DNA of 64,000 nucleotides, taken from Mobula hypostoma (Eukaryota). Where the stretch lies: positions 73,534,001 through 73,598,000 of the forward strand of contig NC_086097.1 in the NCBI RefSeq assembly GCF_963921235.1. The letters are read 5' to 3'. Positions 1-64,000 of the stretch are shown in pieces. The position numbers and the translations under genes are program-made. Each line of letters starts with the position of its first letter. Positions within the stretch are counted from its first letter, which is position 1. A model generated the notes under the pieces. It did no database searches, was not told the DNA's origin, and worked only from the letters and a program-made list of their open reading frames with translations.

Positions 1-118
1 AGCCCGAAACGTCGACTGTACCTCTTCCTAGAGATGCTGCCTGGCCTGCTGCGTTCACCAGCAACTTTGATGTGTGTTGCTTGAATTTCCAGCATCTGCA
101 GAATTCCTCATGTTTGCG
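1..118 (+). mobile_element. Penelope-like pseudo-LTR/3' end fragment, cut by the window edge; includes the 3' half of a hammerhead motif
   Basis: CCCGAAACGTCGACTG...GATGCTGCCTGGCCTGCTG...CCAGCATCTGCAGA; same unit as the ends of the GIY-YIG-containing element at 16.8-18.9 kb. Confidence 0.75.
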
Positions 119-305
119 ATAGGAAACAACTTCTTCACATCTACTCTATCTCGGCCTTCAATATTTGATAGGTTTCAATGAGATAACCCCCCTCCCCCCA
201 TTCATCGAAACTCCGATGAGTACAGGCCCAGAGCCATAAAATGCTCCTAATACATTAACCCTTTCATTCCCAGAATCATTCTCATGAATTTTCTCTGGAT
301 GCTCA
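119..305 (-). mobile_element. CR1-type LINE ORF2 3' fragment (decayed)
   Basis: Similar to the 33360-33530 segment of the intact CR1 in this window. Confidence 0.65.
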
Positions 306-559
306 GTCCACATCTGCAATCCTGAGCACCCTGATACTCAGATTCTTTCCCTATTTTCACTCTAATGTCATTCATAATGGCGCTGACGGTAACCCATTTA
401 TGACTACTACAATTGAAATCCACATAGGTACTTAAGTAAGCAACATCATTTGAAGACGTTTTAAAAAATCTATTGATTCTTAAAAATAATAGACCCCGGA
501 TGGTAAACTTGGGTCATGAATGCAGTTCCCCTTTAAGAAAATGAAAGCATAGATGCCAA

Positions 560-1835
560 GCCAGTCTGCAGGTACGACTGAAACACAGAGGCTTTAGACC
601 CTGCACTCCTCACTATTATGTTGGCAAATGTACAGTCTCTGGAAAATAAAACTGGCCTCAGAGCAAAACTGCAGAACCAGCGGGACATCAGGGACTGCTG
701 CCTACTTTGCTTAACAGAAAAATGTCTCAATGGTGCCACTTCAGATACAGCACTGCAGCCTGATGACTTCAACATTTTCCACAAAGACAGGGCAGCTCAA
801 TCTTTTTAAGGTAGAGAACATGGAGCATGCTTTACGATTAACTCATCATGGTGCACAGACATGATAGAGGAAGTGGAGTATGCTTTACGATTAACTCATC
901 ATGGTGCACAGACATGATAGAGGAAGTGGAGTATGCTTTACAATTAACTCATCATGGTGGTTCTGTCTCAGTCCTGCTCACCTGACCTGGAACATCTGGG
1001 GCTCAAGTATTGTCCATTTTATCTGCCAAGGGTGTTTTCCACTATCATTCTGGTAGCGATGTACATTCCACCTCAGACAGGCTCTGGAGAAGCTGGGCAC
1101 CAAAATCAGCATTCACTAAACAATGCAGACAGATGCCTTCCTTATCATTGCAGGGGATTTCAACCAGGCCAGCTTGAAAAAGTGTCTGAACAACTACTAC
1201 CAACATATCACCTGTGGAACCAGAGGAGCTAATACTCTTGACTACTGTTATACCACCATCAAGAACAGTTACTGTGCCATCCCACACCCACACTTTGGAA
1301 GGTCCAATAACCTGGCTGTACTTCGACTCCTATCATACAAGCAGAAATAATGGCCGCAGCACCGGTGGTGAGGATGAAGGTGGTTTGGTCAAGAGTGGAG
1401 GTGGAGTGCTTACAGGACTGCTTTCAGTCAGTAGACTGGACAATATTCGGGGACTAATCTTTGAATCTTCATCAAGACCTGTGCGGAAGAGGAAGAGGAA
1501 GTTGAGGGAATATATACCAGTCCTCACAGAGGGATCAGCAGTGGAGAGGGTGAGCAGTTCCAAGTTCTTGGGTGTTAACATCTAGGTTCAACATATTGAT
1601 GCAATTGCAAAGGCGGCGTGATAACAGGTACATTGCATTAGGAGCTTGAGGAGACTTTGAATGTCATCAATGACTTCCGCAAATTTCTACAGGCGTACAG
1701 TGGACAGCATTCTAACTGGTTGCATCACCATCTAGCATGCAGGGGCTACTGCACAGGTTCAGAAAAAAGTTGTAGAAAGTTGTCAACTCAGCCAGCTCCA
1801 TGATGGGCACTATCCTCCCCAGCATCAAGGGCATC
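560..1835 (+). mobile_element. Decayed Rex/Babar-type non-LTR element (endonuclease fragments plus RT C-terminal fragments)
   Basis: ORF fragments MLANVQSLENK, IIAGDFNQASLK, TLDYCYTTIK, VERVSSSKFLGVNI; broken by frameshifts. Confidence 0.75.
821..959. repeat. Tandem duplication, 53-bp unit, about 2.6 copies
   Basis: TGGAG(C/T)ATGCTTTAC(G/A)ATTAACTCATCATGGTG starts at 821, 874 and 927. Confidence 0.9.
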
Positions 1836-2671
1836 TGAATGTCAACAAAAGAGACAGTTGTTAACTTCAGGAGGACACAGAGTGACCACTCTCTGCTGAA
1901 CATCGACGACTCCTCCGTAGAGATCGTTAAGAGCACCAAATTTCTTGGTGTTCACCTGGTGGAGAATCTCACCTGGTCCCTCAACACCAGCTCCATAGCA
2001 AAGAAAGCCCAGCAGCATCTCTATTTTCTGCGAAGGCTGAGAAAAGTCCATCTCCCACCCCCCCCCCCCATCCTCACCACATTCTACAGAGGTTGTATTG
2101 AGAGCATCCTGAGCAGCTGCATCACTGCCTGGTTCGGAAATTGCGCCATCTCGGATCGCAAGACCCTGCAGCAGATAGTGAGGTCAGCTGAGAAGCTCAT
2201 CGGGGTCTCTCTTCCCACCATTAGACACTTACACCACACGCTGCATCCGTAAAGCAAACAGCATTATGAAGGACCCCACGCACCCCTCATACAAACTCTT
2301 CTCCCTCCTGCCATCTGGCAAAAGGTACCAAAGCACTCAGGCTCTCACGACCAGACTATTTAACGGTTTCTTTCCCCAAGCCATCAGACTCCTCAATACA
2401 CAGAGCCTGGGCTGACACCAACCTACTGCCCTCTACTGTGCCTATTGTCTTGTTTATTATTTATTGTAATGCCTGCACTGTTTTGTGCACTTTATGCAGT
2501 CCTGGGTAGGTCTGTAGTCTAGTGTAGTTTTGGTGTTGTTTTTACATAGTTCAGTGTAGTTTTTGTATTGTTTCATGTAGCACTATGGTCCTGAAAAACG
2601 TTGTCTCGTTTTTACTGTGTACTGTACCAGCAGTTATGGTCGAAATGACAATAAAAAGTAACTTGACTTGA
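1836..2671 (+). mobile_element. 5'-truncated Rex/Babar-type LINE 3' end
   Basis: ORF 1839-2252 (KTKE/KFLGVH/LYFLRRL/FYRGCIESILSSCITAWFG-type motifs), 3' UTR, AATAAA and ACTTG tail. Confidence 0.8.
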
Positions 2672-3240
2672 GCTTCCATACCAAACTTCCTCAACTGTCT
2701 GAGGTGAAGGAGGTGCTGTTGTGCCTTTTTCACCACATAGCTTGTGTGTACAGACCACAAGGTCCTCAGTGATGTGGATGCCGAGGAACTTGAAGCTGTT
2801 TACCCTCTCAACCTCAGATCCATTGATGTCAACAGGGTTTAGCCCATCTCCATTCCTCCTGTAATCCACAACCAGCTCCTTTGTTTTAGCAACATTGAGG
2901 GAGAGGTTGCTTTCTTGACAGCACTGTGTCAGAGAGATGACCTCTTCCCTGTAGGCCACCTCGTTATTGTTTGAGATAAGGCCAATCAATGTAGTGTCAT
3001 CGGCAAATTTAATTAGCAGATCAGAGCTGTGCGTGATGACACAGTCATGGGTATACAGGGAGTAAAGGAGAGGACTTAGTACATAGCCTCAAGGGTCTCC
3101 TGTATTGAGAGTCAGAGGGGTGGAGGTGAGGGAGCCCACACTTACCACCTAGATCCAGCTGCACAAGGCAGGGTCAAGGCCGAAGTCTCTGAGCTTCTTG
3201 TCGAGCCTGGATGGAACCATGGTGTTGAATACTGAACTGG
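2672..3240 (-). mobile_element. Rex/Babar-type RT fragment
   Basis: ORF 2612-2989 (IGLISNNNEVAYREEV, LNVAKTKELVVDYRR, FKFLGIHI); closely similar to 6400-6920. Confidence 0.8.
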
Positions 3241-3689
3241 TTCATCCAACTTAGAACCTGACAGTCTTTAATTCTATTTTACTTTTCTTGCATGCTCATT
3301 CTTTGAGGATTTTTGTTTGCATTTTCCTCTTTATCTGTTTCCTGATGCATTAAGTCTATCACCAAGCTGACACAGATCAGACACTAGATTCTATCCTTCC
3401 CGATGAAGCAGGGGTGAGACACTCCACCAGCGGCAGCCAATGCAGATTTGCAGGCTGCAGTACACCATCATTCTTGTGAAACATCAGATCATTTGATCAT
3501 GATTTGGATATTAATATATGTAAAAATGGACTATGGTGCTGTAGCAGTGATCCAGTGCTTTTTCCTCTCCTCACCTCAAAAGTGACAGTAGCTCTGTTGA
3601 ACATGCCTGACCACAATAATGTAGGTTTTCTTAAAAATTCTTTTTAGTCTTTTATTCTTTTTTTTTTATTTTATTTTTATTCTTTTAGT

Positions 3690-3832
3690 CTTTCATTCTT
3701 CAGTCCTGACGAAGGGTTCCGGCCTGAAACGTCGACTCATCGTTTCTAACTGATGCTGCCCGACCTGCTGAGTTCATCCAGCATACTGAAAGTGTTGCTT
3801 TGATCACAGCATCTGCAGATTATTTTGTGTTC
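3690..3832 (+). mobile_element. Short Penelope-derived element (pseudo-LTR only)
   Basis: Same terminal unit as other PLE ends in the window. Confidence 0.7.
3702..3737 (+). ncRNA. Minimal type-I hammerhead ribozyme motif
   Basis: AGTC-CTGACGA-AGG(gttccgg)CCT-GAAA-CG-TC-GACT: core boxes CUGANGA and GAAA, stem I AGTC/GACT, stem II AGG/CCT, GUC cleavage triplet, loop-less palindromic stem III (ACGU). Confidence 0.75.
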
Positions 3833-4009
3833 ACATAATGTAACAGTATTTGTGATCACACCACTACTTGCAGCCCTATGTGATGCCTGTGAGTCAACAA
3901 GTCCAACGGCAGCCACTCAGGCTGAGAGATCCCAGTACAAAGCCAGGCTTTGTACTGAATCCCCTCAGGCATGATTTTAATCAAGGTATGACCTTCATTA
4001 AAGCTATCA

Positions 4010-5470
4010 GAGATGATAAAGTAGCCTGTAATCAGCACAGCTTCCTCAAGGGAAAATCTTGCCTGACAAATCTGTTGGAATTCTTTGAAGAAATAGCAAG
4101 CAGGATAAACAAAGGAGAAGTGGTTGAGGTTGTGTATTTGGATTTTCAGAAGGCCTTTGACAACGTGCCGCACATGAGGCTGCTTACAGGATAGATTCTA
4201 GCATGGATAAAGCAGTGGCTGATGACAGAAGGCAAAGAGTGGGAATAAAGGGAGCCTTTCTGGTTGACTGCCGGTAACTAGTGGTATTCCACAGGGGTCT
4301 GTGTTGGGATTGCTTTTTACACTATATGTCAATGATTTGGATGATGGAATTGATGCCTTTGTTGCATACTTTCCAGATGATATGAAGATAATTGGAGGGG
4401 CAGATGGTTTTGAGGAAGTAGAGAGGCTACAGAAGGACTTAGATTTGGAGAATGGGCAAAGAATTGGCAGATAGAATGCAGTGTCAGAAAGTGCATGGTC
4501 ATGCACTTTGGTAGAGGAAATAAAAGGGGTGAATATTTTCTAAATAGAGAGAAAGAACAAAAAAACAGTGCAAAAGGATTTGGGAGTCTGTGGTGAGGAA
4601 GGTAAATGCGATGTTAGCATTCATTTCAAGAGGACTAGAATATAAAAGCAAGGATGTAATGTTGGACTTTATAAAGCACTGGTGAGGCCTCATTTGGAGT
4701 ATTGTGAGCAGTTTTGGGCCCCTTATCTTAGAAAAGATGTGCTGAAACTGGAGAGGGTTCAAAGAAGGTTCACGAAAATGATTCCAGAATTGAATACGCA
4801 AACACGAGGAAATCTGCTGATGCTGGAATTTCAAGCCACACATATAAAAATTGCTGGTGAACGCAGCAGGCCAGGCAGCATCTACTATCTCTTCTTCCAG
4901 TTAGTCCTGACAAAGGGTCTCGGCCCAAAACGTTGACTGTACCTCTTCCTATAGATGCTGCCTGGCCTGCTGTGTTCACCAGCAATTTTTTTGTGTGTTC
5001 CAGAATTGAATGTCTTGTTATATGAAGTGTGTTTGATGGCTGTGGGCCTGTATTCACTAGAATTCAGAAGAATGAAGGATGACCTCATTGAAGCCCATCC
5101 AATGGTGAAAGGCCTTGACAGAGTCAACGTGAAGAGGATATTTCTGTAGTGGGAGAGTCTAAGACCAGAGGACACAGCCTTAGAATAGAGGAGTGTCCTT
5201 TTAGAATGGAGATGAGTAGGAATTTCTTTAGCCAGAGTGTAGTGAATCTGTGGAGTTCTTTGCTAAAGGCAGCTGTGAAGGCCAAGCCTTTACATATATT
5301 TAAGGCATAGTTTGATAGCTTTTTGACTGGGTCAGAGCATGAAAGGATATGTGGAGAGGCAGGAGATTGGGGCTGAGAAGAAAATTGGATCAGCCATGAT
5401 GAAATGGCAGAGCTGACTCGATGAGCCAAATGGCCTAATTCTGCTCCCATATCTTATGGTCTTATGGTCT
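4010..5470 (+). mobile_element. Decayed CR1 (HER1-like) LINE, RT region and 3' UTR, interrupted at 4796-4997
   Basis: [44 protein letters not shown]; tail TCTTATGG repeats. Confidence 0.85.
4796..4997. mobile_element. Fold-back Penelope pseudo-LTR insertion with 14-bp TSD
   Basis: TSD TTCCAGAATTGAAT at 4782-4795 and 4998-5011; left arm in minus and right arm in plus orientation. Confidence 0.85.
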
Positions 5471-5854
5471 ATGGCTAAAAGGCAATTCCATGCCTGAGTC
5501 CTCGACCAGCCATCAATCATGGCATGGCTTGCATGCTATAACAGGCTACAAAACAAAGTCACGCAACATTGCTGATAACAAAGCATCCCTCCCCGATGAG
5601 GACAATGCATTACATGCAGCTGTTGAACAAAAGGTCAATAAAACAACAAACCCACTCTGACAGCCTCCAATGCACCCACACGCACATTCATTATTGCAGG
5701 TATCAAATCAGCCTAGCCGGGACTGAACCCACACAAAGCCACTGGTCCAGATGGAGTTCCCAACTGTATGTCCTCAGATCTCATGCAGATCAACTAACAT
5801 AAGTATTTGCAGTCATTTTTAAACTCTCTACTGCTAACTTTGGATTAACTAAAA

Positions 5855-7985
5855 TTGCATTGACTTTATTACTTACATCCTTCATATATATGAGTAAAAA
5901 TCTTTATGTTACGTCTCCATCTAAATGTCCAATATGCAATTTATAGTAACTTATAATAAATAGTATGTACAACAGGACAGTCAATATAACAGAAATACAA
6001 TTGTATCAGCATGAATTAATCAGTCTGATGGTCAGGTGGAAGAAGCTGTCCCGGAGCCTGTTGGTCCTGGCTTTTATGCTGCGGAACCATTTCCTGGATG
6101 GTAGCAGCTGGAACAGTTTGTGGTTGGGGTGACTCAGGTCCCCAGTGATCCTCCGGGCCCTTTTTACACACTTATCTTGTAAATGTCTTGAATAGTGGGA
6201 AGTTCACATCTACAGATGTGCTGAGCTGTCTGCACCGCTCTCTGCAGAGTCCTGCAATTGAGCGAAACACATACCAGGCAGTGATGCAGCCAGTCAGGAT
6301 GCTCTCAATTGTACCCTTGTAGAAAGTTCTTAGAATTTGGGGCCCCATACCAAACTTCTTCAACCGTTTGAGGTGAAAGAGGCACCATTGTGCCTTTTTC
6401 ACTACACAGCCAGTATTGTACAGACGGTGATGCTTACGCCAAGGAACTTAAAGATGTTCACCCTCTCAACCCCAGATCCATTGATGTCAGGGGTTAGCCT
6501 GTCTCCATTCCTCCTGTAATCCACAACCAGCTCCTCTATTTTCCTGACACTGAGGGAGAGGTTGCCTTCTTGACACCACTGCGACAGGGTGATGACCTCT
6601 TCTCTGTAGGCTGCCTCATTATTATTTGGGTTAGGCCAATCAGTGTAGTGTCATCAGGAAATTAAATTAGGAGATTGGAGCTGTGGGTGATGACACAGTC
6701 ATAGGTATACAGAGAGTAAAGGAGGGGGCTTAGGATACAGCCCTGAGGGGCACCTGTGTTGAGGGTCAGAGGGGCAGAGGTGAGGAAGCCCACTCTTACC
6801 ACCTGCCAGTGATCTGACAGGAAGTCCAGGATCCAGCTGCACAAGGCAGGGTGAAGGCTGAGGTCTCTGAGCTTCTTGTCAAGCCTGGAGGGAATTATGG
6901 TGTTGAATGCTAAACTGTAGTCCAAGAGCAGTATTCCCACATAAGCATCCTTCTTCTCCATATGTGTAAGGACGGTGTGTAGAGCTGTGGCTATTGAGTC
7001 ATCTGTTGATCAGTTGTGTCGGTAGGCGTATTGTAGGGGGTCCAGTGGCGGTGGTAGCATGCTGCCGATGTAATCCTTAACCAGCCTCTAAAAGCATCTG
7101 CTTATTATTGAGGTGAGTGCGACAGAACGCCAGTTGTTCAGACATGCTACCTTAGTCTTTTTAGGTACAGGAACAATAGTGGACGTTTTAAAGCAAGTGG
7201 ACACTCTACACTGGGAGAGGGAGAGATTAAAAATGTCTGTAAACACACTTGCTGGTTGTGCCGTGCACACTCTGAGTACCCGCCCTGGGATACCATCCGG
7301 TCGCGAAGACTTGTGACTGTCCACTCATTGGAAACACCTGCGTACTTCAGCCTCAGAGATGACCAAGCTACAGGTCACATCAGTAGCTCTTCCTCAGGGG
7401 CTCAGTGTTGGCAACATCGAGTCGAGCACAAAAAAGTTCTAGCTCATCTGGGGGAGAGGCAGCGAAGTTGGAAACTCCAGAGCGTTTAGCTTTGAAGTCT
7501 GCCATGGTGTGCAAACCTTGCTATAAGCTGTTGGTGGAGAGTTGTGTCTCAATCTTGTCCCTGTATTGTTGCTTCACTGCCTTGATGACTTTGCGCAGAT
7601 CGTAACTGCATTTCTTGAGTTCCTGTTGGTCACCGGCAACGTAAGCTCTGTGTTGCGCGATAAGTGCTGCTCGCACGGAACTGATCCAGGGTTTCTGGTT
7701 TGCATAGACCCCGGCCAATTTCTAGGGGACATCATCCTCGATGCACTTCCGGATGAAACTCATGACCCCATCTGTGATCTCGGAGACATCCTCATCATGG
7801 AAAACATTCCAGTTGACATCATCAAAGCAGTCCTGTAGCATGGAGACCGACTGGTCGGACCAACAGTGGACGGTTTTAATTATGGCCCCCTCTTGTTTCA
7901 GCTTTTGCCTGTACTTCAGCAGCAGCAAGACGGAGGAGTGATCCGATTTTCCAAACGGCAGGTGGAGGAACGCTTTGTAAGCATT
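5855..7985 (-). mobile_element. Decayed Rex/Babar-type LINE (end of EN through RT and 3' end)
   Basis: ORF fragments [67 protein letters not shown]. Confidence 0.85.
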
Positions 7986-7990
7986 CCAGA

Positions 7991-9596
7991 CAGGGCCAGA
8001 TTAACCTAGTAGCAAAAGTAACATATGCTACGGGCCCCGCACTAAATGCTTGCAAGCTGCAGTCTGGTGAAATCGGCATCTCACTGTATTCTCATGACAA
8101 TCTGGCAACGCTGTTGCTTTCATGTCGGGGGAGCTGCAGGCTGCATGGTATGTGTGTGCAGGCATGTGTTGGCTCCTTGCTGTGTCTTGGTGACCTTTGT
8201 GCTATCTCCCATGCTCCCAAGTCGCTGCAGCGTGCCCTGTTATGCCGTTGGAAGGTGCGCCGCTGACTTCGTGCGCTATGTTTTGCCGTCTGGACCAGTT
8301 GAAAGATTTGTGAAGTTTTTGGATATGGAAGGTCATAGTGCTGAACGATTTGCTCAAAGTTTATTTGACTTCTTAAAGGAAAATGACATTGATATAAAAG
8401 GCTGCTGTGGTCAAAGTTAAGACAATGCCAGCAACATGAGTGGCAAGTATAGTGGCTTACAAGCACGAAATAAAGAGAGGAATGAGTTTGCGGATTACAT
8501 TCCACGTTTTGCACATTCACTAAATTTGGTTGGAAAATGTGCTGCTGAGTGTTGTCAAGAAGCATTAATTTTCTTTCAATTTGTAGAAAGCCTGTACACA
8601 TTTTTTTCTGCTTCTACTTATCGGTGGGTCTCCTTTCTGCTGCATTATCTGATGGTGGTGCTCATTTGCCCATTGTGAAAAGAATGTCAAATACCAGGTG
8701 GTCAGCTCGTGCAGAAGCACTTTTACACAGCTTTTCTGTAACAAAACATGTCTTGGATGACATTTCAAATAACAATGATCAGAAGACATAGTGTCGACAA
8801 CAGGCTCGTGGACTACTTTCAACCATGATGAAGTTGGATACAGGAATAATGGTCATATTATGGGATCAAGTATTACAGTGTTTTCAAATGGCCAGTGCTT
8901 CTTTGCAATCTTCTGGCAAACACTTGAACACAGCTTGTGCACTCTATGAATCCTTGCATGGATATATTCAAGCTATGCGGTCTACTTTTTCAGACATTGA
9001 GCAAAAAGCCAAGGATCTGACTAAGTGTGAAGATTATCAACGGCAAACTCCAAGAAAACGCAAGCAAAATCGCACGTATGATGATTTCAGTGGTTCCAGC
9101 ACTCTTGATCTACTTGTTGAATCTCAAACGCCTTCTCAGAAGTTTAAAAGCCAAACACTTCTTGCCATTATTGACAGCTTGCTTTCTGCCCTGTCAAAAA
9201 GGCAGAAAGCTTATTTACAGGTGAATGGTGTTTCTGGATTCCTTCATCAGTTACAGTCCTTTACACCTGAAGAGATCGTAAAGAGATCATCAAATCTTAT
9301 TAAATCATATCCAGAAGATCTGGAAGAAAGTCTTGACGAAGAGTTTGTGCAGTTTACTGAACTGTTGAAATCTAATCTTTCTTCTCATATTGGTGCCAAA
9401 CAAGACCTTGTAGAGTTACAGTTGTAGCGTTTGATAACTGACAATTCTTTGGAGTCACGTTTTCCAAATGTAGAAAATGCCTTGCGCATCTATTTGTCAC
9501 TCGTGGTTACCAACGGCAGTGGAGAATGCTCATTTTCAAAACTAAAAAGTATTAAAAATGAACTAAGGTGCACCATGGGTCAAAACAGATTGAACA
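7991..9596 (+). mobile_element. hAT-superfamily DNA transposon remnant (ZMYM1/52-kDa-repressor-like transposase pseudogene)
   Basis: Left end CAGGGCCAGATTAAC; motifs GQS*DNASNMSGKYSGLQA, AHSLNLVG, TRWSAR, and dimerisation-domain-like FPNVENALRIYLSLVVTNGSGECSFSKLKSIKNELR; stops and frameshifts. Confidence 0.85.
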
Positions 9597-10037
9597 AAAC
9601 CATGAAGCACAACATGTCACTAAAGATTTACTTTCTGCATTCCCCAATTTAGACTTCTTCCCTGCAATTCTTAGCACTGTCAGTGACGAGCATGGTGGAA
9701 GGTTTCACCAGGACATTGCAGTCATAGAGAAACGGTATTAGAGCAACTGCAATCCAACAATGCTGGCTGATTATTGCTGGACATTTAAGCAAGAAGCCTC
9801 TCAGTATGAACAAAAATCAACAACAAAACATATTTGGCTTTGGTGAACTATTGCAAAGCGTAAACACTGTTATGGAATTAAACACGTTATATTAAATAAA
9901 GTTAACATCTTATTTCTCCAAATTCCTATGTGATACATATAGTCTGAAATTATATATGTATTCAGCTTCAAGTGGTCCATCATAAACAAAAACATTTCTG
10001 AGAAAGAAATAATTTCATAAAAAATTGTTGTCTAGTA
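9597..10037 (+). mobile_element. C-terminal transposase fragment and right end of a DNA transposon, probably Chapaev3-type
   Basis: Translates as MSLKIYFLHS/LDFFPAILSTVSDEHGGRFHQDIAVIEKRY*...MLADYCW; ends AAAATTGTTGTCTAGT; family assignment from memory of the motif. Confidence 0.6.
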
Positions 10038-10684
10038 TTTAAATCAGGAGTTAAAGCAACAATGAAAAATTGAACATTGAAAGGCATTAGGTCCAATGGC
10101 ATTGCCACTGTGCTGGAAGATTTCAAGATTGAAAGGCTGACAAGTTTGCAGAATGAAATATATGATCATGGGTAAATACTTGAGGAAATGAGCAAATCAG
10201 TATTTATTGCACTGCCAAAAAGAAACCAACAGCAATTTAATGTGAGCTTGCACAATTAGTTTAATGAATCAGGTTGTGAATGTCCTGCTACAAATCATCA
10301 TGATGAGAGCAAGAAAAAACATGAAACCAGAGATTGTGCATGAGCAGTGGAATTTCATTGAAGATAGTAGAACACGAAATATAACCTTCATCCTTAGAAT
10401 GACTTGTGTATGTACAATAGAGATCCAGAAAGACTTGGGCCTATATTTCATCGATTATACCAAAGCTTCTGATAAGGTGAGATATGAAGAGTTTATAAAA
10501 AATCTTCAGTACTTGGTCGTTGATGGGAAAGATATCAGAATCATCAGAAACTTGTATCCAGAACAAAGAGTAGGAATGACAGTTGACAATGAGACAAGTG
10601 ATTTTGTCCAGATTTAGGGGGGAGTCAGACAGGGTTATATTCTTTCACCCAACCTATTCAACCTTTATAGTGAGAAGATTCTAA

Positions 10685-11396
10685 GTCATAGACATAGTCA
10701 TACTTCATTGATCCCAGGGGGAAATTGTTTTTTGTTACAGTTGCACCATAAATAATTAAATAGTAATGAAACCATAAATAGTTAAATAGTAATATGTAAA
10801 TTGTGCCAGGAAATAAGTCCAAATAAGTCCAGGACCAGCCTATTGGCTCAGGATGTCTGACCCTCCAAGGGAGGAGTTGTAAAGTTTGATGGCCACAGGC
10901 AGGAATGACTTCCTATGACGCTCTGTGTTGCATCTCGGTGGAATGAGTCTCTGGCTGAATGTACTCCTGTGCCCAACCAGTACATTACGTAGTGGATGGG
11001 AGACATTGTCCAAGATGGCATGCAACTTGGACAGCATCCTCTTTCCAGACACCACTGTCAGAGTCCAGTTCCATCCCCACAACATCACTGGCCTTACGAA
11101 TGAGTTTATTGACTCTGTTGGTGTCTGCTACCCTCAGCCTGCTGCCCCAGCACACAACAGCAAACATGATAGCACTGGCCACCACAGACTCATAGAACAT
11201 CCTCAGCATCATCCAGCAGATGTTAAAGGACCTCAGTCTCCTCAGGAAATAGAGACGGCTCTGACCCTTCTTGTGGACAGCCTCAGTGTTCTTTGACCAG
11301 TCCAGTTTATTGTCAATTCGTATTCCCAGGTATTTGTAATCCTCCACCATGTCCACACTGACCCCCTGAATGGAAACAGGGGTCACCGGTACCTTA
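10685..11396 (-). mobile_element. 5'-truncated Rex/Babar-type LINE nested in the RTE
   Basis: ORF 10985-11386 (YKYLGIRIDNKLDW, SRLYFLRRLRSF); 3' tail GGGATCAATGAAGTATGACTATGTCTAT on the minus strand. Confidence 0.85.
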
Positions 11397-12007
11397 GAAA
11401 AATTAGCAGCAGTCCAGGCATGACAATTAGTGGATTATAATTAGTGGATACAATTTAAGTAACCTACAATACAGAAATGACACAATTCTGATAGCTACTT
11501 CTAAAGAGAATCTCCAAGAAACACTAGATAAAGTCGAAGAAAGTGCAACTAGAGGATTGACCAACTGCAAGAAGATCGAATGTACGGTTGTCGCAAGGAA
11601 GAAAGAAATACTGAAACGTGAACTGAAAGTGGGCAGTGAAACAATTAAACAAATATGCAAGTCCAATTACTTAGGGAGCACAATAACATCTGATGGTAGG
11701 GTTAATGGTGAAATTAGGAGGAGGATTTGGATTGCTAAATGCAGGTTCGTGTGTTTGAGCAAGGTACTAAAGAATAACATAATTTCCATGGGTACGAAAC
11801 TCAGAGTGTTGCAGAGCTATGTTCATTCCACACTAACATATGGAAGTGAATGTTGGACAATATCAAAGCAGAATGAGAGAAGATACGAAGCTGCAGAATT
11901 GTGGTTTGTGAGAAGAATGATGAAAATATCATGAAAGGATAGGGTAACAAATTAAGAAGTGTTGCAAAAAGCTGGAATACAAAGAAAGCTGATATCGTCA
12001 ATCAGGA

Positions 12008-12201
12008 CACAAAACAAGAGAAAATCTGCAGATGCTGGAAATCCAAGCAACACATGCAAAATGCTGGAGGAACTCAGCACACCAGGCAACATCTATGGAA
12101 AAGAGTACAGTCGACATTTCGGGCCAAAACCCTTTGACTGTACACTTTAATATAGATGCTGCCTGGCCTGCTGAGTTCCTCCAGCATTGTGTGTGTGTTG
12201 C
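12008..12201. mobile_element. Fold-back Penelope pseudo-LTR insertion with 14-bp TSD
   Basis: TSD ATC(G/A)TCAATCAGGA at 11994-12007 and 12202-12215; inverted arms. Confidence 0.8.
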
Positions 12202-12711
12202 ATCATCAATCAGGAAATGGCAGCTGGAATTTCTGGGAAATGTACTGTGGAAAGAGAAGCTCAAACACCTTGCAGTGACCTGTAAAACTGATGGAAGAAA
12301 AAGTTGTGGTCAACAGCGCATGACATTCATGAGTTGCATCAAGGGTGGACAGGCAAAAAGTCTTCAAGAGCTTATTAGAACTTCTCAGATTAAAGACAGA
12401 TGGGAGACCATGATCACCCACATCATACGTCATGGCACACAATGATGATGATAATAAAGGTGTATCCACAATTCAGGAGAGATCTATTTATTCACTTAAC
12501 CTTCTAGTTAGTTGTATATCCATGGAGCCATCCTTCAATACCGCAAAAAAAATACTATGTTTTCAGTGTCTGGCTTTTGGAACAGATACCAGTATTTAAT
12601 ATTCAAAGAAGCTTGGATATGCTATCGATGCAAATTTGTAATTCTGTAAAGTTACTTGGCTATATTCAAAATGTTAAAGTTAAGTAGGTGACTACAACAA
12701 TTTATATTCTT

Positions 12712-13133
12712 CTCCGTCGATTGTCACCTTGTCGTGGTGGAGAAGCTTGTGTGGTCCTGTGATCCCGAGAGCAATGCCGTCTGGAGCTATGCTCCTGGTC
12801 GGGTCACCCATGGTGGTAAGGTCGAGGGTGAGGTCCCTGACAAAGACCAATCCAACCAAGACCTCAACGGTGGAACAGGCGGATGAAGTTACTTCGAACT
12901 CAACGGCTGTGAAGGCGGATGAAGGCTGCAACAAATCCATCAGCTCCAATCGTCCTGGTTTCCATGCCATTGGAATCAGTTGGTTGATTTGTGAAGTATC
13001 GTGTGCTTCTTGGAGTGCAACATCAAGTACATGTTAAACAAATACACACACAGGGGTCTTCACTCTGTGGGCCACTTCTTCAGACCGAAGACCATCATCC
13101 TCGACCTCGAGGGATAGCCACGACGACAACAAC
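12712..13133 (+). mobile_element. Short non-autonomous RTE-derived element (RTE/Rex3-like 5' UTR plus short tail)
   Basis: CACCTTGTCGTGGTGGAG...GGGTCACCCATGG...CTGACAAAG resembles RTE 5' UTRs; (GAC/AAC)n tail; no coding potential. Confidence 0.55.
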
Positions 13134-13559
13134 TTAAATTATAGTTAATTGTTTGTTATTATCTTTGCACTGAACTAGTATAAAACATGGTGTCAGGGAG
13201 AGTGAGATTGTCTTGGATTGTCCTGGACTGTCCTGGACTCACTTTCTCCTGCAGACTGCTGTGTGAATAAATACACAGTTATAGATACTGTGTAGCTCAG
13301 TTTTAGTCAGTCACAACTGCAACTAACCTCAAAGTGGTTATTTGTCCCTTAAAACAGCATTACAAATTAAAAGCAGAGTTAGCTGGGGAACTAACCTCCA
13401 AAATGGCATCACTGACCATCAAATCATGAGTGCAGATTAATAAAGAACACAATTTGCTTTTCCATACTTCTAGCAGGCATTAGGAACATATAGGCCAACT
13501 TGCCTGTTGTTGCATTATCTAACACAATGCTGTACAGGTGTAGACATATGAATCTCCAT

Positions 13560-14555
13560 CAGCACTGGAGCTCCACAGGAATATGCTTAGCCCCCAGCTC
13601 TAATCGCTCTACACCTATGATTGAGTGGCCAAGTACAGCTCCAACACCATATTCAAGGTGGCTGACAGCACCACTGTTGTGGGCTGAACCAAAGGTGGTG
13701 CTAAATCAGCATACAGGAGGGAGATTGAAAACTTGGCTGAGTGCTGTCATAACAACAACCTTTCACTCAATGTCAGCAAGACAAAAGGGCTGATTGTAGA
13801 CTTCAGGAGAGGGAAACCAGAGGCCCATGAGCCAGTCCTCATCAAAGGATCAGAAATGAACAGGGTTAGCGACTTTAAATCCCTGACTGTTACCATGTCA
13901 GAGGACCTGTCCTGGGCCCAGCACATAAGTGTAATTGCAAAGAAAACACTGCAGCATATCCTTTGGAGTCAGCATGACATCTAAAACTTTGACAAACTTC
14001 TATAGATGTGCAGTGGAGAGTATGTTGACTGGTTGCATCATGGCCTGGTATGGAAATATCAATGCCTTTGAACAAAAGATTCTACAAAAGATCCTGGTTT
14101 CAGCCCAACACATCACAGGTAAAGACCTCCACAGCATTGAGTACATTGCCAGAGAAAAGCAGCATCCAAAGATCGTTACCACCTGGGCCATGCTCTTTTC
14201 TTGCTGCTGCCATCAGGTAGAAGGTACAGGTGCCTCAGGACTCGCACCAGCAGGTTTAAGAACAGTTACTACCCCTCGACCATCAGGCTCTAGAACAAAT
14301 GGGGATAATTACACTCATTCTACTTCTGATGTTCCCATAACCAATAATCTCACTTTAAGGACTCTATCTTGTTATTTCATGCTCGTTATTTATTGCTATT
14401 TACTTATATTTCCATATGCACAAGTTGTTATCTTCTATGCCCTTTCTCTTTTATTGTTCCTGTTTACAGTTACTGTTCTATAGATTTGCTAAGTATGCCT
14501 GCAGGAACAAGAATCTCAGGGTTGTATGTGCTGATATGTATGTACTCTGATGCTT
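13560..14555 (+). mobile_element. Decayed Rex/Babar-type LINE 3' part
   Basis: NLSLNVSKTKGLIVDFRR, FYRCAVESMLTGCIMAWYG; 3' UTR. Confidence 0.8.
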
Positions 14556-16776
14556 TTTTTAAAACTTTACTTCAGAAGGCACAATACAAGCAGCTCAATT
14601 CCATAGTTCCATAAGTGTGCTTTGAAACCAAACTGGACATTAAAGTACATTTATTATCAATGTATACAGTATACAACCTTGAGATTGCAACCACAGAACA
14701 AGAAACCCAAAAGAACCCATAAAAAAATAAGAACAACCAACATCCAATGTGAAGAGGGAGAAAAAAAAACAAACTGTGCTAACAATAAAGTAAATAACAT
14801 TTCTAACTTATGTGAGTCGTCAGACATGAAGCCCAAGCAGCCGGATGAGGCCACAGAATATCAGTTCAGTAAAAGCATAAAATATCAATTAACAACTATT
14901 GATAACTTCTGCAACAAGACAAAATGCACACAGGAAACTGGGATTAAAAGTTATACAGAAAGTACATACAAGCTGCAGCAACCAGGAACGTTTTGAAAGA
15001 AGTCTGAACCCAAACATTAATCTATTTGTCTTTTCAGTAACTGATGCTGTTAATTTTTGTCATTTTCAGTATGTTACACTAAAAAGCAGTTTAGACGTTG
15101 TGAAGTTTTTTGGAACGTCCAGACTTCATGAAAGGCGCTATAAAAACGTAGGATCCTATGTTTCCAATTATATCCATTAATTTATAGAAATTTATCCTCA
15201 TACAGATACTTACAATGAACATTCTGAAACATTAGGTGAATCCTGTTTCATAGATAATCCATGCTGGTCCCCAACCTGCCAAACAGGAACACACATTAAA
15301 TATTTTACACTATTTTCATTACATAACATTGTTCTAGCCATATTATTTAATCAAGAACTGTTTCAGAAATACCATACAGGATATTCCAAATAGATCTTTG
15401 TGTCATACATGAATCCAGTATCATTAAAGACAAAATAAATACAAGTCTTTATTGCTGACTTATTGTGTATCTTGATAATTATTGCTGTTACTTTTATATT
15501 GTACTTAATTCAGGATACGCTGTATTGCTATAGATTCCAGAGTGCTTTCAGTATATTTTAGGAATATTGAACAGTTTGTGTGTGATGGAACATTCAGAAA
15601 ATAGTTTACCTTGCAACAGACAGAGAATAACTGATAAGGCAGCAACAGAAATTCATAATGCACTAGTGTGGGTCTGTGAACAATTCGTTGACAACTTCTA
15701 TTGTGTGTGGTTTGCACCACTACACATTTTCAAACTGCATTTTGCAGATTTAGAATGGGTACTCTGCCATTTGAAGTTCAGCTTCTGTGTTCAGGTGCTT
15801 TGGCAAATCAGTGATCCCAGTGTTCCAGAGCAGCACAGGCACCAGACTGATTATGGATCTATGGCTTAAGACACTAAAGACCACCAGAAATAGGCCAGGT
15901 CTGAGACCATACCACTCAAAAATATAACTAGATCTAAACTGAGGGTACTTCATTCTATCTAAGATAACCCAGGATGGCCCAAGTCTGAGTGACCCTCAGG
16001 ACTAATCTGTATTAGTCACAGTCTGAGCCCAGGCCACTTGACATTAAACTCACTGCAGGCTGCATCCCATGAATATTCATCATTCCAGATGTGTCCCATC
16101 CCAGATCAGCACTGTTTCATTCACCAGTGGAACTGCAAATGGTATGGCAGTCACTCAATTTTTTAAAATATTTTAATTCCTAGGATGTGAAAATTGCTGG
16201 TAAACTCAGAATTTACTGTACATACCTAATTATCTAGAACTCATCAAACAGCAAAGATTCAACTACATTTGTCAGTCTGGAATCATGCATTGGCCAGATT
16301 CATTCCCTGACATGGTGGCTAGCCATTTTCACCCAAATGGTACTTACTTAATTACTTGATTTCAAATTCTACACTATCAATAGGATGTGAACCAAAAACT
16401 ATGACTGCTAGTCTAGAAAATTCATAAAATTCTCTTCCTTCCCTTTCTCCTACGGTCCACTCTCCTCTCCTATCAGATTCTTCCTTCTTCAACTTTGCTA
16501 CCTATCAACCCCTCCCCACCCACCCATCTTACCCCTCACTTGATTTCACTTGCCAGCTGGTACTCATTCCCATCTGCCCACCTACTTATTCTGGCTTCTG
16601 TCCCCTTCATTTCCACTCCAAGTGTTTCGGCCTGTAACGTTAACTGCTTATATCCCTCCATAGATTTGCCTGACCTGCTGCGTTCCTTCAGAATTACGTG
16701 CGTTACTCTGGGTACTTTCTCATTTGTTCCCTTAATTTTTGATAGAAAGTTGAGAACCAGGCATCACAATGGCTTC

Positions 16777-18948
16777 ACAAACAAAAGAAAATCTGCAGAT
16801 GCTGGAAATCCAGAACAATACACGCAAAATGCTGGAGGAACTCAGCAGGCCAGGCAGCATCTATTGAAAAGAGTACAGTCAATGTTTCGGGCCGAAGCCC
16901 TTTGGTGGGACTGGAGAAAAAATGCTGAGGAGTAGATTTGAAAGGTGGGGGGAGGGAAGAGAAAAACACCAGGCAAAGGGTGAAACTTGGAGGGGGAGGG
17001 AAGAAGCCAGAAGCTAGGAAGTTGATTGGTGAAAGAGACAGAAGGCCATGGAAGAAAGAAAAACGGGGCTGGGTGAGGAGATAACATGAGAGAGGGACAA
17101 GGGGGTGGAAATGGTGCAGGGGAGGGGAAATGGTTCAGGGTGGAGGGGTTGGAGGCATTACTGGAAGTTTGAGAAATCAATGTTCATGCCATCAGGTTTG
17201 AGGCTACCCAAAAGGAATATAGGCTGATGTTCCTCCAACCTAAGTGTGGCCTGATCTCGAAAGCCAAGGAGGCCATGGATGGACATGTTGTAATGAGAAT
17301 GAGAAGTGGAATTAAAATCAGTGGCCACTGGGAGATCCAGCTTGTTCTGGCGGACGGAGCGTAGATGCTCAGTGAAGTGGTCTCCCAATCTACCTCGGGT
17401 CTCACTGATATACAAGAGGCCACACTGGGAGCACCGAACACAGTTAATGACCCCAACAGACTCACAGGTGAAGGACTGTTTGGGGCCCTGAATGGTAGTG
17501 AGGGAGGAGGTGTAGGGGCAGGTGTAGCACTTGTTCCGCTTGAAAGGATAAGTGCCAGGAGGGAGATCAGTGGGGAGGGATGAATGGACAAGGGAGGCTG
17601 GTAGGGAGCAATCCCTGCAGAAGGCAGAAAGTGGGGGAGGGGGGAGGGAAAGAAAGATATGTTTGGTGGTGGGATCCAGTTGGAGGTGGCGGAAGTTTCA
17701 GAGAATTATGTGCTGGAGGCGGAGGCTCACTGTCTCTCTCTCTGGAGAAAGCTCATCTATTGATGTCTATTATAAACCAACAGACTCTCACAGCTAGCTG
17801 GACTATACCTCATCCCACCCTGCTACTTGTAAAAACATCATCCCCTTCTCTCAGTTCCTCTGTCCCTGCTGTATCTGCTCTCAGGATGAGGCTTTTCATT
17901 CTAGAACAAAGGAAATGTCCTCCTTTTTCAAAGAAAGGGTCTTCCCTTCCTCCACCATCAACGCTGCCCTCAACTGTTCCATTTCATGCATGTCTGCTCT
18001 TACCCCATCCTCCTGCCACGCTACCAAGGATAGGGTTCCTCTTGTCCTCACCTACCACCCCCACAAATACATAATTCTCCGAAACTGCCGCCACCTCCAA
18101 CTGATCCCACCACAAAACACATCTTGCCCTCCCCCCCACTTTCTGCTTTCCACAGGGATCACTCCCTACACGACTCCCTTGTCCATTTGCCCCTCCCCAC
18201 TGATCTCCCTCCTGGCACTTATCCTTGTAAATGGAACACGTGCTACGCCTGCCCCTACACCTCCTCCCTCACTACCATTCAGGGCCCCAAAGAGTCCTTC
18301 CAGGTGAGGCGACACTTCACCTGTGAGTCTGCTGAGGTCATATACTGTGTTCGGTGCTCCCAATGTAGCCTCTTGTATGTTCATCGAGCATCTATGCTCC
18401 ATCCACCAGAACAAGAGGAATCTCTCAGTGGCCACCCATTTTAGTTCCACTTCCTATTCAGATTTGTCCATCCATGGCCTCCTTGACCATCAGGATGAGG
18501 CCACACTTAGATTGGAGGAACAACATCTTGTATTCTGTTTGGGTAGCCTCCAACCTGATGGCATGAACCTCGATTTCTCAAACTTCCAGTAATGCCTCCA
18601 CTCCCCCCACCTCACCATTTCCCAATGCCTTGTCCCTCTCTCATGTTATGTCCCTGCCCGCCCATCACCTCCCTCTGGTGCTCACCCCCCCCACCAACAC
18701 CTTTTCTCTTTCTTCCATGGCCTTCTGTCTCTTTCACCAATCAACTTCCTAGCTCTTTGCTTCATCCTTCCCCTCCAAGTTTCACCTATTGCCTGGTGTT
18801 TTTCTCTCTCCCTTCCCCTCACCTTTCAAATCTACTCCTCAGCTTTGTTCTCCAGTCCTGCTGAAGAGTTTCAATCTGAAATGTCAATTGTACTTTATTT
18901 CCATAGATGCTGCCTGGCCTGGTGAGTTCCTGCAGCATTTTGCATGTG
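16777..18948. mobile_element. Penelope-like element with inverted duplication: minus-strand GIY-YIG plus pLTR arm (16777-~17730) joined to plus-strand RT C-terminus, GIY-YIG and pLTR arm (~17730-18948)
   Basis: DVYYKPTDSHS, RVPLVLTYHP, FTCESAEVIYCVRCSQC, YISETRGRLGDHFTEH, RLEEQHLVFCLGSLQPDGMN; 13-bp TSD TCACAATGGCTTC at 16764-16776 and 18949-18961. Confidence 0.9.
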
Positions 18949-19802
18949 TCACAATGGCTTCTACACACTTACAAATCTATCAATATTTTCTACATAATTC
19001 CCACATTAATCCCGTGAAAACCACTCAGCTGCAGGGTGTCCATTTCACTCCTCATAGTTGATGGTACAACTCCAATTTTGATTGGACTTTACTACAACCA
19101 CATCGCAAGTCTCATCTTCCTGCCTCCTCCACAATTTAGCTCTTTACTCTGGCTTCTATATCATTTGCCACTGAGTGTTCCAAACTAACAAATAAATGGC
19201 ATCATGAAAAATACACTCCCATAGGTTTTAATACCATAAATTAATTTGCAACTAAATCTGGATTTTCATTCATTGGTTGCCTGTTAGATAAACCAATGGG
19301 TGTAAACTAAGAGTAGTGAATCAATAATGCATTGTGGTGCCCAGGAAGACGGATGAACATTTATCCTATTATGGGGCTTCTGCCCAACAGTACGGCAAAC
19401 AAAAACAAAAGCATCATCTTGTAGTTTTAGAACCTGAATATTCAAAATCCAGTAATACTAAAATGGTCCCAGTAAGAAATTGCAGATTTATTGAAAGCCA
19501 CTTAGACTTATCTTGTCCACGAGCAAGCTATCAGAAAGGAACTCTCCTGTGTCTATTTTGTCTGGCCAGAGATGACTCCAACTCCTTATTTATCTAATGG
19601 TCCTTCAAAGTATTTACTATGTTGTAACAGATTTGCAATGCAGAAGTTCCAGAAAACACTGGGTTTTACCAAATGCCCAACACTACTCTCTCAGCGAGAA
19701 ACACCTGCTTGCGAAAATATTATTTTAAATATCAAAAGACAATATAGCAATTAAAAATGCAGGGAAGTTATGAAAACTATTTTTATAGAAATGAGATACT
19801 TG

Positions 19803-19966
19803 CTTCTTCATTGCAAGCTTGCTGTGTTTTTTTAATTTCAAGTTGGAATGAAAGTACTTTTTGTATCAGGGCATTCTGGGAGCCAATCTCTTCAGTCAAT
19901 TGAGCTATATTTCGAACCAGCAGCAGTATGTGGGCTTCCAGATGAGCAAACTTTCTTTGCACTGTA
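19803..19966 (-). CDS. Candidate coding exon 5 of unnamed host gene (coiled-coil); 3' boundary uncertain
   Basis: Acceptor TTGATTCCTAG; reads (C)TVQRKFAHLEAHILLLVRNIAQLTEEIGSQNALIQKVLSFQLEIKKTQQACNEE; phase 2 matches the upstream exon; donor may be GC-type (GAA|GCAAGT). Confidence 0.6.
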
Positions 19967-20479
19967 CTAGGAATCAACAAACACAAGTAAATTTCAATTG
20001 ATGAAAGCTGAAACTCACTGCAAGTTATCCTGAATGAGAAAATAACACAACTAGATTATAGATTTAACAAATCTCTTCCTGATAGAGGGAAAAAAATTCA
20101 TTGGGGAAACCCATAAAATGCAAGGATACCACCAACTATCTACGTCTTAAATAAGTACATTATATGGAATTATGGAATGAAGACCGCAGAAAGAGTTCCA
20201 AATGAGAAAAACAGTAGTTTTAAGAATGAAACAGAAGCCCCATTAATCTTCACTGTGGAAGATGATTTTGATCTCGGCCTCACAAAGACCTGACTTGACT
20301 GCAAGTCTGGGTATAGGTGCACTATTGTAAATTGTATCGCAAAAATGAAAAAAAAAATGTTAAACTCAAATGGAAATGCAACAGAGACTTTCATGCAATG
20401 AAGGTGAAAACAGATACCATGTGAAATTAGCATTATGGGATGAAAAGCAGGAATAAGCCAAGTGATTACTAGTACTGAA

Positions 20480-21740
20480 TTACTGGAGTCAATTGTTAAG
20501 CATGAGGTTATGGTGTACTTAGTGACACAGGACAAGATAGGACAAAGTCATCATGGTTTCCTTAAGGGGAAATCTTCCCTGATGAACCTGTTGGAATTCT
20601 TTGAGGAGATTACAAGTAGGATAAACAACGGGGATGCAGTGGGTGTTGTATATTTGGATTTTCAGAAGGTCTTTGACAAGGTGCCACACCTGAGGCTGCT
20701 TACCAGGTTAAGAGCCCATGGTATTACAGGAAGGTTATTAACATGGTTAGAGCATTGGCTGTTTAGTAGAAGGCAGCGAGTGGGAATAAAAGGATGCTTG
20801 TCTGGTTTGCTGCCAGTGACTAGCGGTGTTCCGCATGGGTCAGGGTTGGGACCGCTTCTTTTTATGCTGTATATCAATGATTTAGATGATGGAATCGATG
20901 GCTTTGTTGCCAAGTTTGTGGATGATATGAAGACTGGTGGAGGGTCAGGTGGTGTTGAGGAAACAGGTAGGCTGCAGAAGGACTGAAGATAGATTAGGAG
21001 AATGGAAAATTAAGAGAAAGAGGCAAATGAAATACAATGTTGGAAAATACATGGTCATGCACTTTGGCGAAGAAATAAATATAATATTTTCTAAATGGAA
21101 AGAAAATCCAAAATCTGAGATGCAAAGGGACTTGGGAGACCTTGTGCCGAACACCCTAAAGGTTAACCTGCAGATTGAAGGAAGGCAAATGCAATGTTTA
21201 CATTCATTTCAAAAGGTCTTGAACACAAGAGCAGGGATGTGATGCTGAGGCTTTATAAGGCACTGGTGAGGCCGCATCTTGAGTACTGCGAATAATTTTG
21301 GGCTCCTCATCTATGAAAAGGTGTGCTGGCATTGGAAAGGGTCCAGAGGCGGTTCACAAGGATAATTCCGAGAATGAAAGGATTACATATGAGCAACGTT
21401 TGATGGCTCTGGGTCTGTACTCGCTGGAATTCAGAAGGATGAGGGAGTTCTCACTGAAACCTTTCAAATTTTGAAATAGTAGATGTGGAAAGGATGTTTC
21501 CTATAGTGTGGGAGACTAGGACAAGAGGGCACAGCCTCAGAATAGAGGAGTATCCATTTAAAACACAGATGCTGGGAAATTTCTTTCTCCAGACTGTGAT
21601 GAATTTGTGAATTCGTTACCACATGCAGCTGTGGAGGCCAGGTTGTTGGGTGTACTTAAGGCAGAGATGGATAGGTTCTTGATTGGACATGACATCAAAG
21701 GTTACGGGGAGATGGCCAGGAAGTGGGACTGAGGTGGGGC
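20480..21740 (+). mobile_element. Decayed CR1 LINE (RT and 3' end)
   Basis: ORF 20462-20986: YLDFQKVFDKVPH, SGVPHGSGLGP, KFVDDMK. Confidence 0.85.
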
Positions 21741-22165
21741 AAGACAGGTCATGTTACAAATCTAGAACTTGCCATGCTACCTGATAGTTATTTTGTATTA
21801 ACCTGTAGTGTCACTGTAAGCTCTGACCTTCAATCCCCTGCATATAGCAACGGAAATACAAAATGCAAATCAATTCATGAAAAAGATACTTGAAATGAGG
21901 TTACAGAGAAATTGGCAGTGCAGAATGCTATTGTAAATTCTCTCAGGTACTTGAAAGTTTGGAAACACATAAATTCATGGTATCTTTGTTTGCATTTCCT
22001 ATGGGTACATGGCCATAAATTGGTGTCTTCACTGTCAATTATTTTTACTTTGCTAATTGGGAAATTATTTCAGGTTTGCATTATAGTCATATCACACTGA
22101 AATTAACATATTTCACAACATTACTTTTGGAATTTAATTCATTAGTTCTTTCTTTGGATAAATAC

Positions 22166-22439
22166 CAAATATCTTTCTGCCGCTGTAATTTCAGCTGCGC
22201 CCACAGTTTGCCATTTTTCACTGTGCTCAGCCCTTTCTGCTTTAACTTTCGATGTGTCAGTGGTGTCCTGCTATCCCTTGAAAGAAGTGCAACCAGTTTC
22301 TGGTAATCTGCTTCCAGGGATTGCAGAAGTTGTCTGATATCTTCCATTTGTGACAAGGTTGTGGATGCAGAGGATACCAAGTCACTGTTTGACGCCTGAG
22401 CCAATGAGTTTAGATAAGAAGAATCAAATTCTTGTGCAC
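22166..22439 (-). CDS. Candidate coding exon 4 of unnamed host gene
   Basis: Acceptor TTTTGTTTTAATGAAG, donor TG|GTATTT; 274 nt, phase 1 to 2; GAQEFDSSYL...LSQMEDIRQLLQSLEADYQKLVALL...KLWAQLKLQRQKDI. Confidence 0.65.
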
Positions 22440-22744
22440 CTTCATTAAAACAAAAATAACACAAGTAGGGTAAATGACCATATTATGTGCAAAACTTTAT
22501 ACTTTTTCATATTTTCCCCAATTAGTTTTTTGTTATTAATATCACTTTGTCATATTGCAACTACCCATTGTTAAACTGCATTGTCATCCTCATACCCACT
22601 ATAAATCAGCTTGTGCTGGCTCATCTTTAATCATGGTGATCTTGGAGGCAAAACTGAGGTGACATTACAATGGATCATTATGGAATGGTTATTCCATTGT
22701 AGGTGTTGCTTTGTATTGTGGCTCTATCACAGACAACTGAAAAT

Positions 22745-23237
22745 GCGTTGAGGCCGCACTCAGGTTGGAGAAGCAACACCTTACATTCCATCTGCGTAGC
22801 CTTCAGCTTGATGGCATGAATATTGATTTCTCGAACTTCTGGTAATCCCCCCCTTTCTCCTTCACCAGTGCCCATCCCCTTTTCCCTCTTATCACCTCAT
22901 GTCCTTGTCTGCCCACCGCCTCCCTCTGGTGCTCCTCCCCCCTTTTTCCATGGCCTTTTATCATCACCTATCAAATTCCCCCTTCTCCAGCCCTGTATCT
23001 CTTCCCAGCTATTTACTTCATCCCTCCCCCTCCCAGTTTCACCTTGTGTTTCTGTCTCCCCTCCCCCACCTTTAAAATCTACTCATCTTTTTTTCTGCAG
23101 TTCTGCCGAAGGAAATCAGCCCGAAACGTCGACTGTACTTTTTTTCCATAGTTGCTGCCTGGCCTGCTGAGTTCCTCCAGCATTTTGTGTGTGTTGCTCA
23201 GATTTCCAGCATTGGCAGACCTTCTCTTGTTTGTGAT
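22745..23237 (+). mobile_element. Penelope-like 3' fragment with pseudo-LTR
   Basis: RLEKQHLTF...GMNIDFSNF end of GIY-YIG ORF; degenerate hammerhead motif at ~23098-23135. Confidence 0.8.
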
Positions 23238-24269
23238 AATTACCTTGATTGTTTAACCCCACCACATTTAATCTTTTTAGAACTGCACTGCCAAGGCACC
23301 AAACAACTTTCACATGTTTAAATGACTGGAAGTTCAAGATCAAACACTCAAAGAAATTCAAAACAAAAATGCCTGATCAAAAATGTGTTTAAACACTGAT
23401 CTGTCAGTTGAATTGCTGGGTCTTAGATGGAAAAAAAAGATTGTGAGGAGTCAATGGGAGAGCATTGAAAAACAGGCATGCAGATTTCTCAATACTGCCT
23501 GATATCAGCTGAAGCAGGGTTCCACTACTTAACCTCCTGCCAGCAGCCATTAAAATGCATTGTGACATCCCCCTGGTAGCAGATACAGAATGGGCAAATA
23601 AACATGGCATTACACAGGGGTGGACTTCCTCACCATCTACTGCACTGGAGGTGGAAGGGAGAATGTTGCCTTGGAGCAGTGGAGCCTTGGTGCCTGTGCA
23701 AGAATCAGTGGCTCCTTTATGTAAAAAAATGCTCGTTTACGCAGGTGTCACATAGGATATTGTAATGCATTACATGTTCCTCGGAATTTCAATTGTCTTA
23801 CTAAGACACAGTAAGACGGAATTTTACTAGCAACTGTTTCAAGCCAAAATTGGCTCTACATACTGAAGAACTATCAGCAGTGCTTATACTACATATGGTC
23901 TTATTTGTTAATATTGCTCAGCATTTTACTTGAAAATTCTGTCACCATATATTTTTATTGACTTTCACCCAATTTATCTCACTGATTTTTTTGATAGGAT
24001 TCTAACAACATCTTGGACTCAACTTACAGGAGTCCATCTGAGCCAACAATATTACTAAAGGGTGAAGATCAAATGGTTCATTCAGCATCTGAACCTAGAA
24101 ACTGAACTACAACCTCAAATCCACCCCACCCCGCCCTTTGTTTACCCCATTCTGGTGGGTCTCGCAATACTTCTCTTTCCCTCCCCCACCCTCATGACCT
24201 GCCCATCACCTTCCTCTGTTTCTCCACCTTCTTCCCTTTATTCCACACAATTCCCTTTCATCTTCCCAA

Positions 24270-26120
24270 CTCCAGAGTGTAAGAGAGTAAAAGGGAGGCA
24301 AGAGTTGATACTGGACCACTGGAAAATGATGCTGGTGAGGTAGCAATGGGCGACAAAGAATTGGTAGATGAACTTAATGGGTACTTTGCATCCGTCTTCA
24401 CAGTGGAGGACACTAGCAGTGTGCCAGAGGTCCATGAGCGTCAGGGAGCACATCTGAGTGCCATTGCTATCACAAAGGAAAAGTTACTAGGCAAAGTCAA
24501 AGGTCTTAAGGTGAATAAGTCATCTGGACCCGATAACCAACATCCCAGAATCCTGAGAGAAGTTGCTGAAGAGATAACAGATGCATTGGTTATGATCTTT
24601 CAAGAATCACTTCAGTCTGGCATGGTCCTGGAGGACTGGAAAATTGCAAATATCACTCCACTCTTTAAGAAGGCAGGAAAGCAAAAGAAAGGAAATTATA
24701 GACCAGTTAGCCTAACCTCAGCAGTTTGGAATGTGTTGGAGTATATTATTAAGGATGAGATTTCAGTGTACTTGGAGACTGATGATAAAATAAGTCAAAG
24801 TCAGCATAGTTTCTGTAAAGGAAAATCTTGCCCGACAAATCTGTTCGAATTCTCCGAGGATGTAACAAGCAGGGTGGACAAAGGAGAGGCAGTGGATGTC
24901 ACTTCCTTGGATTTTCAGAAGGCATTTGATAAGGTGCCACACATGAGGCTGCTTAACAAGATAAAATCCTGTGGCATTAGTAGAAAGATACTGGTATGGA
25001 TAGAGAGATAGTTGACAAGCAGAAGGCAGCAAGAAAATAAAACGGGCCTTGTCTGATTGATTGCCAGTGAATAGTGGTGTTCTTCAGAGGTCAGCATTGG
25101 GACTGTTACTTTTCACATTGTTTGTCAATGATTTGGATAATGGAATTTATGGCTTTGTGGCAAAGTTTGTGGATGATACAAAGATAGGTGGAGGGGTACG
25201 TAGTGCTGAGGAAGCAATGCAATTGCAGCAGGACTTAGACAAGTTGGAAAAATGGGCAAAAAAGTAGCAGATTGTTGGGAAAAGTACAGTGTTGGGAAAT
25301 GTATGATAATGCATTTTGGTAAAAGGAACAATAGTGTGGACCATTATCTAAATGGAGAGAAGGTTCAAACATCTGAGATGCAGAGGAACTTAGGAGTTTT
25401 CATGCAAAACTTCCAGAAGGTTAATTTACAGGTTTGTCTGTGTAAAGAAGGCAAATGCAATGTTGGCATTTATTTCAAGAAGAATAGAATATAAAAGCAA
25501 GGAGATAATGCTGAAGCTTCATAAGACTCCAGTCAAGCTACACTTGGACTATTGTCAACAGGTTTGGGCCCCTTATCTCAGAAGGATGTATTGTCATTGG
25601 AGAGAGCCCAGAGGAGGTTCATGAGGATGCTTCCGAGAATGAAGGGGTTAACACAGGAAACGCGTTTGGCAGCATTGGGCCTGTACTCACTGGAATTGAG
25701 AAGAACATGGTTGGGGGGGGGAGGGGGAGGAGATCTCATTGAAACCTACAGAATGTTGAAAGGACTAGATAAGGTGGATGTGGAGAGAATGTTTACTATG
25801 GTTGGGGTATCCAGAACTAGAGGGCACAGCTCAAGATTGAGGGGTGACCTTTTAGAACAGAAGCAAGGAGGAAATTTTTTTTTTAGCCAGAGAGTAGTGA
25901 ATCTGTGGAATGCTCTGACACAGACTGCGGTGGAGGCCAAGTCCGTGGGTATACTTAAGGAGGAAGTTGATCATTTCCTGATCAGTCAGGACATCAAAGA
26001 ATATGGCGAGAAGGCAAGTGTATGGAATTTAGTGGGATCCAGGATCAGCTGTGATGGAATGATAGAGCAGACTCAATGGGATGAATGGCCTAATTCTACT
26101 CCTATGTCTTATAGTCTTAT
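24270..26120 (+). mobile_element. Decayed CR1 LINE (ORF2 3' two-thirds)
   Basis: LNGYFASVFT, GNYRPVSLTS, LDFQKAFDKVPH, KFVDDTK, FFSQRVVNLWN. Confidence 0.85.
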
Positions 26121-26124
26121 GTTC

Positions 26125-26350
26125 CACCCATCCACCTTGCCCACACCCATCATCTACAAGCTTGCACACTTCCTCCTCCCTCTGTTTCTTTTTCTAGCTT
26201 ATAGCCCCTCCCTTGCCAATCCTGTTGAAGGGTCTCAGCCGAAAACATTGACTACTCATTTTCCTCCTTAGATGCTGCCTGACTTGCTGAGTTCCTCCAG
26301 CATTTTGTGTGCTACTCAAGATTTCTAGCATCTGCAGAATCTCGTGTCTT
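26125..26350 (+). mobile_element. Old Penelope pseudo-LTR fragment
   Basis: GAAGGGTCTCAGCCGAAAACATTGAC...GATGCTGCCTGACTTGCTGAGTTCCTCCAGCATTTTG. Confidence 0.65.
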
Positions 26351-26499
26351 AAATTCCCAAAGAAGGTAGTGGAGGCAAATGCTCTTGCAAAACTTCAAAG
26401 GCATTTGAGCAGGTACTTAAATAGGAGTGGAGGGATGCAGTCCAAATGCAGGCAAAGGCATTTTTTTTTTAGGGCAGATTGGTCTTTCAAGCATCACTA

Positions 26500-28010
26500 A
26501 ACTCTGGAATGGTTTCAGAGGATGGGAAAAGTCACAAATATCACTCAACTCTTGACAAAAGGAGGCAAGCAAAAGATGGGAAACTAAAGGCCAGTTAGCC
26601 CAACATCAGCGCATGTCAAGATGTTAGCGCCTATTATTAATGAAGAAGTTTGGGGGTACACAAAACACACAATAAAAAGTGCCTAAGTCAGCATGGTTTC
26701 CTTTAGGGGAAATCTTGCCTGATTAATCTGTTGAAATTCTTTGAGTATATAACAGGCAAGACAGTCAAAGGAGAATCAGTGGATGATGTTTACTTGGATT
26801 TTCAGAAGGCCTTTGACAAGGTGCTGCACATGAGGCTGGTAAACAAGATAAGAGCCCATGATATTACGGGAAAGATACAAGCACGGACAGAAGATTACCT
26901 TCTACCAGTCCGCCAAGAGCAGGAATAAAGGGAGCCGTTTCTGGTTGGCTGCCAGTAACAAGGCTCAGGGTTGGGTCTGCTACTTCTCATGCTCTATATT
27001 AATGATCTGGATTACAGGATTGACAGCTTTGAGGCCAGGTCTGCAAACAATAAAACGTTAGATAGAGGAACAGGCGATGCTGAGAAAGCAGGGACTTAGA
27101 CTGGAAGAATCGGCAATGAAACTGTAGATGGAATACAATGTAGGGAAGTGTATGTTATGCATATTGGTAGAAGGTAGAAAGGTGCAGACTATTCTCTAAA
27201 CAGGGAGTGAATTCAGAAAACAGATGCAAAGGGACTTGGAGTCCGAGTGCAGGATTCCCTAAAGAAGGTGTTCCCATCCTGGAGTTCATGGACCCCTTGG
27301 TTAATGGTAGGATAATAATTTGAGAACCCCTGAAAAGGGTGAACTTGCAGGTTGAGTCAGCAGTAATGAAGGCAAAAGCAGATCTAATAATCATTTCGTG
27401 AAGACAAGAATGTAGAGGCAAGGATGTAATGTTGAGACTTTAGAAGGCATTAGGCAGATCATATTTGGAGTATTGAAAACAATTTTGGACCAATATCTAA
27501 GAAAGCATGTCCTGACATCAGAGAGGGTCCAGATGTTTATGAGAATGATCCTGGGAATGAAACAGTTAACGTACGAGGAGTGTTAGATGGCTCTGGGCCT
27601 GTACTTGTTGCAGTTTAGAAGAATTAAGGGGAATCTCAATGAAAACCCACCAAATATTGAAATGCTGAGATAGAATGGTCATAGAGAGAATGTTTTCCAA
27701 TAGTGGGAGAGTCTAGGACCAGAGGGCACAACCTCAGAATATAAGGACATTCCTTTAGAACAGAGGAGGAATTTCTTTTATCTAGAAGGGGGGTGAATTT
27801 GTGCAATTCATTGCCACAGACAGTTGAGGAGGTTAAGTCATTGGGTATCTTTAAAGCAGAGGTTGATAGGCTCTCAATTAGTAAGGGAATCAAAGGTTAT
27901 GGAGAAAAGACAGGAGAATAGCGATGAGAGGGGAAATAAATCAGCTATGATCTCATGGTAGAACAGACCCAATAAGCTGCATGGCCTAAATCTGCTCCTA
28001 TGTTTTATCG
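26500..28010 (+). mobile_element. Decayed CR1 LINE
   Basis: DVYLDFQKAFDKVLHMRL; CR1-type 3' UTR. Confidence 0.8.
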
Positions 28011-28816
28011 TGGATGAAATAAACAGCAGGGGCTCCTTTCCATGCTGTATGTTTCTATTATTCTATTTTCTATCATATTTATAAGTATTGCTTAAAATTG
28101 TTTTCCAACCTGTACCTGCTTGCTATATGAGAGGCAGATTTCTGATTACTGACTGTCAATAAAACTAGTATATTGAGAAGTAAGGCAAAATGCTTCTTCC
28201 CACATTTAAGATACACACAAACCCGCAGACAGTTCTGTGGCAGTATTGGATCATCCATGTTCACTATGGAGTTCTGGATAATGTTTAGCTTGCCTCTCTT
28301 CTATGCGATCCCTTGCAGTGAAGACCTGTGCATTGACGGGCCTTCTGCAATACAATTCCTTTACGGGTTAGGGGAAAAGGATGGTGGTAAACCCGAACAA
28401 ATCCCATCCACAAAACTTGACAGAGCCTGACTTACCCAGGTCTGTCTGTCTCAATTATTCAAAACAATCTGCCAAAACATTCCTATCCGTCTCAAATTCA
28501 CTACCGAACACCACTTCCTTTCCCCAACAGCTAGAAAGACTTTCTAATTAAATGCAGCTCCTGGTGGGTGGAAACACATTTACCTGTTATCACAGAAAGA
28601 GCTTTTGAAATTACTTCAAAACAATCTTTGGAAAATGTAACAGATAAGGAGCAAATGAGGCAACATGCAAGAAGAAAAGCACAAAGTAAACCTTACATCA
28701 GAACCGAAAAAAACTATCAAATTTTGAGAAGAGAGTAAAGCGGGTGTTATATAGCATGGAACAAAGGAAAGGTTAAGTACTGCAAGACAGTGTGATGTAA
28801 AGGAACTAACGAAATG

Positions 28817-29640
28817 CAGTGGATTCTGATTTATTAGTTCATCAGTTATTCGGGGCACAGCTTATTTGGGACAACTCAAAAAACAAAACCTAATTGAGAA
28901 AATAGCCACAATTCCTTTTTTTAATTGGGATGCTATGCCACTTAATTGGGACAGGAGACTAACAGTTTCTAACTAGTGTCTGTTACGGTGTACTTGTGTG
29001 ACTGCCAGACACTACACCATGCTTACTGTGACAAGTTTTTAAAATAGCGTTAGTTGCATGTGTTTGCCTTCAAAAAGCAGTGATTTTTTAAATCACAGAT
29101 AGTTGATGAGAAATAAGCAGTAAGACAATTCAGAACTGTTTTGTTCACTCAAGTTTCAAAAATTCAGGCTTGGAGATTCCAGAAACGGCTGGAAGAGGAA
29201 ATGAATCAATATCACTACTTCAAAAGGTTAGGAACTATGAAAATTTTAAGGTATCAACTATCAATTTTGAATGTTACAATGAAGATGAAGATTTGGAGAA
29301 TGCATTCAATAAAAGCATTGTATGAAGGTAGTCCATTATCTACACTAGCTGCCTGAGCTGATTTTGTTCATTTACAGTCAATCAAAAGAACACTGGATGA
29401 ATTCCTCCATCGCTAACTATTAGGAACTAATACATTATTTCATTGTACCACAAATAGCATTTGTAGTATCCTAACTTGCTATGTATTTCATTTAAACACA
29501 TAATTTGTTACTCAAACAGTAGTTTCTCCCTTTTATATTTTTTTAGAACTATTTCCATGGAACTTTGGCTAATTGGGGCAACCATTTAATTAGGCCAAAT
29601 GTACTGGTCCTGATGTGTTCTAATTAACCAGAATCCACTG
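28817..29640. mobile_element. Non-autonomous Tc1/mariner (pogo/Tigger-like) MITE
   Basis: Terminal inverted repeats CAGTGGATTCTGATTTATTAG and CTAATTAACCAGAATCCACTG (19/21 match); TA on the right flank, TG on the left. Confidence 0.75.
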
Positions 29641-29896
29641 TACATGAGGGGGATACAAGTAAGGCAAACAGAAATGCAGTTGATGTGAAACTGCTGACCT
29701 CGCTACTGACTCTAGGAGCACATGAACACCTTATTTCAAGGTGAGATGCTATTCCTGGACCATACATTTGAACTTCATGTTAAGAGCATAAGAATCTGAG
29801 AAGAGAAGTAAAAGCAAAAGTATGGCATTGAATCCAAGTGAAAGGTGATTGGGTATTCATGGTCTTGCTTACAAATGTAAGAGTAAAGTTCTATAC

Positions 29897-30616
29897 CATC
29901 ATCATTGAGTTTGGTTAAAGACATTGACTTGAACTGAATTTTTGCCTTGCTCTCTTCTGTACTATTGTCACTTTGGCTTCGAATAGTATCATCGTCTGCA
30001 CCCGTCTCTGAATTCATTAATTCGTGATGGCTACGATAATTTATTTTTAGTTTTTGTGGTGAACACAGCACAAGAGAAGGATCTGATTGGCTTGGCCTTT
30101 TCTCCAAACGATCGATTTCAGCAGTGGAGTGTAGTCGAGATGCAGCTGGTTCTTTTTGCTGTTTGCAGGTCTCATTTATTACTGGGATTTTCACCGGGAA
30201 GACAGGAAATTGAACAGGGTCATGATGTGGATTTTCTTCAAGAAACAGTTCATTCAATAGCAGTTTATCAGAACACACCTTTCCTTTAGGCTCTTGGTCA
30301 CATTTAGCTTCACAACATTTTGCCAAACGTGACACTCTTTGGTTGGCAGAGTAATGAAGAGAATTGCTTTTATCTGGCAATGCTGAATGACCCTCTGAAG
30401 CCACAGAGTGAGTTGAGAAACCAATCCTTATGTCAGACTGTGGGCCAATAACAAGGTCAGTCGGCCAGTGGGCTGCAGTGAGTTTATTCGCAATTTCTGG
30501 ATTTACAGGTTTTCCTGTTGCAAAATCTTGATTTGCATAATATGTTAAATAGTGCTCGTTTGCTGGATTTCCCCAGACATTTCTGCTGCAAATATCTCTG
30601 TGGTTCTGCTGGAATT
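29897..30616 (-). CDS. Candidate coding exon 3 (720 nt) of unnamed host gene
   Basis: Acceptor TTTTTTAAATTTAG, open frame for 240 codons (EFQQNHRDICSRNVWG...SMSLTKLNDDG), donor ATG|GTATAG; an alternative in-phase donor T|GTAAGC ends the exon at 29873; phase 1 to 1; non-repetitive. Confidence 0.7.
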
Positions 30617-32021
30617 CTAAATTTAAAAAATGAAATTATTACAAATTTAATTTATGCAGACATATATCCCATAATAGCTGGATTTAACAAATGTTACATG
30701 TACAGGGCTGTTTATAATAATCATCCAGGCTCATTGCATGCTGGAAGCAGAGTAAACCAAAAGGCTGTCATTCATTCTACACAGTCTGTCTTCTTTACCA
30801 AGTTAACAATTTCTTATCACTTAGCATCCTGAACAAACTTCAATCAACAAGCTTGCCAATGTCTAAGCAATTTCAATTTGGATTAATGAAAGCTTCCCTG
30901 CTTCTTAGACAAAAATGTTTAGGTTACAATCTCATCCTAGATAGACATGACAATGTTATTCTGAGTGAGTGCAGCAAAATTAGGGGCTTCATCTTTCAGC
31001 TGAAAAGCTTAAAGAGATGATTTTAAAAAATCATAATATTGGCAGTTGACATCAATTAGAAGCGCAGGGTCATTCAGTACTGGACATTGCCAGACAATTC
31101 ATCCAGTTTACAACATGTCTTTGAAGTAACTGTCTCATTTCATCTTGATAAACATATTTAGCACGCTATTGAATGACAAGAGGATCACAACCTTGTCACT
31201 GGGTTCGGAGACTTGCCTGACTCAATGACCTGGAGAGTTATGCTGGCTAGAGCAAATGTCAGTGAAAAATTGAGCAGAACATCATCTATTCTGTGTTTCC
31301 TCAATACATACTGATATTAGCCAAATCTGAATGTGTCAACGTGGAATCTACTCAGTGCCACAATCAATCCCATTCTGTAGTCAAAACAAAGTACAGGTCT
31401 GCAATGAGGTGGAAAGGGGGAAAATTACACTGCTTTTAATTCCAAATCACGATGTTAATTATTATTCCTGTGCTCACTTTCACCCAAATTTGCTACAAGT
31501 TGATGAAACCATTCCAAACTAATGTGACCAAGTACTTTGTATAGTAATTCAAATAATATTTTAAAAATAAACCCACACTAAATAGGTATTCTTTCTAGAA
31601 ATCTAAACAGAAGTTAATCCAATTAATCTTCACATTAAGGATCATCTCCAATGTTAAAAAGTTTCTGTTTGTTATGTTACACTTTGAGTAAATCAGATAT
31701 GAAAATAAAATCCATCTTTCAAACCAGCATCAATGTTGAAATTAATGAATGTATAGAGGGGGCCTGTAACCAAGGAGATCAGGGAAACCTCGCTATTCTT
31801 GCACAGGAAAACAACAGCCAATTGATGTGTTCTGTCCATACATCGTACAATATTTTTAAACCTAATCAGCACATGTGAATTATTTTCCCTTTACAGTTGG
31901 TCCAATAGCCAACAAACATTATTTGAAACATGAATAGGCAGGAATATATATGAAGAGGATAAGGTATTATTTGTAGATATGCAAACTTATATCATTAAGT
32001 ATAACATTTATATGGAAGTAC

Positions 32022-32110
32022 CATTGTTTGCAGTGCTGTTCAAAATTGATTGTCCATGTGCTTTATCAAGAGGTAAGCTCATTTGCCGAGAACTGACAAC
32101 CTCAGGGGCT
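32022..32110 (-). CDS. Candidate coding exon 2 (89 nt)
   Basis: Acceptor TTTTCCCACAG, donor G|GTACTT; (R)APEVVSSRQMSLPLDKAHGQSILNSTANN; phase 2 to 1 fits both neighbours. Confidence 0.65.
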
Positions 32111-33034
32111 CTGTGGGAAAATATTAAAACTTCTTGATCATTTACAACACTGCATTCCAATGCTATTCCCAAACCAACAATAAAGCTTCATGCTGCTATC
32201 AGATAAAACCTGATGACAACTTCATATTGCATTAATATTGTAACAGCAAAATACATATAAAGCCTGACCATTTTGCAGTTGAAGGTGTGAAAGTGCTATC
32301 AGAAATTACAGCACAAAAATAGTCAATGTTACCAATCAGGCATAAGCCATAATGGGTTCTGTTCTGGAGCCCTGTCCTCAGTCTATAAACCCGCACTACA
32401 GAAGATGCCTGCCCAACTGAGTATCTTCAATAACTGTGGTTTTATTTCACGTCTCAGGCGTCCATAAAATTTTACTTTACAAATTTAATTCTTGTCTCTC
32501 CTTGTATCCTTTTGAATTGCTTTCCAAATATTTAGCCAGTTATCTTCTAAATGTTTGTAACGTCTGCTGTATAGATAATCTCACAGGACCACTGTCTAAA
32601 TGATCAATTTCCAATGATATATTTCAAACAAGATCCTAGTGACCTTTGTCAAATTCCCATTCTAAACCTTGTGTTGTTTGCCATATTATTAATCGAAGAC
32701 AGGCTGATTAGCTTCCCCACCATTATGAAGAATGACTTAAGATCTTGGGCACTGCCTGAGGCTCCATCTGAAATAACCACACCTTGATTGACAAAATATT
32801 AAGTTCACTTCTGCCAATGTACTCTCTCATTTGATATCCCTGGCGATGTGAATTCTTCTTGTTTTACTTAGGATATGACTCTTGACAGCATCAAACTGGG
32901 TCGAATGTAATCATGACGCAGAATGTTTTGTGTGCTTCTGCAGATCTATGTGCAGTTTCAAACTACTGACTCTGATTTAGAATTTTATGCATTTTCCCAA
33001 GTAGTAGAATAATTATAAACATTCCCAAAGTGTG

Positions 33035-36000
33035 ATAGAAACATAGAAACATAGAAAATAGGTGCAGGAGTAGGCCATTCGGCCCTTCGAGCCTGCACCG
33101 CCATTTATTATGATCATGGCTGATCATCCAACTCAGAACCCAGCCTTCCCTCCATACCCCCTGACCCCTGTAGCCACAAGGGCCATATCTAACTTCCTTT
33201 TAAACATAGCTAATGAACTGGCCTCAACAGTTTGCTGTGGCAGAGAATTCCACAGATTCACCACTCTCTGTGTGAAGAAGTTTTTCCTAACCTCGGTCCT
33301 AAAAGGCTTCCCCTCTATCCTCAAACTGTGACCCCTCGTTCTAGACCTCCCCAACATCGGGAACAATCTTCCTGCATCTAGCCTGTCCAATCCCTTTAGG
33401 ATCTTATACGTTTCAATCAGATCCCCCCTCAATCTTCTAAATTCCAACGAGTACAAGCCCAGTTCATCCAGTCTTTCTTCATATGAAAGACCTGCCATCC
33501 CAGGAATCAATCTGGTGAACCTTCTTTGTACTCCCTCTATGGCAAAGATGTCTTTCCTCAGATTAGGGGACCAAAACTGCACACAATACTCCAGGTGTGG
33601 TCTCACCAAGGCCTTGTACAACTGCAGTAGTACCTCCCTGCTCCTGTACTCGAATCCTCTCGCTATAAATGCCAGCATACCGTTCGCCTTTTTCACCGCC
33701 TGCTGTACCTGCATCCCCACTTTCAATGACTGGTGTATAATGACACCCAGGTCTCGTTGCACCTCCCCTTTTCCTAATCGGCCACCATTCAGATAATAAT
33801 CTGTTTTCCTATTTTTGCCACCAAAGTGGATAACTTCACATTTATCCACATTAAATTGCATCTGCCATGAGTTTGCCCACTCACCCAACCTATCCAAGTC
33901 ACCCTGCATCCTCTTAGCATCCTCCTCACTGCTAACACTGCCACCCAGCTTCGTGTCATCCGCAAACTTGGAGATGCTGCATTTAATTCCCTCATCCAAG
34001 TCATTAATATATATTGTAAACAACTGGGGTCCCAGCACTGAGCCTTGCGGTACCCCACTAGTCACCGCCTGCCATTCTGAAAAGGTCCCGTTTATTCCCA
34101 CTCTTTGCTTCCTGTCTGCTAACCAATTCTCCACCCACACCAATACCTTACCCCCAATACCGTGTGCTTTAAGTTTGCACACTAATCTCCTATGTGGGAC
34201 CTTGTCAAAAGCCTTTTGAAAATCCAAATATACCACATCCACTGGTTCTCCCCTATCCACTCTACTAGTTACATCCTCAAAAAATTCTATGAGATTCGTC
34301 AGACATGATTTTCCTTTCACAAATCCATGCTGACTTTGTCCGATCATTTCACCGCTTTCCAAATGTGCTGTTATCACATCCTTGATAACTGACTCCAGCA
34401 GTTTCCCCACCACCGACGTTAGGCTAACCGGCCTATAATTCCCCGGTTTCTCTCTCCCTCCTTTTTTAAAAAGTGGGGTTACATTAGCCACCCTCCAATC
34501 CTCAGGAACTAGTCCAGAATCTAACGAGTTTTGAAAAATTATCACTAATGCATCCACTATTTCTTGGGCCACTTCCTTAAGCACTCTGGGATGCAGACCA
34601 TCTGGCCCTGGGGATTTATCTGCCTTCAATCCCTTCAATTTACCTAACACCACTTCCCTACTAACATGTATTTCGCTCAGTTCCTCCATCTCACTGGACC
34701 CTCTGTCCCTTACTATTTCTGGAAGATTATTTATGTCCTCCTTAGTGAAGACAGAACCAAAGTAATTATTCAATTGGTCTGCCATGTCCTTGCTCCCCAT
34801 AATCAATTCACCTGTTTCTGTTTGCAGGGGACCTACATTTGTCTTTATCAGTCTTTTCCTTTTTACATATCTATAAAAGCTTTTACAGTCCGTTTTTATG
34901 TTCTCTGCCAGTTTTCTCTCATAATCTTTTTTCCCCTTCCTAATTAAGCCCTTTGTCCTCCTCTGCTGAACTCTGAATTTCTCCCAGTCCTCAGGTGAGC
35001 CACTTTCTCTGGCTAATTTGTATGCTACTTCTTTGGAATTGATACTATCCCTAATTTCTCTTGTCAGCCACGGGTGCACTACCTTCCTTGATTTATTCTT
35101 TTGCCAAACTGGGATGAACAATTGTTGTAGTTCATCCATGCAACCTTTAAATGCCTGCCATTGCATATCCACCGTCAATCCTTGAAGTGTCATTTGCCAG
35201 TCTATCTTAGCTAATTCATGTCTCATACCTTCAAAGTTACCCCTCTTTAAGTTCAGAACCTTTGTTTCTGAATTAACTACGTCACTCTCCATGTTAATGA
35301 AGAATTCCACCATATTATGGTCACTCTTACCCAAGGGGCCTCTCACGACAAGATCGCTAATTAACCCTTCCTCATTGCTCAAAACCCAGTCCCGAATAGC
35401 CTGCTCTCTAGTCGGTTCCTCGACATGTTGGTTCAAAAAACCATCCCGCATACATTCCAAGAAATCCTCTTCCTCAGCACCTTTACCAATTTGGTTCACC
35501 CAGTCTACATGTAGATTGAAGTCACCCATTATAACTGCTGTTCCTTTATTGCACACATTTCTAATTTCCTGTTTAATACCATCTCCGACCTCACTACTAC
35601 TGTTAGGTGGCCTGTACACAACTCCCACCAGCGTCTTCTGCCCCTTAGTGTTACGCAGCTCTACCCATATCGATTCCACATCTTCCCGGCTTATGTCCTT
35701 CCTTTCTATTGCGTTAATCTCTTTTTTAACCAGCAACGCCACCCCACCTCCCCTTCCTTCGTGTCTATCCCTCCTGAATATTGAATATCCCTGAACGTTG
35801 AGCTCCCATCCCTGGTCACCCTGGAGCCATGTCTCTGTGATCCCAACTATATCATAATCATTAATAACAATCTGCACTTTCAATTCATCCACCTTATTAC
35901 GAATGCTCCTTGCATTGACACATAAAGCCTTCAGGCACTCTTTTACAACTCTCTTAGCCCTTTTTAATGCTTGCCCTGGATTTGTCGGCCTGCCACTTTT

Positions 36001-36140
36001 ACTTTTCCCCTTTGTACTTTTTGCTTCTACGCTCACTTTACACCCCTCTGTCTCTCTGCACTGGTTCCCATCCCTCTGTTGTGAACTAACCTCCTCACAC
36101 CTAGCCGCTTTAATTTGATTCCCACCCCCCAACCATGCTG
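33035..36140 (-). mobile_element. Young CR1 (HER1-like) LINE, 5'-truncated near the ORF1/ORF2 junction
   Basis: Uninterrupted ORF2, 3' UTR, and (TTTCTATG)n tail at 33035-33058. Confidence 0.92.
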
Positions 36141-36147
36141 GGACCAT
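33133..36147 (-). CDS. CR1 ORF2: APE endonuclease plus reverse transcriptase; true start uncertain
   Basis: NARSI, GITETW, MGDFN, SDHN (endonuclease); YLDFQKAFD, GVPQGSVLGP, FADDTK (RT); no internal stops over 1004 codons. Confidence 0.92.
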   Translation of the reverse strand: MVPAWLGGGNQIKAARCEEVSSQQRDGNQCRETEGCKVSVEAKSTKGKSKSGRPTNPGQALKRAKRVVKECLKALCVNARSIRNKVDELKVQIVINDYDIVGITETWLQGDQGWELNVQGYSIFRRDRHEGRGGGVALLVKKEINAIERKDISREDVESIWVELRNTKGQKTLVGVVYRPPNSSSEVGDGIKQEIRNVCNKGTAVIMGDFNLHVDWVNQIGKGAEEEDFLECMRDGFLNQHVEEPTREQAIRDWVLSNEEGLISDLVVRGPLGKSDHNMVEFFINMESDVVNSETKVLNLKRGNFEGMRHELAKIDWQMTLQGLTVDMQWQAFKGCMDELQQLFIPVWQKNKSRKVVHPWLTREIRDSINSKEVAYKLARESGSPEDWEKFRVQQRRTKGLIRKGKKDYERKLAENIKTDCKSFYRYVKRKRLIKTNVGPLQTETGELIMGSKDMADQLNNYFGSVFTKEDINNLPEIVRDRGSSEMEELSEIHVSREVVLGKLKGLKADKSPGPDGLHPRVLKEVAQEIVDALVIIFQNSLDSGLVPEDWRVANVTPLFKKGGREKPGNYRPVSLTSVVGKLLESVIKDVITAHLESGEMIGQSQHGFVKGKSCLTNLIEFFEDVTSRVDRGEPVDVVYLDFQKAFDKVPHRRLVCKLKAHGIGGKVLVWVENWLADRKQRVGINGTFSEWQAVTSGVPQGSVLGPQLFTIYINDLDEGIKCSISKFADDTKLGGSVSSEEDAKRMQGDLDRLGEWANSWQMQFNVDKCEVIHFGGKNRKTDYYLNGGRLGKGEVQRDLGVIIHQSLKVGMQVQQAVKKANGMLAFIARGFEYRSREVLLQLYKALVRPHLEYCVQFWSPNLRKDIFAIEGVQRRFTRLIPGMAGLSYEERLDELGLYSLEFRRLRGDLIETYKILKGLDRLDAGRLFPMLGRSRTRGHSLRIEGKPFRTEVRKNFFTQRVVNLWNSLPQQTVEASSLAMFKRKLDMALVATGVRGYGGKAGF

Positions 36148-36898
36148 TTGGGAAGATATTTTTGTGGCTGATTTTTTCCCATAACAGTCTATGATCTGAG
36201 ACTTTAGCTGGACACTGATCAGCCTGGAAGGAGACCTTCTAAGTTTGAGCAGTTGTCAGTTTCTCCAGAAATGAGTATGAGAGATGAGAATAAGAATTTT
36301 GTCCTTTTTGTTTGTTATTTTCTACACAATGTATTACTTCTATTCATAAAAAGTTACTTGAACTGTTAAGCCTTGTTTGTAAACCAGCTGCTGTTGGAGA
36401 TATCATGGAAAATTATATTAGAAAAGATGGATTTTTTTCTTTCAATGCATTAGTGAATTTTACATTCATTAAGACTACAGGGTTATGGCAGCACTTGGGA
36501 CCAGCACCAGAACCCCGCATTAGGAGCAGTGAAGGCTAAACACAGATTAAAGCCTAGAAATTACTGTTGACTATGTTAATGGATGAACACTCAGTTCTAA
36601 CAGCTGCATTAATCCATTTAAAATAAACCAGGGTCTCTTGCTCATGTGGTGTGCTTTAAGCAGTCATCTGCTAATAACACCAGCAATAATCTCCTGTTTT
36701 AAAACCCCTTCAAGTCCGTAATAAGTGTGTCTTAAATCAATCGTGGATGAGACCTGCTTTAACAACAATGTCAATAATGCCCTTGGATTTCTAAATTATC
36801 CTATATCTTCACGCATCCTGTGTAGAAAGAAGTCCATCAGACACATTTTATGTAACACGCAACACAATTATTGATAAAATATATTTCACCTCCTTTTA

Positions 36899-37325
36899 AA
36901 AGTTGCTGGTGAACACAGCAGGCCAGGCAGCATCTCCAGGAAGAGATACAGTCGATGTTTTGGGCCGAGACCCTTCGTCAGGACTAACTGAAAGAAGAGC
37001 TAGTAAGAGATTTGAAAGTGGGAGGGGGAGGGGGGGATCTGAAATGATAGGAGAAGACAGGAGGGAGAGGGATGGAGCCAAGAGCTGGACAGTTGATTGG
37101 CAAAAGGGATATGAGAGGATCATAGGACAGGGGGCCTAGGGAGAAATAAAAGGGGGAGAGGTGGGAAAAGCCCAGAGGATGGGCGAGGTGTATAGTGAGA
37201 GGGACAGAGGGAGACAAAGGAGAGAGAGAAAAAGATTGTGTGTATATAAATAAATAACGGATGGGGTACGAGGGGGAGGTGGGGCATTAGCGGAAGTTAG
37301 AGAAGTCAATGTTCATGCCAACAGG
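36899..37325 (-). mobile_element. Penelope pseudo-LTR/3' fragment
   Basis: Minus strand reads GMNIDFSNF end of ORF, then CTGACGAAGGGTCTCGGCCCAAAACATCGAC (hammerhead motif with the GAAA box mutated). Confidence 0.8.
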
Positions 37326-37818
37326 TTACTGCTACTGTGCGGGAACCAGAATCTCTGGAGCAGGAGGCCCCAAAATCCTCGGCTTTGCTTGTTTCAGTGG
37401 CTGGGGTGAGGTCGAAGGCGCTCGGGAGGCTGTATCGGAGAGGTTGGTCGGAAGCTCTAAGTTTTCGGACGGATGGACTCAGTGTCGGCTGCTTCCAAGG
37501 CATCGGCAAGTTGATGGTGCCTGGAGGTTTATGGCAGGGAGTTTCTCCCTTTTGCCGCCTGCTATCGGGGACTCGGGAGTCGATCGACTCGGGGACTTTT
37601 GAGACTTTTTTTTACCGTGGTTTGTTCTTCATCAAATTATGGTACTGCTTTGCACTGCTGTAACTATATGTTATATTTATATGGTTCGCCAGTGTTAGTC
37701 TTTGGTTTGTCCTGTTTTCTGTGATATCACTCTGGAGAAACATTGTATCATTTCTTAATGCATGTATGCATTTCTAAATGGCAATAAAAGAGGACCGAGT
37801 GTTCTCTTAATCTAATCA
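37326..37818 (+). mobile_element. Non-coding interspersed repeat (probable non-autonomous retroposon), related to 63165-64000
   Basis: Collinear similarity with 63330-64000; AATAAA and short tandem tail. Confidence 0.65.
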
Positions 37819-38355
37819 ATGAGACTTGTCTTTTTAAAGTTCCTGCTTTCACTCCAAGGACCTGAGCTATTTTCTCAGCCTTTTGACTCCAAAGCCTCTT
37901 AAGCCAGAGCCTTCTTACTCCTATACGAGCTCACTCTCTCAATGGCCACTGCCAAAGTAGATGCTTTGCTTGACCCAACCTTGTTTTTATTGGCTGCAGA
38001 TAATTACTTCATAACCCAATCACTTCTGAAACAACAATTAGCTAACTTACCTCTTTTAAATTCCTGTAAAATAAAATGCACAAGCAAGCCCGAGACCTGC
38101 TACTTTTAAGCTCTTCTGCTCTCATTCCAAGTCTCAACTCATGTTGCTGTTCTTGAATGCTAAGGCAGCTGTTTGGAGTTAACTGTTTCTTAGTACCAGC
38201 AAAAATTCATCAAAGGTAAATAGGAAGCACCCAATTTATCCCATTCTTGTCAGTTTTACCAAATACTATGTTGAAATGACATGAAGGCATAAACATACAT
38301 TGCAGTATAAGTATTTGGCCACCATGAATGTAGAACACCTCAAGCCAAATGTTAC

Positions 38356-38513
38356 CTTGGAATGCTGTTGGTTCTCAAACAATTAACGGCACTCTCGGAC
38401 TCCAGAAATGCTGATCTCTGATATTTCTTCAAAGGTTTTAAAGACAGATGACGCTCCGACGTGGAATCAAAACTGTGATCATTTGGTTCCAGATTTTGCC
38501 ATTTGGATCTCAA
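38356..38513 (-). CDS. Candidate coding exon 1 of the chain (158 nt; upstream exons not resolved)
   Basis: Acceptor TTTTATGTCTTTAG, donor AAG|GTAACA; LRSKWQNLEPNDHSFDSTSERHLSLKPLKKYQRSAFLESESAVNCLRTNSIP(R); phase 0 to 2. Confidence 0.65.
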
Positions 38514-39839
38514 CTAAAGACATAAAATCAGTCGTATGTTAATTTGATAAGACACAACATCAACGAATATTTTCCGATGTGGAAACATCATCTTTAATCA
38601 TTGCTGGGACACTGTGGAAGTAGATTACCTGCACAATAAGGAGTGCAGTGGTTCAGGAAACAGATGACCACCAACCATAGATAGGTGATAAATCCTTACT
38701 TTCTCAACTACATACCTCTTGCACCAACTACTCCAAGAGTACAGAAATTTAAAGAACAATCTGAAACTACCTTTGTTGTCTTGTGCTTAAAGATATTCAG
38801 TAAGATTACATAATAAGCAGTTAAGTACAGTAGGCAACACGCGTTTTTGTAATATTTTACGTAATTATTTTGGCAATGGCCTAATGTTCTTGCTCTAATA
38901 GTTTTAGTTTTCATCAAAGTAAATTTGAAATAGCCATTAATCTCGGGACAAGACTTTGATTTGATTGACTTGGAAGTCACTCCAAAGTCACAACAGCTAA
39001 AGGATGAACTCTTGCACAGAAATGCATTTCATTTAATACCAATGTAACCGAGGCTAAGCTGAAGCCAGTCCTAAATCCCAAAAGAAACAAAATCCAGCAT
39101 AATCCTCTCAGTTAATTCTGAACAGTGGCCGGGTGCCAAAGTGATATGTAACTATTAGGGGAGAAAATACAGTTTTTTTTCCCCCTAAATTTGACCCAAC
39201 TCCGGAAGTGTGGCTGGATATGTTAATCCTGACCATATTTTCCTTAAAATATGATATATAAAGGTGCATTCACATTGAGATGTGAAATAATAAATTAGAC
39301 CTAAAATTGCCAATGGTTGGTAAATGCATACTGACCTACTAATTAACTCATGATTTATAGAATCACTTTTACCTACTGACAAAGCTGCAGAAAACATGAG
39401 CATAAATTAAAAATTTTAGGCATTTGATTTTCTGTTCAAGTTCCATGCAGAATAAGTTGATATTTGATCTTGTGTGCAGATGCTTTTGGAAGCACACCAC
39501 AGCATCACTTTTTCCCTTTTTCAAATAAAAGAAAGGCAGTGAGTGTAAAATACACATAAACCACAAATTCAACATTTACAAAAGCTGAGTAAACCATATT
39601 TAAATTCAGAAATTTGAATAATACAATAACCATTCAAGTAGAAATAAAAGAATTTGTTCCATGAAAAGGTCACAATTGTACAATAATGTTAGTTCTATCT
39701 CACACTGCAGCATTTGGTACACATCATCATCCCACAAAAAAAAAGTGATAGGAATCTGGTTATCTGCTTTTGATGATGTTGATCAAGGAATTTTATGAAA
39801 ACATGATAGCTCTGTGCTTTTCCCTGACAAAGAAAATAA

Positions 39840-40365
39840 AATTCAAAATCTTCAAAGTACATTATCAAAGTATGTATACATTATACAACCTTGAGATTCG
39901 TCTCCTTACAGACAGCCATAAAACAAAGAAACCCAAAAGAACCCATTAAAAACTGCCCAGTGTGCAGAGAAAATAAAATCATGCAAACAATAAAAGTAAG
40001 CAAATAGCATTCAGAACTGAAGTTTTACAAAAGACACAAAGCCAGGCATCACAGCAGCAGGCCACAGCTTCAGTTCATCGCAGAGCCAAGTAAATGGTGT
40101 GGGACCACAGACACGAAGCCAGGCATCACTGCAGCAGGCCACAGCTTCAGTTCAGCACACAGCTGAGTAAACATAGCGAGCAGAACCGGCCCATTCCTTG
40201 CCCCTGGTCCCAACAACAGCCTGGCCTTTTCAATCTGGCCCGGTGCTTAAATCATCTGAACATCGGGTCATTCCTCGCTCTTGGATCATTCTGGGGCTTG
40301 GACTCCACCACCAAAACGATTCAGCCCATACCCAACCTTTCCAGTTCGGCCCAGCGCTTAAATTG
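39840..40365 (-). mobile_element. Interspersed non-coding repeat related to 14635-14870, with an internal ~43-bp duplication
   Basis: Shared AAAGTACAT(TT)ATTATCAA...ACAACCTTGAGATT...AAGAAACCCAAAAGAACCCAT; AAGCCAGGCATCAC.GCAGCAGGCCACAGCTTCAGTTCA occurs twice. Confidence 0.6.
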
Positions 40366-40367
40366 AT

Positions 40368-40867
40368 CAGATATCTGGACTTTCCTTGCTTCCGCCGACC
40401 AAAGGGCTTAAAAAGAGGATTTTCATAGCAGTCATAGAGTCCATTCTCACTTACGGATGTGAGATGTGGACACTCACCAAGATGATGCGAAAGTTTCTAG
40501 ATGGTTGTTATACACGAATGCTCCGGATGGCTCTGGACGTGAGTTGGCAACAGCACGTGACAAACGTCGAGCTCTATAACAACCTACCGATGCTCACCAC
40601 TAAAATCGAGGCGAGAAGACTGCAACTAGCGGGGCACTGTCTACACCACCCCAAGCTACCTGCCAGCCTAGTCATCATATGGGAGCCCAAGCATAGGAGG
40701 ATGAACCCTGGGCGCCCTCCCAAGACTATGGTCAACATGCTCCTAGAAGGCAGCAGTGCAGCCAATGTAGATGAACTGAACACACTGATGAGGGAGAGGG
40801 AGAAATGGAGAGTCCGTCATCATGCCCGACTTTGGCCCCCTAGGCCTGAGTCGACGTAGTAGTAGTA
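40368..40867 (+). mobile_element. 5'-truncated RTE-like LINE 3' end
   Basis: ORF 40386-40859 IESILTYGCEMWTL, DGCYTRMLR, LAGHC, GRPPKT; (TAG)n tail. Confidence 0.85.
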
Positions 40868-41616
40868 CTTGCTTCTGCCTCCTCCTCTTCCCACCACTGC
40901 TTGCCTTCAACATGCCTCATCTTCATCTCTGCCTCTTCTCAACTAGCCTCATCCCTGCATGCTTCTCCATTGTTAATGGCTCTTGGTAGGGTCACCCATG
41001 CCAGAAAGGTCAAAGAGTAGAGGCCAGACTAAGATTGGTCCACTGGTCCACTGGTCCTCAGGTTTGGGGGCTCAGCTCAGGGCCAACTACCCTGACTGGT
41101 AAAAATAAACTGTTACGGAAACAGCAATGAAAAATCCTTCTATATCTGTAAGTGGCTGTATGGACAGACAGAGATGGAGGACCTTCATCGCTGCCCTAAA
41201 GGGCAATAGTGTAACAGGCAGTAAGTCAGTCGCTGGACAGCACCAGCTTAAACCGGAAGCATCTAAGCACTAATTTGAAGCACCTCAGAAGCCCTTCATC
41301 TGTTATCACCTTTTGAATGGGACTGAAGTCTATCAATGAGCTTCCCCAAAGGTCCAGCAATCAACTACTTCTTCTCAAAAATGTGCCAGATTTTTCCCCC
41401 AAAGTGGGGGAAAACTTTTACCTTTCATCCCAAGCCTGAAGCCTCCACATCCACTTCCTGCACATAACAATTATAGACAATGAGAACATAAACTAGAGAA
41501 CACTGAAGAGTTCAACGTGCCGCAGAATACAACTTTTGTGATAGTACGGGTCAAATATTCAAAGCGTTAGTTTTTGCTGCATTTCCAAATGTAATTTCTG
41601 CATTGAGAATTTTGCT

Positions 41617-42133
41617 GTTTTCCCAAACGATATTATGCTTAAATTTGGAGAAAATTAGAAGTAATCTTTATGATTCCTCACTTAAATTTGAACAGACCTG
41701 GAGATCTTTTATCCAATATTTTCATTTAATGTAATTTCTATTCTCTTTTGTTCCATATCTATATTCCCTTCTTGTCTTTTTTTTAAAACTGTTTTTAATG
41801 GAGGTCGGGTTTGAGGACTTGATTTTAAGTTCTTTAACTCTACCTGTTTCCAAGTTAGCACATTGCTTTGCTTTGCTTTTAGTTTAGTTGCACGGTGGGT
41901 TTTTTTTTTGGGGTCTTTTTTTGGGTTTTTTTTCCCCCTTTTCTCTATTGATATATATATATAAATCAGTATACTATTATTTTACCATATTATTTTATGT
42001 TTAAATTGCACTGTTTGTATCAATTTTTTCTTCTGTATTAATATCTCCTGTATTTCTAACAGTGTATTAGTGCCTTTATGGTTTACCCTTTGTATACTTA
42101 TTCATAAAAAGATTTAAAAAGAAAAAAAAGAAA
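41617..42133 (+). mobile_element. 5'-truncated L1-type LINE 3' end with A-rich tail
   Basis: LNLEKIR...KFEQTWRSFIQYF* (L1 ORF2 C-terminus-like); A-rich tail; 12-bp TSD GAGAATTTTGCT at 41605-41616 and 42134-42145. Confidence 0.8.
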
Positions 42134-43149
42134 GAGAATTTTGCTACCATCCCATAAAATGTAATTATTTGCCTGCAGTGTACCACTACAAAGAGGTCAC
42201 AAGGACAAAAAGAACTACAGTGATTTAGCTCTGATTATCACTAAACTGTTCATCCTTTAAACAATCAAGTTTTTAAAGTTAAAACAAAATTGCATAAATG
42301 ATTCTGTGAATTAAATGGCAAAATACACATTGTGAGGTGTGGGGGAGGAGTCATATGTTACCATCTTCCCATTATGCCCGGCACTATTTGTAGGACATAA
42401 GAAATACCACAACGATATTACACACTCTGGAATGATATCTTAATTTGCAGAGATTGCTACCATGAAATAACTTTCAGCTCAGCAGTAAAACCATTAAGAA
42501 CTGTTGTCTATCTCCCCTTTCCTGTCCATCTTCTTTCTGCCTTCTGCACCTGCACAAGGACACAGCTGAGACGGGCTCCAATGCCACCACCTGCTATTCC
42601 CACTCCAATGCCCAGTTCAGCCTCGGAGTACCACTGGGTCGAGGGGCTGAATCCAAAGTCAGTTTTATACAGGCCAACACAAAAATACAGAGAATATTTT
42701 ATTTTTATCTTCGCTTTACTTTGATACGTTTAGTTAATTTCCAGGACTTCAAAATATTAACTTTTTTCGTATTTACTTATTTATTCATTTGAACTATTTT
42801 AATTAAACCCTTTTTTTTTTAAACAGTTCAACAAATGACTAGCTGTCAAAAGGCCGTCCCCTTTTGACCTGGAGGGAGGGGCAGTGCTCCAACTGTCAGA
42901 GTTCTTGCTATACTTCACAGGAGCACACCAGCCCACTCTACCCAGCACAGGGAAGTGTGGGCCAGTGGGCACCACGGGCAATGAACTCAGGCAGCAATCC
43001 CGATCTAGTATGATCAGCCTCAATATATCTCAGTGCCTCATTGCCTCTAGTTTCCTATCACTGAAATAGTTGCTGTTTCGATTGTTCTTTCATCCTTTCC
43101 CATTGCTTTCTCCCCCCCCTCCCCCATAGCAACGGCATTTTTGCTGCTG

Positions 43150-43480
43150 GCAGACCTAATATGCTCAACTAAGTAGTACCCCAGTCTACATTGGGTTTCA
43201 CCAGTGTCGAGGAGGCTACACCAGGAGCACAGAAACAAAAGGAGGGCCCAACAGACTCAAGTGAAACGCTGACTCACCTGGAAGGACTGTTTGGGGCCCT
43301 GAATGGTGATGAGGGATGAGCTGTAAGGGTGGGTGTAGCATTTGTCATGCTTGGAGGGATAAGTGCCGGGAAGGACATCTGCGGAGAGGAACGAGTGGAC
43401 AAGGGAGTCGCAGAGAAAGTGAGACCTATGGAAACTGGTGGGGAAGGGGTATGGAGGGTAAGATATAGACACTTGTACGG
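43150..43480 (-). mobile_element. Old Penelope GIY-YIG linker fragment
   Basis: DSLVHS...PGTYP...TIQGPKQSFQVSQRFT, as in the element at 18124-18444. Confidence 0.7.
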
Positions 43481-45049
43481 CATGAGGGGGAAAATGAATC
43501 AGCCGTGATGAAATGGTGGAGCAGTCTCAAAGAGCCAAATGGCCTAATCTGCTTCTATATCTTATGGTCTTATGATTCATTATACAAAAGTAAGTGCAAT
43601 ATCTACTACAATGCTATGATTAAACAGTAAGTTATTTGTGAGACCGAACCCTGAATCCTCCATGATCTTCAAACTATCACTGCTGAGGATCTTTAATAAT
43701 TACTTGAACTAGTGGTCTGACTGTCAGGTTAAATGCCCATGGCATTAGCAGCAGTGTTTATATAAATTACAGACAGTTCTGTGTTATTGTTTCTCAGTGG
43801 GTAGTAACTTGACAGTATCTGCCTAACCTCTGTGCCTGCACATCCATACAAGGCTGTCAGGTAGAGACTCTCATCCCATTACTTTGAATCTCAGAGGCGC
43901 CACTGTCCTCCACTAAATTGAAATTTGCTTTGAATACACAGAAACATAACAGATAAGATTTTAAAGGGAATCAATTTAAGTAATTTAATTGAGATGTTCT
44001 GGTGCTGTATCTGCTATATAATCAGTTTGCCTTGCTTGCAACCAGGTTACCTTTCCTGCTGCCCTTTGAATGCTGTTCCATCAGTAACAAAAATATGTAC
44101 AGTGCAACTATGTAAGCTTTCACAACACCTCTTCACCATAGCAACAGAAGACCAAATCATTATGGACCATCTCTATTCGGCACTTTAAGTTTAGGAGAAG
44201 GATCCTAACACAAGCTATGCACTTTCAAATATCACAATCCAACTGTTAATTATTAATGAATGGTAGACATACAGTAGAGGGAACTTGAAATTTACAGGAG
44301 TTTTGAGTTGTATAAAATTTCTTGAATTGGATAACCCCTCACACATCTTAATAAAATCATGTAAGCTCCATAGAAATATGCTGTATTTTTATAAATCTCA
44401 ATAATTATTGTTTACTATTCCAGGAATCCATTATTATTGGTAATTCCAGAAGTCCTGAATAATATTCAGATCAAAAAGTTTTGCTAAATGGTTTCACCCC
44501 TTTTGTTATCTTTATTTTTCAAAAACGCACATCCTCTCAATTTGCAAGGAAGTGTGACTGACTTTTCATATATTTCCACAGCACTGAACAAATCTTAAAA
44601 TGACACAATATCAAAATAATGACAGAGACTTGCCAGCAAGAAGGGAAGCCAGAGCAGAAAAGTTACAACGTTTTCCTGAGGAAGTTTATAGAAGGGGTGT
44701 GCATAAGGGGATGAGAGATAAAATTGGGAAGAGAAATGCAACCTCATTGGCTCTCCACTCAACTTCAGATCACCTGGACAATTGACAAGCTGCTGCTCAT
44801 TGATTACACTCAGCATTCAACATGATCATCCCTTCAGTACTAATCAACAAGCCTCAAACCCGGGCCTCTATAACTCCCTTTGCAACTGGATCCTTGACTT
44901 CCTCACTGGGAGACCACAGCCAGTGTGGATTGGATATCACTTTCACAAAGACAATCAACATAGGCATATCCGAAGATGCATGCTTAACCACTGCTCTACT
45001 CTCTCTATATTCAATGCGACAAATTTCTATTGACATCCCTTGGAGATTT

Positions 45050-45160
45050 CTTCTTTCAGTTAGCCCTGACGAAGGGTCTCGGCCTGAAATGTCGACTGCA
45101 CCTCTTCCTATAGATGCTGCCTGGCCTGCTGCATTCACCAGCATTTTTTGTGTGTGTTCG
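45050..45160 (+). mobile_element. Penelope pseudo-LTR fragment with near-intact hammerhead motif
   Basis: CTGACGA-AGG(gtctcgg)CCT-GAAA-TGTC-GACT at 45066-45097. Confidence 0.75.
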
Positions 45161-45171
45161 TTATATCACTG

Positions 45172-45225
45172 CTGTTGTGTCTGCACAACTACATATCAAT
45201 TAAGTAAAGGCACGCACCTGGAAGG

Positions 45226-45279
<54 letters not shown>

Positions 45280-48236
45280 CGCAAGTGAGAGAGAGAGGGG
45301 GGGAGAGAGGGAAGGAGGGAGATGGACAGGGAGGGAGAGGGGATGGGGGAGGTTAGGATTACCCTCAGCTGACCATCCTTGCATGGTGATGTCATAGACT
45401 TCGGACAATGTCAGTTCATTCTTTGTTTCGCTTCGTATTTCAAAATTTGTTACCAACAACTGGTCCACCAATGCTGTGTGGGATACTTCTGCTGGGTCAC
45501 AGAATGAAGACTTTTCTTTTTCTGTTGTCAGTAGTGGAACAGGTGACAAGCTGTCAGTAATGCTGTGTTGTTTGGTACCCCTTAACTGTCATAACAGCGG
45601 GCTCCTAGGAAAAGTACTCAACGTTGCAACTAGGTAGTAGTCATCACTGGGAATCCCTTCCTGGGATTGAAAATGTACACAAGGGGCAGGGGGTCTGTCA
45701 CTGGAGTAAACATTTGTCCCCATACTAGACTAAGGGCCTCTCCGTCGATCTATGCATAGTTATGTTCTGCATTCGTCAGTGATCTTGAAGCAAATGCAAT
45801 GGGGCGTTCAGATCCATCTTTCGTAGTGTGTGACAAAACTGCACAAATACAATAAGGGGACACATGAGCAGTTCATCTGACGTTATTAGTCTCTGTTTCC
45901 TTGAATGCTCTTTCACATCTTTCTGACCATTCCCACTTTGCTCCTGTTTGCAACAGTGCATTCAATGGGTGCAGCACTGTAACAATGTTTGGGAAAAATT
46001 GGCGTTAGTAGTTTACCAGGCCCAGGTATGACCTGAGTTGTGACACATTTTCTGGTTTGGGTGCCTGAATACTGCTTCAGTCTTCTCTTGTGACTTATGT
46101 AAACACTGCTTGTAAATGACTTATCCAGAATATGAGATTTCATTCTTCAAAACTCACATTTCCCTCTCTTTGCTGGCAGACCATATTCACTCAGCTTGAT
46201 ATGCATTTTAACCAAGGTTCCAGAGGTACTCTTCATCATTCTTGCCAGTCACAATGATGTCATCAAGGTAACATTGTGTTCCTGATCTTGGAGCACTTGG
46301 TCCATTGTTCTTTGTCAAACTGCTGGAGCTGATACGATGCCAAAGACGAGACAATTATATTGCAACAGTACTTTGAGAGTGTTGATTGTGAGGAACTTTC
46401 TGCTTGACTCCTTAATCTCCATTTGCAGATAGGCTTCTGACAAGTCAATCTTTGAAAACCTTTCCTTGTCTGCCAAAGATGCAAAAATGTCTTTTCGTAG
46501 TGGGGATATTGTGCAGTACACAGCACAGGGTTGATACTCACTTTGACGTACTAGTACACACAGACAGCTCCAGCCTTCCCTTCCTTGATCACAAGGATGA
46601 CAGGTGTGGCCCAATCGCTCCACTCAACTTTGGAGACAATGCCAGATGCCTCCAAGCTCTGAAGTTCATCATCCACTTTAGGACATAGTGCATAAAGCAC
46701 TGGGCACACTTTATGGAATCTTGGTGTTACTGCTTCATCCAGCTCAATTCTGGCCTTCATACCTTTGAGTTTACCAATACTCTTCTCAAACACCTTCTCA
46801 TTAGCATTAAGCAGCTGCGAGAGTCTCTGGTCATTGCTACCATTTGGGTTGCAGTTGCCTATTGATATCACATTGAGAGCTGCGATTGTGCACCAGTCTA
46901 GTTGGATTTTTCTCAACCATTCACGTCTGAAAAGTGTTGGCCCTCCACTTTTCAACACAAATCTCTAACTGCTGTGTTTTGCCTCCGAACATCACACTTA
47001 CTTTCAGTTTGCCTCGGGGAGACATTTTTTTTTTGCCCACGTAGGTCTTTCGTATCATAAAGCTTTTTTCTAACGGTAGCTTAGAAAGCAGTTTGTTGTA
47101 GTCAACCTCTGAAATTACAAAGCTGACCCTGTATCTAACTCCATTTTCAGTACTACACCAGACGCATCGATTGTAATCCATATTAATTTGCAATCTGCTT
47201 CAGTAATGTTATGCAGTTCTAAGCATATCACCTTTGCCAGACTCTGCGTTGGTCTGATTAAGTTTCACATTCAATCATTTTATGCATTTGTTTGGTTTGT
47301 GTTTGAAACTTTTTGTTGTGTGCTTTTTCTCTTTGGTTATGCTTTTTGTCTGACTTGCACACACTGTGGCCTTGTCTGTAACACTTCCTGCAAACTTTTT
47401 TCTTTGAATCAACAGTTATTTGCATCATTGGAGGATTTGCCAATAACATTTTTGGCTTTTGTGTACAGGTACATTTTGTGTGTTTCGCATTCTACACTCT
47501 TCTTCTGTAGGTCTGACACATCCGTTTCTGCTGTCTCCAACGATATTGCAATGGCCAATGCCCGTTCTAAGATTAGGTCTCTTTCTGTCAGTAGCCTCTT
47601 CTGCATGCCACATACAGGCCTGTCCCTTAATGCATCAGAAAGTCTCTCTCTAAAGTTATAGTATTCAGAAATGCTTTCATTCTTTGACTGGTTCCTTTTG
47701 TAAAATTTATATCTCTCAGCTATTACCAGTAGTTTAGAGCACAAGTGATTTTGTAAAAATTTCATTGAACGTCTGCTTGCTTACTGGCTTTTCAGAAGTT
47801 ACTAAGTGGCGTAAAAGCTTGTACATTTTAGTATCCTCTAAGCTAATAAGTGTGAATATTTTCCTTTCCTCATCCATGTTATTCATGTTACAATAGAATT
47901 AAACACTCTCGATACACGATTCCCAGTCCTCACTAGCACTATCAAATCCATCTACTTTCACAACTAAAGCCATCATCACATTATCTTCACTTCAACTTTG
48001 CTAGTCGTGTGTCTTTCACTGTGTGCTATGCAGTTACTCAGCCGATACTTTGTTAACATCCACGATGGTCGTCTTCGTACTGATTCACTCTTTCCCCTCA
48101 CTCTCTCTCTTCTTTCCTCTGAAGTCTGTCATTCTGTAACTGTGCAGCTGGTGACATTTGCTGATATTCAGGTTTGTACTTGTCGTCAATTTGTTGCATC
48201 TGCACAGCTACATATTAATTAAATAAAGGCATACGA
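45172..48236 (-). mobile_element. Old, degenerate Ty3/Gypsy LTR retrotransposon
   Basis: Gag-like IAERYKFYKRNQ, DALRDR; GGPTLFRREWL; VEWSDWATPV; FSKIDLSEAYLQ (RT); similar ~45-bp terminal segments at 45172-45220 and 48192-48236. Confidence 0.75.
45229..45298. repeat. Compound microsatellite (GT)n(GC)n(GA)n
   Basis: Direct reading. Confidence 0.95.
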
Positions 48237-48794
48237 ACTTTCCGACCATCAAGGACATCTTCTAAAGGTGGTGACTCAAGAAGGTGGCGTTCATCATTGA
48301 GCATCCTCACCATCTAGACCATGCCCTCTTTTCATTGCTATTACTGTGGAGGCTGAGGATGCACATTCAACATGGACACTACCTCACTAGTTTGCTCTAA
48401 TTTTCACAATTTATCTATTTTACATTTTTTTTGTTATAACTTATGGTCATTTCTCTATTGCACTGTTTGCTGCCACAAACAAAATTTAACAACACATCAG
48501 TAATACTTGACCTGATACTGATTTTTAAAAAATCTAAATTCAGTAACCTCAAAAGTAAGATCGTAATGCATGAACCACCTTACATATTTAATGCAACACA
48601 AATGACTTGACCACTTTAGATAGTTTAAGATTTACAGTATCCCTAAACTCTGCCATTCAGTAGTTCGACACAACAAGGGCTATTATCTTACCTACATCAT
48701 TGGCCTTGCACATCAGTTAGCTCACCACACCGTATCAATGAATCCCATGCTGCTGCATACAGAGCTGCCCATCTTTGTGCAAAAACCTTGCTTA

Positions 48795-50470
48795 AACCAC
48801 AAGACATAGGCGCAGAATTCAGCTATTCGAGTCCACTCTGCTATTTCATCATGACTGATCCCAGATCCCATTCAACCCCACACACCTGCCCTTTCACCAT
48901 ACCCCTTGATGCCCTGACCAATCAGGAATCTATCAACTTCTGTTTTAAGTATCTCCACAGACTTGGCCTCCATCGCAGTCTGTGGCAGAGAATTCCACAG
49001 ATTCTACTCTTTAGCGACAAAAACTCCTCCTTCCTACTGTTTGAAAAGATCACCCAATTTTGAGATTGTGCCCTTTTGTTCTGGATACCTGTACCAGAGG
49101 AAACATCCTTTCCATATCCACCTTATCTAGTCCTTTCAATGTTCTGTAGGTTTCAATGAGATCACCCCACATTCTTCTAAATTCCAGTGAGTACAAGCCC
49201 AAAGCTGCCAGATGCTCCTCATGTTAACCCCTTAATTCCCAGAATCATCCTTGTTTATCTTCTCTGGACTCTCTCCAATGACAATACATCCTTCCGAGAT
49301 AGAAACATAGAAAAACCTCAAGCACAATACCGGCCCTTTGGCCCACGATGCTGTGCCGAACATGTACTTACTTAGAAATTACCTAAGATTACCCATAAGC
49401 CCTCTATTTTTCTAAGCTCCATGTAGCTATCCAGGGGTCTCTAAAAAGACCCTATCGTATCCCCCTCCACCACTGTCACCGGCAGCCCATTCCATGCACT
49501 TGCCATTCTCTGCGTAAAAAACTTCCCCCTGACATCTCCTCTGTACCTACTTCCAAGTACCTTAAACTGTGACCTCTCGTGTTAGCCATTTCAGCCCTGG
49601 GAAAATGCCTCTGACTATCCACATGATCAATGCTTCTTAGAGATAAGGGGCCCAAAACTGTTGACAATACTCCAAGTGTGGCCTAACTAGTATCTTATAA
49701 AGCTTCAGCATTATCTCCTTGTTTTTTATATTCTATTCCCCTTGAATAAATGCCAACATTGCAGTTGCCTTCTTTACCACAGACTCAACCTGTGAATTTT
49801 TTGCCCATTCTTCCAATTTGTCTAAGTCCTGATGCAATTGCATTGCTTCCTCAGCACAACCTACCCCTTCACCTATCTTTATATCATCCACAAACTTTGT
49901 CACAAAATCACCAGTTCCATTATCTAAATTATTGACAAACAATGTGAAAAATAGTGGTCCCTGAGGAACACCACTAGTATGGGTAGCAACCAGAAAAGGT
50001 CCCCTTTAGTCCCAATCACTGCCTCCTGGCTGTCAGCTATTCTTCTATCCATGCCAGTATCTTTCCTGCAATGCCACAGGATTTTATCTTGTTAAGTAGC
50101 CTCATGTATGATACCTTATCAAATGCCTTCTGAAAATCTAAGTAAATGACAGCCACTACCCCTCCTATGTCCACATTGCTTGTTACTTCCTCGAAGAACT
50201 CTAACAGATTTGTCAGGCAAGATTTCCCTTGACAGAAACCATGCTGACTTTGACTCATTTTATCATTAGTCTCAAAGTACACCAAAGCCTCTTCCTTAAT
50301 AATAGACTCCAACAATTTCCCAAACACTCAGGTTAGGCTAACTGGCCTATAATTTCCTTTCTTTTGTCTTCCTCCCTTCTTAAAGGGTAGAGCAACATTT
50401 GCAATTTTCCAGTCCACTGAGGCCATGCAGCATCACGTGATTCTTGAAAGATCACGACCGTGCTTCTGCT
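48795..50470 (-). mobile_element. Decayed CR1 LINE with a second CR1 3' end nested at ~49297-49635
   Basis: QHGFCQGKSCLTNLLEFFEE, KFVDDIK; nested piece has its own ATAGAAACATAGAAA tail. Confidence 0.8.
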
Positions 50471-51669
50471 GTTTGAAGGTCAGTGAGCAACCTGCAGTGC
50501 TCGGGTGATTACGCGTTGATATTTGAGGTGATTTGTCTGGAGTGCAGAAATATTTTTCTTTTGCATTCAGAGAATGGGAGATGCCTAGAACCAGCTACCA
50601 GATGTAAGGGAGAAAATAGATATGGAAGTGGTGTTGAGGCTTTCAGCTGAGTACATGTGTATGTATGGAATGGAAGGATATGAATCATGTGCAAGCAGAA
50701 GAGATTTAGTTTTAATTTGGCACCGTGAATGGTATAGACATCATAGACCAAAGGACCTGGGCTGTACTTTTCTATGTTATATGATGGCAAACCTAATACA
50801 TGATCACCGTCTTTAGATGGTAAACCTGAGGATAACTGAAAGGGAGGTGGGATTATGGTGTAAAAATCTCACACTTAGCGCTGCTACTAACTTCACCAAC
50901 CCAGTTTGTGCACACAGACCCCCTATTGAACCACAACCCTTATACTACCTATGCTGCACAATACACAGTGACTCTCTTCCATCTTTGTCGCAGGACACAG
51001 TGGTAACAGCAGCAAAGGTGATCAGATAGACTTGCTGATCTAAAGTGCAATTGAATGCACTGTACTGATCATCACTCTCACTGCTGGTTGTCAAAACTCA
51101 GGCCAGTGGCCATACTGAAATTACTTAATGTGATAGCATACTCACATTGAGATCTCCTTCTCATGTCCCTAATCCCACCCAAACCAAAAGTGGTGCTGAA
51201 GTAGACGATCAGGCTCTGCAGAGAAGGTAAAGAAAGCCAAGTAGCTTACTTCTGTTTTTACTGTTCTTACTTTCAGATGCTGTATAATGCACTATAGATA
51301 TCCTATTGCAGATCCAACAATACATGTAATATTCATAAAAATGGGCACTAATGGTCCAGTTTTGAACCACAATGTATCCATAGCAACAGAACCAGATTTT
51401 TTTTTAATTAGGAAAATATGCTTAGATAAGCACAAGTATAATTATTTGCATTTCTAAAAATAATTATTTGAGATAATGCTTCAGCAATCTACCTGAACAG
51501 AAAACCAGCACTGACAATGAGTTCATGTTTTGAAAGGTCCATTTCCATCAAAATCGATGAATGAATTCTACAATGGCCGCTGATCTGCAACTTCTCGGCA
51601 TCCAAGCTCCAAACATAAAACTTGGGGGATAAAAGGGGAATATAATCATATTTTACATCGAGCTCAGAA

Positions 51670-54600
51670 CAGTAAAATACATTACAGGCCCTTCAACCCA
51701 CGATGTTATGCTGACATTTTAACCTACTCTAAGATCAATCTAACCATTCCCACCATGTAGCATTTCATTTTTCTTTCATTCATGTGCCTATCTAAAAGAC
51801 TCTTAAAGGCCTCTGATGTAACTGCCACCATACCACCTCTGGCAGCATGTTATATGCAACCAGCATTCTCTAAAAAGCTACCTCTGACATCCCCCCTTTG
51901 CTTACCTCCAAACTTAAAATTATGCCCCCTTATATTAGCCATTTCTGTTCCTGATAAAATGTCTCCAGCTGTCCACTCTGTCTTCTACCAGGTCACTCCT
52001 CATCCTCTTTCTCTTGAAAGGAAAAGCTTTTGTTTGCTCAAACTATCCTCACAAGTCATGCTCTCTATTCCAGGCAGCATCCCAGTAAATCTCCTCTGCA
52101 CCCTTTCTAAAGCTTCCACATCCTTCCTTTAATAAAGTGACCAGAACTGAACACAATACTCCAAGTGTCGTCTAACTAGGATTTGATAGAGCGCAACATT
52201 ACCTTGCAGCTCTTGAACTCAATCCCCCGATTAATGAAGGCCAACATACCATATGCCTTCTTAATCACCTTACTAACCTATGTGACAACTTTGAAGGATC
52301 TACCATTTGCACTCTCCGCAACACCACCAAACTTCCCTTCCACTTCCTCATGCAAGTCATTATATAAAAACCACAAAGAGTAGAGGCTGCAGAACAGATT
52401 CCTGTGGAACACCACTGCTCACTGAAATCCAGATAGAATAGTACCACCCTTTACCTTCTGTGGACAAGCCAATTCTGAATCTATGCAGCCAAATTGCCCT
52501 GGAACTCACGCCTCTTGATTCTCAGAATGAGTTTACCATGGGGGACTTTGTCAATCACCCTTTTCACCACATATCTAGATACACCACATTCACCACCCTA
52601 CCTTCATCAATTTGTTTTTAAATTCCTCAAATAATTCAATTAGGCATGTGAGTCATGACTTGCCCCTCACAAAGTCATTCTGACTAATAATTAAAAACTA
52701 TGCTTCTCCAAGTGCTCAAATCCCATCATTAAGAATTGTCTCCAATAGTTTGTCCACCACTAACATAAGACTCTTTTGTCCATAATTACCAGGATTATCC
52801 TAACTATCTTGAACAAGGAAAAAGCATTTGCTACCATCCAATCTTCTAGTACTACCTACGTGGCCAGTGAAGATGTAAAGATCATTTCCAAAGGTGCAGC
52901 AATCATCCCTCACCTCCCATAGTAACCTCGGGTATATTCATTGAGTCCTAGGAATTTATCTATCCTAAAGTTTTTCAAAAGTTCCAGCACACTTTCTTAA
53001 CCTTGAAATGTTCTCACATATCAGTCTGTTTCATGCTATACTCACATTCAAGGTCCCTCTTGCTGGTGAATTCTTAAAGTATTCCTTAAGGATCTCCCTT
53101 ACATCCTCTGATTCCAGGCACATTTCCTAATTTATTCCTGATCAGTCCCACCCTCACTTTAGTCATCCTGCTCTTCTTCATGTATGTGCAGATCACCTTC
53201 GGCTTCCCTTACCCTACTTGCCAAGGACGTCTCATGTTCCCGTACAGCTGAATGGACTTAAGCTCGTTTCTGATTGCCTTTAACTCTTCTCCAGCTATGT
53301 CTGATCTTTGCTTCCCAAACCTTTAAGTACGCTTCTTTCTTCCCCTTGATAAGATGTTGCATATCTCTTGTCAACATGCTTCCTCATCCTACCATCCTAT
53401 CGCTGCCTCAATGGGCAAACCAATGCAAGTACACCCAAATTCCTGCCGAATAGCATCATAATTCAACTGCCCCCCCCCCCATTAAATACTTCCCTATACC
53501 ATCTACTCCTTTCCCTGCCCAAGGCTTGGTATAGGTCAAGGATTTGTGGTCACTGTCTCTGAAGTGATTGCCAAACGAAAGATCTGTCACCACTACAGGT
53601 TCTCTGTCTAGTACCAGATGCAGTATAGCCTCTTCTCTATTCAACCTGTCTACATATTGTGTTAGGAATCATTCCTGTACCCAACTAACAAATTCTGCCC
53701 CATTTAAATGTTTTGCACTGAGAAGGTCCCAATCACTATCAGGGAACTTCAAATCACCCAACACAACAACCCTGTCATTTTCCAAAATCTGACTCCTGAT
53801 CTGTTTCTCAGTGTCTCTGTTGCTATTGGGTGGGGGGGGGCAGTCTATAGAATATTCCCAATAGAGTGATTACTCCCTTCCCACTTCTGACTTCCACCCA
53901 CTCTAATTCAGTAGATGATCCTTCCGCAACATTCTCCCTGTTCCGCAGTTATGATGCTATCTTTGATTAGCAATGTCATTTCCCCATCTTTTTTACCTCC
54001 CTTCTTATCCACTTGTGAAACATCTAAATCCCAGAACATTTAGCAGCCATTCCTGCCCTTGTGACAGCCAAGTTTCTAACAGTCACATCATGCCTCCACG
54101 TATTGATCCATTGTTTAATTTCATCCTTGTTCCTGATATTTCTTGCATGAAATAGACACATTTCAACTCATCCAATTGGCTGCATTTAGACCACAAGACC
54201 ATAAGACATAGGACAGAATTAGACCATTCAACACATCAAGTCTGCTCCGTCATTCCATCATGGCTGATCCCAGATCCTACTAAACCCCATACACCTGCAT
54301 TCTTGCCATATCCTTTGATGCCCTGACCGATCAGGAAACCATCAACTTCCACCTTAAATGTACCCATATACTTGACCTCCACCGCTGTCTGTGGCAGAGC
54401 ATTCCACAGATTTACTACTCTCTGGCTAAAAATATTCCTTATACTTGTTCTAAAAAGTTTCCCCTCAATTTTGAGACTGTGCTTTCTAGTTCTGGATATC
54501 CGCACCAGAGGAAACATCCTCTCCACATCCACCCTATCTAGTCCTTTCAACATTCAGTATGTTTCAATGAGATCCCACCGCATTCTCCTAAATTCCAGTG

Positions 54601-54998
54601 AGTATAAGCCCCATCCACTGTCTATCCTTCCTCACAGTCTCTTGAGGTACTGTATTTACCTTTATACTAACCTCCTCATCCTGCCCGCAAGGACATTGCC
54701 ACTGTGCACCCCCACTCACCCCCCACCCAAGTTCAGGTTTAACCTGTCCTTTTCTTACTGATCACACCTTCCCCCAGAAGAGATCCCAATGATTCACAGA
54801 TGTGAATCCCTGCCTCCTGCACCAACTCTTCAGCCATACATTCATCCTATTCTTACTTTCATTGGCATATGACACAGACAGCAACCTAGAGACTACCCTT
54901 GTGATCCTGCTTTTCAGCTTCCTATCTAGCACCCTATATTCCCTCTTCAGAAGCTCATTCCTTTTCCTACTTATGTTGCTGGTGCCAATATGTACCAT
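51670..54998 (-). mobile_element. Old near-full-length CR1 (ORF1 esterase remnant plus decayed ORF2); resumes at ~61020
   Basis: VHIGTSNISRKR...NHWDLFWG (CR1 ORF1 SGNH/esterase-like), DSDHK endonuclease remnant, RT remnants. Confidence 0.7.
54188..54612 (-). mobile_element. CR1 3' fragment nested in the older CR1
   Basis: LKGLDRVDVERMFPL, FSQRVVNLWN; tail AGACCACAAGACCATAAGAC. Confidence 0.8.
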
Positions 54999-55621
54999 GC
55001 GTCAGTCGTGCATGCAGCCTGTTACAGCCGCTCGGACTAGTTTTCTTACTTTTTTCTTCTTACTTTTTTGTTAACTTATGTTATTTGTTGTATTTTTTTC
55101 CCCATGGTAACACGGTGAAGCCGCACCCTCTCTAACATGCTGGTGGAGAAAGTTTTATTTGGGTTTTTAGCGCTGGAAATAGTTACATTCGGACACATCT
55201 CATTAGCGGGGCAGCAGTATGGTCACATTGTTTATTCCAGGGACCTAATTGCGCTTATGCCGGCCGGTTTAGCGAACAGAGCGGTGGACACCCCGGCTGA
55301 AATCTAGAGGAAAACACACAGAGGATGCAGAGGGGGATCAAAAAGGCGAGGAAAGAGGACCAGGTCGAGACAACAGAGACTTATGGAGAAGAGGCGTTAT
55401 AAGCCTGTCTTCTCGCTCTCATTATGGGCAATGTGAGACCGCTGGGGAATAAAATGGACGAGGTGACGGCGCTAGCCAGAAGTCAGAGAACATTTCGGGA
55501 GAGCAGTGTTATGTGTTTTACTGAATCGCGGCTGCACGAGGAAATACCCGACCAAAACATTTCCATGGAGGGCTTCCAGACCGTTCGGGCTGACCGTAAG
55601 TGCACTGAGAGCGGTAAGCAT

Positions 55622-56502
55622 TGTTACGTACCCCGTAACTGGGTTGCCAAACCAGCAGAAATGGATCACTCAGTTGGAGTCTGGAGTACTAGAACTAAGA
55701 AAGTTTTATTAAAGAAACAAGCAACACAGTAATCGAAAGGATAATAAATGCAACAGTTCAGCGATGATAAACACACATGTGCACAGAATTAAGATAACAG
55801 CATCAATCAAGCTCTATCGTTGTCTAGGGGTAAATGACCAATTTCAAAATGACTCAAAGTTCAGTCCAGTTTAGTAGTTCAGTTCGCAGTAATCGTTGCC
55901 ATGGCGGTGGACAACGTGGGGGAAGAGAGAGATAGAATAGGAACAACTCATCATTCAGAACGGCTTCACTCACAGACCAGCAAGATGGCTCACAGACCAG
56001 CGAGATGGCTCACAAACAGCTTTTTGGGCGGGTCCTTGGTGATGTCACCTGAGGTCACCGACTGTGACCCCTCCTCCAGATGCGGTCGATCCTCTGCAGT
56101 GAACCCGGCACCCAGGCAAGGGCGGACACACACCGGGTTCCCGCTGATCGTACCTTTCCACCCTTGTCGTTGTCTGGTACTTCTCACCCACTCGTGAGAA
56201 GTGCACCGCTTCCAGGGTCTCGTTACCTCGGGTGGCGTGTGTGTCTGTCCTAGCGAACCTGTCCCTTTTTATCCCCCTGCTGGGGCATCGCCTGTCCATC
56301 ACCTCAAACAGTTCAGGGTTCAAAGGGGGGAGCCGCTCCAGACAGCTCTTCCTCCCACATCCCTTCATTACACATCTCCAGACGCTGCTCCATTGTTCCT
56401 TATCTCTCCTTCCCCTGAGGGCAGGTGGCAGACCAACTGCTGATGCCACTGATGCTAGCCCAGGCCAGCAAACATCTTAATTTTATGTTTATTCTCGTAA
56501 CA
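55622..56502 (-). repeat. 3' LTR (881 bp)
   Basis: Direct repeat of 59741-60621; 7-bp terminal inverted repeats. Confidence 0.95.
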
Positions 56503-56515
56503 CTTCCCCCCTTTA
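56503..56515 (-). other. Polypurine tract
   Basis: Minus strand AAAGGGGGGAAG immediately before the 3' LTR. Confidence 0.9.
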
Positions 56516-56674
56516 AGGATTTTTACCGGGAGGTAAAAATTACAAACATGACTACATTATCTGATACATACACAATATACATCTTTAACAGTTATTTAGC
56601 TAATACAGAGAATTTGAAGCTGTCAACACCTTGACAGACAGTCATCACATTTTCTGTTCCTTTTACACGTGTTA

Positions 56675-59641
56675 TTAATAATCCCTTAGACCAGGCTCCA
56701 ACTCAGCAAACTTCATAGTGGCCAAAAACACTGATGAATTGCGACCAATGTAACCTCTCATTTGGTTTTGTCCCGGACCACAATAACAAGGGTCGTCCCA
56801 TTCCGACTCAATTTTCTCTCGCAAGGGCTTAGTAGGAGGGGGACGGGTATTGACCGCAGAGTTATTGCAAAACTTCCTGCAGTACCCCACCATCTCCAAA
56901 AGCCTTCTGAGGGCCCTCTTGTCTGTCGGGGTTGGGAGGTCAGCGATAGCCTGCACTGTAGCTTGCATCACTGCCAGCTGCCCCTGTGTCACCACAATTC
57001 CCAGGTAAGTGACTCTCGTGTGGCCGAATTCATTTTTTTCAAGGTTCACTATCAAACTGGCTTCAGACAGCCGTGTTAAATTGCCAATACACACCTCTGT
57101 GTTCATCAGCCCTTTAGTCACTGAATTACTCGAAAAATATGGGTGTTGTTTACTTGGCTGCCCTATTGTAACAGACATAACCCAACGTCCCAGTTCTTTG
57201 CATTTCCTCGGGACAATCAAACACATGGGTGCGAGTCGTTTAATTACTCCTTCGGGGATTAAGGGAGAGACCTTATCAGTAGACCTGGCCAAAACAATAG
57301 CCTTCTCCCATCTGACCGATCCCATCCTAATCTTTTCAAAATGGTTTTTTCCTCTTATCAAGGGGCCCCTAGCTTCATTGATTTCCACGCTAACACCGAC
57401 TAGGTTTGTTAGCGTATCAAAAGCCGGTGACCGTCTCAGTTCGCGTCGGTCATGATCAATAACATTCTTCCCCCTGGGCAGCCGGTAAATCTCTTTCATG
57501 ATTCCACCAACTGTTTCCTCCAGCACCGCAAAATGTCCACCGGGGGGTACCTCGTGGGCCATGTTAAAAACCTCATCCCCATAACTCTTTTGCACCACCC
57601 CCCACTCCTCATCTGCGGATGCTGTACTTGATTTCCCTTTCTTCCTTAGCACTTCCTCATCCGCACAATAGCCTACTAGTTCCCTTGTCAAGGCTGTGTC
57701 AGAGAGAGCTGTCTCTGCAAAAACCATCAGCCCCTCGTCTCGCTCCTGCGTCTGCACAAATTCTTTCCTGGCTACTGCTACGTCCGTCCCAGCTCCCTCA
57801 CTACCTCTTATCTCACTACACCCTGTCTCATACAAGGTTGGCAGAAATGTTTCAGCCAAATTCACCATCGCGGGCGGGGCCTCCATGCTGGCAGGCTGAC
57901 CTGTCAATCTCACGACTGGGAACACGATTCCTCCGGCGATGTCATTACCGAGCAAGACTTCCACGTCTTTCATCGGTAATTCGGACCTCACCCCGATCGT
58001 GACTAGTCCAGAGACCAGGTTGCTCTGTAAATGTATCTGGTGCAAAGGGACTGACTCTGTCCCTTCCCCAACACCTTTGACCTCTACCTCCCCAGTCTGG
58101 GTCTCTGAGCTAAACTCTAATACACTCTTCAGTATTAGTGACTGACACGCTCCCGTGTCTCTCCAGATCCGCACTGGAACTGGTTTTAACCTCTTTTTCA
58201 TTGACACCAGTCCAGCCGAGATAAACCTCTCGCGCCCTTCCTGGACTTTTTCAGACCTGTCCTTCCCTAGCGGTTCGCTTAACAGCTCGATACAGCCATT
58301 CAAAATTTCCGCTTTTCCTTTCCCCGTCTCCTTCCTTGGGGCAAAGCACCTGGACGCAAAGTGTCCGACTTTCCCACAATTATAACAGACGACCCCAGGA
58401 GACTTCCTACCAGACTGCTCCCGGTCTACCTTATCCTTTTCACTAGTCCCCGGCTTACTTTCTGACTTTTCCGGTGGACTCTCCCCGCCGTCCTGACTAC
58501 CCTTCTGGTAGCCTTTACTCGGGGCAACCTTCATTTTATGCGTCAACGCATACTCATCCGCTAACTTAGCAGTTGCGGCTAACGTGGCTGCCTCTTTCTC
58601 ATCGAGGTAGGGTCTCATACCCTCAGGGACACAACCTTTAAACTGCTCAATCAGAATCAGCTGCAGCAGTCTGTCATAATCCCCCTCTACCCCTTTCGAG
58701 GCGCACCAACGCTCACAATATGTTTGCATCTCACGAGCAAACTCCAAATACGTGCGGTCCCACCGCTTCCTCGCATTCCGGAACCTCTGCCGGTATGCCT
58801 CCGGGACCAACTCATAAATCCTGAGGATGGCCTCTTTCACCACCTCATACCTCTGGGCATCTTCCGCGGATAAAGCGGAGTAAGCTTGTTGGGCTTTCCC
58901 TTTCAGTACACTCTGAAGTAAAACAACCCACTTATCCCTCGGCCAGTCCTGACTTATAGCTACTTTTTCGAAGTGGAGAAAGTACCGATCCACATCGGTA
59001 TCGTCAAATGGGGGAACCAGCCTAACCTCCTGGGTCGCCCGGAACCCTCCACCTTGGTTCGGCACGAGCCCCTGCTCGGCCCTTATCTTTAACTTCTCCA
59101 GCTCAAATTCCCTTTCCCTCTGTTTCTCCTCTCTCTCCAACTGTCTGTCCCTCTCTCTCTCTTCTCTCTCCAACTGTCTGTCCCTCTCTCTCTCTTCTCT
59201 CTCCAACTGTCTTTCTCTCTCTTGCCTTTCTACCTCTTTCTCTTTCTCCCGCCTTTCTAACTCTCTCTCTTTCTCCTGCCTTTCTAACTCTCTCTCCTGC
59301 CTTTCTAACTCTCTCTCTTTCTCCTGCCTTTCTAACTCTCTCTCTTTCTCCTGCCTTTCTAACTGCCGTACCCGGAACTCGTGCTCGAGTCTCAGTTTTT
59401 CCAGCTGTACCTGTACCGCGTCTCCAGCAGGTTTTTCAATAGACACCTCCCCCAGCTCACCTTGGGGAAACACACCTTTAGATACATAGTGCTCTACAAT
59501 AGCTCTGTGTATCTCCTCTCTCCTCATTGTCGACTTCACCTTAGCAAGATTCACCCGTTTGGCCACAGCTATCAATTCCGATTTCCTGGCATCCTCTAAT
59601 GCCTCCAAGGTCGGCGCCTTTATAAATTCCTCAACCTCCAT
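56675..59641 (-). CDS. Gag-protease polyprotein with in-frame remnants of IN, RT and RNase H (988 aa)
   Basis: Charged coiled-coil repeat; capsid/SCAN-like region (LVPEAYRQRFR, LILIEQF); CCHC knuckle CYNCGKVGHFASRC; protease RDTGA...LLGND; AHE..GGH; KQHPY; VNLEKNEF..VTYLG; LEMVGYCRKF. Confidence 0.9.
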   Translation of the reverse strand: MEVEEFIKAPTLEALEDARKSELIAVAKRVNLAKVKSTMRREEIHRAIVEHYVSKGVFPQGELGEVSIEKPAGDAVQVQLEKLRLEHEFRVRQLERQEKERELERQEKERELERQERELERQEKERELERREKEKEVERQERERQLEREERERDRQLEREERERDRQLEREEKQREREFELEKLKIRAEQGLVPNQGGGFRATQEVRLVPPFDDTDVDRYFLHFEKVAISQDWPRDKWVVLLQSVLKGKAQQAYSALSAEDAQRYEVVKEAILRIYELVPEAYRQRFRNARKRWDRTYLEFAREMQTYCERWCASKGVEGDYDRLLQLILIEQFKGCVPEGMRPYLDEKEAATLAATAKLADEYALTHKMKVAPSKGYQKGSQDGGESPPEKSESKPGTSEKDKVDREQSGRKSPGVVCYNCGKVGHFASRCFAPRKETGKGKAEILNGCIELLSEPLGKDRSEKVQEGRERFISAGLVSMKKRLKPVPVRIWRDTGACQSLILKSVLEFSSETQTGEVEVKGVGEGTESVPLHQIHLQSNLVSGLVTIGVRSELPMKDVEVLLGNDIAGGIVFPVVRLTGQPASMEAPPAMVNLAETFLPTLYETGCSEIRGSEGAGTDVAVARKEFVQTQERDEGLMVFAETALSDTALTRELVGYCADEEVLRKKGKSSTASADEEWGVVQKSYGDEVFNMAHEVPPGGHFAVLEETVGGIMKEIYRLPRGKNVIDHDRRELRRSPAFDTLTNLVGVSVEINEARGPLIRGKNHFEKIRMGSVRWEKAIVLARSTDKVSPLIPEGVIKRLAPMCLIVPRKCKELGRWVMSVTIGQPSKQHPYFSSNSVTKGLMNTEVCIGNLTRLSEASLIVNLEKNEFGHTRVTYLGIVVTQGQLAVMQATVQAIADLPTPTDKRALRRLLEMVGYCRKFCNNSAVNTRPPPTKPLREKIESEWDDPCYCGPGQNQMRGYIGRNSSVFLATMKFAELEPGLRDY
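59100..59365 (-). repeat. In-frame minisatellite in gag (21-bp and 27-bp units encoding ERQEKEREL / EREERERDRQL-type repeats)
   Basis: CT-rich tandem units on the plus strand; reading frame preserved. Confidence 0.9.
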
Positions 59642-59710
59642 TTCTGCTGTTTGTCTTTTCTTTCTTTCGGGAATTTTAACCCAATCAATTTACTCCGTCC
59701 CAAATTTAGC

Positions 59711-59736
59711 GTTCAAAATCGCGGACGAGAACCCCA
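59711..59736 (-). other. Primer binding site, tRNA-Pro-like
   Basis: Minus strand TGGGGTTCTCGTCCGCGATTTTGAAC, 4 nt after the 5' LTR; compare the tRNA-Pro complement TGGGGGCTCGTCCGGGATTTGAAC. Confidence 0.8.
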
Positions 59737-59740
59737 CTTA

Positions 59741-60621
59741 TGTTACGTACCCCGTAACTGGGTTGCCAAACCAGCAGAAATGGATCACTCAGTTGAAGTC
59801 TGGAGTACTAGAACTAAGAAAGTTTTATTAAAGAAACAAGCAACACAGTAATCGAAAGGATAATAAATGCAACAGTTCAGCGATGATAAACACACATGTG
59901 CACAGAATTAAGATAACAGCATCAATCAAGCTCTATCGTTGTCTAGGGGTAAATGACCAATTTCAAAATGACTCAAAGTTCAGTCCAGTTTAGTAGTTCA
60001 GTTCGCAGTAATCGTTGCCATGGCGGTGGACAACGTGGGGGAAGAGAGAGATAGAATAGGAACAACTCATCATTCAGAACGGCTTCACTCACAGACCAGC
60101 AAGATGGCTCACAGACCAGCGAGATGGCTCACAAACAGCTTTTTGGGCGGGTCCTTGGTGATGTCACCTGAGGTCACCGACTGTGACCCCTCCTCCAGAT
60201 GCGGTCGATCCTCTGCAGTGAACCCGGCACCCAGGCAAGGGCGGACACACACCGGGTTCCCGCTGATCGTACCTTTCCACCCTTGTCGTTGTCTGGTACT
60301 TCTCACCCACTCGTGAGAAGCGCACCGCTTCCAGGGTCTCGTTACCTCGGGTGGCGTGTGTGTCTGTCCTAGCGAACCTGTCCCTTTTTATCCCCCTGCT
60401 GGGGCATCGCCTGTCCATCACCTCAAACAGTTCAGGGTTCAAAGGGGGGAGCCGCTCCAGACAGCTCTTCCTCCCACATCCCTTCATTACACATCTCCAG
60501 ACGCTGCTCCATTGTTCCTTATCTCTCCTTCCCCTGAGGGCAGGTGGCAGACCAACTGCTGATGCCACTGATGCTAGCCCAGGCCAGCAAACATCTTAAT
60601 TTTATGTTTATTCTCGTAACA
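59741..60621 (-). repeat. 5' LTR (881 bp)
   Basis: Direct repeat of 55622-56502; adjacent to the PBS. Confidence 0.95.
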
Positions 60622-62624
60622 GCATAAAGGAGGGGGGGTTGCTGTTCTGGTTAACAACAGATGCTGCAGTCCTGGACATATTACAATCGAGGAACATGTT
60701 TGTAGCCCAGATATTGAACTTTTTTGCTGTTGGACTCCGGCTATATTCCACTGAGATACAACACTGGGCATCATGGGAGGTTGTTCCTGCCTGTGGTCAT
60801 CGAAATTTGCAGCTTCTTCCCTGGAGGGTCAGACACCCTGAGCCAATAGGCTGGTCCTGGACTTATTTCCATCTGGCATGGTTTGCATATTGTTGTTTGA
60901 TTGTTTGTGGTTTTTGTATTGCTATAGTTATGCTCTATTCTTGGTTGGTGCAGCTGTAACAAAACCCGATTTCCCTCGGGATCAATAAAGTATGTCTATG
61001 TCTATGTCTATATGCCTATGACTTCTGGTAGCTCACCCCACCCCCACAAGCCTCTACTCACTAAAGCCTCAATTCCCCACTCTACTCCAACAATGGCCAC
61101 TCTGTTTTTATTGGCCTCTTCTGAGTGCCTAAAAAACCAAACAATCTCATCAAGCTCCACAGAAAGTCCTGGCAGGCAGTGTTTGCTTTTTATAATTAGA
61201 AAAAAAAACGCTGCAAAACATAGTGCTCTGACTTCTTGCTTCTTAGATCATGTCTAGATTCTGTTTCCAATGCTGGATGTCTTAATTAGACTAATGCTTT
61301 CAAAACCATGTTAAGAACAGACACTAGATGCTTGTCTTGCATTTGCAGACATTAGCCGAAGTAGACAGCAATAATCGGGTCACTGCATCATCAATTTACC
61401 ACATTTAATTTTCCATCTGTTTAACTAACTTTCAGCACAAATCATTTTTCTGTTACTTAAAAGGATTTTAAGTGGAAACAGCCAAGTCAAATATTGCCTT
61501 TTCCTTTTAATTGGTATGAGCCTGCAATGCAACGGCAAGTTTATCATTGCATCTGTGCATATGACAAAAACTCGACTTTGAGTGTGTTTGCTTGCCTATT
61601 TCTTTACAGATAGGAGCAACTATCCAAGAAGACAACATTTCCATAATAAAAAAACTACATATAAAAACCATCAGAGCTATCCATGAAGGAAACCATTTAC
61701 TATTTGTTGGCCTCTCTTCTAAAGTTCTCTCTACATGGTTTTTTCTGCATCTTGGTGTTTTTCATCTTCTGTTTTCTTACTCTCTTCATTCCTATTTGGT
61801 TCTATGACCAACACTTCTTTCAGAATTATCTTAAGTACTTGAACACATCTACATCATCTGTAAAGCTCCTCACTTAGCTTGTTGAAGAGTATCAGGGTGT
61901 TGCACCATTACGAGTTATAATTTGAAAGAAGCAAACCAATTGAAAGAGAAGATAAGGAAAAAACAAGTAACAGTACATGATATGATATCTCAGATTATGG
62001 AAGGGGTGTGTGGGGGAGGGGTAGAGATTCAGGCAATTTCATGGAAAGCTGTCTGTTCCCCCACACAATTACTAAGAAGTACAGGATATCTCTGCACGTG
62101 TGCTAATGATAATGTCCCAATCTCACCAAGAGCAGTTTAATGATCTCTGCCAACTCTACACTAAGGACTGGAAACTTCACGAGGCTGAGTACGAGGGGCC
62201 TAATTCCTCGAGGCTTTACATTGCAGTAATGAGAGTTTGATCATAGATTTAACTGAACAAATCATGACCTATAGAGTTATTTGACTATGCCTTGGCTTTT
62301 CCCTTGACAATGAAGATAACATGACAAAAAAGTTAAACTAGGATTTCAAGTCTCATGCATCTGTATGCAACAAAAGCAAGGGACTCAGTTCTACAAGCTT
62401 CCTTGATGAAGATTTTAGAAATTTTAAAAAAATCCTCTCACTCAAATAAATCACTGGTGACACACAGAGTTATGGATCTTGAAAATAAGATTGCAATTGC
62501 TTTGAAGAATTTAGCTGATTTTGTTCACTTTGAGGGTGACAGAGATAAGAATAGGTGTATATCTAAACTCTAGTACAGCTGTTTCTAAAACCTGACATCA
62601 TCCTCAGCTGATTTAAATGAAAGC

Positions 62625-63130
62625 CAAAGGAGTATTGTAAGAAAGGTAAGTGAGCTTAGGGCATGGATCAGCATGTGGAATTACTACATTGCAGCCATTA
62701 GGAGGGGCAGGACTGGCAGCTCAGTGTTCTGGGGTTTCGTGGTTTTAGAATCAACAGAGAACTGGAGAACTCATCTGGTGAGGCTTTATGGGTGGACCTG
62801 AGAATTTTTTTTAAAAATGACCACGTCAACAGGGCTCTATTATAGATCACCCAACAGTCTGTCAAGATTTGAGAAACGTATTTGTAGAGAGATCACAGAC
62901 TGCTGCAAGAAACACAAGGTTGTTAGAGTAGGTGATTTTTAACTTTTCTCATATTAACTGGGACTCCCATTCTTTAAAAGGACTAGATGGCACAGAGATA
63001 TCAAATATGATCAGGAAAGTTTCCTTATCAGTACATAGAAGTCCTAACGAGACAATGTGCAATACTTCATCTGCTATTAGGGAATAAAACAGGGTAGGTG
63101 ACAGAAGTTTGTGGAATATGGAAAAGAATA
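62625..63130 (+). mobile_element. Decayed CR1 endonuclease fragment
   Basis: ELRAWISMWNY, YYRSPNS, VGDF-like remnants. Confidence 0.65.
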
Positions 63131-63704
63131 GGTCTGGAGTGCGGATTGAGATACAATTGAGGTCTGGGGGAAGGAGAAGATGGCAGCTCGACGCAGCGCG
63201 CGCGGCCGCTCCAAAATGATATCGGTATTTGTTAAGTAGGTACCGTGCACAATCCTGATTTGATGGAGGCAGATGTGAGAAGCACAGAGGAACATCTGGA
63301 GAAAGTTCTGAAATGCCCGCTTCGCTGCTGGTGCTACTGTGCGATCAAGAATCTCCGGAAGGGAAAGCCCCCAACCCCTCGGCTTTGCCTGTTGCCGGGG
63401 TCGGGGTCGAAGCGCTCGGCAGAGATGGTGCTCGGTGCTGGAGGGCAGGTCTGAAGCTCGAAGTTTTCGGATGGACTCAAGAGTCGGCTGTGGTCGGGTG
63501 CTTCCAGGGTGCTGCATCGGCAAGTTTGTGGCGCTGGAGGTTCATGGCAGGAGAGTTTCTCCCTTCTACCGTCTGTGTGAGATGATGGGACTTTCCAGAG
63601 ACTTTAAGACTTTTTTTTTTTTACTGTGCCCATGGTCTGTTCTTTATCAAATTACGGTATTGCTTTGCACTGTTGTAACTATATGTTATAATTATGTGGT
63701 TTTT

Positions 63705-63925
63705 GCAACATACATCAAAGTTGCTGGTGAACGCAGCAGGCCAAGCAGCATCTGTAGGAAGAGGCGCAGTCGACGTTTCAGGCCGAGACCCTTCGTCAGG
63801 ACGAAGGGTCTCGGCCTGAAACGTCGACTGCGCCTCTTCCTACAGATGCTGCTTGGCCTGCTGCGTTCACCAGCAACTTTGATGTATGTTGCTTGAATTT
63901 CCAGCATCTGCAGAATTCCTGTTGT
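63705..63925. mobile_element. Fold-back Penelope pseudo-LTR insertion forming a perfect 93-bp palindrome, with 14-bp TSD
   Basis: Arms 63705-63797 and 63800-63892, loop AG; TSD TTATGTGGTTTTTG at 63692-63705 and 63926-63939. Confidence 0.92.
63767..63802 (-). ncRNA. Minimal hammerhead ribozyme motif
   Basis: Minus strand GTC-CTGACGA-AGG(gtctcgg)CCT-GAAA-CG-TC-GAC. Confidence 0.7.
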
Positions 63926-64000
63926 TTATGTGGTTTTTGGCAGTTTTTTAGTCTTGGTCTGCCTTGTGTTTCTGTGATATCATACTGGAGGAACATTGTA

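Follow-up and report, generated by a model that had tools for sequence, protein, structure and literature searches.

The window analysed here, a stretch of 64,000 nucleotides from Mobula hypostoma, carries at positions 55622-60621 a complete minus-strand LTR element of 5,000 bp. We regard it, with a probability of about 0.85, as a recent insertion from a non-autonomous family of Gmr1 type that has a high copy number and was active until recently (Ty3/gypsy, with the integrase, IN, before the reverse transcriptase, RT). Its gag and protease (PR) region is under purifying selection, its pol enzymes are reduced to remnants that are still read in one open frame with gag, and the copying and inserting enzymes are most likely borrowed from a relative that is intact and whose LTRs are nearly the same.

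Structure of the element

As shown in Table 1, direct LTRs with TG...CA ends, a target-site duplication, a primer-binding site (PBS) and a polypurine tract (PPT) were all present, as in a complete LTR retrotransposon, and because the ORF lies on the minus strand the right-hand LTR is the 5′ LTR. When both LTRs were compared, exactly two columns differed (55677 G vs. 59796 A and 56202 T vs. 60321 C), the same TTGGAG/TTGAAG and AAGTGC/AAGCGC pairs that a preliminary description had picked out by eye. The exact GCAT duplication, the PBS and the PPT that it had listed were likewise located at the element ends, and its stop-free 988-aa ORF was found as a single frame on the minus strand (59641..56675). 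The insertion splits a LINE fragment, one endonuclease-like reading frame of which continues across both flanks. An Rfam search of the element gave nothing at gathering score.

Table 1. Positions in the window of the parts of the element and of its ORF.
Feature	Position	Strand	Evidence or remarks
Left target-site duplication GCAT	55618..55621		Flanks element end
3′ LTR, 881 bp	55622..56502	-	2 differences vs. 5′ LTR; ~95% identical to L032 LTRs
Polypurine tract AAAGGGGGGAAG	56503..56514	-	Adjoins 3′ LTR; invariant in 28/28 copies; common to L032
3′ untranslated region	56515..56674	-	~91% identical to L032; diversity 0.009 among copies
ORF aa 953-988 + stop, remnant of RNase H-like domain C-terminal end	56675..56785	-	Alignment to L032
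ORF aa 839-952, RT remnant: palm end, 18-aa deletion, thumb + connection	56786..57127	-	Aligned to P0006 1272-1401 and L032
ORF aa 731-838, remnant of integrase C-terminus/RT N-terminus linker, ends KQHPY	57128..57451	-	Alignment to full-length relatives
ORF aa 586-730, PR-IN linker + front half of integrase H2C2 zinc finger	57452..57886	-	Alignment to relatives; omega 0.59-0.76
ORF aa 441-585, putative retropepsin-type protease, DTG at 58151-58159, LLGND	57887..58321	-	Motif, position, conservation
ORF aa 200-440, Gag core: SCAN-type capsid domain 58535-58804, CCHC knuckle 58346-58390	58322..59044	-	Pfam
ORF aa 1-199, N-terminal part, ERQEKERE coiled-coil-like repeat	59045..59641	-	Repeat length differs among copies, mostly multiples of 3
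Primer-binding site, variant form TGGGGTTCTCGTCCGCGAT	59718..59736	-	4 nt past 5′ LTR
5′ LTR, 881 bp	59741..60621	-	LTR pair comparison
Right target-site duplication GCAT	60622..60625		Flanks element end

A Pfam scan of the ORF (E<=1) returned SCAN (1.4e-12) and zf-CCHC (4.7e-06) only, without rve, RVT_1, RNase H or protease. The motifs on which the preliminary description had based its domain calls (CCHC, DTG, LLGND, AHEVPPGGH, KQHPY, VNLEKNEF..VTYLG..MVGYCRKF and NSSVFLATMK) were all recovered within the ORF. The Gag core showed an omega of 0.16 and a dS to L032, a full-length relative, of 0.06. The protease is a putative call from motif, position and conservation: its D, T, LLG and D residues are invariant across 10 relatives and the segment has an omega of 0.09-0.18. 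A PDB profile search with it returned DDI1 alone, as a weak match (E=0.47-0.63), and an AlphaFold2 model from a 10-row alignment was unusable (pLDDT 40).

The rest of the ORF is a pol-derived tail. In the integrase zinc finger both histidines are retained and the CxxC is gone; the linker remnant that follows sits between deletions of 867 nt (IN core) and 384 nt (RT fingers and palm). Of the RT itself, about 114 aa are left in the window copy. The RNase H remnant is preceded by a 258-nt deletion corresponding to L032 aa 1293-1378 and carries a 14-nt deletion at aa 976, the last 12 codons of the ORF being out of frame relative to L032. Compared with L032, aa 625-913 (rve core), 1034-1161 (front of RVT_1), 1180-1197 and 1293-1378 (RNase H) are missing. 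Deletion of most of RNase H together with the IN core and the fingers and palm of RT leaves the element without an intact YxDD RT, RNase H or integrase DDE core, and hence unable to be autonomous. A complete RT or IN domain was not found in the ORF, either by Pfam or by alignment to full-length relatives, and in the ESM Atlas the best matches of the tail, to RT/RNase H clusters, reached 0.79-0.83, under the score level that counts. The preliminary description had reported no DDE core, YxDD or RNase H catalytic motif, which agrees with the Pfam result except that the YxDD is mutated, not absent: the YIDD of the relatives aligns to CIGN in the RT remnant.

In the full-length relatives P0006, P0009, P0010, P0012 and L032 the Pfam order is H2C2-rve-RVT_1-RNase H, with SH3/p58_C between rve and RVT_1, and the tail remnants are collinear with it, in keeping with the PR-IN-RT-RNase H arrangement proposed earlier from the sequence. 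Hypermutation was considered for the diverged tail and rejected, as its private changes (A>G 36, G>A 36, C>T 23, T>C 19) show no one-sided excess.

The family of copies and a candidate helper

The collapsed form is a family and not a single locus. A first look gave 2,688 candidates, and 39 of the 41 matches listed span the whole internal region (1-3238, 3,238 nt) at 97-100%. The copies examined, 28-30 of possibly thousands, are those most similar to the window copy; 27 of the 28 end-to-end copies have their own 4-bp duplication, their LTR pairs differ at 0-10 positions, with five pairs identical, and 24 of 30 copies keep the complete ORF, while 30 of 53 scored places in a second set are stop-free. 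The IN and RT junctions are common to the named proteins P0001-P0004, and the IN junction is spanned by contigs of a second organism. Thus, the same defective structure is carried by many independent insertions, and of the three outcomes named beforehand as adverse to a non-autonomous lineage (a deletion pattern confined to this locus, random stops and frameshifts in the other copies, and complete RT and IN domains in the ORF) none was observed.

The L032 type appears, from its sequence, to be an intact-looking, multi-copy and autonomous-looking partner. It shares with the family LTRs that are 93-97% identical, the last 30 LTR nt, the PPT and a gag with a dS of 0.06, and its IN-RT part is present at >=98% in at least 11 of 40 scored copies. 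In the L032 copy itself, the coiled-coil segment contains a gap of 394 nt, a length not divisible by 3, which puts the ATG out of phase with the long frame; its sister copies were tabulated with frames of 1,551-1,580 aa. An autonomous partner with matching LTR ends and PBS had been anticipated, and on this point the result was divided: the autonomous-looking L032 type shares the LTR ends and the PPT, but its PBS form is common to only 4 of the 28 family copies, whereas 23 of 28 have the variant form and one a hybrid. The PBS is one that we take to be of the tRNA Pro type. In the genome, some fragments that include a TGG anticodon loop bear a 3′ end that matches the L032 PBS; the L032-type pattern occurs at 36 sites, of which the two inspected were both tRNA-like fragments and not genes, and a pattern search found no tRNA gene matching the variant PBS.

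Since the element has lost its own enzymes for copying and insertion, it is likely to borrow them. It would provide its own Gag and protease, and an L032-type relative would contribute RT and IN in trans.

Mosaic ancestry

Trees and synonymous distances show the element to be a recombinant mosaic, in which the tail forms a long branch of old age. Gag groups with L032 (support 94/87) and PR with L036 (99/98); the terminal branch of the window element measures 0.004 for gag, 0.11 for PR and 0.5-0.6 for the tail, and the dS of the tail is at least 0.43 to every relative examined. The preliminary description had set heavily diverged stumps against nearly identical LTRs as a sign of a long-lived non-autonomous lineage. 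The family was indeed found, but the element is a mosaic and its tail is more than a product of decay beside young LTRs, its synonymous distance to every relative examined also being large. Past template switching between co-packaged RNAs may have given gag, PR and tail their different nearest relatives. No ongoing recombination was seen among the sampled copies, 28 of 28 of which show the same mosaic relative to L032. In soybean, Du et al. in 2010 reportedly described partnerships of autonomous and non-autonomous elements that are maintained by LTR exchange; in that plant system, too, partner and parasite reportedly share LTRs by recombination, their internal regions each having a history of its own.

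Selection and the open reading frame

When selection was estimated separately along the ORF, as had been suggested, gag-PR (omega ~0.13) was under purifying selection compared to the post-PR part (~0.67). Variants shared among copies gave 26 synonymous to 12 non-synonymous in gag plus PR (p=2e-9), or 11:9 when restricted to alleles absent from autonomous relatives (p=0.0016), vs. 14:31 in the post-PR part (p=0.14), both regions differing by Fisher's test (0.0009). Codon-position diversity was 0.0066 vs. 0.027 in gag plus PR and 0.0155 vs. 0.019 in the post-PR part. Within the family the amino-acid sequence of the tail is therefore near neutral, save for a hint of constraint at aa 720-838 (18 synonymous to 21 non-synonymous, omega 0.36, p=0.0018, uncorrected and for one of 7 regions), where diversity at third positions exceeds that at positions 1+2 by a factor of 1.9. 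This same segment is the part most diverged from the relatives (49% aa identity). The RT remnant shows an omega of ~1.1-1.4 and the C-terminal piece is without any synonymous variants.

The post-PR sense frame has 0 stops in 403 codons, and its openness is not due to base composition because the other two sense frames carry 31 and 33. All nine deletions upstream of aa 976 (63, 21, 15, 867, 21, 18, 384, 54 and 258 nt) are in frame, as are three 3-nt insertions. The chance of nine out of nine is 5e-5, or ~1e-3 when the count starts after the first inactivating deletion. Statistics on frame retention are open to a look-elsewhere effect here, since it was the long ORF that drew attention to the element. 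P0003, P0004 and P0013 retain residues missing from the window copy, and therefore at least three small in-frame deletions postdate the collapse. Among 176 private substitutions in 246 comparable codons there were 0 stops vs. 3.5-6.9 expected, and one shared indel was observed vs. ~20 expected at the LTR rate, although the LTRs are possibly an unfair neutral yardstick for indels.

Selection thus seems to act mainly on holding the frame open. The earlier proposal, selection on the fused tail or on the avoidance of stops, is upheld by the retention of the frame, but the near neutrality of the tail amino acids outside aa 720-838 goes against its first half. In the reading that we prefer, the frame of the dead tail would be kept open by selection, with weak or patchy amino-acid selection on the tail; early termination might harm the genomic RNA, or the fusion protein might aid its own RNA in cis. 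The deletions could instead have been in frame by luck, with too little time for stops to accumulate, so that the open tail would be a historical accident. The low variation within the family (~0.017), in which 2 stop gains among 79 tail variants are too few for testing, and the choice of this element for its long ORF both suit such an accident. We consider it improbable in view of the uniformly in-frame deletions, at least three of them later than the collapse, the lack of stops among the private substitutions and a frequency of indels below that of the LTRs. A working protein module in the tail or part of it, for example a fusion acting in cis on its own RNA, as in mouse IAP 1-delta-1, or a piece that docks onto the Pol of the helper, would have its frame kept for the encoded sequence. 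The protease-like omega and third-position excess of aa 720-838, the in-frame state of every deletion upstream of aa 976 and the precedent for a cis-acting gag-pol fusion in the passages of PMC6466679 used here would fit this, but it too appears unlikely: the post-PR part as a whole is indistinguishable from neutral, the RT remnant and the C-terminal piece show no sign of constraint, the p value of the best segment is uncorrected and that segment is the most diverged, and neither Pfam nor the ESM Atlas recognised a fold or family.

Returning to selection for an open frame, a more elaborate version can be envisaged, which we regard as speculative and rather doubtful. The dead pol tail would be deliberately translatable, and a Gag-PR element translated nearly as far as its 3′ LTR would shield its genomic RNA from early-termination decay and flood particles with extra Gag. 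In a lineage whose helpers produce Gag and Pol 1:1 from a single frame, the partnership would lean to mutual benefit, and recurrent swaps of LTR-gag and PR segments between co-packaged RNAs would keep both sides matched. Much further from what was observed is the idea that the ORF is a domesticated SCAN/Gag-derived host gene and not a mobile element. The host-like NCBI names of near-identical proteins (P0001 is called 'metastasis-associated in colon cancer protein 1 isoform X1') and the purifying selection on gag-PR could be quoted in its favour, but the LTRs, PBS, PPT and separate 4-bp duplication of each copy, first-look candidates in the thousands and the location of the window copy inside a LINE fragment make it extremely improbable, and no single syntenic LTR-less orthologue conserved across rays was seen.

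Comparison with known systems

Gmr1-like elements are defined, in the part of the source drawn on here, by an integrase upstream of the reverse transcriptase (PMC8220671). The full-length relatives in the ray genome and in public protein sets show Gag(SCAN)-CCHC-PR-IN-RT-RNase H in one frame, and the remnants in the window ORF follow that order, by which the class is assigned; the window element differs from them in lacking most of RNase H, the core of IN and the fingers and palm of RT.

A non-autonomous lifestyle with own Gag and protease is already known from plants and mice. According to the passages of the mouse source considered here, an internal deletion in IAP 1-delta-1 produced a single ORF that joins gag to pol leftovers, and this form is non-autonomous and receives proteins in trans, yet is the most active of its group (PMC6466679). 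The ray element resembles it in having such a fusion ORF and in not being autonomous. In the mouse element, as described there, one 1.9-kb deletion took part of gag, whereas the ray element retains all of gag and protease and its pol has collapsed through several in-frame deletions; action of the fusion protein in cis is reported for the former (PMC6466679) and would be conjecture for the latter. The passages drawn on from a survey of sugar beet describe 28 families with GAG/PROT only and 15 with extra decayed POL domains, with partners inferred by LTR similarity and ancestry blurred by recombination (PMC13570524). These plant TR-GAG-like and decayed-POL elements share with ours the retention of GAG/PROT or POL remnants, partners inferred from LTRs, and recombination; ours is from a vertebrate and of the Gmr1 lineage, and the same passages of the survey contain no report of a continuous open frame through the POL remnants.

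The family offers a clean and well-populated vertebrate case, with capsid and protease under selection, collapsed enzymes, a clear mosaic from recombination and a probable helper within one and the same genome. It provides material on what non-autonomous elements must encode, on the compatibility of parasite and helper, and on whether selection can favour an open frame as such. As its near-identical ORFs bear host-gene-like names in the public protein set, the family also inflates gene counts.

Architecture of the element and its insertion site

A search for direct repeats between positions 54000 and 62500 returned a single pair, corresponding to the two LTRs. Alignment of both arms revealed mismatches at two columns only, TG...CA ends and GCAT on the outer side of each LTR. 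As the only long ORF lies on the minus strand, the element reads right to left and its 5' LTR is the right-hand one. The LTR element of the preliminary description was confirmed in its LTR length, its two LTR differences, its flanking GCAT and its 988-aa ORF. A LINE endonuclease-like frame runs on across the insertion site (...TESGKH to the left and KGGGVAVLVNN... to the right), which fits a true insertion; the element, the only copy of its family in the window, is thus nested in an older retroposon fragment. Each LTR also contains an ATG-started sense-strand ORF of 107 aa, one residue apart between the two, which is probably a chance ORF.

Features of the element and of its insertion site
Feature	Position	Strand	Remarks
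LTRs	55622-56502 and 59741-60621		881 bp each; two arms aligned with flanks
ORF	59641..56675	minus	988 aa; sole long ORF
PBS-like TGGGGTTCTCGTCCGCGAT	59718-59736	minus	after the 5' LTR, with TAAG between
AAAGGGGGGAAG	directly before the 3' LTR	minus	
107-aa ORFs in the LTRs	56045-56368 and 60164-60487	minus	
LINE flanks	55424-55621 and 60626-60745		...FQTVRADRKCTESGKH / KGGGVAVLVNNRCCSPGH...

Remnants of pol in the ORF

At E ≤ 1, Pfam detected SCAN (aa 280-369, 1.4e-12) and zf-CCHC (aa 418-432) in the 988-aa ORF, and no other domain. A search with aa 570-988 matched 14 proteins: seven short forms near-identical or related to the ORF (P0001-P0005, P0011 and P0013), six unnamed polyproteins of 1,495-1,566 aa (P0006-P0010 and P0012) and a weak 554-aa RT match (P0014). 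The names of the short forms come from one ray species and are host-gene-like (for example, 'metastasis-associated in colon cancer protein 1 isoform X1'), probably an annotation artefact. In four of the long polyproteins the Pfam order was SCAN, Integrase_H2C2, rve, SH3/p58_C, RVT_1 and RNase H, in likeness to Gmr1 elements, which are described as set apart from other gypsy elements by an integrase placed before the RT (PMC8220671).

By BLASTP, ORF residues 200-719 were collinear with 129-719 of the full-length polyprotein P0006, ending within the H2C2 finger, in which the window ORF keeps the two histidines and has lost the CxxC. KQHPY matched the RT N-terminal lead-in of P0006, and residues 840-952 aligned with P0006 1272-1401, with its YIDD opposite CIGN, followed by an 18-aa gap. 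Nucleotide alignment with L032, an autonomous relative from the same genome, placed in the window element deletions of 63, 21, 15, 867, 21, 18, 384, 54 and 258 nt, a further 14-nt deletion at aa 976 and three 3-nt insertions. The 867-nt gap (L032 aa 625-913) covers the end of the zinc finger, the whole rve core and most of the SH3 part, the 384-nt gap (aa 1034-1161) the front of RVT_1, and the 258-nt gap (aa 1293-1378) most of RNase H; the 54-nt gap falls at aa 1180-1197. Thus, the map of integrase, RT and RNase H stumps drawn earlier by eye was right.

A family of copies with the same collapsed pol

When the internal region (3,238 nt) was used as query, 2,688 first-look candidates were obtained in the assembly; scoring of 40 of these gave 41 rows, 39 of which covered 1-3238 at 97-100% identity. 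The deleted structure is therefore a family trait and not unique to this locus. Among 30 family loci retrieved for analysis of frame and ends, the frame from MEVEEF to LR[D/S]Y was kept in 24 (979-999 aa) and broken in six, so that other copies also hold the whole ORF. A total of 28 copies matched end to end, 27 of them with their own 4-bp duplication, and their LTR pairs showed 0-10 mismatches, five pairs being identical.

The IN and RT junctions are common to the named proteins P0001-P0004. Short stretches absent from the window copy are kept in P0003, P0004 and P0013, indicating that several small in-frame deletions postdate the collapse. The same assembly encodes P0004 without a single difference; of 53 places scored there with this protein, 30 were stop-free, with open frames mostly of 950-994 aa and 89-94% identity. 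Contigs from sequencing runs of a second organism covered all 30 bins, and at least two, among the pieces listed, bridge the IN junction near 57452.

Two arrangements of neighbouring copies were observed. Four copies lie head to tail at G000:C22:122729540-122745124 with a start-to-start spacing of ~4,110 nt, equal to one internal region plus one LTR, and form a tandem array with LTRs in common. The other, L005 (G000:C18:22501644-22507867), is an inverted pair at a single locus, made up of a 5'-truncated and a partial copy in head-to-head orientation.

Selection on gag, protease and tail

Copies differ by 2-3% from each other and LTR pairs by 0-0.5%; hence, most between-copy differences arose in replicating lineages. 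Shared variants in gag plus PR were 26 synonymous to 12 non-synonymous (omega about 0.13, p=2e-9), and 11 to 9 (p=0.0016) when restricted to alleles absent from the autonomous relatives L032, L036 and L037, whereas those after the protease were 14 to 31 (omega about 0.67, p=0.14; Fisher's test between regions, 0.0009). Diversity at codon positions 1+2 and 3 was 0.0066 and 0.027 in gag plus PR, and 0.0155 and 0.019 after the protease, with 0.019 for the LTRs. Segment-wise, from all variants, omega was 0.27 for the N-terminus, 0.27 for gag, 0.33 for PR, 0.73 for the linker plus zinc finger, 0.36 for aa 720-838 (18 synonymous to 21 non-synonymous, p=0.0018, uncorrected) and 1.1 for the RT remnant; the C-terminal piece had no synonymous variants. 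Therefore, gag and protease are kept by selection and most of the tail sequence is not, with a hint of an unexplained exception at aa 720-838. The synonymous excess lies at 57128-57451 (aa 731-838), yet this is the part of the tail most diverged from the autonomous relatives.

The following statistics on the frame are to be read bearing in mind that a long ORF was the reason for singling out the element and that LTRs may be indel-prone: the post-PR part has no stops in 403 codons, compared with 31 and 33 in the other two sense frames (49% G+C); all nine deletions upstream of aa 976 relative to L032 are multiples of three (chance 5e-5, or 1.4e-3 counting only the six necessarily after loss of function); 176 private substitutions of the window copy in 246 codons where L032 and L036 agree produced no stop, against 6.9 expected if all were neutral and 3.5 if half were; and, leaving aside the coiled-coil repeat, the ORF had two indels among 28 copies, both of 1 nt, against 15 and 14 shared indels in the two LTRs, a rate that predicts ~20 for the post-PR part. 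Counts of gained stops among family members were uninformative. On balance, we lean towards selection for an open frame through the tail. Of the two forms of selection proposed in the preliminary description, avoidance of premature stops is thus the one somewhat favoured, while selection on the amino acids of the tail mostly did not hold. Premature stops might leave the genomic RNA open to decay, or the fusion protein might act in cis by analogy with IAP 1-delta-1, for which such action is reported (PMC6466679).

A likely helper and a mosaic history

With P0006 as query, many full-length elements were found in the 3.48-Gb assembly, L032 being the nearest to the window copy among those examined. 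Its open frame of 1,440 aa encodes SCAN, CCHC, H2C2, rve, SH3/p58_C, RVT_1 and RNase H. LTRs are ~95% identical between the two and the 5' UTR plus gag start 95.5%, with the last 30 nt of the LTR identical and the same PPT. In this copy the ATG is out of frame because 394 nt are missing from the coiled-coil segment; sisters with frames of 1,551-1,580 aa were among the matches listed. Over 4.6 kb, three sisters share 98.7-98.9% identity with L032, and in one of them the LTR part is 97.2% identical to that of the window element. For the IN-RT part, absent from the family, there were 2,593 first-look candidates; 40 were scored, and at least 11 of these reached ≥98%. These similarities make the L032 type the likely helper of the collapsed family. 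On C80, two copies of the L032 type lie next to each other at a distance of 5,774 nt.

Along the element, dS between the window copy and L032 rose from 0.07 in gag through 0.35 in PR and 0.59 in the linker plus zinc finger to 0.80 at aa 742-835, and was 0.58 in the RT remnant. Among the relatives examined, the nearest was L032 for gag (dS 0.06) and L036 for PR (dS 0.18), and the tail was at dS ≥0.43 from every one. Trees were consistent, joining gag with L032 (94/87) and PR with L036 (99/98), and the terminal branch of the window copy was 0.004 in gag, 0.11 in PR, 0.6 in the linker and 0.5 in the RT remnant. At aa 742-835 and the RT remnant, dN was 0.04-0.14 among autonomous elements and 0.19-0.43 between these and the window copy, with no one-sided transition excess among its private changes. 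The same mosaic was present in 28/28 copies. Most simply, these sequences would be read as an old lineage without pol that had its LTR-gag and PR segments replaced through exchange with autonomous ones; such exchange would imply co-packaged RNAs. Autonomous/non-autonomous partnerships in soybean are reportedly maintained through LTR exchange.

The proposal of a long-lived non-autonomous Gmr1-type lineage is thus supported, with a family of copies and a likely helper, and is refined by the mosaic make-up of the element with its diverged tail. The layout is of the same kind as in plant non-autonomous LTR elements keeping GAG/PROT or decayed POL remnants, of which 28 and 15 families are reported in sugar beet (PMC13570524), and is comparable to the deleted, frame-fused, very active non-autonomous form described for mouse IAP (PMC6466679). 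A limited open-access literature search found no description of a non-autonomous Gmr1-type family, or of such a family in rays. The window family is, then, a tidy, data-rich case of an already known kind of non-autonomous element.

Two PBS forms coexist in the family, TGGGGTTCTCGTCCGCGAT in 23/28 copies and the L032 form in 4/28, with a hybrid in 1/28; a pattern search found no tRNA-like site matching the variant TGGGGTTCTCGTCCGCGAT. tRNA-Pro-like fragments with a T arm and TGG anticodon loop were observed beside LTR-like ends at two loci, L047 (about 1490-1545) and L048 (about 1480-1530, with an encoded CCA); ARAGORN ruled them out as tRNA genes, and they may be what primer read-through left behind in other LTR elements.
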